Assembly: GCA_934095965.1 (NCBI GenBank)
Contig: CAKOKR010000001.1
Coordinates: 2,047 to 66,046, forward strand
Length of the DNA stretch: 64,000 nt
Direction of reading: 5' to 3'
Origin: an uncultured Bacilli bacterium
GTDB lineage: Bacteria; Bacillota_I; Bacilli_A; RF39; UBA660
In this document: piece after piece, positions 1 to 64,000 of the stretch
Layout: every line of letters begins with the position of its first letter
Numbering within the stretch: the stretch's first letter is position 1
Program-made: the position numbers and the translations under genes
Notes under the pieces: generated by a model
The model's database searches: none
What the model was told of the DNA's origin: nothing
Seen by the model: only the letters and a program-made list of their open reading frames with translations

Positions 1-288
1 GAATTGTTTGATCAGCTATTTGGTAGTAGTAACATATATGATTTATTTATAAAAGATCCTGAGGCAATTAGAAAGTTTGAATTAGCGGACATGGAAATAC
101 AAGAATCATTTAATAAGATGGAGAAATATATTAAAAATGGTACAGATTTAGAAAAAGAAGCCATTAGAGTATTAAAAGAATTTATGGAAAATGATAAAGA
201 AACAAGTATTAAAGATTCAAACAAAAATATTGAAGAATTAAAAAATAGATTAGAAAAGTTAGTGGAAAAGAATAATAAAAATGAATAA
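1..288 (+). CDS. 3' end of an upstream ORF (hypothetical, coiled-coil or charged); the window starts inside it
   Basis: The open frame runs from nt 1 with no in-frame stop. The listed start at nt 4 is TTG, so this is probably not the true start. The sequence is Lys/Glu-rich. Confidence 0.3.
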   Translation, partial: ELFDQLFGSSNIYDLFIKDPEAIRKFELADMEIQESFNKMEKYIKNGTDLEKEAIRVLKEFMENDKETSIKDSNKNIEELKNRLEKLVEKNNKNE

Positions 289-392
289 TTTTTAGGTACG
301 TAATTAGCTGCTTAAAGTACCTAAAAACATATAAAATTGAATAAACACAAATAAACTGATATATACATAAGCCCTTTTAAATAAAGGGTTTT

Positions 393-968
393 ATGTATTT
401 TATAAATGTTGATAATACGGAACTCGATAATCTCCTGAAGAGAGCAGACCCAATTGAATATCACATCAAAGCATTTGAAAAACTCTTATCACTATTAAAT
501 AGCTGTGTTAATAAAATAATAATATCATTCCTTGATGAATATAAAAATGTTTTAAAAAATAAAAATATTTTACAATATAAAACATTAACAGAAAAAGACT
601 ATGAACAAATTGGAATTAACTTTAGTGCTATTGCTAAAAAATATAATATGACAGTTCAAACATGTTTTGAGGATAGAAACTTAACAGAATATGGCTTCAT
701 AAAAGAAGATTGCCTATCTCACAAACTTGCTTACTACTTAACGGGTAAAAAATATAAAAGTTGGAAGTCTCGTAAAGGAAGAAAATACAATTGTGTAGAA
801 ATGGTAGACATCGGTGCATACGACACTTGTAAACATTTCTGTAAATATTGTTATGCAAACTATGATGAAAACAAAGTAAACAATAATACATTAAATCACA
901 ACTCCAATTCATCATTAATAACAGGTACAATTACAGATAAATATACAATAAAGATAAGAAAAATTTGA
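393..968 (+). pseudogene. Truncated second copy of a DUF1848 family gene (C-terminal ~185 aa only)
   Basis: Residues IEYHIKAFEKLLSLL...CKHFCKYCYANYDE...KIRKI are ~90% identical to the C-terminal half of the 4102..4989 product. The first ~20 codons are unrelated. There is no N-terminal GRTDIIAFY region. Confidence 0.55.
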
Positions 969-1283
969 CAAAATTCAAGTTCAAATTGTTAGTGAAAATA
1001 AAAAAAATATACGTAAAAAAGGAGTTGATAATATGAAAGAAAAAGAAAAAAAGGATTTGATGATATAGACATAGAAAAACAATGGAATGATATGATTAAA
1101 GAAGTGCTAGAATTACTTGATCCAGCCATGGATGATATGCCTTCCGTTGCTTTAAATTGACAAACACCAAATGAATATTGAAAACAACAATAATAAAAGC
1201 ATAATTAATAAATCTAAAAAGATATATAAACTAGATTAAAGTCTCGGTACACCTGAGATTTTTTTCTACAAAAAATATCATCC

Positions 1284-1295
1284 CTATGTTATAAT
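1284..1295 (+). promoter_or_regulatory. Extended -10 promoter element (TGtTATAAT) upstream of the helicase gene
   Basis: tatgTTATAATat lies 20 nt upstream of the RBS and ATG at 1317. A hairpin plus T7 terminator lies just upstream at ~1240-1270. Confidence 0.4.
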
Positions 1296-1316
1296 ATACT
1301 AAAGTAGGTGTAACAT

Positions 1317-3581
1317 ATGAAAGAAGAATTTATAAAAAAGTTAAATAATAAAGAATATATTTCTAAGTATTTATATCTCAAAACCAATGAAGAAGATTCT
1401 AGTATATTACCATATAATTTTGATATAGATAAATATAATGAAGAAGTAATAAATAATGATTTAATCAAGTATCATGATTATTTTGATAACATGTATAAAG
1501 ACATTGACTCAAATATAAAACTTGATATAGATCAACAAAAAGCAATACTTACCGATGAAGAATATTCATTAATTATCGCCGGTGCAGGAACAGGCAAAAC
1601 CACAACCATGGCATCAAAAATAAAATATCTTGTTGACATAAAAAAAGTAAATCCCAGTGAAATACTAGCTATAAGTTTTACCAAAAAAGCTACCGAAGAA
1701 CTAGAAAAAAGAATAGTAATTGATTTTAACATACCCGCTAAAGTAACAACATTTCATTCTCTAGGTTTCATGTATATCAGAGAAATATTTAAAAATCACA
1801 AATGTTTTGTAGTTGACAATAACACCCGCAACAACATATTTTTAAAATACTTTAAAGAAGAAATATTTCCAAATAAAGAAACAGTTAAAGAGCTACTTTC
1901 GTTATTTAATTCAACTACTGTTAAAAAAATATGGCTATTCGGTGATTACTTTCAAAAAAACTATAATAAATATAATACATTTGATGAATACTTCATAAAT
2001 TACAAAAAAGATAAATTAAAAGAAATACCAGATTTAACAAAATGGTTACAAGAAAGAATAGATAAATCTATAAATAGTGAGGTAATATATACAATTAACA
2101 ATGAATTAGTTAAATCAAAAGGTGAAGCTATAATTGCAAATTTTTTGTTTAAAAATAATATTGATTATGTATATGAAAAAGTCTATGAAAAATTAATGCC
2201 TGATAATAAAACTTATAAACCTGATTTTACCCTTAATCTTGGCGGAGAACCAGTATATATTGAATACTTTGGCTTATCAACATACAAAAGTGATGAACTA
2301 AATAGGTATGAAAAAATAAAAAAACTAAAAGAAGAATACCACTATAAACATCATAATAAATTCATTAAAATAGACTATCAAAAAAATGAAGATTTAGAAA
2401 AAACACTAGCAAGTGAACTAACAAAAATGGGATTTACTTTAAAACCTAAAACAGATATAGAAATATACAACCAAATACTTGATAACAACGAAACATCCCA
2501 AATGTATCCATATCGTGATTTATTATATTCAGTTATTGATCAAATTAAATCATCAAATAAAAGAAAAAAATATATTGAAGAAGTGGATAACTATATCAAA
2601 AAAACAGTATCAATCGAAGAAAAAGAAATGTGTAAAAAACAATTTAAGTATATAAATGAATTTTATATCTATTATCAAAAAGAGTTATATGGAAGTGAAA
2701 CTTATGGATTTGATTTTGCTGACATGATATATTATGCTAACCTATATATAAATAATGTTGATAATAACACAGATTTAAATTTCAAATATATAATTATTGA
2801 TGAATATCAAGATATATCTGAAGATCGTTACATCTTAACAAAAAATGTTGCTAATAAAAATCACGCTAAAGTAGTTGCAGTAGGTGATGATTGGCAATCA
2901 ATATTTTCATTCACAGGTTCAAAGATTGAATACATATATAACTTTTTATCATATTTTCCAACTGCCAAAATATTAAAGATTGCAAAAGCATATCGAAATA
3001 GTAAAGAATTAATCAAGTATTCAAGTGACTTTGTCATGAAAAATGATGAACAAATTAAAAAGGTTTTAATATCTGATAAAGAAAATCCTAATCCAATAAA
3101 GTTTGTAATGTTTGATGATGGCGAAGAAGTATCAAAATTAAAAGAATTAATATTAGCAATTAACCAAAGAAATAAAAATAGTCACATTTTAATACTAGGC
3201 AGAACTAATAGAATAATTGATTCTTTATTTGATGATGCAACATTCATTGATGAGGTTGAAACAAAAATAAAATTCGCAGGTTACAACGATATTGACATTG
3301 ATGGTATGACTATTCATAAATCAAAAGGATTAACTAGTGATGAAGTAATTATAATTGGTCTAGATAATAATTTTCCTAAATCAAACTACGGAGACTTTTG
3401 GTTAAAAGAAATATTTAAAAATAAATGGTATCAAGAAAAAATAGCATTTGCTGAAGAACGTCGTTTATTTTATGTTGCACTAACCAGAACTAAAAACAAT
3501 GTCTATCTCTTAGTTAATAAAAATATATCTAAACGTAGTCCATTTATTAATGAAATTTACAACATTATATTGACAAAATGA
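1317..3581 (+). CDS. UvrD/PcrA-family superfamily-1 DNA helicase with an inserted PD-(D/E)xK-like nuclease module (helicase-IV-like architecture)
   Basis: Walker A IIAGAGTGKTTT. Walker B/DExx IIIDEYQD. C-terminal motif VI VALTRTKNNVYLL. An internal segment GEAIIANFLFKNNIDYVYE...KPDFTL...YIEYFG resembles restriction-endonuclease-fold modules. Confidence 0.8.
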   Translation: MKEEFIKKLNNKEYISKYLYLKTNEEDSSILPYNFDIDKYNEEVINNDLIKYHDYFDNMYKDIDSNIKLDIDQQKAILTDEEYSLIIAGAGTGKTTTMASKIKYLVDIKKVNPSEILAISFTKKATEELEKRIVIDFNIPAKVTTFHSLGFMYIREIFKNHKCFVVDNNTRNNIFLKYFKEEIFPNKETVKELLSLFNSTTVKKIWLFGDYFQKNYNKYNTFDEYFINYKKDKLKEIPDLTKWLQERIDKSINSEVIYTINNELVKSKGEAIIANFLFKNNIDYVYEKVYEKLMPDNKTYKPDFTLNLGGEPVYIEYFGLSTYKSDELNRYEKIKKLKEEYHYKHHNKFIKIDYQKNEDLEKTLASELTKMGFTLKPKTDIEIYNQILDNNETSQMYPYRDLLYSVIDQIKSSNKRKKYIEEVDNYIKKTVSIEEKEMCKKQFKYINEFYIYYQKELYGSETYGFDFADMIYYANLYINNVDNNTDLNFKYIIIDEYQDISEDRYILTKNVANKNHAKVVAVGDDWQSIFSFTGSKIEYIYNFLSYFPTAKILKIAKAYRNSKELIKYSSDFVMKNDEQIKKVLISDKENPNPIKFVMFDDGEEVSKLKELILAINQRNKNSHILILGRTNRIIDSLFDDATFIDEVETKIKFAGYNDIDIDGMTIHKSKGLTSDEVIIIGLDNNFPKSNYGDFWLKEIFKNKWYQEKIAFAEERRLFYVALTRTKNNVYLLVNKNISKRSPFINEIYNIILTK

Positions 3582-3619
3582 TAACATGTGTGTATTATAT
3601 TATCTAAAGAAGGAATAAT

Positions 3620-4102
3620 ATGAATATATTTGTAACATCAGACACACATTTTAATCATAAAAACATAATTAAATATTGCCATAGACCATATAAAGATGTC
3701 GAAGAAATGAACGAAGCAATAATTAGTAATTGGAATAACTCTGTAACAAATGATGACATTATTTATCATCTCGGAGACTTTGGCTTTGGAACTAAAGAAG
3801 AGTTAAAACAAATTTTTAATAGATTAAATGGTCAAAAATATTTAATAATGGGTAATCATGATAAAAAAGTAGGTAGAAATTATTATCTTGAACTAGGTTT
3901 TATTGATGTATATCGCAAGAAATGCCTACTTGATAATTATATTCTAACCCATGAACCAATAGAAGTAGAAAGTGATAAAATAAATCTATATGGTCACATT
4001 CATAATTCTGATATCGATCCTATCTTTGATGATCCAAATCACAAATGTATCTGCCTTGAACAAACTGATTATAAACCACTTTTACTAATGAGGAAAAAAT
4101 AA
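3620..4102 (+). CDS. Small calcineurin-like metallophosphoesterase
   Basis: Motifs SDTHFNH, LGDFGFG and MGNHD match the MPP superfamily signature (D-x-H, GD, GNH[DE]). Confidence 0.75.
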   Translation: MNIFVTSDTHFNHKNIIKYCHRPYKDVEEMNEAIISNWNNSVTNDDIIYHLGDFGFGTKEELKQIFNRLNGQKYLIMGNHDKKVGRNYYLELGFIDVYRKKCLLDNYILTHEPIEVESDKINLYGHIHNSDIDPIFDDPNHKCICLEQTDYKPLLLMRKK

Positions 4103-4989
4103 TGGTTTTATTTGTAAGTGGAAGAACAGATATCATAGCATTTTACACAAAATGGTTTTTAAATAGATTAGATGAAGGCTTCGTTGATGTAAGAAACCCA
4201 TTTAATCCTAATCTAGTAAGTAGAATCAATTTTTCTGATGTTGATTTAATTTTATTCTGCACTAAAAATCCAATTCCAATAGTAAACCACTTAGATAAAA
4301 TACCAAAACCATTTCTATTTCATGTAACAATAACTCCATACAAAAATGATATTGAACCATATGTCCCTTCAAAAACGAAAGTGATTGAAGCTGTCAAAGA
4401 AATATCAAAACAAATTGGTAAAGAAAACATAGTAATAAGGTATGACCCAATTTTCATAAGTGACAAATACACTATTGAATATCACATCAAGGCATTTGAA
4501 AAACTCTTATCACTATTAAATGGTTACGTTAATAAAATAATAATATCTTTTCTTGATGAATATAAAAATGTTTGCAAAAATAAAAATATTTTACGATATA
4601 AAACATTAACAGAAAAAGACTATGAACAAATTGGAACTAACTTTAGTGCCATAGCTAAAAAATATAACACGACAGTTCAAACCTGTTTTGAAGATAGAAA
4701 CTTAACAGAATATGGTTTCATAAAAGGAGAATGCTTATCACATGAACTTGCTTACTACTTAACAGGTAAAAAATATAAAAGTTGGAAATCACGTAAAGGT
4801 GATAAATGCAATTGTGTTGAAATGGTAGATATCGGAGCATACAACACCTGTAAACATTTCTGTAAATATTGTTATGCAAACTATGATGAAAAAAAGGTAA
4901 ATGAAAATTCATTAAAACATAACCCCAATTCATCACTAATAACAGGTACAATTACAGATAAAGATACAATAAAGATAAGAAAAATTTGA
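4102..4989 (+). CDS. DUF1848 family protein with a C-terminal Cys cluster
   Basis: The N-terminus GRTDIIAFYTKWFLNRL and the C-terminal CNCVEMVDIGAYNTCKHFCKYC Cys cluster are typical of DUF1848. Its ATG overlaps the upstream stop (ATGA). Confidence 0.7.
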   Translation: MVLFVSGRTDIIAFYTKWFLNRLDEGFVDVRNPFNPNLVSRINFSDVDLILFCTKNPIPIVNHLDKIPKPFLFHVTITPYKNDIEPYVPSKTKVIEAVKEISKQIGKENIVIRYDPIFISDKYTIEYHIKAFEKLLSLLNGYVNKIIISFLDEYKNVCKNKNILRYKTLTEKDYEQIGTNFSAIAKKYNTTVQTCFEDRNLTEYGFIKGECLSHELAYYLTGKKYKSWKSRKGDKCNCVEMVDIGAYNTCKHFCKYCYANYDEKKVNENSLKHNPNSSLITGTITDKDTIKIRKI

Positions 4990-5042
4990 CAAAATGATAA
5001 TAAAGTGATAGAATATACCCCAATACAAAGGGGTGTTTTTAA

Positions 5043-6725
5043 ATGAATAATCAAAAAATAGAAACAATAAAAAGTCTCTATTCTGGTGCAAAAGCATACA
5101 CTATGTTTATAGTAGAAGAACGTCAACATGATAATGCTAAGGTTGACTATATTTTAGAAGATAAATATTATAATTGTGCAAGGCTTGGATTTATTACCAA
5201 CATAATGCTTGCAATAAAAGAAGAATTAGTAGAAAAAGTATCATATCATAATTTTGAATCACTAGTTTTTAATAATGAACTAGAAAAATCAGTAAAATGT
5301 ATTGCAAGTAAAGTAAGTAATGGTTATAAAATAGATAACTATGTATTTGATACAATACCAAATTTAGTGGCCACTCTAAGAGATAAACTTGCACATGGAA
5401 ACTATATAATATGTAGTAATTACAAAGAAATAACAATAATTCTAGATGATAAAGGTACCACAATTAATATTGAAATAGACAAATTAGCAAAATTTGTTAC
5501 AAATGCAATGATAAGTTTTATAAAAAAACAAAATCCAAAAGAATTTGTTCGTAAAAACATTATGTTTAGCAAAATAAAAAATGGTGATAAGCCATTGTTA
5601 TCAAAATCAGAAGTAAGGTTTGTAAGTAAAAATGCAAAAAGAGTAACAATCAAGTTCAAAAGAAAAGATGGTAAAGATTTAACAGAAAAAGAAACAGAAA
5701 GATTAGAAGAATATTGTGACATTTTAAAAAAAGATAGTAGCAATGAAACTATTGAAAAAATAAAAAAAATAACAATGTATACATACGATTTTACATACGA
5801 AAGAAAACCAATTGCTAACATAAATTATGATTTAATAGCAGATGTATTAATGTCAAGTTACAAAAATGTTAAACTTGAACGCCAATTAATATGTATAGCA
5901 TTTTTAATTGAAAAAATGATTGATGATACGAATACTTTACAAGAAATAATGGCATCAATCAACAATCTAATTTTGCTTAAAGCAATTTATGAAAATAAAA
6001 GTGTTGACATGAATTATGTCTCAACAAAATTAGATGGTAAAGAAATATCCAACGGTATTATGGAATTAGCAAATGCAGCAATAACATTATTCCAAACATT
6101 ATTTTCATATGCAAATGATGATGTATTCAAAAATGATTTTGAGTATCAACAAACACAAAGTAATGGACTAGACTACGGGAAATTAGATTTATCAAATATA
6201 AAAGTATTAGTATATCCAACAGATAAAAGTCCAATTGATGTATATCTAGAGCAAAAGAAAAAAGCTGATAGAGAATATGCAAATATTCAAAAAAACATTG
6301 CTAAAGTGATTGAAAACAAAAATAATGCTATTAAAAATAACAATCAAAATGCAATTTCAAATATAAATCAAGTATTAAATACTTTAAAACAAACTGAACA
6401 AATAAAATTGCAAGATAAAATAAAATGTGATACAGAATATAATAACGTATGCACTTATGAACAAACAAATAAAAAACATCTAATTAATAGATCAATAATT
6501 AATGGAATAAGAAATTGTATTGCACACGGAAACTATCGAATCGTTCATGGAAAAACTGTAAGTGATGCAACATTAGTATTTGAAGATATACATAACAAAA
6601 AGTTAACATTCAAAGCAGTAGTAAATCCTATTGATTTTATAAATATGATTTATGAAAATGAATGGGTTGTAACTGAATTTTTAAATAATTTAACAACTCA
6701 AAACACATTAACTAGACAAAAATAG
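5043..6725 (+). CDS. Hypothetical protein with two HEPN-like Rx4H motifs (putative RNase of an Abi or defence type)
   Basis: RDKLAHGNY lies at about aa 113-121 and RNCIAHGNY at about aa 490-498. Both are R-x4-H followed by GNY. The RBS is AAAGGGGTG. Confidence 0.5.
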   Translation: MNNQKIETIKSLYSGAKAYTMFIVEERQHDNAKVDYILEDKYYNCARLGFITNIMLAIKEELVEKVSYHNFESLVFNNELEKSVKCIASKVSNGYKIDNYVFDTIPNLVATLRDKLAHGNYIICSNYKEITIILDDKGTTINIEIDKLAKFVTNAMISFIKKQNPKEFVRKNIMFSKIKNGDKPLLSKSEVRFVSKNAKRVTIKFKRKDGKDLTEKETERLEEYCDILKKDSSNETIEKIKKITMYTYDFTYERKPIANINYDLIADVLMSSYKNVKLERQLICIAFLIEKMIDDTNTLQEIMASINNLILLKAIYENKSVDMNYVSTKLDGKEISNGIMELANAAITLFQTLFSYANDDVFKNDFEYQQTQSNGLDYGKLDLSNIKVLVYPTDKSPIDVYLEQKKKADREYANIQKNIAKVIENKNNAIKNNNQNAISNINQVLNTLKQTEQIKLQDKIKCDTEYNNVCTYEQTNKKHLINRSIINGIRNCIAHGNYRIVHGKTVSDATLVFEDIHNKKLTFKAVVNPIDFINMIYENEWVVTEFLNNLTTQNTLTRQK

Positions 6726-6814
6726 TAACTATAGTTACCCGCGTATATACCTAGAAAAATAAGAAAATGTAATAGGTTAAAATAACTATTGCATTTTTTA
6801 TTTAAAAAAATAAC

Positions 6815-6843
6815 TTGTATATCAAACATACGTGTGCTATAAT
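6815..6843 (+). promoter_or_regulatory. Sigma-A-like promoter (TTGTAT - 17 nt - TATAAT, with TGc extended)
   Basis: Consensus spacing, upstream of the 6954 gene. Confidence 0.5.
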
Positions 6844-6953
6844 AGATGTATCAATTCAAAAAAGTTTTGGAATTGATAACTGTATGTTGATTAAGTATTC
6901 ATATTGAAAAAGGTACAAAACATTTAAAAATTTTGTTATCTTTTGGAGGTAAT

Positions 6954-7322
6954 ATGAAAACAGAAATAACAAAATACTTACATCAACATAAATCTACGAA
7001 TTTCTCTAGTCTTCTGTTTTTATATATTGATAAAAGTGGGCTAAAGGATTCAATGATTTACAAAAAAGCTGGCATCGATAGAAAATTATTTTCAAAAATT
7101 AGATGCAACGATTATATTCTAAACAAAAAAACTATTATAAGGTTATGCTTTGTTTTAAAATTATCACTAGATGAAGCAAATAAACTTTTAAATAGTGCAG
7201 GATATGCATTAAGTAAAAGTCAAGACTTTGATTTAATCATTCAATATTGTTTAGAAAAAAAAATATATGACTTGTATATCGTAAATGAAATGCTAGAAAC
7301 TTTTTTAAAAACTGTTCTTTAA
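6954..7322 (+). CDS. Hypothetical small protein (possible HTH-like)
   Basis: GGAGG RBS 6 nt upstream of the ATG at 6954. The long ORF listed from 6933 is less likely to be real. Confidence 0.4.
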   Translation: MKTEITKYLHQHKSTNFSSLLFLYIDKSGLKDSMIYKKAGIDRKLFSKIRCNDYILNKKTIIRLCFVLKLSLDEANKLLNSAGYALSKSQDFDLIIQYCLEKKIYDLYIVNEMLETFLKTVL

Positions 7323-7335
7323 CAGTATTTTTTTT
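7308..7335 (+). terminator. Rho-independent terminator
   Basis: aaACTGTTctttAACAGTattttttttt. Confidence 0.5.
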
Positions 7336-7449
7336 TGCAATTTTTCCCTAAGATATGCCAAAAACATGTCGCCAAAATTTGTCGCTTTTAAAGCGACCAC
7401 ATTACCCATCTTTTCTAGTATAATTGATTTATCGAATGGAGGAAATAAT

Positions 7450-7959
7450 ATGAAAACAAATATGCAAATGTTAAGAAATTTAATTAGAGAGGAGGAAGAA
7501 AATCTAGATTTAATAAGATTTAGTAGTCAAGATTATTTATTTAATAAAGTAAATGAAGAATTAAATGGTAAAGTCACAATTCTTGTCGATAACACAGAAA
7601 AAATGTTAGAAAAACTAAAGGAGGTAGAAGATTTAACAAATAAAATTAATTACCTTAAAAGAACTTTGTTCGAAAAAGAAAATGAACTAAGACTAGAAGA
7701 TGGAAGAACAGTGAAGGAAGCATCAGTAGAAAATAAATACAACTTAAAGTTAAAGTATTATTATGAAGCTCTTTTACGTAAAGAAAATAAAAAAATAAGA
7801 ATGACAGATTCTAAAAGTGCATACTTCTTAGAATATAAATTAAACGTTGATAGAAATGAAATTAAAGAAAAACTAAAGAAAATCAGTGAAGAAATAAGAA
7901 ATACAACTAATAAAATAATTAGATTAAATGGCGAATTTTTTGAAATAGATTTACCATAA
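7450..7959 (+). CDS. Hypothetical coiled-coil protein
   Basis: aatGGAGGaaataatATG. The upstream ORF extension lacks an RBS. Confidence 0.4.
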   Translation: MKTNMQMLRNLIREEEENLDLIRFSSQDYLFNKVNEELNGKVTILVDNTEKMLEKLKEVEDLTNKINYLKRTLFEKENELRLEDGRTVKEASVENKYNLKLKYYYEALLRKENKKIRMTDSKSAYFLEYKLNVDRNEIKEKLKKISEEIRNTTNKIIRLNGEFFEIDLP

Positions 7960-8140
7960 TGGTACCATAAAGTTATTGAATGGTTTAAATTAAGTAAAAC
8001 TTAAGCCAGTACTTTATAAAACAGATGATTACGTACTTCAAAATAAGAAGTCTAACCACCTCGTTACCTAAAGTTTTATAAAGTAGGTAAGTGCATCTCA
8101 ACTTGGGATGCACTACCAAATATTAGAAAGGAAGGTTATT

Positions 8141-8446
8141 ATGAATAAATATGTATATGAAACAGAAGATAAAATAAAAATGGGATTAGTATTAAATTTA
8201 GATAAAGTATACAAGTCTTTAAAAAATTTTAAAGATTGCTATAAAAGAATTTATAACAGAATGGATTATCGTAGCACCAAAAAGTATTATTACAAAGGTA
8301 AAATATATACGGAAGAGGAGTTGCTTGAAAACAATTTTGAAAAAGATGAAGAAGGTATATTCGGTTGCATGCCGATATACACAGAAGAAGAAATATTAAC
8401 AAAAATAAAAGATTATTTATACGAAGTATGGAATTTAATAGAATAG
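8141..8446 (+). CDS. Hypothetical protein
   Basis: RBS gaaAGGAAGGttattATG. Confidence 0.4.
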   Translation: MNKYVYETEDKIKMGLVLNLDKVYKSLKNFKDCYKRIYNRMDYRSTKKYYYKGKIYTEEELLENNFEKDEEGIFGCMPIYTEEEILTKIKDYLYEVWNLIE

Positions 8447-8457
8447 GAGGTAAAAAG

Positions 8458-9126
8458 ATGTCACGTAAAAGAGAAATATATAATTTAGAATATTATATAG
8501 AGGATGGAGAAACTCTAGAAGAATTAGCAGATAGAATTATCAAGGATATAAAGAAAAATTTTAAAACAAATAATCAAAAAGAAAAATATCCAACTGAAGA
8601 ATTAAAAACAATAACAAAAATAACATATTATGATAAATTAAAAGTAGATGCTGATGATCTAATTCAAGGATTGGTAGTGGAAGTTAATAATGAACCATTT
8701 ATTATTTTAGATATAAGCTATGGTTTAAGTATTAGCACATTAGATATGATAACAAATGAATTAAAAAATAATAAATCAAGAAACTTCACAATTTATGAAA
8801 TTAATAAAAATGATTTTCAATCTGATATAAAATTTGGAGAAATAAAAAAAGTTCAACTTTACCGTAAGGCTGAACTAGAAAATAAAATAAACGGAAAAAC
8901 ACTTTGTAAATCTGATATAATTGAATTTACAGATTACAATGACAAGAAATTTTACGTTGATTACATTAACAATGATATATATAAAAGAGAAAATCTCTAT
9001 AAAATAAATAAACATGGTAAAATAATAACAGTATTTGAAAGACATAAATTAAATAGTGTAAATATAAAAACATTTGACACACTAACATACAAGTTAACAA
9101 AAATAACAAAAAACTTAGAAATATAG
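8458..9126 (+). CDS. Hypothetical protein
   Basis: RBS ataGGAGGtaaaaagATG. There is a 12-nt gap after the previous gene. Confidence 0.4.
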   Translation: MSRKREIYNLEYYIEDGETLEELADRIIKDIKKNFKTNNQKEKYPTEELKTITKITYYDKLKVDADDLIQGLVVEVNNEPFIILDISYGLSISTLDMITNELKNNKSRNFTIYEINKNDFQSDIKFGEIKKVQLYRKAELENKINGKTLCKSDIIEFTDYNDKKFYVDYINNDIYKRENLYKINKHGKIITVFERHKLNSVNIKTFDTLTYKLTKITKNLEI

Positions 9127-9264
9127 TTTACATGTAAAGAATAAATGTACAGAAAAAATAGTAACAATAATCTTTCATAATTAAAACTTTACAAAGAAAT
9201 GAAAAAAGTAATAGTTCCAAATAATCATTTGTGGTACAATATAGATAAGAAAAGAGGTAAAAAT

Positions 9265-9621
9265 ATGGAAGTAAATGATTATTTGGTGACTAAAGACAGA
9301 GAAGACCTTTTGTCATCACTAAAAAAGGTAAACAGAATAATAATAAACAAGAAACTAAGAGAATTAGATTTGGAAAATCTTCAAGAATTAAAAAAGTATA
9401 TCTTAGAACACTTAAAGGACAGTATCAAAAATATAAAGGATAGATGGTTACTTAACGTTCATTTTGAAACACTTTTGACAAATGAAAACAAAACTTTGTC
9501 ACTTGATCCAAGTGATATTGAAAACTTTATAGTATTTCTTTATGAAGAAGATGGAGAAATAAAATATTATATGCCAACTGAAGTAAAAGATATAATAAAA
9601 AGGTCAATAAAAGTAAAATAG
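9265..9621 (+). CDS. Hypothetical protein
   Basis: RBS aaAGAGGtaaaaatATG. Confidence 0.35.
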   Translation: MEVNDYLVTKDREDLLSSLKKVNRIIINKKLRELDLENLQELKKYILEHLKDSIKNIKDRWLLNVHFETLLTNENKTLSLDPSDIENFIVFLYEEDGEIKYYMPTEVKDIIKRSIKVK

Positions 9622-9684
9622 TAATAATTTCTAGTGATTTTTATTTCTTTTAGTAGTATAATAAAAAGTAGAAATGAGGTAATT

Positions 9685-9843
9685 ATGGAAGAAAAAAATA
9701 AATTAGAAACTTGCAGTTGTGAAGAATGCAGTTGTGAAGAATGCAATTGCGAAAACTGTGATTGCGAAGAATGCGATTGCGAAGACTGTAAATGTCAAAG
9801 TTGTGATTGCGAAGAATGCAACTGTGAAGATTGCGATTGTTAA
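9685..9843 (+). CDS. Cys-rich acidic repeat peptide (52 aa, 18 Cys; eight 5-aa C-x-C-E-x repeats plus a terminal CDC)
   Basis: RBS aatGAGGTaattATG. The sequence is MEEKNKLETCSCEECSCEECNCENCDCEECDCEDCKCQSCDCEECNCEDCDC. Its own hairpin plus T-run terminator follows at 9851-9880. Confidence 0.5.
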   Translation: MEEKNKLETCSCEECSCEECNCENCDCEECDCEDCKCQSCDCEECNCEDCDC

Positions 9844-9850
9844 ATATGAA

Positions 9851-9880
9851 AGTTCTGTACTAAAATACGGAACTTTTTTA
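9851..9880 (+). terminator. Rho-independent terminator after the Cys-repeat peptide gene
   Basis: AGTTCTGTActaaaaTACGGAACTttttt. Confidence 0.5.
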
Positions 9881-9891
9881 ATGGAGGTAAA

Positions 9892-10092
9892 ATGGATAGT
9901 AGAACAGGTTATAAACTTAGATTATTAAGAACTAAATATGGATTAACTCAAAAAGATTTAGCAAACCTTTTAAACAAGAGTATTTCTCAAATATCAAATT
10001 ATGAACGCGGAAGAAGAAATTTAGGCAAAAATGAAATAGAAAAAATATGTAATCATCTTAAAATAAATAGAGAATTTTTTGATAATAATTGA
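9892..10092 (+). CDS. XRE-family HTH transcriptional regulator (short, 66 aa)
   Basis: GLTQKDLANLLNKSISQISNYERGRR is a classic HTH_3/Cro-C1 signature. RBS taatGGAGGtaaaATG. Confidence 0.75.
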   Translation: MDSRTGYKLRLLRTKYGLTQKDLANLLNKSISQISNYERGRRNLGKNEIEKICNHLKINREFFDNN

Positions 10093-10114
10093 AAAAATTA
10101 ACAGAAATAAATAA

Positions 10115-10150
10115 AATCAGTCTAGAAAAATCCAGACTGATTAATTATTA
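10115..10150. terminator. Bidirectional rho-independent terminator
   Basis: AATCAGTCTagaaaaatccAGACTGATT. A T-run lies on the plus side and an A-run upstream, so it also serves as a minus-strand T-run. Confidence 0.55.
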
Positions 10151-10213
10151 TCTTTTTCTATAATCAAAGTATTCCCAGATTACATAAATAAGAAAATTTA
10201 AAAAATCTAACAT
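10148..10213 (-). CDS. 21-aa hydrophobic micro-ORF (MLDFLNFLIYVIWEYFDYRKR), possible small toxin or leader peptide
   Basis: Perfect SD AAGGAGG 5 nt upstream of the ATG on the minus strand. The ORF ends at the bidirectional terminator. Confidence 0.3.
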   Translation of the reverse strand: MLDFLNFLIYVIWEYFDYRKR

Positions 10214-10334
10214 AATGCCTCCTTAATTATAGAGACCCTGATTAAATTATTATATATGATGTATCAATTTTTGTAAAGATAGCTAGACATAATTATCAAA
10301 ATATATTATGATATTCATATGAAAGGATGATAAT

Positions 10335-11219
10335 ATGAAAAGTAAAGTATATTTCATAAAAGAAATAACAAGTGAAAGTTTAATCAAAATTTATGAAAGT
10401 TTAAATCAAGAATTAAAAGGAAGAGTTGCAATAAAAATATCAACTGGTGAACCCGGAGGACATAATTTCTTAAATCCAAATTTAATAAAAGATTTAGTTA
10501 ACAAATTAAATGGAACAATAGTTGAATGTTGCACAGCATATGCTGGAAAAAGAGAACATCCATCTGATCACTGGCAAGCAATCAAAGACCATGGTTTTTA
10601 TGACATTGCTCCTTGCGATATCATGGATGAAGAAAAAGAGATAACTATTCCAATTAATGGTGGTAAACACTTAAATGGAATAAATTATGTTGGAAGTCAT
10701 ATTAAAAATTATGATTCCATGCTTATGTTGTCACATTTTAAAGGACATGTAATGGGTGGCTTTGGTGGAGCTTTAAAAAATATGTCAATCGGAGTATCAT
10801 CAAGAAATGGAAAAGCTTGGATTCACTCAGCTGGAAAAACAACGGTTCCCGAAGAATGTTGGAAACTTGAAACAAAACAAGATGATTTTCTTGAAAGTAT
10901 GGCAGAAGCAGATAAATCAGTAGTAGATTATTTCAAACCAGAAAATATGTTATATATTAATGTTGCAAATAATATTTCAATTGATTGTGATTGTGATTCA
11001 AATCCGAAAGAACCAGAAATTGCAGATATAGGTATATTTGCATCAATAGATCCAGTTGCACTAGATAAATGTTGTTATGATACAATAATGAGTCTAATAG
11101 AAGTTGGAGCAAATTCGCTAAAAGAAAGAATGCTTGATAGACATGCAATTCACACAGTTGAAGAAGCAGAAAAGTTAGGATTAGGAACAACTGACTATGA
11201 ATTAATAAATATTGATTAG
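10335..11219 (+). CDS. DUF362 domain protein
   Basis: MKSKVYF...AIKISTGEPGG...ECCTAYAG... matches the family pattern. RBS GAAAGGATGataatATG. Confidence 0.6.
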   Translation: MKSKVYFIKEITSESLIKIYESLNQELKGRVAIKISTGEPGGHNFLNPNLIKDLVNKLNGTIVECCTAYAGKREHPSDHWQAIKDHGFYDIAPCDIMDEEKEITIPINGGKHLNGINYVGSHIKNYDSMLMLSHFKGHVMGGFGGALKNMSIGVSSRNGKAWIHSAGKTTVPEECWKLETKQDDFLESMAEADKSVVDYFKPENMLYINVANNISIDCDCDSNPKEPEIADIGIFASIDPVALDKCCYDTIMSLIEVGANSLKERMLDRHAIHTVEEAEKLGLGTTDYELINID

Positions 11220-11229
11220 GAGGCACAAC

Positions 11230-11715
11230 ATGGAAAAACTTGAAGAAATAGTAAAAATATTAAAAGAAAAAAATAAATATGTTTCAACAATGGAATCTTG
11301 TACTGGAGGTGGACTTGTTAATGCAATAACAAACATCCCCGGAGCAAGTGAAATTTTAAAATTTAGTGCAGTAACTTATTCAAATGAATTTAAAATTAAA
11401 ATGGGAGTACCAAAAGAAACCATTGATACTTATTCTGTATATAGTATGGAAACTGCAATCGATATGTCAAAGAAAATATCTGAATTTACGAATTCAAATT
11501 ATGGTATTGGTATAACAGGCAAATTAAATAGAGCAGATATTAATAATTTATCTGGTGATGATAATATGGTATATTTTAGTATTTATAATATGGATACAAA
11601 TACCAATTATAATGACTATTTAAGAGTTTCAAAATCATCAAGAAAAGAAAATAAAGACGAAGTAATAACAAAAATTGTTAATAACTTTTATGAAATATTA
11701 AAAAAAGAAGATTAA
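11230..11715 (+). CDS. CinA C-terminal-domain (PncC-like nicotinamide-nucleotide amidase family) protein
   Basis: ESCTGGGLVNAITNIPGAS...VTYSN signature. RBS ttAGGAGGcacaacATG. Confidence 0.7.
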   Translation: MEKLEEIVKILKEKNKYVSTMESCTGGGLVNAITNIPGASEILKFSAVTYSNEFKIKMGVPKETIDTYSVYSMETAIDMSKKISEFTNSNYGIGITGKLNRADINNLSGDDNMVYFSIYNMDTNTNYNDYLRVSKSSRKENKDEVITKIVNNFYEILKKED

Positions 11716-12653
11716 AGTAAATCTCCTTGATAGATATTTCTTTTTGCCATTTCTTGGTCAATTCCATTTAAAACCATAAACTTTTTTATGAGCCATTCTG
11801 GTGCCACAAGTTCATTTAGTTCTGGGTCTCCGGTAATTCTCATAACAACGACATCAGGATTAAGCAATCTTAATTGATCGCATACAATATCAATGTACTC
11901 CTCTCTAGTTAGAATATGAAATTTGTTATTTTCATAATAACTAGCTAACGGAGTATTTTTTGCTATATAAAGCATATGAATTTTAATTCCATCTATTTTT
12001 AAATCATTAACAAATTTTATTGTATTTATCATATCTTCTTTTGTTTCATATGGAAGTCCATTAATAATGTGAGCAACTACGAATATATTTCTTTCATGTA
12101 GTTTTTCAACAGCTTCTTTAAATATTTCTTTATCATGACCTCGATTTATAAATTTTAATGTATGATTGTTACTACTTTGAAGTCCAAGCTCTACAATTAG
12201 AAAAGTTTTTTTGTTTAATTCATCTAAATAATCCAGCCATTCATCACTTAAACAATCAGGTCTAGTAGCAATATCAATTCCAATAACTTTAGGTAAAAGA
12301 AGTAATTTATCTATATACATTTTAACTAAATTTTTATCATTATAAGTATTCGTACCAGATTGAAAATAAGGAATGTATAAACTATCTGGCCATTTTTGTT
12401 CCATAATTTTTCGTCCCTTTTCAAATTGTTCTAAAATATCTAAGGTATTATCACTGATACCAGCAATAGACTTATTTGAACAATATATGCATCCACCATT
12501 ATATTGATTAGGACATGTACTATTTATATCTAAAGGAACTTTAAAAACTTTTTGACCAAATTTCTTTTTAAAAAAGTAATTTAAAGTATGATATCTTTTA
12601 TTGTCTAAAGTGTTTTTAAACATAGTTTTCACCTCGTATATATATTTTAGCAC
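11712..12653 (-). CDS. TIGR01212-family radical SAM protein
   Basis: CPNQYNGGCIYCSN Cys motif. The length and the remaining sequence match the YhcC/TIGR01212 family. Confidence 0.7.
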   Translation of the reverse strand: MLKYIYEVKTMFKNTLDNKRYHTLNYFFKKKFGQKVFKVPLDINSTCPNQYNGGCIYCSNKSIAGISDNTLDILEQFEKGRKIMEQKWPDSLYIPYFQSGTNTYNDKNLVKMYIDKLLLLPKVIGIDIATRPDCLSDEWLDYLDELNKKTFLIVELGLQSSNNHTLKFINRGHDKEIFKEAVEKLHERNIFVVAHIINGLPYETKEDMINTIKFVNDLKIDGIKIHMLYIAKNTPLASYYENNKFHILTREEYIDIVCDQLRLLNPDVVVMRITGDPELNELVAPEWLIKKFMVLNGIDQEMAKRNIYQGDLL

Positions 12654-12689
12654 GTAAAATTATAAAATAAAAGTTGTTATTTTACAAAA

Positions 12690-12702
12690 AAGTTGCTATA
12701 AT
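12690..12702 (+). promoter_or_regulatory. -10 element (TATAAT) of the tRNA promoter
   Basis: agTTGCTATAATtatattgtt lies immediately upstream of the tRNA 5' end. Confidence 0.4.
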
Positions 12703-12711
12703 TATATTGTT

Positions 12712-12787
12712 GCTGAAATAGCTCAGTTGGTAGAGCAATGCCCTCGTAACGCATAGGTCGTAAGTTCAAGCCTTACTTTCAGCACCA
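12712..12787 (+). tRNA. tRNA-Thr (anticodon CGU), CCA encoded
   Basis: Cloverleaf: acceptor GCTGAAA/TTTCAGC, D-arm GCTCAGTTGGTAGAGC, anticodon loop CTCGTAA, T-arm GTAAGTTCAAGCCTTAC, and a 3' ACCA. A hairpin plus T-run follows. Confidence 0.8.
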
Positions 12788-12874
12788 TTAAGAAATCTAA
12801 TCTCACAACGTGGGATTTTTTTTGTTGAAAAATATGTCGACAAATGTTAAAATTAAAACAAGGAAGTGAAGTTA

Positions 12875-14026
12875 ATGAATAAGAAAAAAATAATTATATT
12901 AATGTTAGGAATATTTTTTGCATTTCCAAGTGTTGCTCTAGCACACCCAGGAAGATTAGATTCAAATGGTGGACATTATTGTCACAAAAATTGTGAAAAA
13001 TGGGGACTAGATTATGAAGAATACCATTATCATAGTGGAAATACTTACAGAAATAGAAAAGGGCAAGTATATAATAATGATGGAACATTAATTAAAGATG
13101 TAGAAACTCCATCAACCAACAATAATAATACCAATAATAATAATGTTAACAACAATTATCAACCATTGGTAAAAAGTAGTGATAATACATTAAAAAGTGT
13201 AACAATCGATGGAACAAGCATAAGTGTTTCACCAAATATGACATATGAAACCAGTAATCATAATCCAATTATTTTAGCAAATGCTAACCATTATAAAGCT
13301 AAAGTATCAATTAATAGACCAAGTAGTTACAAATTATCAGATGTAAATGAAGTAACAATAATTGTAACCGCAGAAAATGGAAGCACGAAAGAATATAAAT
13401 TATTAATAAAAATATTAGATAGTGATACGTCATTAAAAGAAGTATTAATAGATAATGAAAAAATAGATGTATTAGATATAATGGATTTTAAAACCACAAA
13501 AGAAAATATAAAAGTTACAGCAGTTCCAACAAGTGAAAAAGCAAAAGTGGAAATAACAAACTCAGATAAATTAAAGATTGGTTTAAATGAAATAATTATT
13601 AAAGTTACTGCAGAAGATAAATATATAACTAAAGAGTATAAAATAAATGTTGAAAGAAGTAAGATGTTAAGTAATAATACGAATCTAACAATGCACGTTA
13701 ATGATGAGTTAGTAACATTTAATAATTTCAAAAGTGATACAGTATATATAAATAGTAATGTTGATAAAATTAAAATAACATATAATCTTGAAGATGAAGC
13801 ATCATCGATAGATTTAAAATATGATGAAAATATTAAAGTGGGAAATAATACTATAAAATTTGTTGTAACCGCAGAAAATGGAGAAAAACAAGAATACACT
13901 TTGATAGTTCATCGCTACAGTAAAATAGAAGATACAGTTTATACAATTCTAGGACTTGGTGTACTTGGTGGAATAACTTTTGGTATAGTTAAAGGTGTAA
14001 AATTTACTAAAAAGAAAATGTTTTAA
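12875..14026 (+). CDS. Secreted YHYH-domain protein with repeated Ig/cadherin-like beta-sandwich segments and a C-terminal TM anchor
   Basis: Signal peptide KKKIIILMLGIFFAFPSVALA. YHYH motif HYCHKNCEKWGLDYEEYHYHSG. Repeated ...EYKLLIKI.../...EYTLIVHR... units. A C-terminal hydrophobic stretch plus KFTKKK. Confidence 0.6.
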   Translation: MNKKKIIILMLGIFFAFPSVALAHPGRLDSNGGHYCHKNCEKWGLDYEEYHYHSGNTYRNRKGQVYNNDGTLIKDVETPSTNNNNTNNNNVNNNYQPLVKSSDNTLKSVTIDGTSISVSPNMTYETSNHNPIILANANHYKAKVSINRPSSYKLSDVNEVTIIVTAENGSTKEYKLLIKILDSDTSLKEVLIDNEKIDVLDIMDFKTTKENIKVTAVPTSEKAKVEITNSDKLKIGLNEIIIKVTAEDKYITKEYKINVERSKMLSNNTNLTMHVNDELVTFNNFKSDTVYINSNVDKIKITYNLEDEASSIDLKYDENIKVGNNTIKFVVTAENGEKQEYTLIVHRYSKIEDTVYTILGLGVLGGITFGIVKGVKFTKKKMF

Positions 14027-14091
14027 TTTAATATATACAAAAGATTATACCTTATGATATAATAAATATTATCAATGAAGGAGGAATACAT

Positions 14092-14757
14092 ATGCGTGTA
14101 TATGGAATGAATGTTTTAAAAGAATTAGACAAGAAAAAAATAAAAAAAGTATTTACATCAAGAAAAGAAGTATGTAAATATTGTAGTGAAAATAAAATTA
14201 AATATGAACTTGTTGATAATCATTTATTAAATAAAATGTGCGAATATAATCATCAAGGAGTGGTAATTGATGCATTTGATTATGACTATTATACCCTAAA
14301 AGACCTTGAAGGTGACTTAGTATTAATTCTTGATCATCTAGAAGACCCACACAACTTCGGAGCAATAATAAGAACATGTGCATCTGTAGGAATAAAATCA
14401 ATAATAATTCCCAAAGACCGTAGTGTTGGTGTAACAGATGTTGTTGTTAAAACCAGTGTTGGAACAATAAACTATGTCAAAATAATAATGGTTAATAATC
14501 TTGTAGCAACAATAAAAGCATTACAAAAGGATGGCTTCTTTGTATATGCTGCATCAATGGAAGGAACAGACTTTAGAAAAATAGACTATAGCGATAAAGT
14601 TGCCCTTGTAATAGGTAATGAAGGTTCCGGAGTAAGTAGATTAGTAAAAGAAAGTAGTGATTGTTTAATAAGTATTCCTATGAATAAAAATGTAGAAAGT
14701 TTAAATGCATCAGTAGCAGCAAGCATATTAATATACCATCTAGGTATGCATGAATAA
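14092..14757 (+). CDS. rlmB: 23S rRNA (guanosine-2'-O)-methyltransferase, SpoU/TrmH family (RlmB-like)
   Basis: SpoU motifs LVLILDHLEDPHNFGAIIRT, LVIGNEGSGVS and IPMNKNVESLNASVAASI. The conserved rlmB-sigH-secE-nusG context supports the call. Confidence 0.8.
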   Translation: MRVYGMNVLKELDKKKIKKVFTSRKEVCKYCSENKIKYELVDNHLLNKMCEYNHQGVVIDAFDYDYYTLKDLEGDLVLILDHLEDPHNFGAIIRTCASVGIKSIIIPKDRSVGVTDVVVKTSVGTINYVKIIMVNNLVATIKALQKDGFFVYAASMEGTDFRKIDYSDKVALVIGNEGSGVSRLVKESSDCLISIPMNKNVESLNASVAASILIYHLGMHE

Positions 14758-15361
14758 CATAAGTGATCAAGAACTTATAATGCTTCTGCGAGAACAAAAT
14801 GAAGATGCTGAAAAAATTCTATATGAAAGATACTTTAAAATAATCAAAAAAATAATAAGTCTATACAAATATACACTAAGAGAATTAAATATTGATAAAA
14901 GCGACTTATTCACTAGCTGTATAGATACATTTTATTATGCATTAAATAATTATTCAAATCTTAGTGACGCATCATTTAATACTTATGTAAGTCTATTAGT
15001 AAAACGCAAGATTAAAAAAACTATTATTAAAAAATTGAATAAAAGTCACTATATAACATGTATATCATTAAATACTTATGAAGATAGAAATCATGAAATA
15101 AAAGATATAAAAATAAAAGATAATTTAGAAAAAATTTGTAATGAAGAAGAAGTTCAAGAAATTAACAAAATAATTTTAGATAAATTAAATAAAAAAGAAT
15201 TAACTTCATTAGTATTATTTCTTCAAGGCTACTCTTACAATGAAATGTCAAAGATGTTGCAAAAAAGTTACAATCAAGTATATTATGAAATAGCCACATT
15301 AAAGAAAAAAATAGTGGGTGAAATTAAGAAAAATAGTACTAAATCGCTTGCTTTTTCTTAA
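14750..15361 (+). CDS. sigH: Sigma-70 family sigma factor, SigH-like
   Basis: Region 2 and region 4 HTH (LTSLVLFLQGYSYNEMSKMLQKS). Its position between rlmB and secE supports the call. Confidence 0.65.
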   Translation: MNNISDQELIMLLREQNEDAEKILYERYFKIIKKIISLYKYTLRELNIDKSDLFTSCIDTFYYALNNYSNLSDASFNTYVSLLVKRKIKKTIIKKLNKSHYITCISLNTYEDRNHEIKDIKIKDNLEKICNEEEVQEINKIILDKLNKKELTSLVLFLQGYSYNEMSKMLQKSYNQVYYEIATLKKKIVGEIKKNSTKSLAFS

Positions 15362-15418
15362 TGATTGTGCTATATTATAAATGAACACGAAAGTGTTTTT
15401 TTAAATGGAGGTTTATTT

Positions 15419-15682
15419 ATGGCAAAAAAAGAAGAAACTAAAAAGGATTTAGTAAAAAGTAAAGAAGAAAAAATGCCTAAAAAGAAAAATGTCAAAAAAG
15501 AAAAGAAAGGACCAAAAGAAAGCTATTTAAAAAAAGTAAGAAAAGAAATGAAATTAGTTAAATGGCCTGAAGGAAAAGAAGTATTAAAATATACTATATC
15601 AACAATTGTATTTTGTTTAGTATTATGTGCTTTATTCATGCTATTAAATCTAATGTTATCAGCAGTTAAGGGGTGGATATAA
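15419..15682 (+). CDS. secE: Preprotein translocase subunit SecE
   Basis: Lys-rich N-terminus plus a single C-terminal TM (VKWPEGKEVLKYTISTIVFCLVLCALFM). RBS aaatGGAGGtttatttATG. The longer ORF from 15365 lacks an RBS. Confidence 0.8.
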   Translation: MAKKEETKKDLVKSKEEKMPKKKNVKKEKKGPKESYLKKVRKEMKLVKWPEGKEVLKYTISTIVFCLVLCALFMLLNLMLSAVKGWI

Positions 15683-16221
15683 TGGAAGAAAAACAATGGT
15701 ATGTAGTTAATACTTATTCAGGACATGAAAATAAAGTTAAAGAAAAACTAGAAGCAAGAACAGAATCTATGGGAATGCAAGATTACATTTTCCGTGTAAT
15801 TGTACCTGAAACAACAGAAGTTGAAGTTAAAGATGGTGTAAAAAAAGAAAAAGTTAAAAAAATGTTTCCAGGTTATGTTTTAGTTGAAATGATTATGACT
15901 GATGAAGCTTGGTATATTGTTAGAAATACACCGGGGGTTACAGGATTTATCGGTTCAAGTGGAAAAGGAGCAAAGCCAACTCCATTATTACCACAAGAAA
16001 TTGATAGAATTTTAGCTAATATGGGAATGAGTAGAGTAGATGCATCAACTGAATTACAAGTTGGTGACACAGTTAATATTATTGATGGACCATTCAGCGG
16101 TATGACTGGTAAAGTTGATAACATTGATACTGAAAATAACAGATTAAATATTATAATTGATTTATTTGGACAAGAAACAAACGTTGATGTTGAAGTATAT
16201 CAAGTTAGCAAAACATATTAA
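15682..16221 (+). CDS. nusG: Transcription termination/antitermination factor NusG
   Basis: NGN domain WYVVNTYSGHENKV and KOW motif GDTVNIIDGPFSGMTGKV. The ATG overlaps the secE stop (TAATG). Confidence 0.9.
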   Translation: MEEKQWYVVNTYSGHENKVKEKLEARTESMGMQDYIFRVIVPETTEVEVKDGVKKEKVKKMFPGYVLVEMIMTDEAWYIVRNTPGVTGFIGSSGKGAKPTPLLPQEIDRILANMGMSRVDASTELQVGDTVNIIDGPFSGMTGKVDNIDTENNRLNIIIDLFGQETNVDVEVYQVSKTY

Positions 16222-16252
16222 AACTGAAGAATTAAAAACTTCAGTTTTTTAA
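16222..16252. terminator. Bidirectional rho-independent terminator
   Basis: AACTGAAGaattaaaaaCTTCAGTTtttt, between convergent genes. Confidence 0.6.
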
Positions 16253-17269
16253 ATATTTAAATATTTGTAAATTGTTTTTTATTCTTTCATTATGTTTATC
16301 TATTTTCAAGGCTTTTTTAGCATAATTATAAGCCTTATCAAAATTACCTAAATTATAATATGCCATAGATAATAAATCATACAAAACTTCATCATTACTA
16401 AATACCTCATTCATATAACTTTTGGGAACATCTTTGATTTTCAAAGCTTTATTAACATATTTGCAAACACTTTCATATCTTTTTTCTTGATAATATAATA
16501 AAGCAAGTTCAACCCATGGATCTCTTAAGTAATAAGCTTCCATACAAGCTTTTCTTAACCACATTTCAGCCTCATCAAATCTATTTAAATTTTTATAACA
16601 TCTACCTATAAATCTCATTGATGCACATCTTTCATCCTTCCAAGTAGCATTTTCCATTTTTAAATGTTTAATCAGTGTATCTATTGCATCATTCCATCTT
16701 TCATAATACATGTATTCTCTGCCTAAATAATGCATATTTCTATCATTATCAGGATCTTCCTTTACTGATAACTCAAGTAATGGCAAATAACTTCCCCGAG
16801 ATTTATTTTGATCTGGATAATGATTAATAACAACATCATCTGTATATGTTTGATGTACATCAGTCTTACATTTTAATACTTCATGAACTGGATTAACCCA
16901 TTTAAATAATTTATTTTTATGTATTTTATCACCATAGTAACTTATTTTTGGAACACCACTTTCAATATACCAATTATAAACATACCTAAGCTGCGTAGTA
17001 TCATCACCCCATGAATTAAGTAATTTTTCTTTCCAACCCGATTCCATAACTTCATCTAAATCAAGACATATACATATATCAGCATCATCTGGTATTAATT
17101 TCATGGATTCATTTCTTGCAACATCAAACCTCCATGGTATAATTTTTTTAACTTCTACATTTATCTTATGCTTTTTTAGTAATTTTACGGTGTTATCAGT
17201 TGAACCAGTATCCAAAACACAAATATAGTCGGCATCTTTAATTGAATCATACCATCTATCAACAAACAT
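16241..17269 (-). CDS. Glycosyltransferase family 2 with C-terminal TPR repeats. The annotated ATG start is probably internal (see findings).
   Basis: YICVLDTGSTDNT GT2 motif, plus multiple TPR-like Y/A/L repeats. The conserved KVCVYAICKNEE beta-1 segment lies upstream of the ATG, in frame, with no canonical start codon. Confidence 0.65.
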   Translation of the reverse strand: MFVDRWYDSIKDADYICVLDTGSTDNTVKLLKKHKINVEVKKIIPWRFDVARNESMKLIPDDADICICLDLDEVMESGWKEKLLNSWGDDTTQLRYVYNWYIESGVPKISYYGDKIHKNKLFKWVNPVHEVLKCKTDVHQTYTDDVVINHYPDQNKSRGSYLPLLELSVKEDPDNDRNMHYLGREYMYYERWNDAIDTLIKHLKMENATWKDERCASMRFIGRCYKNLNRFDEAEMWLRKACMEAYYLRDPWVELALLYYQEKRYESVCKYVNKALKIKDVPKSYMNEVFSNDEVLYDLLSMAYYNLGNFDKAYNYAKKALKIDKHNERIKNNLQIFKYLKN

Positions 17270-17417
17270 TTCTTCATTCTTACATATTGCATAAACACAA
17301 ACTTTTTTAATAATATCACTCCTTTAGTTATAATATGCTGTAAATTTAAACATAATTAATAGTAATACCCATTGTTATAAAGCTTATTTTATAATATAAT
17401 TTATATGGAGCGAAAAA

Positions 17418-18161
17418 ATGAAAGAGAATATAGTTTATTTAAAATATAAAAAATATGCTAAAGAATATAAATTAAATAGTTATGATACAAGAAAACTATG
17501 GAAAATTATTGAAAGCATTGCAACTCATGAAGAATTTGAAAAAAGGTGTAATGATCCTTATTTTCATCATGACATAAAAACTCTCGGAGATCATATTTTA
17601 TGTGATGCTATAGTGACATATAAATTAGCAAACAGATTAAGAAAAGATAAAAAGGACTTAAAACCAATAAACATTGATCTAGCAGTAATCATTGCAATGT
17701 TTCATGATTTATATGAACTTCCTTGGCAAAATATTGAAGTTAAAAAAATACTTAGAAATAAACATGGTTTTGTTCATCCTATTGAAGCAGCTGTTAATGC
17801 CATAACATGGTTTCCAGAATATTTTAAAACAAAAGAAAGAGCAGTAATTATTATAGATGGAATAATACATCATATGTTTCCACTAGCAGTAAGAAGAATT
17901 GATAATAGTCCACTCGAACTTAATAATCAAGAAAAATATGATAAATTACCTGATAAATATAAAGAAATGATTAAAATTTCAACAAACATTGGAGCATATG
18001 GACACTATTCTTTAAGAAAATCATTTTTTATCGAAGGAAGAATTATGTCTCGTGCAGATAAAATCGTAGCATTTAAAAAAGATATTGGTTCTTTCCATGG
18101 ATATTTAGCCCTTTTAAGTGGTAAAAATAAAAATGTGAAAAAAAAGGTTGACAAACACTAA
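17418..18161 (+). CDS. HD-domain phosphohydrolase family protein
   Basis: FHHDIKTLGDH ... IAMFHDLYE give an H...HD...D pattern. Confidence 0.5.
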   Translation: MKENIVYLKYKKYAKEYKLNSYDTRKLWKIIESIATHEEFEKRCNDPYFHHDIKTLGDHILCDAIVTYKLANRLRKDKKDLKPINIDLAVIIAMFHDLYELPWQNIEVKKILRNKHGFVHPIEAAVNAITWFPEYFKTKERAVIIIDGIIHHMFPLAVRRIDNSPLELNNQEKYDKLPDKYKEMIKISTNIGAYGHYSLRKSFFIEGRIMSRADKIVAFKKDIGSFHGYLALLSGKNKNVKKKVDKH

Positions 18162-18209
18162 ATTGTGTGTTAAGATACTTCTCGCAATTGGAAAAATTAG
18201 ACATATCTA

Positions 18210-18262
18210 TATGAGTAATAAAGATTGGTGTACTTTATTAATTGTTAACTCATTTTTTACAC
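18210..18262 (+). terminator. Rho-independent terminator (long hairpin plus T6)
   Basis: ATGAGTAATAAAGattggtgtaCTTTATTaattgttaACTCATttttt. A second hairpin, AAGCGAGTTTgttatAAACTCGCTT, lies at ~18309-18335. Confidence 0.5.
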
Positions 18263-18338
18263 CTCCTTTCTATTTTTAATATTTTTCCATTGCAATTAAC
18301 CAGATTAAAGCGAGTTTGTTATAAACTCGCTTATTTTA

Positions 18339-18908
18339 TTAATAAATTTTATCAGGTATTAACACATCAAGATATTTTAAAATATCTTCTTTTTTATATC
18401 TATTAGGATATTTAATATACTTCAAACAAACATTAACAACAGCACTTACATAAAATTCTGTAATAATATCAACAGGTATTTCAGTTGTTAATAACTTATC
18501 ACTTTTCTTAATATGATTTTCAACATCCTTATATATTGTATCAAAAGCCATATCCATAACAATACTATTAGTATTTTTTCTTAAAACAGATGAATAAACA
18601 TTTATATTATCACTAATATGATTAAAAAATATTTTTATCATTTGCATATAATATTCCTTGGCGTTACTGTATACGTTATTTTCTTCAAGCTTTTTAACTA
18701 AATCTTTTTCCAAATCATTAATTAATGAATCAAGTAACTCATATTTATCTGCAAAATGATCATAAAATGTTGACCTATTAGTTAAAGCAACACTACATAT
18801 ATCTGAAACCTTAATTTCTTCGAAAGTTTTTTCTTTCATAAGTTTCATTAATCCTTCATAAAGGCTAATTTTAGTTTTAGTAACCCTTAAATCTTCTTTT
18901 TTTACCAT
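18339..18908 (-). CDS. TetR/AcrR family transcriptional regulator
   Basis: N-terminal HTH TKTKISLYEGLMKLMKEKTFEEIKVSDICSVALTNRSTFYDHF. Confidence 0.8.
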   Translation of the reverse strand: MVKKEDLRVTKTKISLYEGLMKLMKEKTFEEIKVSDICSVALTNRSTFYDHFADKYELLDSLINDLEKDLVKKLEENNVYSNAKEYYMQMIKIFFNHISDNINVYSSVLRKNTNSIVMDMAFDTIYKDVENHIKKSDKLLTTEIPVDIITEFYVSAVVNVCLKYIKYPNRYKKEDILKYLDVLIPDKIY

Positions 18909-19076
18909 AATTCATCACCTAACAACATTATATCGCAAAAACATCTTTTGTAAAGTTAAACGACACTAGTAGGCATAAATAATATACAATAAACAACATT
19001 GTGTTGGATATCATACAAAAATAATTCTTTGCTTTTGAAATTTTTGAATATTTATCATAGTATATATAGCGTGGTG

Positions 19077-22000
19077 ATGAAAAAGATGAAAAAATTTGCA
19101 AACTACATAGCTAATCACAGTGCTTTGGTATTGATAATAAGTTTAGCATTATTAATACCAGCCATTATTGGTTATGTAAATACGAGGATTAACTATGATA
19201 TTTTAGTTTATCTTCCAGATTCAGTTGACACTATAAAAGGTGAAAACATATTAACAGATGACTTCGGTATTGGAGCTTATGCATTTGTTATGGTAGATTC
19301 TAACAACTCAAAAAACATTTTGAATCTTGAAAAAGATATCAAAAAAATAGATGGCGTAAATGCTGTAATGAGTCTAGCTGATTTAACAGATACAACAATA
19401 CCAGTTGACATGTTACCAAGTAAAGTTCTTGACAAACTTGATAAAGATAATGAAACAATAATATTTGTAACATTTAATGGTGGCACAAGTGAAGATGGCA
19501 CAATCGAAGCTGTAAGACAGTTACGTGAAACTGTTAAAGATGATACAAAAGTAAGTAGCATGACAAGCATGGTAATTGATACAATGGACTTATCTAATAA
19601 AGAAATATTCACTTATGTTGTTATAGCCGTTGCTCTATGTTTATTAGTATTATTCTTAGCAACAGATTCATATGTTATTCCATTTTTATTACTTGGTAAC
19701 ATTGGAATTGCAATTATATACAACTTAGGTTCAAATATTTTCTTAGGTCAAATATCATATATAACAAAAGCCATAACGGCAGTTCTTCAACTCGGAGTAA
19801 CAATGGACTTTTCAATATTTTTGTATCATAAATATGAACAAGCTAAACAAAATAACAAAAAATTAAAGAAAACAGAAGCAATGTCTGAAGCAATAATAGA
19901 AACATTTCAATCAGTATTAGGTTCATCTCTTACAACATTTGCAGGTTTCCTTGCATTATGTACAATGGACTTAACTCTTGGAACAGACATTGGTATTGTA
20001 ATGGCAAAAGGTGTTCTATGTGGATTAATTTGTGTTCTAACTTTATTCCCAGCTTTATTAATGATTTTTGATAAAACAGTAGAAAAAACAAAACACAAAG
20101 TAATACTTCCAGAATTTAAAAAGATTCAAAGTTTTTCAGTAAAACATTATAAAGCAATTATAATAGCATTCTTAGTTTTATTAATTCCAGCATTTTATGG
20201 AAACAACAATTACAAAGTATATTACAAACTAGATGATTCTTTACCAGAATATTTAGCGTTTAATGTTGCAAATAGCGAACTTGCTGAAAAGTTCAATATT
20301 GTTTCACCAGAAATAATATTACTTGATAAAAATGTTAAAGCAAATGAAGTTAACAAACTAGTGAGTGAATTAGAATACATCGAAGGTATTGATTTAGTTT
20401 TAGCCCCAAACTCTTTTGTTGATCCAGCAATGATGATGTTACTTCCAAGTGATTTAACAAAAATACTAGATAACGACAACTATCAATTGGTAATTGTTAA
20501 TTCAACATATGAACTAGCATCTGATGAACTAAAAGAACAAATAAGCAACATTGAAGAAGTTGTAAAAAAATATGATGAAAAAAGCATCATAGCAGGTGAA
20601 GGACCATTAATGAATGACTTAGTAACAATCGCAGATCATGACTTTAAAATGGTTAATTACACTTCAATACTTGTAATATTTATCATAATGGTATTAGTTT
20701 TAAAACAAATAAACTTACCAATTGTCTTAATACTAACAATAGAATTTGCAATATTCTGTAATATGTCTGTTGCATATTATACAAATACAACACTTCCATT
20801 TATAGCATCAATTGTTGTTGGTACAATTCAACTGGGAGCAACAATAGACTATGCAATATTAATGTCGACAAAATACTTGGAAGAAAGAAGAGAACAAACT
20901 GATAAATTTGAAGCAATAAAAAATACATTAAAATTAACAGTACCATCAATCATTACATCAGCATTATGTTTCTTCGGAGCAACTTTTGGTGTTTCCGCTT
21001 ACACAAAAATTGATATGATTGGTTCAATCTGTGAACTACTATCACGAGGTTCAATAATAAGTATGATTGTTGTTGTTACAATATTGCCATCACTTTTACT
21101 AGTGACAGACAAATTAATTGTTAAAAATAAAAAGAAAGAAGGAAAAGATATGAAAAAATTAAAAACAGCTTCATTAATTGGTTTATCATTATTGTTACTT
21201 CCATTTAATGCAAGTGCTGCTAAAACAGAATCAATTTATACAAAATTAGATTACAATGGAGACACAGTAAAATCAACAGTTAGTAATCACATTGAAAATG
21301 ATAAAAATGGTGAAGTAAAAGATAACACTATTTTAAGTAACATACTAAATGTAAATGGAGATGAAACCTTTACACTAGATAAAGATACATTGACATGGTA
21401 TGCTAAAGAAAAAGATATCTTCTATCAAGGAACAACAGATAAAGAACTACCTCTATCAACAGTAGTAAAATATTATTATAATGGTAAAGAAACAGATGCC
21501 AAAGATATAGTAGGTAAAAGTGGTAAGATTAAAATAGAAATAAGATTACTTAACAACTCTTTACTAAATAAAAATAATAAGTTTACACCTTTTGTAGTAG
21601 CTCTTGGAACAACTATTGATAATGAAACAAATAAAAATATATCAATAACAAATGGTAAAGTAACAGATACTGGTTCACGTAACATAGCAGTAGCTATATC
21701 TTCACCAGGTTTATATGAATACACAAATATTAAAGAATTCAAAGACTTAAATAAAGTAGTAATCTCTTACGAAACAACAGATTTTGAAATAAATGATATC
21801 TATATGGTAGCATCACCAAAACTATTATCAGAACTTGATTTTGATATCTTCAATAAATTAGATGAATTTTCTTCATCAATTGATACATTAAGTTCTAAAA
21901 TGGATGATATAGAAAATGGTGCTAAAAAATTATTTGATGGTTCAAGTGCTTTAGTAAGTGGAGAAGCAAAATTTAATTCTAAATTAACATATTTAGCAAC

Positions 22001-22736
22001 ATCACTAGAAAAAATAAGTAACGGAACACTAGCATTAAATGATGGAATTGATGAAATGATTGAAACTTTAACTAGTGTTAAAGAAATGATGGCTAATAAA
22101 GATTTAAGTGGTTCACTTGCAAACTTACAAGTTTTATATCAAGCAAACACAGCAACAATCAAAAAAATATCAAATGAACAAGTTGATGCTGCATATAGTT
22201 ACTACAAAATGAGTCAAACAGAAACTGAAGATGCAATGATAGAAAGATTAAAACAAATTAATCCAAATATTGATGAGGCAACAATTGAAAATTTGAAAAC
22301 TGTTAAAAGTACATATGAATTAAAATTATTACTAAAAGCAAATAATGAAGCAATTTCAGAAATGATTACAAACTTACAAGATTTAAATACATTACTAAAT
22401 ACTTTAGATACCAAATTACAAGAAGTAAAAGTAATGAAATCTAAAGTTACATATCTAAATGATAGTTTATCTCAAGTAAGCCAAGGTTTAACAAAAATGT
22501 CCCAAACAACATTAATATCTGATGGAATATCTTCATTAAATCAAGGTTTAAAAGAATTATCTGAAGGAACAAACTTAATAAATATTCAAGGTATTAAGCA
22601 ATTAGTTAATTATAAAGATCAAGCATTAATATACACAAATAAGTTTAAAGATATAGCAAATCTTTCTAAAACATACCAAGGATTCTCATCAAATAATTCA
22701 GATCAAACAATATTTATCTATAAAATAGGTAAGTAA
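19077..22736 (+). CDS. MMPL/RND-superfamily membrane transporter fused in frame to a ~530-aa extracytoplasmic domain. The domain is preceded by a signal-peptide-like segment and may be YhgE/Pip/EsaA-like.
   Basis: The N-terminal 700 aa have 12-TM MMPL topology with two large loops. At about aa 705 lies KKKEGKD-MKKLKTASLIGLSLLLLPFNASA-AKTE with its own RBS (GAAGGAAaagatATG at ~21151). The C-terminal domain is coiled and Ser/Thr/Asn-rich. Confidence 0.7.
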   Translation: MKKMKKFANYIANHSALVLIISLALLIPAIIGYVNTRINYDILVYLPDSVDTIKGENILTDDFGIGAYAFVMVDSNNSKNILNLEKDIKKIDGVNAVMSLADLTDTTIPVDMLPSKVLDKLDKDNETIIFVTFNGGTSEDGTIEAVRQLRETVKDDTKVSSMTSMVIDTMDLSNKEIFTYVVIAVALCLLVLFLATDSYVIPFLLLGNIGIAIIYNLGSNIFLGQISYITKAITAVLQLGVTMDFSIFLYHKYEQAKQNNKKLKKTEAMSEAIIETFQSVLGSSLTTFAGFLALCTMDLTLGTDIGIVMAKGVLCGLICVLTLFPALLMIFDKTVEKTKHKVILPEFKKIQSFSVKHYKAIIIAFLVLLIPAFYGNNNYKVYYKLDDSLPEYLAFNVANSELAEKFNIVSPEIILLDKNVKANEVNKLVSELEYIEGIDLVLAPNSFVDPAMMMLLPSDLTKILDNDNYQLVIVNSTYELASDELKEQISNIEEVVKKYDEKSIIAGEGPLMNDLVTIADHDFKMVNYTSILVIFIIMVLVLKQINLPIVLILTIEFAIFCNMSVAYYTNTTLPFIASIVVGTIQLGATIDYAILMSTKYLEERREQTDKFEAIKNTLKLTVPSIITSALCFFGATFGVSAYTKIDMIGSICELLSRGSIISMIVVVTILPSLLLVTDKLIVKNKKKEGKDMKKLKTASLIGLSLLLLPFNASAAKTESIYTKLDYNGDTVKSTVSNHIENDKNGEVKDNTILSNILNVNGDETFTLDKDTLTWYAKEKDIFYQGTTDKELPLSTVVKYYYNGKETDAKDIVGKSGKIKIEIRLLNNSLLNKNNKFTPFVVALGTTIDNETNKNISITNGKVTDTGSRNIAVAISSPGLYEYTNIKEFKDLNKVVISYETTDFEINDIYMVASPKLLSELDFDIFNKLDEFSSSIDTLSSKMDDIENGAKKLFDGSSALVSGEAKFNSKLTYLATSLEKISNGTLALNDGIDEMIETLTSVKEMMANKDLSGSLANLQVLYQANTATIKKISNEQVDAAYSYYKMSQTETEDAMIERLKQINPNIDEATIENLKTVKSTYELKLLLKANNEAISEMITNLQDLNTLLNTLDTKLQEVKVMKSKVTYLNDSLSQVSQGLTKMSQTTLISDGISSLNQGLKELSEGTNLINIQGIKQLVNYKDQALIYTNKFKDIANLSKTYQGFSSNNSDQTIFIYKIGK

Positions 22737-22748
22737 TAATTAATATTT

Positions 22749-22778
22749 AAAGGAAAGCAAAAATTAAGCTTTCCTTTT
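22749..22778. terminator. Bidirectional terminator
   Basis: AAGGAAAGCaaaaattaaGCTTTCCTTtt. Confidence 0.6.
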
Positions 22779-22784
22779 AAACAT

Positions 22785-23360
22785 TTAAAATCTTTCTAAC
22801 ATAAAAGGCATATTCCTTTTTCTTTTATTTTCTATTGCATCTTTTAATAAAGGTAGATATGTATAAATATAAGCATTAACATAATAAAATCCTTCATTGA
22901 CATCTTCCATTGTTGGTAATCCATAACATTTATCATTAGAATTAGCTTTCTTTGGTAAACATGTATACTTTGTACAATTAAGTAGAACATTATTTTCTTT
23001 TAACATATCATGCAAGTCATTAAAACTAAATTTAACAATTTGACCATTTTCAAGTTCATATATTCCATGTACTATATCATATTCACATTTCATTCTTGCA
23101 ACTAACGTTAAATTAATAAGCATTTTATTAACAATTAAACTATCAAATTTATTAAGTTTTATTAATTCATTAAACTTTTCAAAATCTTGCCCAGAAATTA
23201 CTTTTAATTTATCACTTGATAGAGTAATTATATTATTCATTATAAATTCATATACAAATTTAGTTCCTTCATCAATTGATTTTAAAAATTCTTTTTTTGC
23301 TTCGCCATAAATATCTTTTGAAAATAATTCACTTAATTTATTATTTATATCTGTATTCAT
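22785..23360 (-). CDS. Hypothetical protein
   Basis: ORF with RBS. No recognisable motif. Confidence 0.4.
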   Translation of the reverse strand: MNTDINNKLSELFSKDIYGEAKKEFLKSIDEGTKFVYEFIMNNIITLSSDKLKVISGQDFEKFNELIKLNKFDSLIVNKMLINLTLVARMKCEYDIVHGIYELENGQIVKFSFNDLHDMLKENNVLLNCTKYTCLPKKANSNDKCYGLPTMEDVNEGFYYVNAYIYTYLPLLKDAIENKRKRNMPFMLERF

Positions 23361-23413
23361 AAATTAATTCCTTTCTTAAGTAACTTATATTCTAGTATAA
23401 AACAATTAAGATG

Positions 23414-24178
23414 TCAATTAATATTTCTAATAACCACCAAATACGGAGCATTCATATTATTTGTATTTCTATATGTTTTATAACTAATATTATTTTTATT
23501 TAAATAATCAATTACAACTTTTTCTTCCATCTTTCCTTCCGGATGTGGATAAAATACCATTAATATTAATCCATCACTTTTAATCATTTCTAAACTGTTG
23601 CATAAAGCCCTCAAAGTAACATCATGCATCGTTGTTATAGTTTTATCTCCGCATGGCAGATATCCCAAATTAAATAATACTAACTTAATATTATTTTTTT
23701 CTTTATCTAAAACAACATTTATCTTATCATGACTTATCTTAAATAGTTTATAGTTATTAATATTTTCTTGTGTTAATAATTTTTTTGTATTTTTAATAGC
23801 TTCATCTTGTATATCAAAACCATAAACTTTATTAGAAATACTAGCTAAAAATAAAGTATCATTTCCATTACCAACAGTCATATCCACAACTATATCACTT
23901 TTACTAACATTTTCATTACATATCTTTTTAACCATATTTAAGATACTTCGATTAAAACCTTGAAAAGTACCTCTTTTATTAAATTCATTTTTAATTTTTT
24001 CATTATATTTTGTATTAACTAAAACATTTTCTTTAACATTTTCTAAAATGTCACACAAGTTATTAACATCAATATTATCACCATCAACATTAATTACTTT
24101 AATACCTTTTTCTAAATTTATTATTTTACTTTTAAAATCCTCATCATTATAATTTAAATCAATTATCATAAACATCAC
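23414..24178 (-). CDS. Class I SAM-dependent methyltransferase (YtqB-like putative rRNA methylase family) with an extra ~85-aa N-terminal domain
   Basis: VVDMTVGNGNDTLFLA...VYGFDIQDEAI matches the pfam rRNA_methylase/YtqB glycine-rich SAM motif. Confidence 0.55.
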   Translation of the reverse strand: MMFMIIDLNYNDEDFKSKIINLEKGIKVINVDGDNIDVNNLCDILENVKENVLVNTKYNEKIKNEFNKRGTFQGFNRSILNMVKKICNENVSKSDIVVDMTVGNGNDTLFLASISNKVYGFDIQDEAIKNTKKLLTQENINNYKLFKISHDKINVVLDKEKNNIKLVLFNLGYLPCGDKTITTMHDVTLRALCNSLEMIKSDGLILMVFYPHPEGKMEEKVVIDYLNKNNISYKTYRNTNNMNAPYLVVIRNIN

Positions 24179-24212
24179 TTCATTTACATATTATCACAAA
24201 AAAATATGCATT

Positions 24213-24434
24213 TCAACGTTTGCATTTATTTTTCTTAATCTCTTTATTAAATTTCTTAATCTTTACATCATTATTCTTAATTTCTTTAACTAACTCACTA
24301 GTTTCTTCTTTATATAAATTACACCATTTATCATAATCTATTTCATTATTATCATTTTTATAAATGAAAATCATTACCACACCATTTACAATTATAAGAA
24401 TAATAAAAATTATTATTTCCAGTATACCCATCAT
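24213..24434 (-). CDS. Small single-TM protein (hypothetical)
   Basis: N-terminal hydrophobic helix plus a Lys-rich tail. Overlaps the next ORF by 4 nt. Confidence 0.3.
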   Translation of the reverse strand: MMGILEIIIFIILIIVNGVVMIFIYKNDNNEIDYDKWCNLYKEETSELVKEIKNNDVKIKKFNKEIKKNKCKR

Positions 24435-24667
24435 TTTACATTACCACTTCCTTTAAATAATTTTATCCACAACAAATTAATTCTTTTTTTTAATAACATT
24501 TTCTTTTGAACACTAACTATTTTTCTATACTTTTCTAAATCAGTTTCATAACTAATAAATGTATCATAACACTTAGTTATATCCTTTTCATCTTTACAAA
24601 ATAAACACATTAAATATATTAAAACTAATATTATTATTAAACAAAATAATATAAAAACAAACATCAT
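24431..24667 (-). CDS. Small single-TM protein (hypothetical)
   Basis: N-terminal hydrophobic helix. Operonic with 24213..24434. Confidence 0.3.
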   Translation of the reverse strand: MMFVFILFCLIIILVLIYLMCLFCKDEKDITKCYDTFISYETDLEKYRKIVSVQKKMLLKKRINLLWIKLFKGSGNVK

Positions 24668-24781
24668 TTTTATCTATCTCCTTCCAAGGGTGCTTTCTGA
24701 TTATAGCAAAAAATAATATTATAAACAAGACAATTTCAAAAATTAAGTGTAAAGGTAACGTAACAAAAAGAAACTCTATAA

Positions 24782-25570
24782 CTAGAATTTCTTAATTAAC
24801 TTATTTTCAAGTAAAGTAATAATTTTATATAACAAGAAAGAAATAATTAAAAGGATTAATATACCTGCCATAACTAAACTTAAATTAAATACTTGAGTTC
24901 CATAAATAATTAGATAACCAATACCTTCACGACTTACTAAAAATTCACCCATTATAACTCCAATTAAACTCATTGAAATATTAAGTTTTAAACTAGAAAT
25001 AATTGTGTTATAGGAATTTGGTATAACTAATTTAAACAATATTTGAAAGTTAGTTGCTTTAAAAGCTTTCATTAACTTAAGTTTATTTTCACTAACACTT
25101 TTAAACCCATTGTATATTGTAATGATACTAATTATTAAGTTAATGAGTAATGCCATAATGATAACGCTTTTCATATTAGCACCAGCAACAATTATAATAA
25201 GTGGTCCTAAAGCTACCTTAGGTAGAGAATTAATCATTGTTAAAAATGGATCAACAATTAATGCTAAAATAGGTACTTCATATAAAATAATTGCAATAAT
25301 AAAACCTAAAATTATACCTAGACTAAATGAAATTAACACTTCTTCTAAAGTAACAAATATATGGTTAAATAAATTATTTTGTATTGCTAAATTTATAATT
25401 GTGTTAAATATTTTACTAGGTTTTGAAAAGACAAAACTATTAATAATATTATTATTTGCAAGTATTTCCCAGACTATAAAAAATTGAACAACTATAAATA
25501 TTTGAATAATTAATATAGTTAATTTTTTAATTCTCATTTTTTTTAAGTATTTTTTTTGTTCCCTAGACAT
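24782..25570 (-). CDS. ABC transporter permease (NitT/TauT-SsuC-like binding-protein-dependent family)
   Basis: 6-TM. EAA-like loop region ...LPKVALGPLIIIVAGANMKS... Confidence 0.7.
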   Translation of the reverse strand: MSREQKKYLKKMRIKKLTILIIQIFIVVQFFIVWEILANNNIINSFVFSKPSKIFNTIINLAIQNNLFNHIFVTLEEVLISFSLGIILGFIIAIILYEVPILALIVDPFLTMINSLPKVALGPLIIIVAGANMKSVIIMALLINLIISIITIYNGFKSVSENKLKLMKAFKATNFQILFKLVIPNSYNTIISSLKLNISMSLIGVIMGEFLVSREGIGYLIIYGTQVFNLSLVMAGILILLIISFLLYKIITLLENKLIKKF

Positions 25571-26309
25571 CTTTATCTATTTCCTTCCAAAGTAAGTCAT
25601 AATAATAGCTAAAATCTTTACTATTTCTTCTTTCTAAAGGACTATTTAAATGTTTTAAATCAATATCATAAATATTTTTAACTTTACCAGGTCTTTTTGA
25701 TAAAACAATAACTCTATCAGCTAGTGATATTGCTTCAGCTATATCATGAGTAATCATAATAACAGATTTTTTTTCTTGTTTAATAATTTTAGAAACATCT
25801 TCACTTACTTTAAGTCTTGAAACATAATCTAGTGCTGAAAAAGGTTCATCAAGCATCAATATATCGGGCTTAAGAGCAAGTGTCCTTATTAAAGCAACTC
25901 TTTGACGCATACCACCAGATAACTCATATGGATACTTATCTAAAAAATCTTTAAGACCATACTTATTAAGTAAATCTTTAACAAAAGAAATATTTTCTTT
26001 TGTTTTTGTGTGAGCTATATCTAGACCTAAACAAGCATTATCTAAAATATTAAGCCAAGGAAATAAAGCATCTTCCTGAAGCATATAACCAATTTTTAAA
26101 CCATCCTTTATTTTAATATCACCTTTAGTTTTACTATCAATTCCAGCAAGTATGTTAAGCAAAGTTGATTTACCACATCCACTTGAACCAACAATACATA
26201 AAAATTCTTGGTTATCTAAAGAAAAAGTAATATTATCAATTGCTATAACTTCACCATTAATTGTTTGATAATTCTTACTTAAATTATTAACTTCTAATAT
26301 TTTATTCAT
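25563..26309 (-). CDS. ABC transporter ATP-binding protein (SsuB/TauB-like)
   Basis: Walker A GSSGCGKST. Signature LSGGMRQRVALIRTL. Walker B ILMLDEPFSALD. Confidence 0.85.
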   Translation of the reverse strand: MNKILEVNNLSKNYQTINGEVIAIDNITFSLDNQEFLCIVGSSGCGKSTLLNILAGIDSKTKGDIKIKDGLKIGYMLQEDALFPWLNILDNACLGLDIAHTKTKENISFVKDLLNKYGLKDFLDKYPYELSGGMRQRVALIRTLALKPDILMLDEPFSALDYVSRLKVSEDVSKIIKQEKKSVIMITHDIAEAISLADRVIVLSKRPGKVKNIYDIDLKHLNSPLERRNSKDFSYYYDLLWKEIDKDV

Positions 26310-27291
26310 AAAAGTTATTTACTAAATCATTAAATGGAACATAATCATCAAGTAATTTAAAATCTATCAAAAAGTCTTCCAAATTAGTAAATAATTTTTC
26401 ACTTATATACGGATTACTAAGCCAACAATCATATTCCTTATATCTATCAATCATTTCTTTTAAATCATCTACTTTTGTATCTGGAAATAAACTAATAATA
26501 TCTTTACTTACAATTAAAGAATTATTATCTAATGTATACTTAATACCTTTATTAATTGCATTAGTAAACTTCTTTATAATATCTTTATTATTTTCTATAT
26601 AACTTTTTCTAGCATAAAAAGCAGTATAAGGAACTTCACCAGACATTTTACCAACTGATGCTACAACTTTACCATAATCATTTTTTTGAAGTAATGTTGC
26701 GTTTGGTTCAAACAAATTAACAAAATCACCAACACCACCTATAAAAGAACCAGATAAAGCAGAAAACTCAACACTATAATTAACATTAATTTTATTTATA
26801 TCAATATTTTCATTTTTTAATGCATTTAAGAAATTTAATGCAGGCATTCCTGTACTTCTTCCCACCAATATTTCTTTTCCATACAAATCAGTTAATTTAA
26901 AATCTTTATCTTTATCTCTTGCAACAATAAATTGTCCATCTCTCTTAGTTAATCCTGCAAAAAGTTGCAAGTAGTCACCTTCATTTTCCTTATAGACATA
27001 TATCGCAGATTCAGCCCCAGCAAATCCAATTTCAACATCATTTGATAATACCGCAGCACTGACTTTATCAGCTCCTGGTGTTAACACAAGTTCTAAATCA
27101 ATACCTTCTTCTTTAAAATATCCTTTTTCAATTGCAACATACAAAGGACTATAAAAAGAACTATGAGTAACTTCAGCAAGTCTAATTTTAACTAAGTTAC
27201 TATCATCTTTTTTCTTAAAACCAAATACTAAAAAGGTAACTCCGATAAATATAGTTAAGCAAATAATACCTATAAAAATTCTTTTTTTCAA
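26302..27291 (-). CDS. ABC transporter substrate-binding protein (NMT1/THI5-SsuA-like) with an N-terminal signal anchor
   Basis: Signal or TM region MKKRIFIGIICLTIFIGVTFLVF. NMT1-like periplasmic-binding fold features. Heads the 3-gene operon. Confidence 0.65.
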   Translation of the reverse strand: MKKRIFIGIICLTIFIGVTFLVFGFKKKDDSNLVKIRLAEVTHSSFYSPLYVAIEKGYFKEEGIDLELVLTPGADKVSAAVLSNDVEIGFAGAESAIYVYKENEGDYLQLFAGLTKRDGQFIVARDKDKDFKLTDLYGKEILVGRSTGMPALNFLNALKNENIDINKINVNYSVEFSALSGSFIGGVGDFVNLFEPNATLLQKNDYGKVVASVGKMSGEVPYTAFYARKSYIENNKDIIKKFTNAINKGIKYTLDNNSLIVSKDIISLFPDTKVDDLKEMIDRYKEYDCWLSNPYISEKLFTNLEDFLIDFKLLDDYVPFNDLVNNFYE

Positions 27292-27355
27292 AATATATTC
27301 CTCCCTCTAAGGTAATATATGTATACTATTACATTTTGTTAATTTAGTATATTGA
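27174..27355. repeat. Copy A of a ~180-bp duplicated segment (SBP gene 5' end plus RBS plus promoter region)
   Basis: About 75-80% identical to 28405..28585. Confidence 0.6.
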
Positions 27356-27837
27356 TAAAATTTTAAATTAAGGTTATAATAAATATGAAAGGATTGATTA
27401 TATGAATAAACTACTAATATAATATTTTTTAGCAACAAATACAACAAAGAATGTTGCAAAATTAGCATCAGATGCTACAAATGGAGATCTATTTGAAATA
27501 ATCAAGAAAGTAGAAAAATACGAGAGTCTGATAACGGAAAACATTATCCATACGACATTTCTAAAGAAAATTGGCACGGACCAAGAAATGCAATTGAACA
27601 ACTTACTACTACAAGTCAATAGAGTAATATACATCTATCAAATACAGAAAGAAAGATAGTAAATGAATATAACAAACTAGTACTAAATAAGGTCATTCTT
27701 TTCCCGAAGTATTTAGTTATTCTAAATATGCTACACGATTTTTAACGTTAGCAGAAGTAACAAAAACTGATATTTTATATAGCTAAATTCTCATTATTAT
27801 TTAAGAATATAAACTAATTTAGGAAAGGAGGAAATAA

Positions 27838-28209
27838 ATGAAAAAAGATATACTAGTTAAAATAATTATAGCGGTACTTGTTTTTATACTTTTAGGATTC
27901 TTTATTTATACAAATTATGTTTCAAAAGAAAAAGACTTAGTATTTGAAGCAAGAATTAAAGAAGTAACAGTAATTAATAATGTATATACAATTTTAGTTG
28001 AAAAATATGATAAAAAGAAAAAAGAATATACTGTTGAGTATGAATTTGAAATAAATAAAGATACAAAAATAGTTTATAACAATGAAAACAGTACGCCAGA
28101 TAAATTAAAAGCAAATCAAAAAATAACTATAACCTCATCTGATGTGATATTATCAAGTGAACCAGCTAAATTATCTGATGTTAAAAAAATAGTTATTTTA
28201 AAAGATTAA
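27838..28209 (+). CDS. Small membrane-anchored or secreted protein (hypothetical)
   Basis: Strong RBS AGGAAAGGAGGaaataaATG. N-terminal TM KIIIAVLVFILLGFFIY. Confidence 0.55.
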   Translation: MKKDILVKIIIAVLVFILLGFFIYTNYVSKEKDLVFEARIKEVTVINNVYTILVEKYDKKKKEYTVEYEFEINKDTKIVYNNENSTPDKLKANQKITITSSDVILSSEPAKLSDVKKIVILKD

Positions 28210-28404
28210 TTAGTTTTAAAAGTTTTGCTAAATAAGCAAGACTTTTTTTGTATTTATGTAGAATTCTACATAATTATATTATAAAAAAGTCATCCAAAAA
28301 TAATTGTTACATTTCAGTCGAGCAACTAAAAAATAAGGTGGTTTCAGTAATTATTATTTATAATATTTAAATTAAATTCAATAAGACCACAATTTTAGTG
28401 TAGC

Positions 28405-28585
28405 ATCAGCAAGTCTAATTATAACTAAATTGTTATCATTATTTTTATTAAAATGAAATAATAAAAAATAACTACGTAAATGAGGTTAAGCAAATAATAC
28501 CTATAAAAATTCTTTTCTTCAAAATATATTCCTCCATCTAAGGTAATATGGATAAATTATTACATTTCATTAACATGATAAAAGA
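28405..28585. repeat. Copy B (decayed) of the SBP 5'/promoter segment. The start is mutated to TTG, with a stop after 16 codons.
   Basis: The minus-strand reading gives TTG AAG AAA AGA ATT TTT ATA GGT ATT ATT TGC TTA ACC ... TAG, compared with MKKRIFIGIICLT in the intact gene. Confidence 0.55.
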
Positions 28586-28646
28586 ATGATTCAAATATTA
28601 AAACTAAGTGTAAAGTAGATTTTAAAATATTGTTATAAATTTTATT

Positions 28647-38790: not shown

Positions 38791-39588
38791 ATGTCAAATA
38801 TAATAAATAAGATTAGAAACCTATTATTAAATCGTAACACTGTTACGATTTTAGGTGTACTTGCAGGTGTTATTGCCCTGTGGATTGCCTATAGCATTAC
38901 TTTAGATAGAGCAGTAAAACCGCAAAAGGTACCTGTTGCTAATAAAGTTTTAACAGCAGGTACAGTTATTACTAAAGATGATATTGAATATGTTGAAGTA
39001 AATGGTGAAGCACTAAGAAAAGCAAGTGTTGTAACATCATCTAGTCAATTAATAGGTTATTATGTTAAAAATGATACATCTATAGCTATCGGAGAAATGT
39101 TTTACAAAGCTCAAGTAATTACAAAAGATAAATTAATTGAAAGAGATTTGGAAAGAGTTCCAGAAAACTATAAGATGTATTGGTTAAAAGCTAATAATAA
39201 AACTACATATGCTAATTCAATATATCCAGGAGATAAAATAGATTTATGGTTACTTACTAAAGTTGATGGTAAATGGATTTATGAAGAATTTATTAAAAAT
39301 ATTGAAGTACTTAGTGTTAAAGATGACAAAGGACAAAATGTTTTTGATGTAACTAGTGGCAGAGAACCTGCATGGTTATCATTTGCAGTTAATACTGAAA
39401 TGTACACATATTTAAAAAAGGTTGAATACTTAGCAAATATGACTATATATCCAGTACCAGTTAATAAAAATAATCAAGATGAAGAAGCAAAAACAGAAAT
39501 AAGTAATCAAGAACTTGTAAAAATAATTGATTCTTTAGCAAGAAAGAATCCTGAAGAACAAAGTGTAGAAGAAAATAATAATGAATAA
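38791..39588 (+). CDS. CpaB/RcpC-like Flp pilus assembly protein, paralogue 2
   Basis: About 45% identical to 38021..38788 (PQKVPVANKVLTAGTVITKDDIEYVEV ... VTSGREPAWLSFAVNTEMYTYL). Confidence 0.6.
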   Translation: MSNIINKIRNLLLNRNTVTILGVLAGVIALWIAYSITLDRAVKPQKVPVANKVLTAGTVITKDDIEYVEVNGEALRKASVVTSSSQLIGYYVKNDTSIAIGEMFYKAQVITKDKLIERDLERVPENYKMYWLKANNKTTYANSIYPGDKIDLWLLTKVDGKWIYEEFIKNIEVLSVKDDKGQNVFDVTSGREPAWLSFAVNTEMYTYLKKVEYLANMTIYPVPVNKNNQDEEAKTEISNQELVKIIDSLARKNPEEQSVEENNNE

Positions 39589-39602
39589 AAGAGGTGATTT
39601 TT

Positions 39603-40703
39603 GTGAATGATGCTATATTTTCACAAATAGATTTTGGACCTTTAAAAGAGTTTTTAGAGGAAGATAATATTACAGACGTTTCATATTCAAACGGAGGTCA
39701 AGTTTGGCTAAAAACTCTTGATAAAGGTATTTATAGGGTTGAAAGACCTGAGATTAATAATGCTTTAATGGAAAAGCTTGCTTTTCAATGTTCCAATGTA
39801 ATGGGTAAAACATTTAATATGGCACATCCTTTTCTAGATGCAGAATCAGCAGAATTGCGTTTAAATTTCGTACATGAATCAATTGCAACTAATGGAATAT
39901 GTTGTGTTATCAGAAAGACGCCAGCCAAAATCCGTCTTAACAAAGAAAAGCTTATTAATGAAAAATATGTTACTGAAGATTTACATGATTTCTTAATGAC
40001 TTGTGTTGAAGGACACTGTAACATCATGGTAAGTGGTGAAACTGGTTCAGGTAAGACAGAACTTGTTAAGTATTTAGCTTCACATACAAAAGAAAATGAA
40101 AAGATAATAACTATCGAAGATACATTGGAACTTCACTTAGATAAGATATTTCCACATAGAGACATAGTAGCTATGAAAACAAATAATATTGCATCATATT
40201 CTGATGTATTAGTAACTTGTATGAGACAGAATCCAAAATGGATATTACTATCCGAAGTTCGTAGTGCTGAGGCTGTTACTGCAGTTCGTAACTCAATATC
40301 ATCTGGGCACAACATTATATCAACAATTCACTCAGATAGAGCATTAAATATTCCAATGCGTTTATATAGCTTACTTGAAAATAGCCAAGATATTGAACAA
40401 TTCTTAAAATCAATTCATAGATATATTCAAATAGGTATTCACGTAAAAGGTTATATGAGTAAAGAACTAGGTAGATTTCAACGTGAAATAATCGAAGTAG
40501 TTGAGTTTTATGTAGATGAAAATAATGAAGCTAAATCAAATATTATATTTAAGAAAAGCCTAGATGGCAAATATAGTTTTAATAATCCATCAAAGTATTT
40601 AATAGATTATCTTGGTGTTCAAGGTGTAACTATCAAAGAAGATTATTTTGTTAAATCAAAAGGAAATAATACCAACGAAGAAGTTGTAATTGAAAGTTTA
40701 TAG
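39603..40703 (+). CDS. CpaF/TadA-type secretion ATPase (VirB11/PilT superfamily)
   Basis: Walker A VSGETGSGKTEL. IITIEDTLEL (Asp box / Walker B). His box ISTIHSDRA. GTG start at 39603 after AAGAGGTG; the alternative start is GTG at 39594. Confidence 0.8.
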   Translation: MNDAIFSQIDFGPLKEFLEEDNITDVSYSNGGQVWLKTLDKGIYRVERPEINNALMEKLAFQCSNVMGKTFNMAHPFLDAESAELRLNFVHESIATNGICCVIRKTPAKIRLNKEKLINEKYVTEDLHDFLMTCVEGHCNIMVSGETGSGKTELVKYLASHTKENEKIITIEDTLELHLDKIFPHRDIVAMKTNNIASYSDVLVTCMRQNPKWILLSEVRSAEAVTAVRNSISSGHNIISTIHSDRALNIPMRLYSLLENSQDIEQFLKSIHRYIQIGIHVKGYMSKELGRFQREIIEVVEFYVDENNEAKSNIIFKKSLDGKYSFNNPSKYLIDYLGVQGVTIKEDYFVKSKGNNTNEEVVIESL

Positions 40704-40715
40704 AAAGGAGTAAAA

Positions 40716-41621
40716 ATGAAATATTTACCAGAGTTAATAATTCTACTTATTATAGCTATTGTTGTTTTAGTAGCAAGACGTAATCCAGGTGAAAACGTTT
40801 ATAAATTTTTTGTTACAAATGCAACACGTGCTTATGATAAGTATGCTCCATATTCATTTAAAATGGTTAGAGAAAAAGCAATAGAGCTTGGACAAGAATA
40901 TACCCCACGTCAATACATAAGTCAAATAGTTATTCTAGGTGGTCTTGCTGGATTAGTTGGTTACTTTTACTTTTATAGTATCATTATAGCAGTAATATAT
41001 GCAATAGTTGCTATATCAACAATACCATATCTTGCTTATTTAAGACTTCAAAGAGTATATAGTGAATACATATTTGAACAAATTCAAACATATACAACCA
41101 ATGTTATAATGGAATTTAATACAACTCAAAGTTTTGTTAAATCCCTAGAAGGTGTAAGAGACTCCGGAATCTTAGAAGAACCAGTTCTAAGTGATGTAAA
41201 AAAAATGATTGATATGTCATATCAAAATGGTACTATTGATGAATCAATTCAATATTTTAATAATTTATATCCATTTTATATGGTTAAAAACATGCATCAA
41301 TTATTCTTACAAATTACTAAAGAAGGTGCCAGAGATTCAGGGCAAGCTTTAGAAAATATGTCATTAGATATTGATGCTTTAGTAGAAGGTGTATATCGTG
41401 ATCAAATGGATCGTAACAACTTCCATGCTAAGTTCTTAAGATTTGGTTTAATTCTATATTTCTTAGTTGTAGTATTAAGATTCATGCTTGGTGAAGAAAA
41501 TTACATTAAACTACTTGATACATGGTATGTTCAACTTATACTTCATGCTATAGTTCTTATAAATGCTTACTTCCTTATGACCGGAGAAAAGTATTATAAT
41601 GAAGATGTGGGGGTAGAATAA
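40716..41621 (+). CDS. TadB-like inner-membrane pilus-assembly platform protein
   Basis: Polytopic membrane protein of TadB/GspF-like size and topology, located after the ATPase. Confidence 0.5.
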   Translation: MKYLPELIILLIIAIVVLVARRNPGENVYKFFVTNATRAYDKYAPYSFKMVREKAIELGQEYTPRQYISQIVILGGLAGLVGYFYFYSIIIAVIYAIVAISTIPYLAYLRLQRVYSEYIFEQIQTYTTNVIMEFNTTQSFVKSLEGVRDSGILEEPVLSDVKKMIDMSYQNGTIDESIQYFNNLYPFYMVKNMHQLFLQITKEGARDSGQALENMSLDIDALVEGVYRDQMDRNNFHAKFLRFGLILYFLVVVLRFMLGEENYIKLLDTWYVQLILHAIVLINAYFLMTGEKYYNEDVGVE

Positions 41622-42409
41622 TGCAAATAGAAATAATAATAATAGCAATAATTGTATTTGGTATAATGACTATAACAGGTCAAATAAGTATTAACCAACT
41701 TATTAGTGATAATCAAATGCTTTTTATGAAACTAAAAGAAAAAGATTGGGACTTTTTAGTTCGTGCTAAATATGGAAATAATGTTAATCCCGATATATTA
41801 TTTAATAAAAGAATAAAAAATGGTCTTATAACAATGGCACTTGGTTTTGCAATAATGATTAAAAGCTTAAATAGTGTTAAGATATTAATAATTGTAGTAG
41901 CAGGTTACTATGTATTTAAAACAGGTTATAATGATATAAAGAAATATTATCAAAGACATATGGCAGATATAGATTCAATGTTACCACATTATCTAAAAAA
42001 CTTAGAAATACTTATTCAACATTATACCGTACCAGTTGCAATAGGTAAATCAATGGCAGAAGCTCCGGAGATATTTAGAGAAGGGCTTCAAGAAATGATT
42101 GATTCAATTAATGCCGGAGATGATTCAATAGATCCATATATGAACTTTGCAAGAAAATATCCAGTCAGAGATTCAATGCGTATGATGAGACTTTTATATC
42201 GTTTAAGTCTAGGTCGTCAAGAAAGAAAACAAGAACAAATTTTAACATTCTCAAAATCAATATCAAATCTTCAACAAAAAGCTAGAGAAACAAGATATAA
42301 AAATCGTCTAGAAAAGATGGAAAATAAAACAATGAGTATGTTAATAACAACTGGTTTTGGTCTAATGATTTTATTAGTTTTAGCAGTTGTACAACTTATG
42401 GACATGTAA
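41621..42409 (+). CDS. TadC-like inner-membrane pilus-assembly platform protein
   Basis: Polytopic membrane protein. The ATG overlaps the upstream stop (TAATG). Confidence 0.5.
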   Translation: MQIEIIIIAIIVFGIMTITGQISINQLISDNQMLFMKLKEKDWDFLVRAKYGNNVNPDILFNKRIKNGLITMALGFAIMIKSLNSVKILIIVVAGYYVFKTGYNDIKKYYQRHMADIDSMLPHYLKNLEILIQHYTVPVAIGKSMAEAPEIFREGLQEMIDSINAGDDSIDPYMNFARKYPVRDSMRMMRLLYRLSLGRQERKQEQILTFSKSISNLQQKARETRYKNRLEKMENKTMSMLITTGFGLMILLVLAVVQLMDM

Positions 42410-42494
42410 TAAAGCAAAAAATTATTAAAAATAATTGATATTTAACTTAATTTAAGTTATAATAATTATATAAAATAAAGGAGGATTAAAAAAG

Positions 42495-42767
42495 ATGAAA
42501 GAAGCTACAGGCGAATTAAACATGACTGTTGTTACAGTAGTTGCAATTGCAGCTGTTGGAGCATTCTTCTATTTCTTCATTTGGCCAGGTATTCAAGCAG
42601 GACTTGCAAGAAATACTTGTAGAAATATCTGCCCAGAAGCATCTGTTAAAAGCGTCAACGTTCAAGAAGGTACATGTACTTGTGGAAACGATGAAGTAAT
42701 TAACTTTAAAGACGCTCAAGACGGAGGAAATGCTCAAGGCGGAGGAAATGCTCAAGGCAATGGTTAA
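42495..42767 (+). CDS. Flp-like type IVb/c pilin, paralogue 1
   Basis: MKEATGELNMTVVTVVAIAAVGAFFYFFIWP: a short charged leader ending in G, followed by a hydrophobic helix. Cys-containing C-terminus and a GGNAQG repeat. Strong RBS. Confidence 0.5.
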   Translation: MKEATGELNMTVVTVVAIAAVGAFFYFFIWPGIQAGLARNTCRNICPEASVKSVNVQEGTCTCGNDEVINFKDAQDGGNAQGGGNAQGNG

Positions 42768-42790
42768 GTCATTAATAAAGAGGTGAAAGA

Positions 42791-43093
42791 ATGAAAGAGG
42801 CTACAGGAGAATTGAATATAACAGTTATTGTTGCAATATCAATTGGTATCTTGGCGGCCTTTTTTTTCGGCTTTTTATGGCCACTACTAAACAATAACTT
42901 TCATAGAACTGCCCAATGTAGGAATGCAATTTGTAATTGTAGTGAAGAAGCAAGACAAAGAGCAAGCTCTAGCACTGGATCAGATTATATGTGTGAATGT
43001 AAAATGAGACAAAAACAAACAGGCGAAGAAGACGACACAAATAATTATTTTGGAACAGGTGACAATGTTTTTTATTGCCCATTTAAAGGATAG
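42791..43093 (+). CDS. Flp-like pilin, paralogue 2
   Basis: MKEATGELNITVIVAISIGILAAFFFGFLWP. Cys-rich C-terminus. Confidence 0.5.
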   Translation: MKEATGELNITVIVAISIGILAAFFFGFLWPLLNNNFHRTAQCRNAICNCSEEARQRASSSTGSDYMCECKMRQKQTGEEDDTNNYFGTGDNVFYCPFKG

Positions 43094-43103
43094 GGGATGA
43101 ATT

Positions 43104-43616
43104 ATGAAAGAATCCATAAGTATGACAGCTATATTTCAAATAGTTATACTTTTTATTTTACTTTTTACAGCAATTATGGCACTAACAATAAATAATTCAA
43201 ATGCCTTTGGTGTAAAAGATGAAATAGTAAATATACTTGAATTAAATGGTGGTAAGTATTTAGATGATTCTAATGAAAATTTAAATGAAGAAATTGTTGA
43301 TTTACTTGCCAACACTTCATATAGAACAACTGGAAAATGTCCAGAAGATGAAGGATATGTTGGTTTTGAAAGAAATGGAAGTAGAATAACATCAAATCAA
43401 GATGCTACGGTATGTATAAGAGAAGTAAGAGCAACTGAAGGAGTAGATAGTTACTTAACAGGTGGGGATGTACTTGGTAATACCGTTGCAACTGATGACT
43501 TTGTACTAGGAAACTATTATGAAGTAATAGTATTTTTTCAAATGGATTTACCAATTATAAGACAAATATATAATTTCCAATCAAAAGCTCAAACTAAGGT
43601 AATATACCAAGATTAA
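43104..43616 (+). CDS. TadE/pseudopilin-like protein 1
   Basis: N-terminal MKESISMTAIFQIVILFILLFTAIMAL. TTGKCPEDEGYVGF motif shared with the next gene. Confidence 0.4.
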   Translation: MKESISMTAIFQIVILFILLFTAIMALTINNSNAFGVKDEIVNILELNGGKYLDDSNENLNEEIVDLLANTSYRTTGKCPEDEGYVGFERNGSRITSNQDATVCIREVRATEGVDSYLTGGDVLGNTVATDDFVLGNYYEVIVFFQMDLPIIRQIYNFQSKAQTKVIYQD

Positions 43617-43625
43617 GGAGAAAAC

Positions 43626-44078
43626 ATGAAAACAGTAAGTGAATCTACATGGTCATTTCAATTAATAATATTTTTTATTCTAATTTTTGCATGTTTCTTA
43701 ACTTTAATTCTTAGTTATTCAAAAGCATATACCATTAAAAATAGGATGCTAACAATCATTGAAAAATATGAAGGAGTAACAGATGAGTCTGCAAAAATAA
43801 TTAATAGTTTTGCAAAGCAAAAAAGTTATAAAACAACAAGTAAATGTCCGGAAGGATGGTATGGTGCAACAGACTTAGAAGGTGATATTGAATTATCTGA
43901 TGGAAGTGCAAAATACTATTATTGTTTTAATGAACTTCGTGCTAAAACAGGTAAAATATATTATGAAGTACAAGTATTTTATCGTTTTAATTTGCCAATT
44001 ATTGGTGAAGTAGGTATGTATAGAATAAAGGGGCAAACAAAGACTTTTGTAGGGTCTTTAGATAGAAAATATAATTAG
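43626..44078 (+). CDS. TadE/pseudopilin-like protein 2
   Basis: N-terminal hydrophobic segment. TTSKCPEGWYG motif paralogous to 43104..43616. Confidence 0.4.
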   Translation: MKTVSESTWSFQLIIFFILIFACFLTLILSYSKAYTIKNRMLTIIEKYEGVTDESAKIINSFAKQKSYKTTSKCPEGWYGATDLEGDIELSDGSAKYYYCFNELRAKTGKIYYEVQVFYRFNLPIIGEVGMYRIKGQTKTFVGSLDRKYN

Positions 44079-44092
44079 AAAGGAAATAAATT

Positions 44093-45082
44093 ATGAATGT
44101 AATAATTTCAAATAAATATCAATCATTATTAGCAAGCTTAAATATTGATGTAATTAAAAGTATAAACGGAGAATTTAGTGTTGATGAATTAATTCAACAA
44201 TTTCAAAGTTTCTATTATAATAAAATGATTATAGATATAACTGCTATAAAAGGATATGAAGATATAAATGTAATGCAAAATTTATCAGTTAATTTTGATA
44301 TGTCTAAAGTAATTATTTTATTAGATGATTCAGAAAAAGTTAATTCACCAATGTATATTTCTCAACTTATATCAATGGGTATATATAACTTTACTAATGA
44401 TGTTAATACTGTAAAGTATTTAATTGATAATCCAAATCAATATAAAGATGTAGCAAACTACCATAATATAAGTGGTTTTAAGAAACCTGCATTAAATGAA
44501 AGAGCAATTGATAATACTAAAGGTAAAATTGGTCAAAAGGTAATAGGTTTTAAAAATGTAACAGACCATGCCGGAGCAACAACATTAGTATATTTACTTA
44601 AATTACATTTAGAAAAAAGCTATAAAGTTAAAGCGGTTGAAGTTGATAAAAATGATTTTGTTTATTTTAATGATTCATCTCTAGAAAGCATATCAAGTAT
44701 CAGTTTTAATGATTTTGTATCTCAAAATGCTAATTATGATGTAATTTTAGTGGATATTAACGATGCAGATATTGAAGATTACTGCCAAGATATGGTATAC
44801 TTAATTGAACCGGGATTAATTAAATTAAATAAATTAATACGGAAAGATAATAGTATATTTGAAAAGTTAAGAAATGATAAGATAGTTCTTAACAGAAGTG
44901 TATTAAATGAAAAAGATGTAATTGACTTTGAAAAAGAAAGTGGTAGTAAAGTATTTTATAACTTACCATGCTTAGATGATAAACTTGATGATCAAAGAGT
45001 ATTAAATGAATTTTTAACAGCTCTAGGATTCAGTAGAGTGGAAGGAAGTCATTCATCAGGTATATTTAGTATATTTAGATAG
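44093..45082 (+). CDS. TadZ/CpaE-like protein (N-terminal receiver-like domain plus a ParA/MinD-like domain with a degenerate Walker A)
   Basis: VIGFKNVTDHAGATTLVYLLKLHL sits in the deviant P-loop position: a MinD-type beta-strand, then a loop lacking the GKS/T. Helper ATPases of Tad loci are known to be degenerate. Confidence 0.4.
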   Translation: MNVIISNKYQSLLASLNIDVIKSINGEFSVDELIQQFQSFYYNKMIIDITAIKGYEDINVMQNLSVNFDMSKVIILLDDSEKVNSPMYISQLISMGIYNFTNDVNTVKYLIDNPNQYKDVANYHNISGFKKPALNERAIDNTKGKIGQKVIGFKNVTDHAGATTLVYLLKLHLEKSYKVKAVEVDKNDFVYFNDSSLESISSISFNDFVSQNANYDVILVDINDADIEDYCQDMVYLIEPGLIKLNKLIRKDNSIFEKLRNDKIVLNRSVLNEKDVIDFEKESGSKVFYNLPCLDDKLDDQRVLNEFLTALGFSRVEGSHSSGIFSIFR

Positions 45083-45093
45083 GGAGGTTTAAA

Positions 45094-45444
45094 ATGGAAT
45101 TTTGTTACAAAAGTGCAACAATATGGCAAATAATTGGTAAAGTAATATTTATAATAAAAATAGTAGTACCAATATTAATTATTGTTCTAGCATCAATTGA
45201 CTTAGGTAAAGCAACAGTATCAAGTGATGATAAAGCTGTATCAAAAGCTGCTAAAACATTATTAAGAAGAATTGTAACTGGTATCATTATTTTCTTTATT
45301 CCATTATTAATTAAAGTATTATTTAATATGGTAGCAGGATTTAATGATGAATTAAAAAAAGATTATGAAAATTGTGTTGTTTGTTTAACAGATCCTTATA
45401 ATGGTTGTGATACATCATATAAAGGTGAAATATTTACAAAGTAA
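45094..45444 (+). CDS. Small 2-TM protein with a Cys-containing C-terminal tail, paralogue A
   Basis: KVIFIIKIVVPILIIVLASIDLGKATVSSDDKAVSKAAKTLL...IIIFFIPLLI...CVVCLTDPYNGCDT. Confidence 0.45.
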   Translation: MEFCYKSATIWQIIGKVIFIIKIVVPILIIVLASIDLGKATVSSDDKAVSKAAKTLLRRIVTGIIIFFIPLLIKVLFNMVAGFNDELKKDYENCVVCLTDPYNGCDTSYKGEIFTK

Positions 45445-45515
45445 ATATCATAAAAGATTGACTTTACAGCTATTTTAGGGTAAAATAAATGTATACAAAG
45501 GGAGGAGTGTTATTT

Positions 45516-45830
45516 ATGACTTTTTGTACTGATGCACGTGATATTTTCTATACTATAGGAATGTTTCTACTAGTATTTAAAATTGTGATTCCTATTTTAT
45601 TAATTATATTTGGTATGGTTGATTTAGGAAAAGCAGTTATTGCCAGTGATGATAAAGCTGTATCAAAAGCAGCAAAATCACTATTAAATCGTGTTATTGC
45701 TGGTATATGTATCTTCTTCGTTCCACTAATCGTAAGTATTGTATTTAAGATGGTAGGTTCATTTGGAGAAGTTAAAGATCAATTTGATGTTTGTGCTAAC
45801 TGTATTGCTAGTCCAACAACAAAATGTTAG
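45516..45830 (+). CDS. Small 2-TM protein with a Cys-containing C-terminal tail, paralogue B
   Basis: About 45% identical to paralogue A (LGKAVIASDDKAVSKAAKSLL). RBS GGGAGGAG 8 nt before the ATG at 45516. The longer ORF from 45489 lacks an RBS. Confidence 0.45.
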   Translation: MTFCTDARDIFYTIGMFLLVFKIVIPILLIIFGMVDLGKAVIASDDKAVSKAAKSLLNRVIAGICIFFVPLIVSIVFKMVGSFGEVKDQFDVCANCIASPTTKC

Positions 45831-46039
45831 TTAATTAAAGAATATTGAGATAGTTAAAAATAGACTATCTTTTATTTTGCATCAAAATAAAAAAGATCCA
45901 TTAGATATTTCTAATGGTCTTTAGCAGTACAATGACATCTCATATGACATAATATACATTCTGGTATATATATTATGCATGAAAGGAGCAAGATGTCATC
46001 AATTAAATATTACCATAATTAATAAAAAAATACAATAAA

Positions 46040-46075
46040 AAAAGATAGATTAGTTACAAATCTATCTTGAATTTA
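46040..46075 (-). terminator. Rho-independent terminator of the 46086..47543 gene
   Basis: On the minus strand: AGATAGATTTgtaactAAATCTATCTttttttt. Confidence 0.6.
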
Positions 46076-46085
46076 AGTTTAATAA

Positions 46086-47543
46086 TTAAGCATTTCTATC
46101 TTCATAGATACCTGTATATTCCCAACCAGCTAATGAAGTTTCTTTGCTCCATGTATATATAGGAGTTCTATGTATCCATTTAACTTCCACTTTTTTATCT
46201 GATTTAGTGTATCCAGGATATTTACTAGCATTTGCTTCAGTATCTCTTACACATGTATTCTTATCAGTATAAGTTACATTGAATTTTAATGGAACAAAGT
46301 AAACAGAACCTTTTTCACTTGAATATGGAACAACACCATTACCATTATAGAAATTAATAGTAACTCTAGTTCTATAAGTACCACCAGAAAGGTAAGCATC
46401 TTGAACTATGAACCCAAAATTATTTCTAGTTAATGCTGAAGCTCTAAATACTGTAGCATTTTTAGGAACAATATCCCATTTAAAGTCATTACCAGTTTGA
46501 TATACATTATATTTATTATCAAGGTATGCTTGGTAATCAGTTAAATTATTGCTGAAGTACGAAATACTGTTTCTTACGATAGACAAATCATTAACGTTAT
46601 CAGGAATATTTAACATTTGTAATTCGTAATTGTATGAAGTACTCTTTGATGAAGAACCAACCCAACTAGTTGAGTAAATAGTTTTAGTATCTACTTTACA
46701 ATAGTTATAAGTAACTGTTTCAGTAGATTTGTTTTCAGCATCTTTTTCATAAGAATATCCATCTGACCATTCACTCCATTTTCTATACTTATAATATCTT
46801 ACTTTAGATGGAGTAGGTGTTGGATCTGGTGTTGGTGTAGGTTTAGTATCACTTCCACAATCGAAACAACAACTTCCACAACTTACATTAACAGTTACAG
46901 TAGTTTTAACAGTTACAGTAGTTGTACTCTTTGTAGTAGTACTAGAACTAGAACTATTAGATGAACTAGTACTTGTTGAACTAGAACCAGTATTTCCTTT
47001 AGTAGTAGTCTTGTTATTATCTACTTTACCATTATTATTTGTTGTAGTATCAATTACAACATCTGAGTTAGTTGCATTGTCTTTACAAGTATCACTACTT
47101 GAGCATGTATCAGCACTTTCAATAGTAGTAACTATAAAGTCTGATTGTTTTCCACAAGTTAAACTAACCTTTAAAGCATAATTACCATCAGCAGTTTTAG
47201 TAGCTTGAACATAACTTGAATTAGTATCACAAACTTTACCATCGTTAGTAAAATCAATTAATAACTTTTGGTTAATCATTTGAGCTAAAGTAAGCTTTTC
47301 AGTACCTCCAACTTTTTCAGGTAATTTAGATTTAGTGAAATATTCAAATGCAGCAGTTTTCATAGTGCCGATATTTGTAATATAATCACTATTTGAGCTA
47401 GCTAATGTATTATTACTTGAACTTTTACCAGTAACTTTAGTAAAAATCAATCCAGCAAGGAATACAATAACTGCAAGAATCACTAATTTAATAAGAAGTG
47501 ATCCCCAATTTAAACTTAAATTTTTATTTCCTTCTTCGTACAT
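46086..47543 (-). CDS. Type II membrane-anchored surface protein with a Ser/Thr-rich region and a (TP)n linker (hypothetical)
   Basis: N-terminal TM LLIKLVILAVIVFLAGLIF. A low-complexity SSSTSTSSSNSSSSSTTTKSTTT segment. A CGSCCFDCGSDTKPTPTPDPTPTP segment. About 250-aa C-terminal globular domain. Confidence 0.5.
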   Translation of the reverse strand: MYEEGNKNLSLNWGSLLIKLVILAVIVFLAGLIFTKVTGKSSSNNTLASSNSDYITNIGTMKTAAFEYFTKSKLPEKVGGTEKLTLAQMINQKLLIDFTNDGKVCDTNSSYVQATKTADGNYALKVSLTCGKQSDFIVTTIESADTCSSSDTCKDNATNSDVVIDTTTNNNGKVDNNKTTTKGNTGSSSTSTSSSNSSSSSTTTKSTTTVTVKTTVTVNVSCGSCCFDCGSDTKPTPTPDPTPTPSKVRYYKYRKWSEWSDGYSYEKDAENKSTETVTYNYCKVDTKTIYSTSWVGSSSKSTSYNYELQMLNIPDNVNDLSIVRNSISYFSNNLTDYQAYLDNKYNVYQTGNDFKWDIVPKNATVFRASALTRNNFGFIVQDAYLSGGTYRTRVTINFYNGNGVVPYSSEKGSVYFVPLKFNVTYTDKNTCVRDTEANASKYPGYTKSDKKVEVKWIHRTPIYTWSKETSLAGWEYTGIYEDRNA

Positions 47544-47697
47544 AATTCGTACCCCCTTCGTAATGGAAAAATTATCCCTTTAAGTGCCTCATATTCTACC
47601 ACAAATATATGATTTTGTCAAATATAATATTGCACATTTACGTAAAGGACAAAAATTGGAAACAATAATTAAATTTTTAAAAAATACAAAAGAATAT

Positions 47698-47726
47698 TTG
47701 ACACAAATGCATGTTTGTGATATAGT
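47698..47726 (+). promoter_or_regulatory. Sigma-A promoter of uvrA (TTGACA - 17 nt - TATAGT), followed by the near-palindrome TTCGTGTATCGAA
   Basis: Consensus -35 and -10 elements and spacing. The palindrome at 47728-47740 could be a repressor site. Confidence 0.55.
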
Positions 47727-47779
47727 ATTCGTGTATCGAAAAAAGATTTTGTGTCAAAATAAAAAAAGAGGTGTTAGAA

Positions 47780-50590
47780 ATGGCAAATACAGATAAAATA
47801 ATAATTAAAGGTGCAAGAGAAAATAACCTTAAAAATGTTGATATTGAAATACCTAAAAATAAGCTAGTTGTTATGACTGGTGTTTCAGGTAGTGGAAAAA
47901 GTAGTTTAGCATTTGATACAATTTATGCAGAAGGACAAAGAAGATATGTTGAAAGCTTGTCAGCCTATGCAAGACAATTTATTGGTGTAAATGATAAACC
48001 TGATGTTGATTCAATCGAAGGATTAAGTCCATCAATATCTATAGATCAAAAATCAACTAATAAAAATCCTCGTTCAACAGTTGGGACAATAACAGAAATA
48101 TATGATTATTTGAGACTACTATTTGCAAGAATAGGTCATCCTTATTGTCCAAATCATCATATACCTATAAAATCACAAAGTATAGAAGAAATGACTAACA
48201 AAGTTATGGAATATAAGGGCAAAAATGTAACAATTTTGGCTCCGGTTGTGCATGGAGAAAAAGGAACTCATAAAGATTTATTTGATGAACTAAGAAAAGA
48301 AGGATATTCTAAGGTTAGAGTAAATGGAAAAAATATGAGTCTAAATGAAGAAATAACTTTAGAAAAAAATATTAAAGATAATATAGATATAATAATGGAC
48401 AAAATAACCGTTGATGATGAAGAATATGGAAGAATATTTGAAGCAATCGAAGCAAGTACCAAAAAAGCAGATGGTAAAGTTGTTTTACTTGTAGATGATG
48501 AAGAAATTTTTATGAGTGAAAAGTATGCATGTAAGATATGTAATTATTCAATACCTGAACTAGAACCAAGACTATTTTCATTTAACGCACCATATGGAGC
48601 ATGTGAAGAATGTAAAGGGTTAGGTACAAAACTACATATAAGTAAAGAATTATTAATACCAAACCCAGATAAATCAATTATTGAAGGAGCAATAACTGCT
48701 TTAAGCATGGATTCAAATACATATTTTACTCAAATTGAAGCTGTTTGCAATAGATATGGCATTAACATGTATGAACCAGTAAAAAATATACCAGAAGAAA
48801 AATTTAACTACATATTATATGGAACAAATGAAATATTAGAATACAATTACGTATCTAAAAATGGAAGTACAAGACATACATCAGGTCCATATGAAGGAGT
48901 AATACCTGCCTTAGAAAGACGATATGTTGAAACTAAAAGTGGATGGATAAGAGATTGGTTGCAAGGATACATGGTAGAAACAGAATGTCCTGTATGTAAA
49001 GGTAAAAGATTACAAAAATCAGTATTATCTATATATATTAATGATAAGAATATTTTTGATATGACCGATATGTCAATCGGAGATTTATTAGACTTTGTTA
49101 AAAAAATTAACTTAACAAATGAAGAAAAAGAAATAAGTAGTTTAATACTAAAAGAAATTATATCAAGATTAGAGTTTTTAAATAATGTTGGTTTATCATA
49201 TTTAACTTTAACTCGTAGTGCTGGAACACTATCAGGTGGAGAAGCCCAACGTATAAGGTTAGCAACTCAAATTGGATCTAAATTATCCGGAGTATTATAT
49301 GTTTTAGATGAACCAAGTATTGGACTTCACCAAAAAGATAATGAAAGACTTATTAATTCTTTAAAAGAAATGCGTGATTTAGGAAACTCACTAATAGTAG
49401 TAGAACATGATACTGATACAATGCTTGCAGCAGACTTTCTAGTTGATGTTGGTCCAGGTGCTGGTGAATACGGTGGACAAATAATGGCTGCAGGAACACC
49501 TGAAGAAGTAATGAAAAATCCAAATAGTTTAACTGGAAAATATTTAAGTGGAGAACTTCAAATTGAAGTACCAAAAGTAAGAAGAAAAGGAAATGGTAAA
49601 AAAATCAGCATCAAAGGTGCTAAAGAAAATAATTTAAAAAATGTAAATGTTGATATACCATTAAATAAATTAGTAGTTGTAACAGGTGTATCAGGTTCAG
49701 GTAAATCTTCTCTTATAAATGAGGTATTATATAAAAAAATAGCTAATGAATTATATCGAAGCAAAGTAGTACCAGGTAAATGCAAGGAAATTATAGGTCT
49801 TGAAAATATTGATAAAGTTATTCAAATAACTCAAGATGCAATTGGTAGAACTCCAAGAAGTAATCCCGCAACATATGTCGGAGTATTTGATGATATTCGT
49901 GATTTATTTGCAGAAACTAAAGAAGCAAAGATGCGTGGTTATGACAAAGGTCGTTTTTCATTCAATGTTAAAGGTGGAAGATGTGAAAATTGTTGGGGTG
50001 ATGGAGTTAAGAAAATTGAAATGCATTTCTTAGCAGATGTATATGTTCCATGTGATGTATGTAAAGGAAGAAGATACAATAGAGAAACTCTAGAAATAAA
50101 ATATAAAGGCAAAAACATTAGTGAAGTCTTAGATATGAGAGTTAGTGAAGCTTTAGAATTTTTTCAAAATGTACCTAAGATATATAATAAATTAAAGGTT
50201 ATGATGGATGTAGGTCTTTCATACATTAAATTAGGTCAATCAGCACCGACATTATCAGGTGGAGAAGCTGGACGTGTAAAACTTGCAAAAGAATTACAAA
50301 AGAAAGCAACAGGTAAATCATTATTTATATTAGATGAACCAACAACGGGTCTTCATTCAGATGATATTAAAAAATTATTAGTAATACTAAATCGTATTGT
50401 TGATAATGGTGATACTGTTATCGTTATTGAACACAATCTAGATGTTATAAAGGTAGCAGATTATATAATTGACTTAGGTCCAGATGGAGGAAAAAATGGT
50501 GGAAAAGTAATTGCTTTAGGTACACCTGAAGAAGTTGCAAAAAATAAAAAATCTTATACTGGAGAATTCTTGGCAAAAATACTAAAATAA
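47780..50590 (+). CDS. uvrA: Excinuclease ABC subunit A
   Basis: Two ABC modules (GVSGSGKSSLAFDT / GVSGSGKSSLINEV). Zn-finger Cys pairs. LSGGEAQRIRLA signature. 939 aa. Confidence 0.95.
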   Translation: MANTDKIIIKGARENNLKNVDIEIPKNKLVVMTGVSGSGKSSLAFDTIYAEGQRRYVESLSAYARQFIGVNDKPDVDSIEGLSPSISIDQKSTNKNPRSTVGTITEIYDYLRLLFARIGHPYCPNHHIPIKSQSIEEMTNKVMEYKGKNVTILAPVVHGEKGTHKDLFDELRKEGYSKVRVNGKNMSLNEEITLEKNIKDNIDIIMDKITVDDEEYGRIFEAIEASTKKADGKVVLLVDDEEIFMSEKYACKICNYSIPELEPRLFSFNAPYGACEECKGLGTKLHISKELLIPNPDKSIIEGAITALSMDSNTYFTQIEAVCNRYGINMYEPVKNIPEEKFNYILYGTNEILEYNYVSKNGSTRHTSGPYEGVIPALERRYVETKSGWIRDWLQGYMVETECPVCKGKRLQKSVLSIYINDKNIFDMTDMSIGDLLDFVKKINLTNEEKEISSLILKEIISRLEFLNNVGLSYLTLTRSAGTLSGGEAQRIRLATQIGSKLSGVLYVLDEPSIGLHQKDNERLINSLKEMRDLGNSLIVVEHDTDTMLAADFLVDVGPGAGEYGGQIMAAGTPEEVMKNPNSLTGKYLSGELQIEVPKVRRKGNGKKISIKGAKENNLKNVNVDIPLNKLVVVTGVSGSGKSSLINEVLYKKIANELYRSKVVPGKCKEIIGLENIDKVIQITQDAIGRTPRSNPATYVGVFDDIRDLFAETKEAKMRGYDKGRFSFNVKGGRCENCWGDGVKKIEMHFLADVYVPCDVCKGRRYNRETLEIKYKGKNISEVLDMRVSEALEFFQNVPKIYNKLKVMMDVGLSYIKLGQSAPTLSGGEAGRVKLAKELQKKATGKSLFILDEPTTGLHSDDIKKLLVILNRIVDNGDTVIVIEHNLDVIKVADYIIDLGPDGGKNGGKVIALGTPEEVAKNKKSYTGEFLAKILK

Positions 50591-50617
50591 TGTTATAATA
50601 TTTGTGGAGAGTGAAAC

Positions 50618-51427
50618 ATGAATAGATATATTTTTACAATAGGTAATTTTAAAGTTGAGTGGTACTCAGTACTTATCATTATCGGGGTTATGATTGGTTT
50701 AACAATGGTTATGAAAGAAGCAAAAAGGTATAAATATCCAACAGAATTTGTTTTTAACATGTGTTTCTGGGCAATAATTGCAGGAATCATCGGAGCAAGA
50801 ATATATTACGTATTATTTAATTTAAATTTATATGATAATTTCTGGGATGTATTTAAAATCTGGGAAGGTGGTCTTGCAATTCATGGTGGATTAATTGCTG
50901 GATTAATTGTAATAATTTTATATTGTAAAAAATATAATGCTAGAGCCATAAGATTTATAGATTTTTTAGTTCCAGCATTATTACTTGCTCAAGCAATAGG
51001 TAGATGGGGTAATTTCTTTAATAGTGAAGCACATGGAGCAGCGACTACTCTTGAACATTTACAAAGTTTACATATTCCAGATTTTATCATTCAAGGAATG
51101 AATATCGGAGGAATATATTATACACCGACATTCCTATATGAATCTCTATGGTGCATACTTGGATTTATAATTATCTTAATAGCACGTCGTTTGAAATATA
51201 CTAAAGTCGGTCAACCATTTGCATTATATTTAATGTGGTATGGACTAGGTAGGTTCATAATTGAAAGTATGAGAACAGATTCATTAATGCTTGGAGGATT
51301 TAAAATAGCTCAAATAATTTCTGTATTAATGATAGTAGTTGGGTTAATAATAATAATGATAACTGGAAGAAAAGGAAAATTTGAAGATTTATATAATCAA
51401 GATGAAAATGAAGTAATAAGATTTTAA
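50618..51427 (+). CDS. lgt: Prolipoprotein diacylglyceryl transferase
   Basis: GRWGNFFNSEAHG signature. 7-TM. Confidence 0.9.
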   Translation: MNRYIFTIGNFKVEWYSVLIIIGVMIGLTMVMKEAKRYKYPTEFVFNMCFWAIIAGIIGARIYYVLFNLNLYDNFWDVFKIWEGGLAIHGGLIAGLIVIILYCKKYNARAIRFIDFLVPALLLAQAIGRWGNFFNSEAHGAATTLEHLQSLHIPDFIIQGMNIGGIYYTPTFLYESLWCILGFIIILIARRLKYTKVGQPFALYLMWYGLGRFIIESMRTDSLMLGGFKIAQIISVLMIVVGLIIIMITGRKGKFEDLYNQDENEVIRF

Positions 51428-51439
51428 TGGGGTGATGTT

Positions 51440-52321
51440 ATGTATGACATTATAATAATAGGAATGGGTATTAGTGGAATTACTGCGGGTATCTATGCAA
51501 AAAGAAGTAACAAAAAAGTACTTTTAATTGATAAAGGTATGGTTGGTGGTTTACTAAATAATATAGATAAGGTTAGTAATTATCCAGGGTTAATAAATAT
51601 TGAAGGACCAGAATTTGCAGCAATACTTGAAAGTCAAATCAAAGAGTTAAATATTCCATACACATTTGAAGAAGTTAAATCACTTGATTTAGATAGCAAA
51701 GTAAAAAAAGTAATAACAGATAAAAATACTTATGAAACAAAGAAAGTTATTTTGGCAATGGGAAGAAAACCTAAATTTCTGGGTCTTAAGGAAGAACAAG
51801 GTTTACTTGGTAAGGGTTTATCAACATGTGCAATGTGTGATGCATTCTTTTATAAAGATAAAGATATAGCAGTTGTTGGTACTGGTAATAGTGCTCTTGA
51901 AGAAGCTTTATATTTGTCAAATATTGTAAATCACATATATTTAATAAACAGAAGAGATGGTTTTCGAGGTGAAGCTTCATTAGTAGAACAAGTTAAAAAT
52001 AACAGTAAAATAGAAATAATTTATAACAGTAATATAAAGAAAATAAATACTGAAGAAGAAAAAATTTCATCAATTATATTAGATAGTGGAAAATCTATTA
52101 ATGTATCCGGAGTATTTATTTATGTAGGATATAGACCTGCAACAGAATTTATAGAAAGCAATATTCTAGATAATGAAGGATATGTTATAGTAAATGAAAA
52201 ATTAGAAACTAAAATAAAAGGTGTGTATGCAATCGGTGATATTATTAAAAAAGATACATATCAACTTATAACCGCAGCAAGCGATGGAGCCAGAGTTATT
52301 ACAAATATGAAACAGGATTAA
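51440..52321 (+). CDS. trxB: Thioredoxin-disulfide reductase-like FAD/NAD(P) oxidoreductase
   Basis: GxGxxG IIGMGISG. Redox-active CAMCD. Second nucleotide-binding site VVGTGNSALEEA. Confidence 0.75.
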   Translation: MYDIIIIGMGISGITAGIYAKRSNKKVLLIDKGMVGGLLNNIDKVSNYPGLINIEGPEFAAILESQIKELNIPYTFEEVKSLDLDSKVKKVITDKNTYETKKVILAMGRKPKFLGLKEEQGLLGKGLSTCAMCDAFFYKDKDIAVVGTGNSALEEALYLSNIVNHIYLINRRDGFRGEASLVEQVKNNSKIEIIYNSNIKKINTEEEKISSIILDSGKSINVSGVFIYVGYRPATEFIESNILDNEGYVIVNEKLETKIKGVYAIGDIIKKDTYQLITAASDGARVITNMKQD

Positions 52322-52374
52322 AATCTTGTTTTTTTAATGCCTATTATGGTAAAATATTTATGAGGGAGATTACT

Positions 52375-53994
52375 ATGAAGAAAGAACCGTTTTTAACATT
52401 TCTAGGTTTACTAATTATTCTATCACTTTGCTTACTTGGGCTAAAGGTATATGAAGATTATACAAAAAAAAATATCAAAGTAATCTTACCAGTTCAAGAG
52501 TATACACTAAATAGTGATGGTTATGAAAAAGTAAATGAAGTAGTAACTAATGAATATATTTATATCTTATATCATAGTGGTAACTCTTATCTTTTAAGAG
52601 AGTTAAATACCCAAAATTCAAATGACGAAGAATATAAATATACAACAGATGCCAGTTGCAAACTTCAAAATGAAGGTGGAATTCCTTATATAGTGTGTAA
52701 AAATGAATCAAGTATAAAAACTTATGATATATATTTTAATCTAATAAATGAAGCAAATACAACAAGTGATTATGATTATGCCTTAAATTATAATATATAT
52801 CAAAGTAACAATACAGAATATCCTATTGTTATGACATCTTCTTGCAAAGAGACTTGCTTACTTGTTAGAAAAAATGAAATATTAAATAAAATAAGTTTAT
52901 ATGAAGATAGTAATTTAAAAGAAATTAATATAAAGAAATATAGTCAATATGAAAGTGGAATAATTACTTATACTAATAACAAAATTAAAGTGTATAATAT
53001 AAAAAATAATGATTATAAAGAATTTTCATCACCGAAGGATGATATTGAAAGCAAAATAATTATGGTAAGTAATAGTTATAATCTATATATATTAAATGAT
53101 AAAGAAATAAGTATATATAACCTATATAACAAGAGTAATCTAAAAAACATAGACTTATTTAAAGTAAAAGAAAAAGTAAATAACATGCATATGTCTTTGA
53201 CAAATCTATATCTATTAACAGATAATTACATATATATTTACGATTTATCAAGTATAGAAAAAACTGATATTGACACCGCAAGTAGTTATGAAAATATATT
53301 AATTAACAATAAAATAAAATATTTAAAGAACAACTATAATGTAACAATTAGTTTTGATGTAGATAATGGATTACATAGCGATTATGAGATTAGTAAATTA
53401 ACAAATTATAATGATATAGTAAATGCCTTAAGCTATGTTGAAGATTATTTTTTGATGTTTAATAAAGAATTCTTTTCAAGATTCTATGAAATGGATATGA
53501 ATGGTCTAAAGATTTATTTAGCAAGTGACATAAAGGGAAGCAAAGACGGATATAACTTAACTGATGTAGTAGGTTTATCTTATCAAAAGAATAATACATA
53601 CATTATTGTTGCCAAAGCAAATAATAGCATACTTAAGGTTCTTGCTCATGAAACAATGCATACGATAGATAATTATTTAATACTAAATGGTTATACATAC
53701 GATGCATGGAGTTCCTTAAATAATTATGGTTTTTCATATTCACACAAGTATTATATTAATGAAACATATAATGATACATTAAGTAATTATGAAGATAATA
53801 ATGATGTATATTTCGTAGATGCATATGGAAGAAGTAGTGAGAAAGAAGATAGAGCCAGAATATTTGAACAAATATGTCTAGGAAAAGATTTAAGTGAGTA
53901 TCCAAACCTTTATAATAAGGAAAAATATTTAAAAAATGAAATAACAAATTATTTTCCAGAGATAAGTTACATAAAAAACTTTCAAAATAATTAA
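52375..53994 (+). CDS. Membrane-anchored or lipoprotein-like protein with an HExxH motif (putative Zn metalloprotease)
   Basis: N-terminal hydrophobic segment FLTFLGLLIILSLCLLGL. VLAHETMHTIDNY contains HETMH. The start at 52375 follows GAGGGAG. Confidence 0.45.
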   Translation: MKKEPFLTFLGLLIILSLCLLGLKVYEDYTKKNIKVILPVQEYTLNSDGYEKVNEVVTNEYIYILYHSGNSYLLRELNTQNSNDEEYKYTTDASCKLQNEGGIPYIVCKNESSIKTYDIYFNLINEANTTSDYDYALNYNIYQSNNTEYPIVMTSSCKETCLLVRKNEILNKISLYEDSNLKEINIKKYSQYESGIITYTNNKIKVYNIKNNDYKEFSSPKDDIESKIIMVSNSYNLYILNDKEISIYNLYNKSNLKNIDLFKVKEKVNNMHMSLTNLYLLTDNYIYIYDLSSIEKTDIDTASSYENILINNKIKYLKNNYNVTISFDVDNGLHSDYEISKLTNYNDIVNALSYVEDYFLMFNKEFFSRFYEMDMNGLKIYLASDIKGSKDGYNLTDVVGLSYQKNNTYIIVAKANNSILKVLAHETMHTIDNYLILNGYTYDAWSSLNNYGFSYSHKYYINETYNDTLSNYEDNNDVYFVDAYGRSSEKEDRARIFEQICLGKDLSEYPNLYNKEKYLKNEITNYFPEISYIKNFQNN

Positions 53995-54032
53995 TAAAAG
54001 TTAGCAAATTATAAAAATTTACTTGACTTTTA

Positions 54033-54061
54033 ATATATACTTAGTCTATATTATAGGTGGA
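54033..54061 (+). promoter_or_regulatory. Promoter (TTGACT - ~17 nt - TATATT) upstream of mazE
   Basis: acTTGACTtttaatatatacttagtcTATATTatagg. Confidence 0.45.
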
Positions 54062-54070
54062 GGGATATAT

Positions 54071-54313
54071 ATGGGATACAAAGTTCAAAAATGGGGCAAT
54101 TCCAATGGAATAAGAATACCAAAAGTTTTTTTAGACGCTCTAAATCTTAAATCAGGAGATTCGGTAAGTATGGTAAGAGAGGAGGACAAAATAATAATCA
54201 AAAAGATTGCAAGACCAAGAGTTTCATTAAAACAAAGAATCAAAGATTATGAAGGTCCTAATGAATGTGATGAATTTACTTGGGACGAAGCAAAGGGGAA
54301 AGAGTTATGGTAA
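54071..54313 (+). CDS. mazE: Type II antitoxin, MazE/PemI (AbrB/SpoVT fold)
   Basis: MGYKVQKWGNSNGIRIPK. RBS GGTGGAGGGatatatATG. Overlaps the mazF start. Confidence 0.75.
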   Translation: MGYKVQKWGNSNGIRIPKVFLDALNLKSGDSVSMVREEDKIIIKKIARPRVSLKQRIKDYEGPNECDEFTWDEAKGKELW

Positions 54314-54648
54314 ATTATGTACCGCAAGAAAGAGATATAGTATACATTAATTTTAGTCCAATAAAAGGACACGAGCAAAAGGGAGTTAGACCAGCATTGG
54401 TACTTAGCAACAGATTATTTAATCAATTTACAAACATGGTAGTGTTATGTCCAATAAGTACAAACAATAAGACATTTCCAACCCATTATCAATTCAAGAG
54501 TTTAAAAAAAATAAGTGGTTCAGCATTATGTGAACATTTAAGAAGTGTTGATTTTAAAGAAAGACACATCGATTTTATTGAAAAATGTAGTAAAGAAGAC
54601 TACGACGAAGTCATTGAACTAGTTAAATGTTTCTTTGACGGTAATTAA
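54307..54648 (+). CDS. mazF: Type II toxin, MazF/PemK family mRNA interferase
   Basis: PQERDIVYINFSPIKGHEQKGVRPALVLS...VVLCPIST. Confidence 0.8.
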   Translation: MVNYVPQERDIVYINFSPIKGHEQKGVRPALVLSNRLFNQFTNMVVLCPISTNNKTFPTHYQFKSLKKISGSALCEHLRSVDFKERHIDFIEKCSKEDYDEVIELVKCFFDGN

Positions 54649-54662
54649 GAGGGAGAATTAAT

Positions 54663-56081
54663 ATGAAAGTAAGAACACGTTATGCACCAAGTCCTACTGG
54701 ATACATGCATATAGGAAATTTAAGAACAGCAATATTTGAATATTTATTAGCAAAAAAATATAATGGAGATTTTATTTTAAGAATCGAAGATACTGATCAA
54801 GAACGTCAAGTTGAAGGAGCTATAGATTTTATTTATAACACTCTAGATATTTGTGGCTTCAAAATTGATGAAGGTCCAAACAACGAAAAAGGATATGGAC
54901 CATATATCCAAAGCGAAAGAAAAGATATTTATAAAGAATATGCTTTAAAACTAGTAGAAATGGGTAAAGCTTATTATTGCTTTTGTAGCGAAGAAGAACT
55001 TGCAAACATGCGTGCAAGAGCTGACGAACGTAAAAAACCATTTTTATATGATGGAAGATGTTCACGTTTAAGTAAAGAAAAAATTGAAGAAAATTTAAAA
55101 AATGGTGTCCCATATGTTATTAGACAAAAAATGCCTAAAACAGGAGAAACTTTAGTAGAAGATGTAATTTATGGTAAGATTAAAATAGACAATAGTATTT
55201 TAGATGATCAAATTTTATTAAAAAGTGATGGATTTCCAACATATAATTTTGCCAATGTAATAGATGACCATTTAATGGAAATAACTCATGTTATACGTGG
55301 TAAGGAATATTTAGATCAAACTGCAAAATATAATTTATTATATGAAGCATTTGGCTGGGAAAAACCTACATATATTCACGTAGCAATGGTTTTAGGAGAA
55401 GATGGAAACAAACTATCTAAGCGTAATGGTGATGCATCATTCATGGACTTATACAATCAAGGATATTTACCAAGTGCAGTTGTAAACTATTTAGTATTAC
55501 TTGGATGGAGTCCAGAAAATAATCAAGAAATATTTACAATGGAAGAGTTAATTAAAAATTTCAATGAAACAAGAATAAGTAAATCATCTAGTCAATATGA
55601 TGTAAAGAAACTACAATGGTTTAATCATCATTATATAAATAACATGAGTGATGAAGATTACCTAAATTGGATTAAAAAATATTTTAAAAATGATTGCACA
55701 GGAAAGAGTGAAGAATGGATTAACAGATTACTTCTTATCTACAAGAGTCATTTAAATTATGGAAATGAAATAAATGAATTAACAAAAAAATTCTTTGACA
55801 CAAACTTTGAAATTGAACCAGATGCTGAAGAATTTATGAATAGTGATCCACAAACAAAAGAAGTTGTAAAAGTTTTCAAAGAATGTATTGAAAACACAAC
55901 TGACTGGACAGTTGATACACTTGCAAACGTCATAAATGAAGTAAAAGAAAAAGCTGGTGTAAAAGGAAAAATGTTATACATGCCAATAAGAATAGCTGCA
56001 AGTGGAATAATGCATGGACCAGAACTAGCAGATACATTATACTTAATTGGTAAAGATGAAATATTAAGAAGGATTAAATAA
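54663..56081 (+). CDS. gltX: Glutamate--tRNA ligase
   Basis: HIGN motif (PTGYMHIGNLRTA). KLSKRNG (KMSKS). Confidence 0.95.
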   Translation: MKVRTRYAPSPTGYMHIGNLRTAIFEYLLAKKYNGDFILRIEDTDQERQVEGAIDFIYNTLDICGFKIDEGPNNEKGYGPYIQSERKDIYKEYALKLVEMGKAYYCFCSEEELANMRARADERKKPFLYDGRCSRLSKEKIEENLKNGVPYVIRQKMPKTGETLVEDVIYGKIKIDNSILDDQILLKSDGFPTYNFANVIDDHLMEITHVIRGKEYLDQTAKYNLLYEAFGWEKPTYIHVAMVLGEDGNKLSKRNGDASFMDLYNQGYLPSAVVNYLVLLGWSPENNQEIFTMEELIKNFNETRISKSSSQYDVKKLQWFNHHYINNMSDEDYLNWIKKYFKNDCTGKSEEWINRLLLIYKSHLNYGNEINELTKKFFDTNFEIEPDAEEFMNSDPQTKEVVKVFKECIENTTDWTVDTLANVINEVKEKAGVKGKMLYMPIRIAASGIMHGPELADTLYLIGKDEILRRIK

Positions 56082-56482
56082 TGAAATTTAGAATAGGTTG
56101 GCTAGTAGTACTAGGATTATTTATAGCTGTAGGAATTTATGTTTATAATTTTTTCTATGGCGGAGATAAAGTGTATAGTTATTTCGACCGAGACTTTACA
56201 TTAAAAGTCGGAGACTATGCCAAAGTAAATGAAGAAGTATATGTAAAGTTAGAAAAAATAACTGACAATAGATGTAAAGAAGAAAACTGTGAAAGAGAAG
56301 GAGAGCAAGTAGCTCAAGTAATGGTTATAAATGACCATAGAATTAGAAGATTGGAACTTGGAACTCTAGCAGAATATAAGCAAAAGGTTGAAAAAACAGA
56401 CTATACAATAATACTAAAAGGTATAAATGAACAAAACGAAGCAACATTTATGTTAACAACAAATGAAGATATCAATTACTAA
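56081..56482 (+). CDS. Small N-terminally anchored protein (hypothetical)
   Basis: TM WLVVLGLFIAVGIYVY. Sits between gltX and cysS. Confidence 0.45.
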   Translation: MKFRIGWLVVLGLFIAVGIYVYNFFYGGDKVYSYFDRDFTLKVGDYAKVNEEVYVKLEKITDNRCKEENCEREGEQVAQVMVINDHRIRRLELGTLAEYKQKVEKTDYTIILKGINEQNEATFMLTTNEDINY

Positions 56483-56493
56483 GGAGGAAAATC

Positions 56494-57882
56494 ATGAAAA
56501 TATACAATACTCTCACAAGAAAAATTGAAGAGTTTAAACCAGTTGAAGAAGGAAAAGTTAAGATGTATACATGTGGACCAACAGTATATCATTATGCCCA
56601 CATTGGTAATATGAGAAATTATATTGGTCATGACATTTTAGAAAAAACTCTAAGATATTTAGGCTATGATGTAAAAAGAGCAATGAACATAACAGATGTA
56701 GGTCATTTAACTAGTGATTCAGATTCTGGTGATGATAAAATGGTAGCAAGTGCTAAAAAAGAACATAAAACAGTAATGGATATTGCAAGATTTTACACTG
56801 ATGCATTTTTTCATGACTTTGAACTTCTTAATAATAGAGTACCTGATATCGTAAGCCCAGCAACAGCAAATATTGATGAATATATAAAAATTATAAGTGT
56901 TCTTTTAGAAAAAGGATATGCATATGCTGCGGGTGGAAATATATATTTTGATACAACAAAATTAGATGACTATTATAAATTAACAAATCATAAAGCAGAT
57001 GAAATGGTAGTAGGTGTCCGTGAAGGAGTCGAAGAAGATAACTCAAAGAGAAATCAAAATGACTTTGTTTTATGGTTTACAAAATCTAAGTTTGAAGATC
57101 AAGAACTAAAATGGGAAAGCCCATGGGGATATGGTTATCCTGGATGGCACATTGAATGTACTGGAATAAGTATCAAATATTTAGGCGAATATTTAGACAT
57201 TCATGGTGGTGGAGTAGACAATATCTTTCCACATCACACAAATGAAATAGCTCAAAGTGAAGCATATCTTGGACACAAATGGTGTAATTATTGGTTTCAT
57301 AATGAACACTTAAATGATGAAAGTGGAAAAATGAGTAAAAGCCATGGAGCAATACTAACAGTAAGTCTTATAAAAGAAAAAGGCTATAATCCATTAAGTT
57401 TTAGATATATGTGCCTGTTAAGTCATTATCGTCGTCAATTAACATTTTCATATGACTCACTAGATGGAGCAGAAAATGCTTATAAGAAATTAAAAAATAA
57501 AACTTTAGCATTAAAATTTGAACAAGATGTAAATGAAGAAGAATTTAATCACTGGAAAAAATTATTCACAGACTGTCTTGAAGATGATTTAAATACTGCA
57601 AATGCAATCACAGTGCTTCATGATTTATTAAAAAGTGACGTATCCATGGGAACAAAATATAAACTAGTTCATAGTTTTGATGAAGTACTAAGTTTAGACT
57701 TACTTAAGCAAGAAAAAATAACGCTTCCAAATGAAGAAGAAATATTAGCAAAAATAAATCTAAGAAACGAAGCAAAGAAAAATAAAGATTATGAAACTGC
57801 AGATAAAATTAGAGAAGAACTATTAGTTCAAGGAATAGTTTTAAAAGATACCCGAGAAGGTACAATATACGAGGCTAAATAA
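56494..57882 (+). CDS. cysS: Cysteine--tRNA ligase
   Basis: HIGN (YHYAHIGNMRN). KMSKS. Zn-binding Cys. Confidence 0.95.
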   Translation: MKIYNTLTRKIEEFKPVEEGKVKMYTCGPTVYHYAHIGNMRNYIGHDILEKTLRYLGYDVKRAMNITDVGHLTSDSDSGDDKMVASAKKEHKTVMDIARFYTDAFFHDFELLNNRVPDIVSPATANIDEYIKIISVLLEKGYAYAAGGNIYFDTTKLDDYYKLTNHKADEMVVGVREGVEEDNSKRNQNDFVLWFTKSKFEDQELKWESPWGYGYPGWHIECTGISIKYLGEYLDIHGGGVDNIFPHHTNEIAQSEAYLGHKWCNYWFHNEHLNDESGKMSKSHGAILTVSLIKEKGYNPLSFRYMCLLSHYRRQLTFSYDSLDGAENAYKKLKNKTLALKFEQDVNEEEFNHWKKLFTDCLEDDLNTANAITVLHDLLKSDVSMGTKYKLVHSFDEVLSLDLLKQEKITLPNEEEILAKINLRNEAKKNKDYETADKIREELLVQGIVLKDTREGTIYEAK

Positions 57883-59039
57883 TGAAGAAGGTTTATATTC
57901 TCTTTATAAGCCTCTTTTTTCTCTATCCAACATCTATTCAAGCAGAAAACTTTGATATAACTGCCAAAAATGCTATTCTTTATAACATTAATGATAATGA
58001 AATATTATATGAAAAATCTGCAGATGAAAAAGTAAGTATAGCAAGCTTGACAAAAATTATGACATCAATCGTAGCAATAGAAAAAATAGAGGATTTAAAT
58101 GCTTACATTACTATAACAAATAAAGACTTCGAAGGAACAAATGGATATTCTAAAGCAGGTTTTAAAGTAAATGACAAAGTAACATACTTAGATTTATTAT
58201 ATGGAATAATTCTTCCCAGCGGAGCAGATGCTGTTAATGCAATTGTAAATAACACATATGGTTATGACGAATTTATTAGTAAAATGAATGAACTAGCTAA
58301 AAAATTAAATTTGACAAACACATCTTTTTCAAATCCAATTGGTAAAGATAGCACCACAAACTATTCAACCGCAAGCAATTTAAGCAAATTATTAACATAC
58401 GCATTAAAAAATAAAACATTTAAAAAAATCTTTACAACAAAAAAATATATTACAACAAATAATATTGAACTAACAAGCACAGTTTTAAGATATGCAAACG
58501 ATTCAATTGATGTAACTCCAATCGCCGGAGCAAAAAGTGGATTCACAAAAGAAGCAGGAAGATGTTTAGCATCACTATATTATAAGGATAATCCATCATT
58601 AATTTTTATTGCAATAAATTCAAGTCAAGAAACATCATCAAGTGCTATCAAAGATACATTATTAGTTTATAATTATTATGAAAAAAACTATAGTAAACAA
58701 TCTATTATAAATGATGATACCAAAATAACAACAATTCCCATAAAATTAAGTAAACAAAAAACATATGAAATCACAGGTAGTGAAAATATCACCAAATATT
58801 TAAAAAATGATAGTAATATAACATATAAATATAATGGGGTAGAGAAAATAGAATTTAATACTAAAAAAGGGACAAAACTTGGAACAGTTTCAATTTACAA
58901 TAATGATAAACTATTAACAACACAAGATGTATACCTTGAAAGTGATATAAATTATTATCAAGTTAAAAATATAGCACTTGTATTGATATCATTATTAATA
59001 CTATTAATCATAATAATAAAAAAGAAGGTGAAAAAATGA
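57882..59039 (+). CDS. D-alanyl-D-alanine carboxypeptidase (peptidase S11, DacA-like) with a C-terminal anchor
   Basis: Signal peptide. SxxK SLTKIM. KTG-like KSGFT. C-terminal TM. Confidence 0.75.
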   Translation: MKKVYILFISLFFLYPTSIQAENFDITAKNAILYNINDNEILYEKSADEKVSIASLTKIMTSIVAIEKIEDLNAYITITNKDFEGTNGYSKAGFKVNDKVTYLDLLYGIILPSGADAVNAIVNNTYGYDEFISKMNELAKKLNLTNTSFSNPIGKDSTTNYSTASNLSKLLTYALKNKTFKKIFTTKKYITTNNIELTSTVLRYANDSIDVTPIAGAKSGFTKEAGRCLASLYYKDNPSLIFIAINSSQETSSSAIKDTLLVYNYYEKNYSKQSIINDDTKITTIPIKLSKQKTYEITGSENITKYLKNDSNITYKYNGVEKIEFNTKKGTKLGTVSIYNNDKLLTTQDVYLESDINYYQVKNIALVLISLLILLIIIIKKKVKK

Positions 59040-59737
59040 TAAATCACATTGCGATAATAGTGGATGGTAACGGAAGATGGGCTCAAGAAAGAGGTTTAAA
59101 AAGAAGTGAAGGACACAAACACGGAGCACAAACTTTAGAAAAAATAATTCTTTATGCAAATGAACACCATCTTACAAATTATTTAAGTTTATATGTTTTT
59201 TCAACAGAAAATTTTAAAAGAAGTGAAGAAGAAGTAAATTATCTAATGGATTTATTTATTAAATGGTTTAATAAAGCAAAAGATAAATATAATAAAGAAA
59301 ACATTAAAGTATTATTTTCAAAAGATGATTCTTTATTAAAACCAGATATAGTAAACAAAATAAATGAATTAGAAAATGCAACTAAGAATAACAATGGTCT
59401 AACAGTTAACTTTTGTCTTTCATACGGAGGAAGAAACGAAATAATTCATGCAACCAAAGAAATAGCCAAAAAAGTAAAGAATAATCTACTTTCAATAGAT
59501 AACATAACCGAAGACTTATTTCAAAAAAATTTATACCAACAACTTCCAGATATTGACCTGTTAATTAGAACCAGCGGAGAACAAAGAATAAGTAACTTCA
59601 TGCTATGGCAATTATCATATGCAGAATTTTTATTCATAGATACATATTTTCCAGACTTCACACCTGAAGACTTGGAAAAAGCAATTAATGAATACCAAAA
59701 AAGAGACCGTCGTTTCGGTCAAATAAAAAAAGGCTAA
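59036..59737 (+). CDS. uppS: Isoprenyl transferase (undecaprenyl-diphosphate synthase)
   Basis: IAIIVDGNGRWA... and ...RTSGEQRISNFMLWQ are cis-IPPS motifs. Confidence 0.9.
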   Translation: MINHIAIIVDGNGRWAQERGLKRSEGHKHGAQTLEKIILYANEHHLTNYLSLYVFSTENFKRSEEEVNYLMDLFIKWFNKAKDKYNKENIKVLFSKDDSLLKPDIVNKINELENATKNNNGLTVNFCLSYGGRNEIIHATKEIAKKVKNNLLSIDNITEDLFQKNLYQQLPDIDLLIRTSGEQRISNFMLWQLSYAEFLFIDTYFPDFTPEDLEKAINEYQKRDRRFGQIKKG

Positions 59738-59747
59738 CCAAGCCTTT

Positions 59748-60464
59748 TTAAAATGGCATAAATTTTAAAGCTAAGTACATACCAAAAGTAACAGCACTTG
59801 CTATAATAAGAATTGTTCTGGTAAATCCAGCCATTCCAAATTTTTGCTTATCTTCTAAGCTCTTTAAGTATTCTTCATTTTCTTTAAACTTACCAAAGTT
59901 TGGATTACTTCTTGTTAAAGTAAGTCCCTGAGATAAACTATTTGTATTTGCATCTTCCATTTCATTTTTATAAGAATTAGCAAGCATTGATAAAGCATCA
60001 TGTTCATCATTAGATTTAATATTTTTAACACCATCAATTATTTTCTTACTTTCAAGCATAGTTTTGATATAATTGTTTATATTTTCGTCACTAGCCATAA
60101 GTCCATCAAACAATTCTTTATTATTTAAATATAAATTATATCTAGTAATAAATCTCTTTATATAATTTTTTATAAAAACAGCTTCTTCATCAGTAATAAT
60201 TAATTTAGATAATAAATTATTTAACAACCCATTTTCATCAGTATTATAATAAAATCCATTTTTTAAATATGTGAAAATATCATCTGGACTCATTGTAAAG
60301 AGTACCGGATTAATTCTACTTAACATATATCCATTTAATCTTATATAATTTCCTTCATAAACTAAAGCATCCATTCCTTGGTCATACTTAAAATTAGCTA
60401 AATTTGGATAGCTTTTTTGAAAATTTGTTAACACTTCATTCAAATTAACTACTTGATTATTCAT
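59748..60464 (-). CDS. Hypothetical protein with a C-terminal TM
   Basis: ORF with RBS. C-terminal hydrophobic tail. Confidence 0.4.
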   Translation of the reverse strand: MNNQVVNLNEVLTNFQKSYPNLANFKYDQGMDALVYEGNYIRLNGYMLSRINPVLFTMSPDDIFTYLKNGFYYNTDENGLLNNLLSKLIITDEEAVFIKNYIKRFITRYNLYLNNKELFDGLMASDENINNYIKTMLESKKIIDGVKNIKSNDEHDALSMLANSYKNEMEDANTNSLSQGLTLTRSNPNFGKFKENEEYLKSLEDKQKFGMAGFTRTILIIASAVTFGMYLALKFMPF

Positions 60465-60677
60465 ATTATCACACTACCTATCATAATAATGATACCAAAA
60501 ATTTACCCAAATAGCAACAGCAACTATGCCAATTTTAAAAATTACCCCCCTTTTTTGCAAAATGAAGCTTCGAAAGTGGGAGAGATATGCAAAAAAAGCC
60601 CCAAAAAAAGACAAATTTGCGGTTTGCTTAATTTTGCTCAATTTGTTAAAGTATTTTCTCGAAAGGAGGAAAGACTC

Positions 60678-61073
60678 ATGAATCATGTAATATTAGTTGG
60701 AAGACTTGCAACTGATCCCATTGTTGAAGAAACATCAACGGGTAAAAAAAGAACATGTGTGAACTTAGCGATTCCCCGCGGCTATCGAAACGCTAATGGA
60801 GTATATGAAACCGATTTTATTCGTATTGTTCTTTGGAATGGCATGGCATCAAATACAAAAGAGTATTGCCATCAAGGTGATATGATTGGTATAAAGGGAA
60901 GAATTCAAAATCGTTCATACGAAATTGAACCTGAAAATAAAGAAGAAAAACCAATAACTAAGTATATCACCGAAGTAATCGCTGAAAAAGTCTCATTCAT
61001 CTCATCAAAAAATAGCATTTCTGAAGATGAAGACAGCGATACAATTGAATCAAACATCATAAATTGCTATTAA
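60678..61073 (+). CDS. Single-stranded DNA-binding protein-like OB-fold protein lacking the canonical acidic DDDIPF tail
   Basis: MNHVILVGRLATDPIVEETSTGKKRTCVNLAIPRGYRN...DFIRIVLWNGMA...GDMIGIKGRIQNRSYE. RBS GAAAGGAGGaaagactcATG. The long ORF from 60453 is rejected. Confidence 0.65.
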   Translation: MNHVILVGRLATDPIVEETSTGKKRTCVNLAIPRGYRNANGVYETDFIRIVLWNGMASNTKEYCHQGDMIGIKGRIQNRSYEIEPENKEEKPITKYITEVIAEKVSFISSKNSISEDEDSDTIESNIINCY

Positions 61074-61161
61074 ATCACTAAATATATTTACATGTGGTAA
61101 AATATTTACAAAAAGACACCAATTTTGTTATACTAAGTCTGAACAGAGATGAGGTGTAATC

Positions 61162-61518
61162 ATGCTAAGAGGTAATAGACTTAAAGAATGTCGTATAAAA
61201 AAAGGCTTAACTCAAGATGAATTAGGATCATTAGTTGGTGTTGGAAAATCAGCAATTTGCTGTTATGAAAAAGAAACACGTAATCCAAGTTTAGAAACAA
61301 TCCTAGAATTTATGACAATTCTTGGTGTATCATCTGACTATCTTCTTGGAGCAGATACTTTAGCAAAAACAACTGCAAACAAAAGAATTGAATATCACAC
61401 AATGACAAAAGAAGAAGTTCAATTCATTAATGAATTACGTAAAGATAAAGTTGTTTATGAAATTTTATTTGCTGATCCAAAAAGAGGCTCAGAATTAGTA
61501 AAAAAACATTTTGGATAA
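61162..61518 (+). CDS. XRE-family HTH regulator
   Basis: GLTQDELGSLVGVGKSAICCYEKETRNPS. Confidence 0.7.
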   Translation: MLRGNRLKECRIKKGLTQDELGSLVGVGKSAICCYEKETRNPSLETILEFMTILGVSSDYLLGADTLAKTTANKRIEYHTMTKEEVQFINELRKDKVVYEILFADPKRGSELVKKHFG

Positions 61519-61581
61519 CATAAAGAAGGTGTTTCTAACATCTTCTTTTTCTATTTTTCATATACTTAACTAGGTGACCAT

Positions 61582-62358
61582 ATGAAAAAAATTCAAATTT
61601 TATCTATATCGATAATAACATTATTCAGCTTCTTTTACACTGAAAAAATATCAAATTTAACATTACAAAAAAATGAAATATATCAAGAAATAACCAAGCA
61701 CTCTAGTGAATATGAAGAAAAATATGTAAATGCAATAATTAATAATGATGAAATAACCCCCGGACTAAACGGCCGGATTGTAAATGTAAAAAATAGTTTT
61801 TACAATATGATTGATTTAAACACTTTTAATTCTTACTACTTACTTTATGATGTTACATATCCCGAGGTATCACTTGAAAAAAACAAAGACAAAATTGTAT
61901 CCCAAGGAAACCCGTTAAAAAATGCAGTGAGCTTCGTTGTAGAAAGTAACAACAATGTAATAGAATATTTTAAAAATAATAATTTAACAATAAGTATCTT
62001 AACTAACTTAGATACATTTAATAAATCCAGTAACTTTGAACAAATAAATAATGAAACAACAAACTTTAACAAACTAGAAAGTTTAATTAACAAATATAGT
62101 AAGAACACAAATATCTGTTACGTTAATAATACCAACAAAGAAATATGTAAAAATCATAAAAAATATTTAGTAAGAACAAACAAAGTATTAAACAATCAAA
62201 CATTTTTAGAAATAAAAAATAACATAGCAAGTGGTGACATTTATTATATTGATAGCACCATTGATACCAAAAATATTCGCATACTTATCAACAGTATTCT
62301 TTATAAAGATTTGGACATAATATCCCTAAGTAACATGATCAGTGAAGAAAAGAATTGA
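61582..62358 (+). CDS. Secreted hypothetical protein
   Basis: Signal peptide KKIQILSISIITLFSFFY. Confidence 0.4.
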   Translation: MKKIQILSISIITLFSFFYTEKISNLTLQKNEIYQEITKHSSEYEEKYVNAIINNDEITPGLNGRIVNVKNSFYNMIDLNTFNSYYLLYDVTYPEVSLEKNKDKIVSQGNPLKNAVSFVVESNNNVIEYFKNNNLTISILTNLDTFNKSSNFEQINNETTNFNKLESLINKYSKNTNICYVNNTNKEICKNHKKYLVRTNKVLNNQTFLEIKNNIASGDIYYIDSTIDTKNIRILINSILYKDLDIISLSNMISEEKN

Positions 62359-62429
62359 TTTAATGTAAGTTTTCTGGTATAATTTATTTACCGAAGAACT
62401 TATTTTTTAAAAAATGAAGGTGATATTAT

Positions 62430-64000
62430 ATGAGTAAAATAAAGATTTTTGGTTTGGGCGGACTTTCTGAAAGTGGAAAGAACTCCTATGTAATAGAAGT
62501 AGATGACGATATTTATGTTTTTGATGCTGGAATAAAATTTGCAAGTGGCAATCTTCTAGGAATTGATTACATAATGCCTGACTTTACTTATCTAGTAAAA
62601 AATAGAAAAAGAATTAAAGGATTATTTATAACCCATGGTCATAGAGAAAACATGGGAGCAGTAGCAGACCTTTTAAAAGATATACCAGAACTTAAGGTAT
62701 ATGCAACAAAATTTACAAAGTTTGAATTAATGGAAGATGGGGTAAATGAACAAAACATTATTTTAATTAAACCTCACAGAAAAATTAATTTTGGCAACAT
62801 CTCAATTTTTCCAATCGCCGTATCTCATTCATGCCCAGATGCTGTAATGTATGTTATAAATACTAAAGATGGAGCAATTTGCTATACTGGTGACTTCATA
62901 ATAGATCCAACAATGCAAGGATCTTATGACATGGACTTAGGAAAAATTGCATATGTAGGTAAACAAGGTGTACTATGTTTATTATGTGAATCATCATTCG
63001 CAGAAAAAAATGGACATACATCTCCAAACCACAGATTAGTAGGTTTCTTCGAAGATGTAATAAAACACCATGACAAAAGAATAATTTTTTCAGTTTTGCC
63101 AACTCATCTATATACAATCGCAGAAATATTTGATGCCGCAGCAAATTCACATCGTAAGATTATTCTAATGGGAAAAAGACTTCAAAACGTTGTAAATTTT
63201 TCAAGCAAAGAAGGTTACTTAAAATTTAATCCAGAAATTCTCGGTGATCTATCAAATATAAATGACGAAAATGCAATTCTTTTAGTCATGGATGATAGAA
63301 CCACACCATATGCAAACATGAATAAGATTTTAAATGGATATGACAAATTTGTAACATTAAAACCAACTGACACAATAGTTTTTGCAGAACCAAGATATGA
63401 TAGCACAGAAAAAGTGTTAGTTAAACTTCAAAATGAATTAGCAAAATTTGGTTGTGATATAGAAACCGTAGCAAAAGACAAAGAAATACTACACCATGCA
63501 TCTCGTGAAGACTTAATGTTAATGATAAAACTTATCAATCCAAAATACTATATGCCGGTAAAAGGTGAATATCGTTACATGGTAAACAATGCAAATTTAG
63601 CAAGTAATCTTGGAATCCCAGACTCAAACATATTATTAAAACAAAATGGTGATGTCGTAACATTTGACCAAGGAAAACTTATAGATAATTTTGCCAGAGT
63701 AAAAGTAAATGATGTTTTAATTGATGGAACAAGTAATGATGATATCGGTGACTTAGTTATCAAAGATAGAGAAATGCTATCAGAAAATGGAATAGTATTA
63801 ATCAGTGCAACTGTAGATAAAAATGACAAAGTATTAATTGTAGGTCCTGAAGTAACAACTCGTGGATTCATCTATGTAAAAGATTCAGCAGATATGATCA
63901 AGGAAATTAAAGTAATCTGTGAATCAATAATAAACAGAAATATAACTCCAAAATATATTGATTTCAATCAAATAAAAATAGAAATTCGTGAAGAATTAAG
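62430..64000 (+). CDS. Ribonuclease J family (metallo-beta-lactamase / beta-CASP), 5' partial. Motif II reads HGHREN instead of HGHEDH.
   Basis: MSKIKIFGLGGLSESGKNSYVIEV, ...LFITHGHRENMGAV... and a beta-CASP region. RBS GAAGGTGAtattatATG. Runs off the window end. Confidence 0.8.
   Translation, partial: MSKIKIFGLGGLSESGKNSYVIEVDDDIYVFDAGIKFASGNLLGIDYIMPDFTYLVKNRKRIKGLFITHGHRENMGAVADLLKDIPELKVYATKFTKFELMEDGVNEQNIILIKPHRKINFGNISIFPIAVSHSCPDAVMYVINTKDGAICYTGDFIIDPTMQGSYDMDLGKIAYVGKQGVLCLLCESSFAEKNGHTSPNHRLVGFFEDVIKHHDKRIIFSVLPTHLYTIAEIFDAAANSHRKIILMGKRLQNVVNFSSKEGYLKFNPEILGDLSNINDENAILLVMDDRTTPYANMNKILNGYDKFVTLKPTDTIVFAEPRYDSTEKVLVKLQNELAKFGCDIETVAKDKEILHHASREDLMLMIKLINPKYYMPVKGEYRYMVNNANLASNLGIPDSNILLKQNGDVVTFDQGKLIDNFARVKVNDVLIDGTSNDDIGDLVIKDREMLSENGIVLISATVDKNDKVLIVGPEVTTRGFIYVKDSADMIKEIKVICESIINRNITPKYIDFNQIKIEIREEL

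Follow-up and report, generated by a model that had tools for sequence, protein, structure and literature searches.

A diverged direct repeat of DUF1848 sequence probably marks where the flank of a decayed mobilizable element meets a resident block of a defence island

Results and Discussion

The 3' half of a DUF1848 gene occurs twice in the window, a stretch of 64,000 nucleotides from an uncultured Bacilli bacterium that was analysed as a whole. We consider it probable that this arrangement arose when recombination between strain haplotypes of a hypervariable phage-defence island joined a resident block of genes to the flank of an integrative mobilizable element (IME) that has decayed. The window would open in the right end of the decayed IME, which forms the left part of a defence island situated between recG and DUF1848/HEPN. 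The putative IME end can be followed through type I restriction genes, a 302-aa gene, an arm (J) and an attachment core into the left copy of the repeat (copy 1); to the right of copy 1 there follow an apparently illegitimate joint at 975/976, the remnant of a 307-aa gene and the resident genes for a helicase, a metallophosphoesterase (MPP), DUF1848 and a HEPN-like protein.

The repeat and its surroundings

The repeat pairs window positions 453-975 with 4474-4996, both on the forward strand, and 474 of the 523 positions match (90.6%), with no indels and an offset of exactly 4021 nt; random 523-nt pairs drawn from the same window have a mean identity of 31% and a maximum of 41% in 2000 draws. 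The edges are sharp, with identity at background level to the left of 453/4474 and to the right of 975/4996, and the right edge lies 7 nt beyond the TGA stop codon. The two longest stretches that the copies share without a mismatch measure 44 and 41 nt, both copies keep the same reading frame, and the codons that differ between the two alleles comprise 24 synonymous and 18 non-synonymous ones. A preliminary description had reported a direct repeat of about 90% identity whose copies both end in ...AAGATAAGAAAAATTTGACAAAAT, and both statements are borne out; its coordinates are broadly right, but about 10 nt off at the end of copy 1 and at the start of copy 2.

Copy 1 (448-975, forward strand like all features described here) is an orphan 3' half that runs from about codon 124 to the stop codon plus 7 nt. 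Its coding part lies within a 191-aa ORF (393-968) that also spans part of J and the core, and this ORF matches the DUF1848 Pfam profile only at positions 125-262 of 262; its first 20 codons are unrelated to DUF1848 and derive from J and the core. The orphan C-terminal fragment described earlier is confirmed. Copy 2 (4474-4996), delimited by self-comparison, is the 3' half, plus 7 nt, of an intact resident DUF1848 gene (4102-4989, 295 aa) that matches the whole profile (5e-88). As had been described, profile searches find a helicase, an MPP and the 5' half of DUF1848 between the copies; a recombinase is absent from this segment.

To the right of copy 1 lies a 121-nt segment (976-1096) that has no match outside the D/G haplotype among the 130 loci fetched, except that 67 nt are matched in L113, before the helicase. 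It is followed by the S region (1097-1259), recognised by alignment with L086 as the last ~20 codons and the terminator of a 307-aa gene: window 1097-1320 is 95% identical to L086 6996-7219, and in a tblastn search residues 288-307 of the 307-aa protein match window 1098-1157. The complete 307-aa gene stands upstream of the helicase in haplotype B. From nt 1260 on, all helicase-bearing haplotypes can be aligned, through a promoter region and a UvrD/helicase IV-like gene of 754 aa (together 1260-3581; the ORF itself, of UvrD type, is 1317-3581) found by Pfam, PADLOC and NCBIfam. The MPP gene (3620-4102, 160 aa; Pfam Metallophos and Metallophos_2) has a stop codon that overlaps the start codon of DUF1848, and in haplotypes G, H and I another cassette cuts it after ~18 codons. 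Beyond DUF1848 lies the gene of a 560-aa protein (5043-6725) with two Rx4H (HEPN-like) motifs, whose homologues match PF18736 weakly; every haplotype, and other species too, has it as the constant neighbour to the right of DUF1848. The tail of the repeat contains the -35 hexamer of a promoter-like site at 4986-5014.

All loci used for comparison are metagenome or MAG contigs, and part of the mosaicism described below could be assembly chimerism. A chimeric join of the contigs of two strains at shared DUF1848 sequence might be suspected in such material, all the more as three independent contigs with the same arrangement (L001, L002 and L084) have an end no more than 260 nt from the window start, a sign of branching of the assembly graph nearby. 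Such a join would collapse the copies, however, rather than set them 4 kb apart. The repeat is not a one-off assembly artefact, because the window's arrangement (D) was assembled independently at 99.9-100% identity in at least four other samples (L001, L002, L083, L084), by different pipelines and across both copies; the five assemblies in all also counter chimerism, and the joint of orphan, S region and helicase recurs in haplotype G from further samples. We give an artefact practically no weight.

The two copies as alleles of different lineages

We compared each copy with DUF1848 alleles from the population. Copy 1 groups with the alleles of L003, L094, L097a and L097b (96.6-99.6% identity; 97.2% to L003 10368-10894), which we call r-type, against 90.6% to copy 2, and copy 2 groups with that of L085 (95.6%), of c-type. 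At three-way informative sites copy 1 agrees with L003 at 40, copy 2 with L003 at 9 and the two copies with each other at 7. The alignment of copy 1 with r-type alleles begins at nt 448, and that with copy 2 only at nt 453. The copies evidently represent alleles from two lineages of the species that have diverged, the r-type belonging to a sister lineage, and this divergence accounts for the 9.4% difference between them.

In-place duplication of the 3' half followed by divergence would account for the direct orientation, the exact offset, the lack of indels and the shared frame, but this old-paralogy reading is already contradicted and we regard it as very improbable. For each copy, alleles of other strains are much closer than the partner copy, the core and the arm to which copy 1 is fused are known from unrelated loci, and of 80 species-level loci L003 alone has another DUF1848 fragment or a helicase next to an MPP, the helicase matches of L061 and L065 being distant and several kb away. 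Two full-length DUF1848 genes were not seen in these relatives. The earlier judgement of a recombination scar, as opposed to a recent tandem duplication, stands, the divergence of about 10% being that between two DUF1848 alleles of the population.

All six copy-1-specific coding changes are non-synonymous, including a Cys-to-Tyr change in KCNCVEM, and a terminator hairpin (369-391) lies directly 5' of the start of the ORF at 393-968, which is probably not a functional gene. Copy 1 is evidently a pseudogene in decay, and forms the host-side flank (B') of a putative attR.

The attachment core and the element to the left

Directly 5' of copy 1 are an 11/12-nt motif, (C)CTGAAGAGAGC, and an arm of ~150 nt. 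In the window the core, CCTGAAGAGAGC, occupies 434-445, and the junction alignments leave two filler bases, AG (446-447), before the DUF1848-derived sequence. The motif precedes every orphan 3' DUF1848 fragment (the window, L093, L097b and L109), comes after the orphan 5' fragment in L003 and L110-L113, and stands at the element/host junction in L121, L122, L118, L014 and L120. The orphan fragments, in four contexts, all break at gene nt 369-375 (codon ~124). The preliminary description had proposed DUF1848 as a recombination hotspot, and codon ~124 is a real junction hotspot, because every orphan in the population breaks there beside the motif. The core is absent from intact DUF1848 genes, and simple integrase-mediated insertion into DUF1848 therefore fails to predict these junctions. 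The canonical attachment site, in other genomes, is a small-RNA-like gene, and the core forms the 5' arm of its terminator hairpin, which shows compensatory changes.

The arm J (289-433), recognised by homology with L093 and L120, is the element-side (P) arm of the putative attR. It is ~60-65% identical along its whole length to the sequence 5' of the L093 orphan. In L120, where an IME occupies an unrelated chromosomal site, the arm at the cargo end is a close match to J, and this J homologue and the core lie next to an unrelated host gene. J carries TAGGTACGT at 293 within an inverted repeat; TAGGT, a rare motif in these loci, adjoins integrase genes in two viral contigs.

Elsewhere the motif and the arm form the attachment site of a family of IMEs that carry a tyrosine integrase, a Mob_Pre relaxase and defence cargo. 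In L121 and L122 the order is small-RNA-like gene, core, two copies of TAGGTACAC, Fic, AAA_21, a 434-aa tyrosine integrase with an arm-binding domain, Mob_Pre, AAA_25, an HTH protein and defence cargo. This gene order continues from recG to J, core, orphan and helicase in loci of the window's haplotype (L125 and L126), and the full element is seen in L125/L103. The 3' end of the 302-aa gene, the last cargo gene after the type I restriction-modification system, occupies window positions 1-288, and L083, which carries the window leftwards at 99.98% identity, places a protein with N6_Mtase and Methylase_S domains before it. From RecG to copy 1, the window's haplotype includes a truncated integrase (only residues 155-434), a relaxase in fragments and the type I restriction system. 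The element to the left of copy 1 is evidently a decayed IME, as judged by its gene order and attR arm, on which the name IME rests. It is bounded on one side only, because a matching attL was not found in the D/G haplotype, and the Fic-side end of L125 near recG lacks the core and the TAGGTACAC module. Copy 1 is then a foreign piece, to go by these alignments, that rides as the right-hand flank of the decayed IME.

The orphans could also be silent donors in a programmed system that varies the C-terminal half of DUF1848, as silent pilin copies and hsdS half-genes do elsewhere. Orphans are frequent in the population (P0123 in 35 indexed blocks, P0127 in 7 contigs), two of them retain an in-frame ATG-initiated ORF, the constant break point adjoins a recombinase core site, and the perfect runs between the copies reach the lengths given above. 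Against this, the private changes of copy 1 are all non-synonymous and remove a conserved Cys, an 18-nt deletion has shortened the L097b orphan, which is also closely preceded by an in-frame stop, and exchange between direct rather than inverted repeats would delete and not switch. The sole nearby recombinase is truncated, and the 3' types are ordinary population alleles also found in full-length genes. We find such switching improbable, and equally so its variant in which the helicase-MPP module is toggled as a 4-kb circle.

Mosaic haplotypes of the island

The island holds different cassettes in different strains (Wadjet, type I restriction-modification, Dcm with NOV_C, DpnII with SIR2, AbiE, type II CRISPR-Cas, Fic and the helicase). 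The helicase-MPP-DUF1848-HEPN order without an orphan is found in L085-L092, among them L085 and L086 (haplotypes A and B); L093 has an orphan directly before HEPN, and L003 and L112 carry an orphan 5' fragment plus a full DUF1848 gene. Window 251-1250 is 96-100% identical to L097, and the window from ~2500 to at least 12000 is 97.6-100% identical to haplotypes A/B. The same range of identity to A/B holds around and beyond the 3' end of DUF1848, the intact gene as a whole being 95.2% identical in DNA to theirs, and positions 4750-12000 are 97.6-100% identical to L085/L086 as against 66-96% to L003, L093, L094 and L097. Within the helicase the informative sites pass from mostly G-like to mostly B-like at 2432-2498, in several short alternating tracts and not in one clean crossover.

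The preliminary description had a helicase-MPP cassette with its own DUF1848 homologue swapped in at a resident DUF1848 gene. Taken literally, an L093-like chromosome would have gained a segment of 307-aa remnant, helicase, MPP and DUF1848, with one joint in homology in or downstream of DUF1848/HEPN and an illegitimate end 7 nt past the stop codon of the remnant, either by homology-facilitated illegitimate recombination or by Campbell-type integration of a ~4-kb circle. The precursor haplotype exists in L093, the length of the repeat is exactly that of the remnant with 7 nt added, and the S region holds what is left of the gene found before the helicase in haplotype B. For the window's own history, on the other hand, copy 1 is uniformly r-type, copy 2 is uniformly c-type and the 7 kb downstream are c-type; after a single crossover the sequence downstream should be r-type if the recipient was r-type, and the left copy c-type if the recipient was c-type. 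G-like sequence makes up the left 2.4 kb of the window, half of the helicase included. The block is, by comparison of haplotypes, an ordinary resident arrangement of the lineage and no special cassette, since it occurs without the orphan in haplotypes A/B. We regard this account as unlikely for the window. The roles of resident and incoming gene appear reversed, copy 1 being the import (97-99.6% identical to the L003, L094 and L097 alleles), and the element that uses DUF1848 as a junction lies outside the interval first described.

In the joining of IME flank and resident block that we favour, homologous recombination would have united the two halves in the window's lineage, as the informative sites suggest: the part left of ~nt 2450, in mid-helicase, is near-identical to haplotype G, which already has the order IME, orphan and helicase, and the part to the right is near-identical to the orphan-free haplotypes A/B. 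An older event, by illegitimate or unequal recombination between island haplotypes, may have joined the orphan plus 7 nt to the region upstream of the helicase, and its partners would have been an L093-like haplotype (orphan directly before HEPN) and an L086-like one (307-aa gene, helicase, MPP, DUF1848 and HEPN). The literal swap yields the same product as this unequal step, and may well fit the first origin of the joint of orphan, S region and helicase in the G lineage.

The repeat as such has no function. It is likely to matter only by offering RecA a substrate for deletion, in which the 4021-bp helicase-MPP-5'DUF1848 segment would be lost and an L093-like haplotype given back. It is an informative yet fairly ordinary scar.

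Comparison with known systems

Homology-facilitated illegitimate recombination is a process of naturally transformable bacteria. The homology-free joint at 975/976 with 121 nt of filler, and long homology on the other side, resemble its products; here it is a candidate route.

In Escherichia coli the element e14 integrates in icd and brings a replacement 3' end, the original 3' end being left as an orphan copy. Similar to the window, this gives two diverged direct copies of the 3' part of a gene, one in an intact gene and one as an orphan beside an att site. In e14 the intact gene is upstream and the orphan downstream, with the element between them, whereas in the window the upstream copy is the orphan, the element is situated to the left of the repeat pair and not within it, and the copies enclose no recombinase.

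IMEs and genomic islands insert at the 3' ends of tRNA, tmRNA or small-RNA genes via a tyrosine integrase, as do streptococcal IMEs, SGI1-type islands and PICI-like satellites. The element family described here shares with them an integrase with an arm-binding domain, Mob_Pre, a replication-type ATPase (AAA_25), an HTH protein resembling a repressor and defence cargo at both ends, and a short core is likewise present at each end of the element. In other genomes the element replaces the 3' end of a small-RNA-like gene, the core being the terminator of that gene. The element in the window's haplotype differs in being a fossil, with an integrase that lacks its first 154 residues, a relaxase in pieces and no attL found, and on the host side it is flanked by half of a protein-coding gene, which itself lacks the core.

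Defence islands and hotspots exchange modular cassettes between strains. The present island does the same, with one locus and a constant right flank carrying different combinations of modules by strain, and with conserved segments (the helicase and the 3' half of DUF1848) serving as crossover points. There is no essential difference between the two, and what is peculiar here is a cassette boundary that falls within a gene, at a fixed codon.

The direct repeat and its two copies

The direct repeat occupies positions 453-975 (copy 1) and 4474-4996 (copy 2), two stretches offset by exactly 4021 nt that align without a single indel and are identical at 474 of 523 positions (90.6%); random 523-nt pairs drawn from the 27% G+C window have a mean identity of 31% and a maximum of 41% (2000 draws). 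This agrees with the preliminary description, which had reported a direct repeat of about 530 bp and about 90% identity whose copies share their final sequence, and both copies do finish in ...TTTGACAAAAT. The edges of the repeat are abrupt on both sides, with the right one lying 7 nt past the TGA, and the longest perfectly identical runs measure 44 and 41 nt. The repeat is not an assembly accident, since the same arrangement has been assembled from four other samples at 99.9-100% identity.

Copy 2 forms the 3' half of an intact DUF1848 gene (PF08902; 4102-4989) that matches the profile over its full length (positions 2-262 of 262, 5.2e-88), including the C-terminal CX3CX2C cluster, whereas the match of the 191-aa ORF at 393-968, which holds copy 1, is limited to positions 125-262 (1.6e-33). 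Judged by these spans, copy 1 is an orphan C-terminal DUF1848 fragment and not a member gene, as had been described. Between the copies lie a UvrD/helicase IV-like helicase (1317-3581) and a small metallophosphoesterase (MPP; 3620-4102) whose stop codon overlaps the DUF1848 start. All six coding changes private to copy 1 alter an amino acid, among them a Cys to Tyr change in KCNCVEM; 24 of the 42 codons that differ between the copy 1 and copy 2 alleles do so synonymously, and a terminator sits directly upstream of the ATG of the copy 1 ORF. Copy 1 is decaying, and the repeat is a pseudogene scar, not a new mechanism; we found no function for it beyond a possible role as substrate for deleting the 4021-bp segment. 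The practical message of the repeat itself is a modest one, namely that annotators should not call ORF 393-968 a DUF1848 gene.

The window carries three more direct repeats, at 27167-27342/28400-28573 (84% identity), 38156-38647/38926-39417 (67%) and 45197-45334/45619-45756 (74%); the second of these lies inside adjoining ORFs (38021-38788 and 38791-39588) that may be paralogues.

Haplotypes of a mosaic defence island

Among 80 loci from gut 'Bacilli'/RF39-like MAGs, scanned with one genome per species, only Clostridium sp. CAG:609 (locus L003) has either a further DUF1848 fragment or helicase and MPP genes side by side, and two full-length DUF1848 genes are not a general arrangement. Two further loci (L061, L065) have helicase matches only at a distance, several kb off, and in several species a homologue of the 560-aa protein encoded downstream (5043-6725) lies within about 1 kb of DUF1848. 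The order in L003 is helicase-MPP, the first ~123 DUF1848 codons with a nonsense mutation, 3.4 kb encoding a kinase-like ATPase, AbiEi, AbiEii and a 237-aa protein, and last a full-length DUF1848 with the 560-aa gene behind it. Copy 1 shares 97.2% identity with the 3' half of the full L003 DUF1848, and the window from 1260 to 4470 (helicase-MPP-5' DUF1848) is 95.2% identical to the L003 block, the match stopping exactly where copy 2 starts.

Exact-protein look-ups retrieved many contigs that cover this locus in the same species; they share a constant right flank (the 560-aa gene, five small genes, DUF362, CinA and a radical SAM gene) and differ to its left. Haplotype A reads Wadjet-helicase-MPP-DUF1848, and haplotype B ends in DpnII-SIR2-913-aa helicase-307-aa gene-helicase-MPP-DUF1848. 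In haplotypes C and F the helicase-MPP-5' DUF1848 fragment is followed by kinase-AbiE-237-aa gene and a full DUF1848, F adding Cas9-Cas1-Cas2 and a CRISPR array after the 237-aa gene. Haplotype D is the window itself; haplotype E has HTH-Dcm-NOV_C-231-aa gene-orphan 3' DUF1848 and no intact gene; haplotypes G, H and I have helicase-Fic cassette-orphan 3' DUF1848, preceded in G by the same mobile-element end, orphan and following stretch as in the window. The locus is a highly mosaic defence island, with clustered systems (Wadjet, type I R-M, Dcm/NOV_C, DpnII/SIR2, AbiEi/AbiEii, Cas9-Cas1-Cas2, Fic) that vary between strains within conserved flanks, recG on the left and the 560-aa gene through DUF362-CinA on the right. 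The first gene position of every orphan 3' fragment lies at nt 373-375 and the last of the orphan 5' fragment at nt 369, which bears out the earlier suggestion of a recombination hotspot in DUF1848: codon ~124 is a true, recurrent junction.

In the commonest haplotype (L112 3954-12270; L094/L095 1300-9900) a type II CRISPR-Cas system (Cas9, Cas1, Cas2, a 285-aa gene and about 43 36-nt repeats) lies directly upstream of the full DUF1848, its last degenerate repeat about 140 nt from the start codon. The 253-aa gene at window 8365-9126 has a 34%-identical paralogue, the 237-aa gene of the kinase-AbiE cassette (L003 9163-9876); a family match was found for neither.

The copies belong to different lineages

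The DUF1848 3' halves fall into three types, two of which are alleles of diverged lineages. Copy 1, the L003 and L094 sequences and both L097 orphans, whose mutual identities are 96.6-99.6%, make up the r-type; copy 2 and L085 (95.6%) make up the c-type, and the third is found in L093. Copies duplicated in place would be each other's closest relatives; here the two are 90.6% identical, and each is closer to alleles of other strains. The preliminary description had argued from the 10% divergence against a very recent tandem duplication, and that much stands; the 9.4% divergence itself, on the allele comparison, is allelic, between lineages, and is no measure of the age of a duplication.

The flanks divide in the same manner. 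By sliding comparison, window 251-1250 is 96-100% identical to haplotype G, and window 4750-12000 is 97.6-100% identical to haplotypes A and B and only 66-96% identical to r-lineage strains. Within the helicase, G-like informative sites predominate up to about 2432-2498 and B-like ones beyond, apart from some short tracts in which the two alternate. Because allele types, flank identities and this mid-helicase switch disagree between left and right, we regard the window as a recombinant. The left part (mobile-element end, copy 1, the stretch before the helicase and the first half of the helicase) would derive from a G-type, r-lineage chromosome, and the remainder from a c-lineage chromosome with an ordinary helicase-MPP-DUF1848 block. 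The repeat is thus a recombination scar, as had been proposed, joining alleles of different lineages. The proposed direction of the exchange, a helicase-carrying cassette swapped in at a resident DUF1848 gene, does not hold: it is the orphan that was imported, the intact gene being the resident one, and no resident gene received the helicase-MPP segment as an insert. An origin by Campbell integration, with a 4-kb circle carrying helicase, MPP and DUF1848, was likewise rejected for the lineage of the window, because the allele types of the copies and the downstream flank misfit a single crossover.

A probable fossil mobile element left of copy 1

Each orphan is preceded by (C)CTGAAGAGAGC and then AG(A/C)CCC. 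The same 12-mer follows the 5' fragment of the L003 type, where it is the 5' arm of a terminator hairpin, and TAGGTACACTTTTAGGTACAC lies about 65 nt beyond it. This module of 12-mer and arm repeats is not specific to DUF1848, as in L121 and L122 it stands between a small-RNA-like gene beside recG and the genes of an integrative mobilizable element (IME), which encode, in order, Fic, AAA_21, a 434-aa tyrosine integrase with an arm-binding domain, a Mob_Pre relaxase, AAA_25 and a repressor-like HTH protein, followed by GmrSD and a type I R-M system. At the cargo end of such an element in L120, a close homologue of window 289-433 is followed by CTTGAAGAGAGC and then by an unrelated host gene, and a pair of TAGGTACAC repeats occurs just past the tyrosine integrase genes in two viral contigs.

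The window has an attR arm and core at 289-445, homologous to the cargo-end arms of L120 and L093, and a matching attL-type module follows the orphan 5' DUF1848 fragment in other haplotypes. Contigs that extend the G/D haplotype leftwards keep the same gene order from recG through arm, core and orphan to the helicase. Their integrase aligns only over residues 155-434 of its 434-aa relative and their Mob_Pre only over residues 1-98 and 185-220, so that both genes are broken; in L121 and L122 both are intact. Because homologues of the arm and core stand at IME ends and the shared recG-to-helicase order includes a broken integrase and relaxase, window 1-445 would be the cargo end and attR arm of a fossil IME, with copy 1 as its host-side flank. 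At the recG-side end in L125 we found neither the core nor the TAGGTACAC module.

A homology of the arm to sequence upstream of the core in L013-L015 was considered, and the alignment was unconvincing. The idea that the TAGGTACAC motif or core marks every cassette boundary, like integron attC, was rejected, both being confined to IME ends. The IME family itself (L121 8536-17750; L125 1590-16990, the left continuation of the window) is widespread in gut Bacilli MAGs and carries the tyrosine integrase, Mob_Pre, AAA_25 and the HTH protein, with defence cargo at both ends (Fic and AAA_21 at one, R-M, GmrSD or McrBC at the other); its AAA_25 protein has 162 relatives at E <= 1e-30.

The canonical attachment site and the split of DUF1848

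An empty, core-bearing target exists in related genomes at the terminator of the small-RNA-like gene, the canonical attachment site: it is empty in L125 (19117) and L014 (9731, minus strand), an element occupies it in L121, L122 and L118, and its stem shows compensatory changes. The gene, of ~100 nt (L125 19030-19150, plus strand; L014 9715-9835, minus; L121/L122 17775-17890, minus), has a TTGACA-17-TAnnnT promoter, three hairpins, the conserved stretch AACCAAAACCCC and the terminator. Rfam gave nothing there at E <= 1 except two chance eukaryotic matches in the L121 stretch. In L013 and L014 the gene lies ~270 nt upstream of DUF1848 and is divergently transcribed.

In DUF1848 the core is present on both sides of the split, and in intact DUF1848 it was found in 0 of 148 retrieved proteins and none of six relevant JGI hits. 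Two other readings of the 12-mer, a target-site duplication and native sequence of an in-frame 'YHLKRADP' allele, were rejected since a synthetic chimeric protein search, the 148 proteins and a degenerate pattern scan of JGI metagenomes yielded no such allele; the same searches found no empty site of the order arm-core-P'. Exchange by a tyrosine recombinase at a pseudo-site should leave only a 6-8-nt common overlap; the junctions share 11-12 nt, carry the fillers AC and AG and have ACC in duplicate. The DUF1848 junction site, GACAAATACCCAATTGAATATC, resembles the invariant part of the core (ACCC-AAT-TGAA against ACCC-CC-TGAA), and the arm before the Fic-cassette orphan abuts the same 11-mer yet is unrelated to the arm in the window.

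A lost target allele, coupling-sequence-type integration and two successive events are each possible origins of the split. It seems improbable to us that codon ~124 is a secondary IME attachment site, used by a route that places 11-12 nt of the element core in duplicate at the two junctions, adds fillers of 2 nt, repeats 3 nt of the target and turns the DUF1848 halves into portable homology; tyrosine recombinases are not known to produce such a junction pattern. If it were true, defence modules, including the 4-kb helicase-MPP block, would be gained and lost by recombination at portable DUF1848 halves.

The joint between the orphan and the helicase

Window 1097-1320 holds the end of the 307-aa gene of haplotype B, with its final ~20 codons and its terminator, followed by the common helicase promoter. 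For window 976-1096 no source was found in 130 fetched loci outside the D/G haplotype, save 67 nt upstream of the L113 helicase; a tblastx search with the stretch between copy 1 and the helicase, and with the left flank, against 82 loci returned low-complexity noise only. The connection holds at least one illegitimate joint, at 975/976, which would join an E-kind haplotype, in which the orphan directly precedes the 560-aa gene, to a B-kind haplotype. Either a B-type segment entered an E-type chromosome, as the preliminary description had it, or the IME came to lie in front of the helicase together with its 530-nt tail; both routes yield the same product. The joining would have taken place in the r lineage (haplotype G), before the helicase exchange that made the window.

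The enclosed genes, their neighbour and comparison with known systems

The 560-aa protein contains two Rx4H motifs, RDKLAHGNY and RNCIAHGNY, and its homologues match PF18736 (pEK499_p136 HEPN) weakly. Its centre is only 55-79% identical between lineages, with 0 indels, the flanks being 92-98% identical, and its gene adjoins DUF1848 across all haplotypes as well as in other species; the protein may act as a hypervariable effector in partnership with DUF1848. We flag the two as a conserved gene pair beside which defence genes accumulate. In the helicase, an insertion of ~110 aa (residues ~250-360) matches the PADLOC candidate family PDC-S68. Haplotypes with a destroyed phosphoesterase and DUF1848 still retain the helicase, and helicase, MPP and DUF1848 are therefore not an obligate trio.

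The locus offers a base-pair view of how a defence island is rebuilt in an uncultured gut bacterium (Clostridium sp. CAG:609-like, 27% G+C): junctions at fixed points and halves of genes are left behind by fossil mobile elements, after which modules are reshuffled among strains through recombination in the pieces they share. It also shows the components of an undescribed-looking IME family, with the core CCCTGAAG..., the TAGGTACAC arm repeats and a small-RNA-like target gene; the family, its target and the odd junction deserve specialist attention.

The helicase matches the GajB and RTasHel profiles and DUF1848 matches RTasDUF1848. DUF1848 has been linked to UG25 reverse transcriptases and a UvrD helicase to UG35 reverse transcriptases, as separate systems (PMC9226505); the UG25 association was all that we found in the literature on DUF1848, with nothing on a locus of this type. 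In Gabija the partner is GajA and in the UG25/UG35 systems a reverse transcriptase, whereas neither occurs among the ORFs of window 1-9000, and the cassette thus differs from these helicase-based systems. In the e14/icd type an element encoding a recombinase lies between the copies, whereas here no recombinase domain was found among the enclosed genes (helicase, MPP and the 5' half of DUF1848). The classes of mechanism at the locus are all known ones, namely decay of an IME, illegitimate joining and the shuffling of haplotypes by homologous recombination.

Follow-up and report, generated by a model that had tools for sequence, protein, structure and literature searches.

The region from position 969 to 6725 of the window, which is the whole 64,000-nt stretch of DNA analysed here, is probably the right-hand margin of a defence island that varies between strains, where separate units abut, and not a single system. 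The organism is a gut member of the Bacilli of a Clostridium sp. CAG:609-like lineage, and the island is chromosomal. The initial annotation had described one antiphage cassette of four co-oriented genes. All four ORFs are present, separated by 38 nt between helicase and metallophosphoesterase (MPP), a 1-nt overlap (TAATG) between MPP and DUF1848, and 53 nt between DUF1848 and the HEPN-like gene. The UvrD-like helicase, the 160-aa MPP and DUF1848 are backed by Pfam matches. The single cassette did not hold up: outside the CAG:609-like lineage the four genes are not found together, and within it the arrangement is mosaic, with helicase and MPP dispensable. The features of the region are as follows.

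1-288, + strand: 3' end of a 302-aa ORF (its RHQVNH motif lies upstream of the window)
362-398, + strand: terminator-like hairpin after the 302-aa ORF (-15 kcal/mol, z -4.8; also in the terminator scan)
434-445, + strand: 12-nt motif CCTGAAGAGAGC exactly at the DUF1848-fragment junction (once in the window; chance expectation 0.06)
453-974, + strand: 3' remnant of a second DUF1848 gene, codons ~124-295 (ORF 393-968, with a new 20-aa N-terminus)
1238-1271, + strand: hairpin followed by a U7 run, intrinsic-terminator-like, 5' of the helicase (-14.5 kcal/mol, z -5.65)
1286-1294, + strand: extended -10-like box TGTTATAAT 5' of the helicase start codon (sequence inspection)
1317-3581, + strand: SF1 UvrD/helicase IV-like helicase, 754 aa (Pfam, NCBIfam, PDB relatives UvrD and PcrA)
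3570-3598, + strand: promoter-like site (TTGACA, 17 nt, TATTAT; 11/12) before the MPP gene
3620-4102, + strand: small calcineurin-like MPP, 160 aa, of a phage-type family (Pfam, phrog_547, PDB 1xm7)
4102-4989, + strand: DUF1848 protein, 295 aa, radical-SAM-type in fold, with its CxxxCxxC cluster at the C-terminal end (PF08902, 5e-88)
4986-5036, + strand: promoter-like site (TTGACA, 17 nt, TG-TAGAAT; 11/12), then a hairpin with a U5 run, between DUF1848 and the HEPN-like gene
5043-6725, + strand: HEPN-like protein, 560 aa, with two Rx4H motifs (candidate RNase effector, stand-alone)

Cargo exchange and island turnover

On the left side of an unchanged DUF1848-HEPN flank, the gene content differs between sister strains. 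AbiEi/AbiEii is found there in loci L001 and L008, Cas9-Cas1-Cas2-Csn2 (type II-A CRISPR-Cas) in L055, PDC-M33 A/B/C in L056, and a type I restriction-modification (RM) methylase in the strain of the window. The helicase is missing from L055 and L056. Cargo is swapped beside a constant flank, and therefore the label of defence island holds and that of one cassette fails. Among gut Bacilli with small genomes, the locus clearly illustrates a defence-island hotspot: four different systems, known or candidate, have been exchanged at one position.

The window's own genome (L050) reaches 2452 nt further upstream. The gene upstream of the 302-aa ORF matches N6_Mtase (7e-62), Methylase_S and PADLOC MTase_I (1.8e-157). 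The 302-aa ORF lies just downstream of this type I RM methylase/specificity gene, and both are strain-specific island cargo. HMM and PADLOC searches gave no match for the 302-aa protein.

A census of neighbourhoods gives the same picture from the side of the individual genes. The HEPN-like family comprises 378 clusters at 50% identity, with 42 genome loci that come mostly from gut Bacilli; these loci, together with two from contig look-ups, make up 27 clusters at 50% identity, and no neighbour is universal across the 27. At about 36 of the 42 loci the other three genes are all absent up to a distance of 10 kb. DUF1848 lies within that distance in three of the 42, and helicase plus MPP at the CAG:609 locus only. 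Among 80 DUF1848 loci the helicase is never present, an MPP fragment occurs once, a HEPN-like gene follows 0.05-5 kb downstream in 28, and 52 have none of them. Components of one system recurring together across unrelated genomes were not found, and the four genes essentially never co-occur elsewhere. With the fall of the claimed four-gene defence system, cloning effort on the wrong unit is spared.

The initial annotation also took the set to be delimited by a flanking duplication. The two copies do not flank the four genes. One is the upstream 3' fragment (453-974), and the other belongs to the DUF1848 gene, of which it is the 3' part (4474-4995); they are 91% identical and 4021 nt apart. The product of the fragment covers positions 125-262 of the 262 in PF08902. 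A tandem duplication of helicase, MPP and DUF1848 was judged a less likely origin of the repeat, since the upstream fragment is closer to the DUF1848 allele next to the HEPN gene in sister strain L001 (98% identity with its 3' part) than to the window's own copy (91%).

The 12-mer CCTGAAGAGAGC is what is left of an att-like or terminator sequence. It is also present at the complementary junction of the DUF1848 N-fragment in L001 and L008, and within the terminator of an sRNA-like element beside DUF1848 in other genomes (35 loci). An Rfam search of this element and the window returned no family at gathering score besides a tRNA, the sole other match being DUF2693 RNA at 19 bits. The 453-974 junction looks like the product of site-specific recombination. 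The upstream fragment is probably a scar of island turnover, left by recombination at a fixed point inside DUF1848.

A more specific model is that the helicase, the MPP, the 5' part of DUF1848 and the upstream 3' fragment form an integrative cassette of about 4 kb without an integrase of its own. This is unlikely, and equally so its supposed mode of entry, in which an att-like site (X-CCTGAAGAGAGC-Y) recombined site-specifically with a site inside a DUF1848 copy, the duplication being an attL-type junction. The junction in the window can be written X-O-C and that in L001 and L008 N-O-Y; they share the 12-mer (O) and break DUF1848 at the same codon (~124), and X-O-Y is contiguous in L009 and L010. 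The placing of the 12-mer in the sRNA-like element's terminator at the 35 loci fits this model, as does an integrase gene that adjoins the element in L135, and a joined N-O-C sequence would stay in frame. However, no strain has both junctions around the same segment, and the N-O-C allele, with its 6-codon O insertion (LKRA), occurs in 0 of 120 DUF1848 proteins. The proposed cassette contains no recombinase, and part of the mosaic is explained by homologous recombination between DUF1848 copies, which is seen in L056.

The HEPN-like protein

The HEPN-like protein looks like the only good candidate defence effector among the four, and we read it as a putative stand-alone Abi-type RNase of an uncharacterised family. 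Its two Rx4H motifs, R113-H118 and R490-H495, were correctly recognised from the start and are invariant in 34 homologues with 27-79% identity. The chain also contains an alpha/beta domain at its centre and, at residues ~396-475, a long hairpin of coiled coil. The N- and C-terminal motif regions are homologous to each other (hhalign 88%, E 3e-6), and the AF2 model has a pLDDT of 90 and a pTM of 0.86. The protein evolves fast: within one species, the strains share 64% identity in it but 91-98% in the flanking genes.

Profile searches, which assigned the helicase, the MPP and the DUF1848 protein, gave no HEPN HMM match for the full-length HEPN-like protein. Precomputed PF18736.8 matches are recorded for most homologues in the family, but full-length Pfam scans of 34 members did not reproduce them. 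When C-terminal domains were searched in isolation, HEPN_MAE_28990 (PF18737) was matched by 5 of 13 (best 1.7e-3) and pEK499_p136 (PF18736) by 4 of 13 (best 1.4e-4), all below threshold. No PADLOC model, ApeA included, matches the protein, and sequence and profile searches of the PDB gave no meaningful relative. A defence-type composition had been ascribed to the whole set; it would fit this protein, which is HEPN-like, but the other three genes have repair-type relatives, namely helicase IV, PdeM-like or phage-type MPPs, and a radical-SAM fold like that of spore photoproduct lyase.

The closest comparison is with pEK499_p136 and HEPN_MAE_28990. The HEPN-like protein shares with them an Rx4H motif of the RN-x-I-A-H-G type and weak HMM similarity in its C-terminal domain. 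Its gene is likewise located in defence and RM neighbourhoods, where pEK499_p136 has been found (Anantharaman et al. 2013, PMC3710099). In contrast to those families, it has two motif modules in one 560-aa chain, together with the central alpha/beta domain and a coiled-coil hairpin of ~80 residues.

Cas13 has two HEPN motifs in one polypeptide, which form a composite RNase site, and ApeA is a stand-alone HEPN defence gene. Both are similar to the HEPN-like protein only in their likely mechanism, and its gene has no associated CRISPR array or guide RNA. HepT/MntA was rejected because no nucleotidyltransferase domain is encoded in the neighbouring ORFs, and a check for an MNT antitoxin revealed no conserved small neighbour across the 27 clusters.

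A mechanism can be proposed from these features. The two Rx4H motifs of one chain may join as a composite RNase site, like that of Cas13 or of HEPN dimers. Until a phage cue is received, this site would be held inactive by the coiled coil together with the central domain, and the activated protein would then cut cellular or phage RNA, leading to aborted infection.

Expression may be controlled by the element between DUF1848 and the HEPN-like gene. Its hairpin (-12 kcal/mol, z -3.3) follows the promoter-like site, and the 3' arm (GGGG) is likely the ribosome-binding site of the HEPN gene. Pairing with this site would keep basal expression low, and the hairpin may also stop read-through from the upstream genes.

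We tentatively suggest a new single-gene family of antiphage RNases, with an intramolecular two-HEPN site gated by a coiled-coil and alpha/beta sensor, residing at a hotspot where site-specific recombination, at the terminator of a small RNA and within DUF1848, exchanges the cargo; the combination as a whole is somewhat less probable than its opposite. The family is uncharacterised and well delimited, it has a confident structure model, and it can be tested as a single gene.

DUF1848 and metallophosphoesterase neighbours

DUF1848 is very strongly conserved, with about 70% identity between lineages. Its fold is a radical-SAM fold resembling spore photoproduct lyase, an assignment based on structure. 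Both superfamily features that were tested, a CxxxCxxC cluster and a partial TIM-barrel fold, are present. The Cys motif is C-terminal (C250, C254 and C257), whereas that of radical-SAM enzymes such as spore photoproduct lyase is N-terminal. Sequence and profile searches of PDB sequences gave no meaningful match to a solved structure, and a scan of viral contigs found no DUF1848. The protein would be a DNA or nucleotide repair or modification enzyme and not a defence gene. Placing it beside spore photoproduct lyase gives a function to test, which is DNA repair or modification and not immunity.

In the literature DUF1848 has been linked to defence-type reverse transcriptases (RTs). UG25 RTs are associated with a DUF1848 protein and UG35 RTs with a UvrD-like helicase (Mestre et al. 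2022, PMC9226505). The accessory models of these methylase-reverse transcriptase candidates match here (PADLOC RTasDUF1848, 8e-33; RTasHel, 1.5e-40). DRT and UG25/UG35 systems were rejected because the region and its surroundings contain no RT or methylase-RT gene; a Pfam check of the eight ORFs between 4 and 7959 found no RT domain.

It is rather improbable that DUF1848 and the tandem-HEPN protein form a two-gene system, in which, for instance, a radical-SAM enzyme senses or modifies nucleic acid and so controls the RNase. Such a link is suggested by the UG25 association with its PADLOC match, by the 28 of 80 DUF1848 loci with a HEPN-like gene within 5 kb downstream, and by the direct adjacency of the two genes, 53-320 nt apart, in three or more diverged lineages (the CAG:609 lineage, L005-L007 and L039), which could reflect a functional connection. 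However, about 36 of the 42 HEPN loci lack DUF1848 and 52 of the 80 DUF1848 loci lack a HEPN-like gene. Where the two are neighbours in other lineages, intervening genes are common and differ between lineages (a 281-aa HTH protein, a CitMHS transporter and others). In those lineages both genes lie within a conserved PFOR-RecG region, and HEPN loci L011, L012 and L036 occupy the same RecG region without DUF1848, which argues for a shared location rather than a shared function. Divergence is also unequal, DUF1848 being 68-76% identical across lineages where the HEPN-like protein is 30-34% identical, and the promoter-like site and hairpin stand between the genes.

Under the reading of separate units, the phage-type MPP would be translationally coupled to DUF1848 as a second unit. 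The one-base overlap implies that at least those two genes are co-expressed here. The MPP matches Metallophos and Metallophos_2 in Pfam, with 34 bits against a cut-off of 27 for PF12850 and 33.9 against 21.5 for PF00149. The two E-values are 3.6e-08 and 5.5e-08. It matches phrog_547 (1.3e-48) and PDB 1xm7 (aq_1665; 2e-10), and its metal-binding motifs are DTHFNH, GDFG, GNHD and GHIH. These motifs link it to the PHROG 547 phage MPPs and to PdeM; the PdeM match is weak (2.8e-07, 30 bits against a cut-off of 150). No Lhr helicase, ligase or exonuclease partner is found here. The -35 box of the site before the MPP gene lies inside the 15-mer TTGACAAAATGATAA, which occurs again at 4986.

Independence of the MPP from the HEPN-like gene may not be complete, because phosphoesterases recur beside HEPN homologues in several lineages. 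In L028-L033 the start of the HEPN gene is overlapped by a Phosphodiest gene of the alkaline-phosphatase type, and in L022, L025 and L038 such a gene lies at a distance of 754 nt on the upstream side; an MPP 41% identical to that of the window follows tandem HEPN paralogues in L026; and a 1320-aa neighbour with a weak Metallophos_2 match is present in L014 and L020. These cases would fit a partnership in which the MPP acts on 2',3'-cyclic phosphate ends or on a nucleotide signal for the HEPN RNase, with DUF1848 merely in between, but such a partnership is quite improbable. A clear phosphoesterase neighbour is found in 4 of the 27 HEPN clusters and in 7 when weak matches are included, as raw adjacency counts with no background rate, and the neighbouring enzymes belong to different superfamilies. 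PADLOC returned nothing for the phosphodiesterase neighbours. MPP homologues in 53 viral contigs have no HEPN-like gene, related helicase or DUF1848 within 6 kb (0 of 53), and the MPP of the window is coupled to DUF1848 and not to the HEPN-like gene.

The helicase and named defence systems

An own promoter and terminator had been attributed to the cassette. Upstream signals are present, in the form of the hairpin with its U7 run (0 of 200 shuffles fold as well) and the extended -10-like box, but there is no terminator after 6725, where the best hairpin has -3 kcal/mol and a z of -0.6. The box at 1286-1294 is weak evidence, because promoter-like sites in the window are overall no commoner than in shuffled sequence.

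The proposal that the four genes are one new antiphage system specific to this lineage is very improbable and already largely refuted by the co-occurrence data: although the genes are co-oriented and tightly packed in a real defence island, and two of the proteins match PADLOC models (GajB, RTasHel and RTasDUF1848), the set is limited to one species-level lineage, where an AbiE insertion interrupts it (L001, L008) or the helicase is missing (L055, L056), each gene has a wide separate distribution, expression signals lie inside the set, and the PADLOC matches are generic UvrD and DUF1848 similarities.

The PADLOC scan, which the initial annotation had suggested, covered the seven proteins encoded in 393-7959 and found the partner genes that define the matched systems to be missing. 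The likeness to Gabija and Hachiman was not borne out, and both are excluded because GajA and HamA/HamB are missing. For Gabija, no protein matches GajA and Pfam finds no OLD or TOPRIM domain. For Hachiman, the HamA (DUF1837) and HamB models are not among the PADLOC matches, and the helicase is SF1 UvrD-like whereas HamB is SF2. The helicase does match GajB HMMs (best 7.1e-43, PADLOC), a similarity generic to UvrD-like helicases.

The helicase matches UvrD-helicase (1.8e-39), AAA_19 (5.6e-22) and UvrD_C (4.8e-18) in Pfam. Its NCBIfam match to helicase IV (6.5e-69) reaches 233 bits, below the equivalog cut-off of 543. Structures of UvrD and PcrA are matched at ~1e-29 and those of GajB weakly (1e-7), so the protein is nearer to UvrD, PcrA and helicase IV than to GajB. 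With HelD, UvrD and PcrA it shares the SF1 motifs and the domain order; it differs by a conserved insertion of ~200 aa between the halves of the first ATPase domain (residues ~195-400), which is missing from GajB and bears nuclease-like acidic residues.

This insertion is the embedded PD-(D/E)xK-like module of the initial annotation. What would fit that description are the invariant residues E270, P302-D303 and E316 and a match of residues 254-358 to the C-terminal region of PADLOC PDC-S68, but Pfam and PDB searches gave no nuclease match for residues 195-400, and no lysine follows E316.

The helicase family has more than 100 clusters, with 58-81% identity. Homologues with 61-74% identity occur in three unrelated contexts, all of them without MPP, DUF1848 or HEPN-like genes. 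The helicase with its nuclease-like insertion is probably a unit of its own, with its own promoter-like site, and its close relatives are solitary in unrelated neighbourhoods.

Composition and distribution of the four genes

The four genes once read as a single antiphage system do not travel together. Their arrangement is as described by the initial annotation: the open reading frames (ORFs) are co-oriented and tightly packed, separated in order by 38 nt, a one-base overlap (TAATG) and 53 nt, in a window of about 25% G+C.

1317-3581, + strand: ORF 1, UvrD-like helicase, 754 aa
3620-4102, + strand: ORF 2, metallophosphoesterase (MPP), 160 aa
4102-4989, + strand: ORF 3, DUF1848 protein, 295 aa
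5043-6725, + strand: ORF 4, HEPN-like protein, 560 aa

The helicase matches the Pfam families UvrD-helicase, AAA_19 and UvrD_C. Its best NCBIfam match, DNA helicase IV, scores far under that family's cut-off, and its nearest solved structures are UvrD and PcrA. The MPP is calcineurin-like, exceeds the Pfam gathering scores and is strongly matched by the phage family phrog_547 (1.3e-48). The DUF1848 ORF is matched by PF08902 at 5e-88, gives a well-defined AF2 model (pLDDT 89, pTM 0.88) and has an invariant C250-x3-C254-x2-C257 motif at its C-terminus; one source names a homologue “DNA repair photolyase”. The relatives of these three proteins are of repair type, and none of the three is assigned to defence. 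The sole defence link of DUF1848 in the literature is an association with UG25 methylase-RT genes (PMC9226505); no RT gene is present at the window locus.

A nuclease module had been proposed to lie within the helicase. No HMM or structure match supports it. In a conserved insertion of the helicase family E270, P302-D303 and E316 are invariant, and the same region matches the C-terminal part of the PADLOC candidate defence model PDC-S68.

Of the known systems, four are rejected for lack of a defining gene, which is GajA for Gabija, HamA and HamB for Hachiman, an RT for DRT UG25/UG35 and an MNT gene for HepT/MntA.

The HEPN-like protein has 183 matches in a word-index search, and an exhaustive profile search gives a family of 378 clusters at 50% identity, nearly all of 540-600 aa. 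A genome scan yielded 42 loci, mostly in gut “Bacilli”, Tenericutes-like and CAG genomes, whose neighbourhoods were searched by tblastn with the four window proteins. DUF1848 lies within 10 kb at only three of the 42 (L008, from Clostridium sp. CAG:609, L039 and L045); it is also found near the HEPN-like gene in the metagenome loci L001 and L005-L007. The helicase and MPP accompany the HEPN-like gene only in the CAG:609-like loci L001 and L008. All-against-all clustering of neighbours revealed no universal partner, and 17 of 27 HEPN clusters (50% identity) lack every tested neighbour class.

Searches from the other genes agree. Across 80 metagenome DUF1848 loci (65-93% identity), the helicase never occurs and an MPP fragment occurs once; the HEPN-like gene lies 0.05-5 kb downstream in 28, and 52 have none of the three. 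Three helicase homologues (61-74% identity) stand in unrelated contexts without MPP, DUF1848 or HEPN-like gene, and on the 53 viral contigs with an MPP homologue, the 6 kb around it contain no related helicase, DUF1848 or HEPN-like gene.

These separate distributions contradict a single new system; that reading is wrong, though the observation behind it is largely right. The stretch is the edge of a defence island, a mosaic of ordinary kind. In it lie one tandem-HEPN gene that is uncharacterised and plausibly defensive, the conserved DUF1848 gene with its radical-SAM fold, and a scar left by recombination. The parts worth following are the tandem-HEPN family and the junction chemistry.

The HEPN-like protein and its neighbours

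In one clade of gut Bacilli the conserved gene order is PFOR, RecG, (acetyltransferase), DUF1848, a 281-aa HTH protein, the HEPN-like gene and an S41 peptidase, with a NERD protein further on. DUF1848 and the HEPN-like gene are directly adjacent in three lineages, as a functional pair might be. Such a pairing is nevertheless improbable, since the intervening genes vary by lineage (in locus L135 a transporter and three other genes precede a truncated HEPN-like gene), the HEPN loci L011, L012 and L036 adjoin RecG without any DUF1848, and the two proteins diverge unequally, with 68-76% identity for DUF1848 and only 30-34% for the HEPN-like protein across the same lineages. Their nearness is read here as a common position in a variable region.

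The description as a tandem-HEPN protein is supported by two Rx4H motifs, RDKLAH at residues 113-118 and RNCIAH at 490-495, and not by full-length searches, which gave no direct Pfam or PADLOC match. Isolated C-terminal domains match HEPN Pfam families weakly (PF18736 in 4 of 13 members, PF18737 in 5 of 13). Most homologues have precomputed PF18736 matches on record, which full-length scans with the local Pfam copy did not reproduce. In the AF2 model (pLDDT 90, pTM 0.86) motif 1 sits in an N-terminal helical module and motif 2 in a C-terminal module; between them lie a central alpha/beta region and a long helical hairpin (about 396-475). The regions around the two motifs are homologous to each other (hhalign 88%, E 3e-6), and no solved structure was matched. 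From its motifs and weak HMM matches, the protein is probably a member of the HEPN superfamily. HEPN genes of the pEK499_p136 type have been described in restriction-modification (RM) and Pgl neighbourhoods (Anantharaman et al., PMC3710099), which fits the context of the window's gene.

The protein may be an Abi-type RNase that acts on its own. A single composite site would be built from the two motifs, within the chain or across a dimer, and the central and coiled-coil parts would keep the protein inactive until infection. Cas13 and ApeA are single-chain or single-gene HEPN effectors; in its likely working the HEPN-like protein appears to resemble this type most, and it is a member of neither.

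Tandem pairs of HEPN-family paralogues occur in L012 (10001-13282), L026 (2536-5807), L037 (1026-4323) and L040 (2319-5616). In several lineages phosphoesterase genes adjoin HEPN-family genes (L028 8910-9998; L022 8138-9250; L026 5828-6298; L014 6022-9984). One kind is an alkaline-phosphatase-type Phosphodiest gene weakly similar to PglZ, another is an MPP, and a third encodes a giant protein whose MPP match is weak. Taken with the MPP of the window, they hint at a recurrent HEPN-phosphoesterase link.

Strain comparison and the DUF1848 junction

The defence-island setting is upheld by sister strains, which hold different defence cargo left of DUF1848-HEPN. Their common right flank, with small ORFs, DUF362, CinA and radical-SAM genes, is about 94% identical in DNA. 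L050 comes from the window's own genome and extends 2.45 kb further upstream.

Table. Left cargo in sister strains
Window / L050: type I RM methylase-specificity gene (PADLOC MTase_I 1.8e-157) and 302-aa protein
L001 / L008: helicase, MPP, DUF1848 N-fragment, AAA_18, AbiEi, AbiEii, 237-aa protein
L055: Cas9 (HNH), Cas1, Cas2, Csn2
L056: PDC-M33 A/B/C, then MPP fragment

Because this cargo differs, the helicase is dispensable even among members of the species. A comparison of the window with L001 gives identities of 98% for the helicase, 92.5% for the MPP, 93.6% for DUF1848 and 91-98% for the downstream small proteins. The HEPN-like protein is only 64% identical (window 5043-6725, L001 10001-11683), a sharp local divergence or allele replacement; such an outlier is as expected for diversifying selection or allele replacement.

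In L056 a complete three-gene match to the candidate defence model PDC-M33 (248-3745; A 3e-154, B 6e-67, C 8e-67, C being DUF6339) fills the position of the window's helicase. The 302-aa protein, whose 3' end is at window 1-288 and whose full gene is at L050 1832-2740, directly follows the methylase/specificity gene. It has no HMM match; its RHQVNH (Rx4H) motif suggests that it may be another HEPN-like protein. On the right, a Cys/Glu-rich repeat peptide of CxCEEC units (15-nt period, 8.5 copies) is encoded by a small ORF (9634-9843) that shortly precedes an XRE-type HTH gene and has the DUF362 and radical-SAM genes nearby.

The reported flanking duplication exists as one 522-nt repeat (453-974 and 4474-4995, 91% identical). 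Upstream stands a 3' fragment of a DUF1848 gene; the second copy belongs to the intact DUF1848 gene, as its 3' part, so the repeat brackets the helicase, MPP and DUF1848 5' part and not the four-gene set. The window's C-fragment begins at DUF1848 codon ~124, directly after the 12-mer CCTGAAGAGAGC (434-445; junction region 434-460), for which 0.06 occurrences in the window are expected by chance. In L001 and L008 a complementary N-fragment stops at the same codon, directly ahead of CCTGAAGAGAGC (L001 5610-5670). In L009 and L010 the window's left flank runs through the 12-mer straight into L001's right flank, just upstream of the HEPN genes (L010 9770-9990).

With the hairpin that follows it, the 12-mer is also the terminator of a conserved sRNA-like element of about 95 nt, with a TTGACA promoter, two hairpins and a GAGAGC-GAAA-GCTCTC terminator. 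In most of the 35 loci that have it (L005 8829-8715, minus strand; L136 8821-8715; 33 others), the element is divergent from DUF1848 and stands about 180 nt upstream of that gene; the window retains only the 12-nt remnant at 434-445. Rfam holds no family for it, giving only a 19-bit sub-threshold match to DUF2693 RNA. At the 3' end of the element lie island cargo and, in L135, an adjoining integrase gene, an arrangement that an integration site would be expected to show.

The fragment junctions suggest an attL/attR-type pattern and site-specific cargo exchange, perhaps of a 4-kb helicase-MPP cassette. The predicted circular junction of N-fragment, 12-mer and C-fragment would contain AAATACCACCTGAAGAGAGCAGACCCAATTG; the joined allele was not found among 120 DUF1848 proteins, and no strain has the two junctions flanking a single segment. 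L056 shows that DUF1848 copies also recombine by plain homology.

Expression signals

The cassette was thought to have its own promoter and terminator. The helicase is indeed preceded by a strong hairpin (1238-1271, z -5.65) that carries a U7 run, and by a TGTTATAAT box (1286-1294); no terminator was found past 6725. The strongest promoter-like site of the stretch (TTGACA, 17 nt, TG-TAGAAT; 4986-5014) lies between DUF1848 and the HEPN-like gene, as does a hairpin with a U5 run (5015-5036). The 3' arm of this hairpin is likely the HEPN ribosome-binding site, and its occlusion would limit translation of that gene. Overall, promoter-like matches do not outnumber those in shuffled sequence, which makes these signals no more than suggestive.

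The 15-mer TTGACAAAATGATAA has exactly two copies in the 64-kb window (0.08 expected), at 3570-3584 and 4986-5000. One lies at the 3' end of the helicase gene and one at that of DUF1848, and the -35 boxes of the two best + strand promoter-like sites come from them, one from each copy.

Follow-up and report, generated by a model that had tools for sequence, protein, structure and literature searches.

A strictly periodic, acidic and length-variable cysteine-rich micro-protein from human-gut Bacilli: a candidate metallothionein-like peptide

The window considered here is a 64,000-nucleotide stretch of DNA from an uncultured Bacilli bacterium (GCA_934095965.1, CAKOKR010000001.1:2047-66046) with a GC content of ~25%, and all positions are counted from its first letter. 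The feature under study is a 52-codon micro-ORF that follows a cassette of orphan genes and precedes an XRE regulator gene and a DUF362 gene, with rlmB-sigH-secE-nusG also found downstream (Table 1). The XRE and DUF362 neighbours are present as the original prediction had described. The product of the micro-ORF, MEEKNKLETCSCEECSCEECNCENCDCEECDCEDCKCQSCDCEECNCEDCDC, contains 18 Cys residues in 52 and consists, after a short leader, of 8.6 units of the pentapeptide CxCEx.

Table 1. Positions of the micro-ORF, its sub-features and its neighbours in the window
Feature	Position	Strand	Basis or remark
Orphan cassette, proteins of 560, 122, 169, 101, 222 and 118 aa	5043-9621	+	Upstream; linked by co-occurrence only
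Promoter-like region: -35 GTGATT (9634-9639), 17-nt spacer, -10 TATAAT (9657-9662)	9634-9662	+	Read from sequence
Shine-Dalgarno GAGGT, 5 nt before ATG	9676-9680	+	Conserved in 29/29 loci, including L131 and L134
Micro-ORF, 52 codons + TAA	9685-9843	+	Translation; ATG start; predicted gene on metagenome contigs too
N-terminal leader MEEKNKLET, 9 residues	9685-9711	+	MEEK[DN]KLE[ST] across all alleles
Repeat array, 8 full 15-nt units + terminal CDC, (C-x-C-E-x)8-CDC	9712-9840	+	TRF and allele comparison
Intrinsic terminator, 12-bp hairpin (GC core 9852-9859 / 9866-9873) then U6	9848-9879	+	Folding
XRE regulator	9892-10092		Downstream of micro-ORF
DUF362 protein	10335-11219		Downstream of micro-ORF

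The main traits that set this peptide apart are its cysteine content, its periodicity, and its charge. Cys makes up 35% of the residues, compared with 1.15% over 15,319 background codons, and the Cys spacings consist solely of alternating CxC and CxxC. Tandem Repeats Finder (TRF) reports a 15-nt period with 8.5 copies at 9712-9839 as well as a 45-nt super-period, in agreement, as is the exact translation, with the product length, Cys count and 15-nt periodicity first described. The degenerate codon motif for two consecutive units, TGYNNNTGYGANNNNTGYNNNTGY, occurs seven times in the window, always inside the micro-ORF, and never in 100 shuffles. The peptide has a mass of 5.9 kDa, three Lys residues, a pI of ~4 and a net charge of ~-18, and the window allele lacks Phe, Trp, Tyr and His. 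Asp and Glu together account for 20 of the 52 residues and ~17 of the 43 in the array. The description of the array as acidic at every other residue is thus too strong: position 4 of the unit is nearly always Glu, but positions 2 and 5 are only often acidic.

The ribosome-binding site and terminator attributed to the micro-ORF are both found (Table 1). A consensus promoter scan made no call at this locus because the -35 hexamer matches at only three of six positions. The context of the -10 box, GTAGTATAAT, is nevertheless kept in the diverged lineages L131 and L134, as is a -35-like hexamer at 17 nt (GTGATT in L131, ATGAAA in L134), the rest of the spacer having changed. A simple terminator scan overlooked the hairpin, which was found by folding; it has a free energy of -12.6 kcal/mol (z = -4.6), is equalled by none of 200 shuffles and, thanks to compensatory changes, remains paired in L131, L134 and L143. 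A search of the micro-ORF region against Rfam matched no family.

The search for related loci in gut metagenomes, belonging to relatives of Clostridium sp. CAG:609, started from the peptide, the 118-aa orphan and the DUF362 protein and extended outward from each; further loci came from a metagenome scan anchored on the Shine-Dalgarno sequence, start codon and leader. The resulting 29 loci comprise 17 distinct DNA alleles that encode peptides of 37, 42, 47, 52, 57, 62 or 87 aa, equivalent to 5.6-15.6 units, and the frame is open in every locus and every allele. Seven metagenome contigs, whose sample names are of the human-gut type, carry the exact 52-aa peptide. All alleles end in C[DN]C, with the exception of one that ends in YDC. 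Across the 147 units of the 17 alleles, Glu occupies position 4 in 141 and Asn or Asp occupies position 2 in 110; the full range at position 2 is N, D, S, G, K and E plus a single C, and at position 5 it is E, N, D and S plus a single K. The Cys residues at positions 1 and 3 are lost only twice, each time to Tyr, in L143 and L165. The leader is invariant save for the N/D and T/S exchanges, even in lineages with as little as 74-75% identity in the neighbouring 118-aa protein. The number of units, on the other hand, is highly variable: ten loci with an identical 118-aa neighbour carry seven peptide alleles of 47-87 aa, from which it follows that the array evolves far faster than its flanks.

The original prediction had named variation in unit number between strains, in the manner of a non-coding microsatellite, as an outcome that would speak against it. 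Unit number does vary, but non-coding status is not implied, since all 17 alleles are open and the changes between units are concentrated at third codon positions. In a minimum spanning tree built over the 31 distinct repeat units, 22 of 38 changes fall at third positions of + frame 1 (P = 0.0016), and a single change affects positions 1-2 of Cys codons compared with ten at Cys wobble positions. The latter are always C or T and never give the stop codon TGA or the Trp codon TGG. The first two bases of the Cys codons, TG, hardly vary, and the phase-indifferent changes expected of a non-coding minisatellite or VNTR are not seen. Pairwise counts of synonymous and nonsynonymous changes did not separate the reading frames. 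One antisense frame shares its third positions with + frame 1 and is the sole other frame with the same phase signature, but it is interrupted by stops in three of the 17 alleles, including that of the window, and has neither a Shine-Dalgarno sequence nor a conserved start. No frame but + frame 1 stays open in all alleles with conserved signals on both sides. Thus, the assignment to this frame stems from the third-position excess, the antisense stops, and the conserved Shine-Dalgarno sequence, ATG, stop codon and terminator.

The XRE gene ~50 nt downstream provides a built-in control. It is intact only in the lineage of the window; the other 16 alleles have a remnant of 21-37 codons, a copy without its ATG, or no XRE gene at all, and the micro-ORF stayed open throughout. 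This control also bears on the view that the micro-ORF is a young, minisatellite-derived frame under little or no selection, which has stayed intact merely because its 15-nt unit preserves the frame and contains no codons prone to become stops, and which has no specific function. Such an origin would fit the confinement of the gene to one narrow clade, the presence of seven alleles beside an identical neighbour, the two further array frames that are free of stops, and the two alleles with Cys-to-Tyr changes. It would not account for the third-position excess, the protection of the Cys codons down to their wobble bases, the repeated inactivation of a gene 50 nt away over the same period, or the conservation of leader, Shine-Dalgarno sequence, -10 box and terminator in lineages whose 118-aa neighbour has diverged to 74-75% identity, and is considered distinctly unlikely. 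Judged by these patterns of change, the micro-ORF is a genuine gene in which purifying selection maintains the Cys-x-Cys-Glu register and the unit number drifts freely.

The decay of the XRE gene further affects how the downstream genes are interpreted. The peptide, the XRE regulator and the DUF362 protein had been suggested to form a small metal-handling or redox module. The XRE gene is broken or deleted in 16 of 17 alleles, and the DUF362-CinA-MnmL/YtqA-RlmB-SigH block is conserved in relatives (DUF362 81-87% identical), with no Cys-rich ORF upstream of DUF362 in L128-L130. The DUF362 protein therefore persists without the peptide, and an Fe-S/DUF362 module was rejected on these grounds. The cargo upstream of DUF362 in the relatives consists instead of a DUF6119 protein plus an orphan with Abi_2 nearby, of NERD, HTH_38 and N6_Mtase proteins, or of small orphans.

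A cis-regulatory role was likewise weighed, in which ribosome stalling at the 18-32 Cys codons would sense the charging of Cys-tRNA and control the terminator. The arrangement is suggestive, as the short Cys-codon-rich ORF stops 5 nt before the terminator hairpin. Inspection, however, revealed no alternative antiterminator pairing, and the region matched no Rfam family. Beyond the terminator there is an XRE pseudogene at most, and after that comes a micro-ORF on the minus strand, convergent and with a terminator of its own; DUF362 retains its own upstream region in relatives without the peptide. With no regulated operon downstream and the XRE gene decayed or deleted in 16 of 17 alleles, a Cys-sensing attenuator was rejected as extremely improbable.

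A RiPP-like precursor had also been proposed, along with a search for a nearby maturase. The peptide is short and Cys-rich and adjoins several orphan proteins, among which a maturase of unrecognized type could modify a Cys-rich core; in some RiPP classes, moreover, the copy number of core units is variable. Nonetheless, the leader is only 9 residues long, and neither NCBIfam nor Pfam places the peptide in the SCIFF, ranthipeptide, sactipeptide or other precursor families. No SPASM/radical-SAM maturase, YcaO protein, lanthionine synthetase, peptidase or exporter was found nearby. The sole radical-SAM protein in the vicinity is TIGR01212 MnmL/YtqA (score 312.9 bits, cut-off 180), a housekeeping tRNA-modification enzyme that is also present in loci without the peptide. 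The RiPP proposal is accordingly not supported, and a precursor role is regarded as very improbable.

Upstream, the micro-ORF is accompanied by the orphan cassette, whose gene order is the same in every locus with enough flank and in which the peptide gene is always the last; the cassette is missing from the relatives L128-L130. What ties the peptide to the cassette is co-occurrence only. Heading the cassette, the 560-aa protein contains the R-x4-H motif at exactly two sites, RDKLAHGNY and RNCIAHGNY, and has a weak precomputed match to the HEPN family PF18736 that a separate hmmscan did not reproduce. The 118-aa orphan has homologues at ≥74% identity only; its cluster includes GenBank CDF20881.1 from Clostridium sp. 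CAG:609, and its predicted structure reaches a pLDDT of 44. This cluster member, the ~25% GC and the downstream rlmB-sigH-secE-nusG genes place the window in a near relation of that uncultured gut Firmicute. Searches of the other cassette proteins in Pfam, NCBIfam, PHROGs and PADLOC gave nothing informative, and tblastn found no match in phages (peptide, 560-aa and 222-aa proteins) or plasmids (560-aa protein). Among the cassette genes and the other scanned genes of the window, no metal sensor, exporter or chaperone was detected. Further upstream are a UvrD-type helicase, a phosphoesterase and DUF1848 proteins that match defence-associated PADLOC models. Together with the cargo found in relatives, these matches indicate that the site behaves as a variable, defence-type hot-spot.

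The original prediction had set the peptide apart from SmtA and SCIFF, and this is borne out by the absence of a match to either in the curated families of NCBIfam and Pfam: NCBIfam gives no match at E ≤ 1, and the sole Pfam match is to Pentapeptide. A word-indexed search of 5.8 billion proteins returned only one strain variant. A phmmer search of 1.84 billion representatives returned periodic look-alikes, including the true pentapeptide-repeat proteins P0003 and P0008, and no true homologue. This scarcity of homologues is weak evidence, since such ORFs are patchily indexed and the peptide does not match itself there.

The Pfam match raises the alternative of a miniature pentapeptide-repeat β-helix, i.e., a right-handed quadrilateral, possibly built around metal ions or as an oligomer, that would act as an acidic nucleic-acid mimic in the manner of Qnr and MfpA and perhaps modulate a partner from the cassette. 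Similar to the PF00805 proteins (Qnr, MfpA, McbG, Rfr), the peptide has a five-residue period, Asn or Asp as second residue and acidic outward-facing positions; its register can be aligned with the consensus A[D/N]LXX by taking C1 as A(i-2), x2 as N/D(i-1) and C3 as L(i), so that Cys fills the two inward-facing positions, with N or D at position 2 in the proportion given above. The 87-aa allele scores 23.1 bits on PF00805, above the gathering threshold of 20.2, and the window allele falls below it at 17.9 bits. Every match of the 87-aa allele to the PDB below E = 1 in phmmer is a pentapeptide-repeat protein: designed β1 solenoids (2.5e-9), Qnr 3pss (3.3e-5), QnrB1, McbG-like and Rfr proteins, with the caveat that E-values are inflated when a periodic query of low complexity meets targets that are periodic too. 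The defence-like cargo at the same site in relatives would suit a protein of this kind.

Several features nevertheless depart from that family. Cys replaces the central Leu/Phe essentially throughout and adds nothing to the alignments, which leaves N/D at i-1 as the one position in line with the consensus, and the 6-16 repeats, compared with ~20-40 or more in PF00805 proteins of solved structure, lack caps. The observed 5.6-15.6 units would form 1.4-3.9 coils, with no bias toward multiples of four. A single-sequence AlphaFold2 model shows no solenoid (pLDDT 60, pTM 0.33), at a low confidence that a metal-dependent fold could escape, and a Foldseek search of this low-confidence model against the PDB gave 0 matches. 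On balance, a pentapeptide-repeat β-helix is thought unlikely.

In a related and more speculative scenario, the peptide would form a metal-templated, Cys-cored pentapeptide solenoid or another rigid polyanionic rod that serves as a nucleic-acid mimic or bait in an undescribed conflict cassette, with the two-R-x4-H protein at its head. The probability assigned to it is small. Were it correct, the hypervariable length would reflect an arms race with phages rather than the tuning of metal capacity. Either this or the pentapeptide-repeat reading, if true, would extend the biology of defence islands by a small component of a novel type.

Thiolate metal binding, as originally proposed, is the most plausible chemistry for a peptide of this composition, and the product is tentatively assigned as a metallothionein-like polythiolate chelator of soft metals, at somewhat less than even probability. 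The traits used to recognize metallothioneins operationally include low mass, high Cys content, CxC and CxxC spacings and the absence of aromatic residues and His, all of which the peptide displays (apart from one Tyr in each of two alleles); it also has small polar residues at x2 as metallothioneins do. A further such trait, linkage to metal-homeostasis genes, was not found among the cassette and neighbouring genes scanned.

According to this assignment, the gene would function as an autonomous unit with its own promoter, Shine-Dalgarno sequence, ORF and terminator, giving rise to a strongly acidic, presumably cytosolic peptide. Adjacent pairs of units could offer three to four thiolates through the alternating C-x-C and C-x-x-C spacings to soft metal or metalloid ions, for which Cu(I), Zn(II), Cd(II) or As(III) are candidates. 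The apo-peptide is probably disordered and would fold around metal-thiolate clusters, with a metal capacity that may scale with unit number. This number would change readily, and always in frame, as the 15-nt repeats slip or recombine unequally. The occurrence of any integer number of units is what would be expected if each unit adds ligands independently.

Several considerations count against a chelator. Metal-homeostasis genes are missing from the scanned neighbourhood, and no consistent metal-gene context accompanies the analogous micro-ORFs of other lineages. Such acidity is unusual in a metallothionein, and chelation by thiolates alone would not call for the nearly constant Glu at position 4, which is left unexplained by it. 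The genomic setting resembles a defence-type hot-spot and not a metal island. Finally, sequence searches match pentapeptide-repeat proteins and no metallothioneins. The best reading is that of a strictly periodic, acidic and hypervariable newcomer to the metallothionein-like class, with a Cys-cored pentapeptide repeat as the alternative.

Comparison with characterized metallothioneins shows which features of the peptide would be new to such a class. Known metallothioneins are rich in Lys, Ser and Gly, whereas the peptide is rich in Glu and Asp. The closest parallel in spacing is subfamily 7b of the Cu-inducible Tetrahymena metallothioneins, whose building block is CKCXXCKC (PMC1808422). Both have a modular, iterated C-x-C-x-x-C-x-C pattern without aromatics and with a small polar residue inside CxC. 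Unlike the peptide, however, the 7b proteins are eukaryotic and Lys-rich, have longer and less regular modules, and have demonstrated metal binding; the two share no sequence homology. Among bacterial metallothioneins, MymT is a ~5-kDa product of a previously unannotated small ORF (PMC7558416). The peptide is small and Cys-rich like SmtA/BmtA and MymT, and differs from them in being periodic, acidic and length-polymorphic. It matches neither family; SmtA has a zinc-finger fold with His ligands, and MymT is non-repetitive. A free-standing, low-complexity micro-protein for metal storage is known in the ~60-aa Hpn of Helicobacter pylori, which is His-rich, binds Ni and has been characterized experimentally; its periodicity is different from that of the CxCEx peptide.

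Motif-level comparisons can be extended to arsenic-binding sites and engineered chelators. The α3 metalloid box of the ArsR/SmtB type, ELCVCDLC, binds As(III) in ArsR through three Cys residues (PMC8674403), and flagellin has been given arsenic-binding motifs by inserting the hexapeptide of this site (PMC7876115). Every unit junction of the peptide, E-x-C-x-C-[E/D]-x-C, equals this site in spacing, a likeness at the level of the motif only. ArsR has a single site within a winged-helix repressor, whereas the peptide is an overlapping concatemer without a DNA-binding domain. Natural phytochelatins are synthesized enzymatically and contain γ-Glu linkages. Synthetic phytochelatins of the form (Glu-Cys)n-Gly, such as EC11 and EC20, are designed metal chelators whose capacity grows with n (PMC4292183). 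Like the peptide, they are gene-encodable polymers of Glu and Cys, but they are artificial and built from a strict EC dipeptide. A natural precedent for variation in repeat number is OdiMT2 of Oikopleura, in which the number of Cys-rich repeats differs between populations and metal capacity is proportional to it (PMC8283569); its repeat is a eukaryotic domain of ~12 Cys, and that of the peptide is a pentapeptide.

If metal binding holds, the gene would encode a metallothionein-like peptide that is bacterial, strictly periodic and acidic, and in which a rapidly mutating 15-nt repeat determines the number of ligands. Such a peptide would be a natural counterpart to the engineered (Glu-Cys)n chelators and would offer a simple system, within one human-gut species, for the tuning of metal capacity by repeat number.

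A high thiol content could serve purposes other than chelation. In a strict anaerobe that may lack glutathione, a soluble acidic peptide with 35% Cys might act as a thiol redox buffer that scavenges oxidants or electrophiles, or as a reservoir of cysteine or sulfur. A part in protection from oxidative stress has also been ascribed to metallothioneins (PMC7558416), and CxC[DE]x arrays in other low-GC genomes are fused to Fer4_13 ferredoxins or form the linker between NrdD and a glutaredoxin domain. The locus, however, has no link to thioredoxin, peroxiredoxin or sulfur metabolism, and both the strict CxC/CxxC register and the conserved Glu would be superfluous for bulk thiol chemistry. A redox or storage role is considered quite improbable.

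The design of the peptide recurs outside this clade. A free-standing micro-ORF with the product MIEYKCENCDCENCDCENCNCENC[ND]CK is found on three contigs, with a Shine-Dalgarno sequence and tight operon packing, and another, MxxxCDNPNCECENC[QT]CENC..., is found on two. The matches listed also include Pfam-verified proteins with CxC[DE]x tails or linkers, namely DeoC, Fer4_13, NrdD (before the glutaredoxin domain), DUF1292, GrpE and AcpS proteins; the loose three-unit pattern used (GAN, not GAR) yields many chance matches in GC-rich genomes among the matches listed. The analogous micro-ORFs in other lineages have no consistent metal-gene neighbourhood. The likeness between these micro-ORFs is a shared pattern and not homology. 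The occurrence of both free micro-ORFs and enzyme tails suggests that a portable Cys/acid array has been invented recurrently in low-GC bacteria. It also suggests a wider, unstudied module; in a broader form of the low-probability scenario above, many low-GC anaerobes would use CxC[DE]x arrays as such a portable module, either free-standing in micro-proteins or attached as tails to ferredoxins, NrdD, GrpE, AcpS and DeoC. The gene described here is restricted to its clade and may be one example of this module. Family libraries overlook selected micro-proteins of the CxCEx kind, and protein collections index them unevenly. A third free-standing micro-ORF of similar appearance, MKMSGNNCKCENCTCESCTCESCNC, adjoins phage-tail-like ORFs.

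Arrays of CxC[DE]x units are not confined to the 52-aa peptide and occur both fused to larger proteins and as stand-alone ORFs. Among the matches listed, fused arrays of at least 3-5 units serve as (i) C-terminal tails, (ii) N-terminal extensions, or (iii) linkers, and the carriers verified by Pfam are DeoC, Fer4_13 ferredoxins, NrdD, DUF1292, GrpE, and AcpS. In NrdD, the array is placed before the glutaredoxin domain. These fusions were drawn from genome contigs L031, L065, L113, L043, L013, and L118 as well as the protein-collection entry P0009, and their hosts are various low-GC Bacillota/Bacilli MAGs.

Free-standing micro-ORFs of like design, 25-55 aa in length and exemplified by MIEYKCENCDCENCDCENCNCENCDCK, are found among the matches listed on IMG/VR contigs and in marine or soil MAGs. 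Apart from one sub-threshold Pentapeptide match, they belong to no Pfam or NCBIfam family. The IMG/VR contig L152 carries T9SS-like bacterial genes, and its "viral" label is therefore doubtful. The exact 52-aa peptide is absent according to the protein-cluster look-up, yet the contig look-up places it on seven contigs; phmmer against representative proteins returned no self-match. Protein collections index small low-complexity ORFs unevenly, and negative homology results for such ORFs thus call for caution.

Codon usage within the repeats is unusual. Across window positions 9712-9840 and all alleles, TGC accounts for 52% versus a background of 19%. AAC likewise reaches 57% versus 20%, yet GAC falls to 1% versus 14% and GAG and AGC are at 0%. 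A uniform bias toward C-ending codons does not account for this pattern.

The XRE-family HTH gene adjoining the peptide is intact in the window's lineage only. At the matching position in loci L001 and L126-L165, it is cut to 21, 26, or 37 codons, carries ATA in place of its ATG, or has been lost by deletion. Between this gene and DUF362 lies a minus-strand micro-ORF whose hydrophobic product, MLDFLNFLIYVIWEYFDYRKR, resembles a type I toxin-like peptide; the ORF is kept as three variants across lineages that include L134/L135.

Coordinates of the features discussed (window positions unless a locus is named)
Feature	Locus	Position	Strand	Detail
560-aa orphan	window	5043-6725	+	two R-x4-H motifs
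XRE-family HTH gene	window	9892-10092	+	
Terminator of 21-aa micro-ORF	window	10115-10142	-	12-bp stem
21-aa micro-ORF	window	10148-10213	-	between XRE and DUF362
SD of 21-aa micro-ORF	window	about 10223-10229	-	AAGGAGG, perfect
Free-standing micro-ORFs	L147, L152, L153; L148, L150; L149; L080; L058; L088	9557-9640 (L152)	+ (L152)	

The region upstream of DUF362 (window about 393-9621, and L128, L129, and L130 in relatives without the peptide) is a variable hot-spot. Its cargo in the window comprises a UvrD helicase, a phosphoesterase, and two copies of DUF1848 (one truncated), with PADLOC matches to GajB-like and DRT-associated models, together with the orphan cassette. In relatives, the site is occupied by DUF6119 together with Abi_2 and an orphan, by NERD/HTH_38/N6_Mtase, or by small orphans.

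PF18736 matches the 560-aa cassette protein weakly in a precomputed table, and hmmscan in this analysis reported no such match. R-x4-H occurs in this protein exactly twice, within LRDKLAHGNY (aa 113) and IRNCIAHGNY (aa 490), whose sequences are nearly identical around the motif, and this pairing suggests a candidate two-HEPN RNase-like protein.
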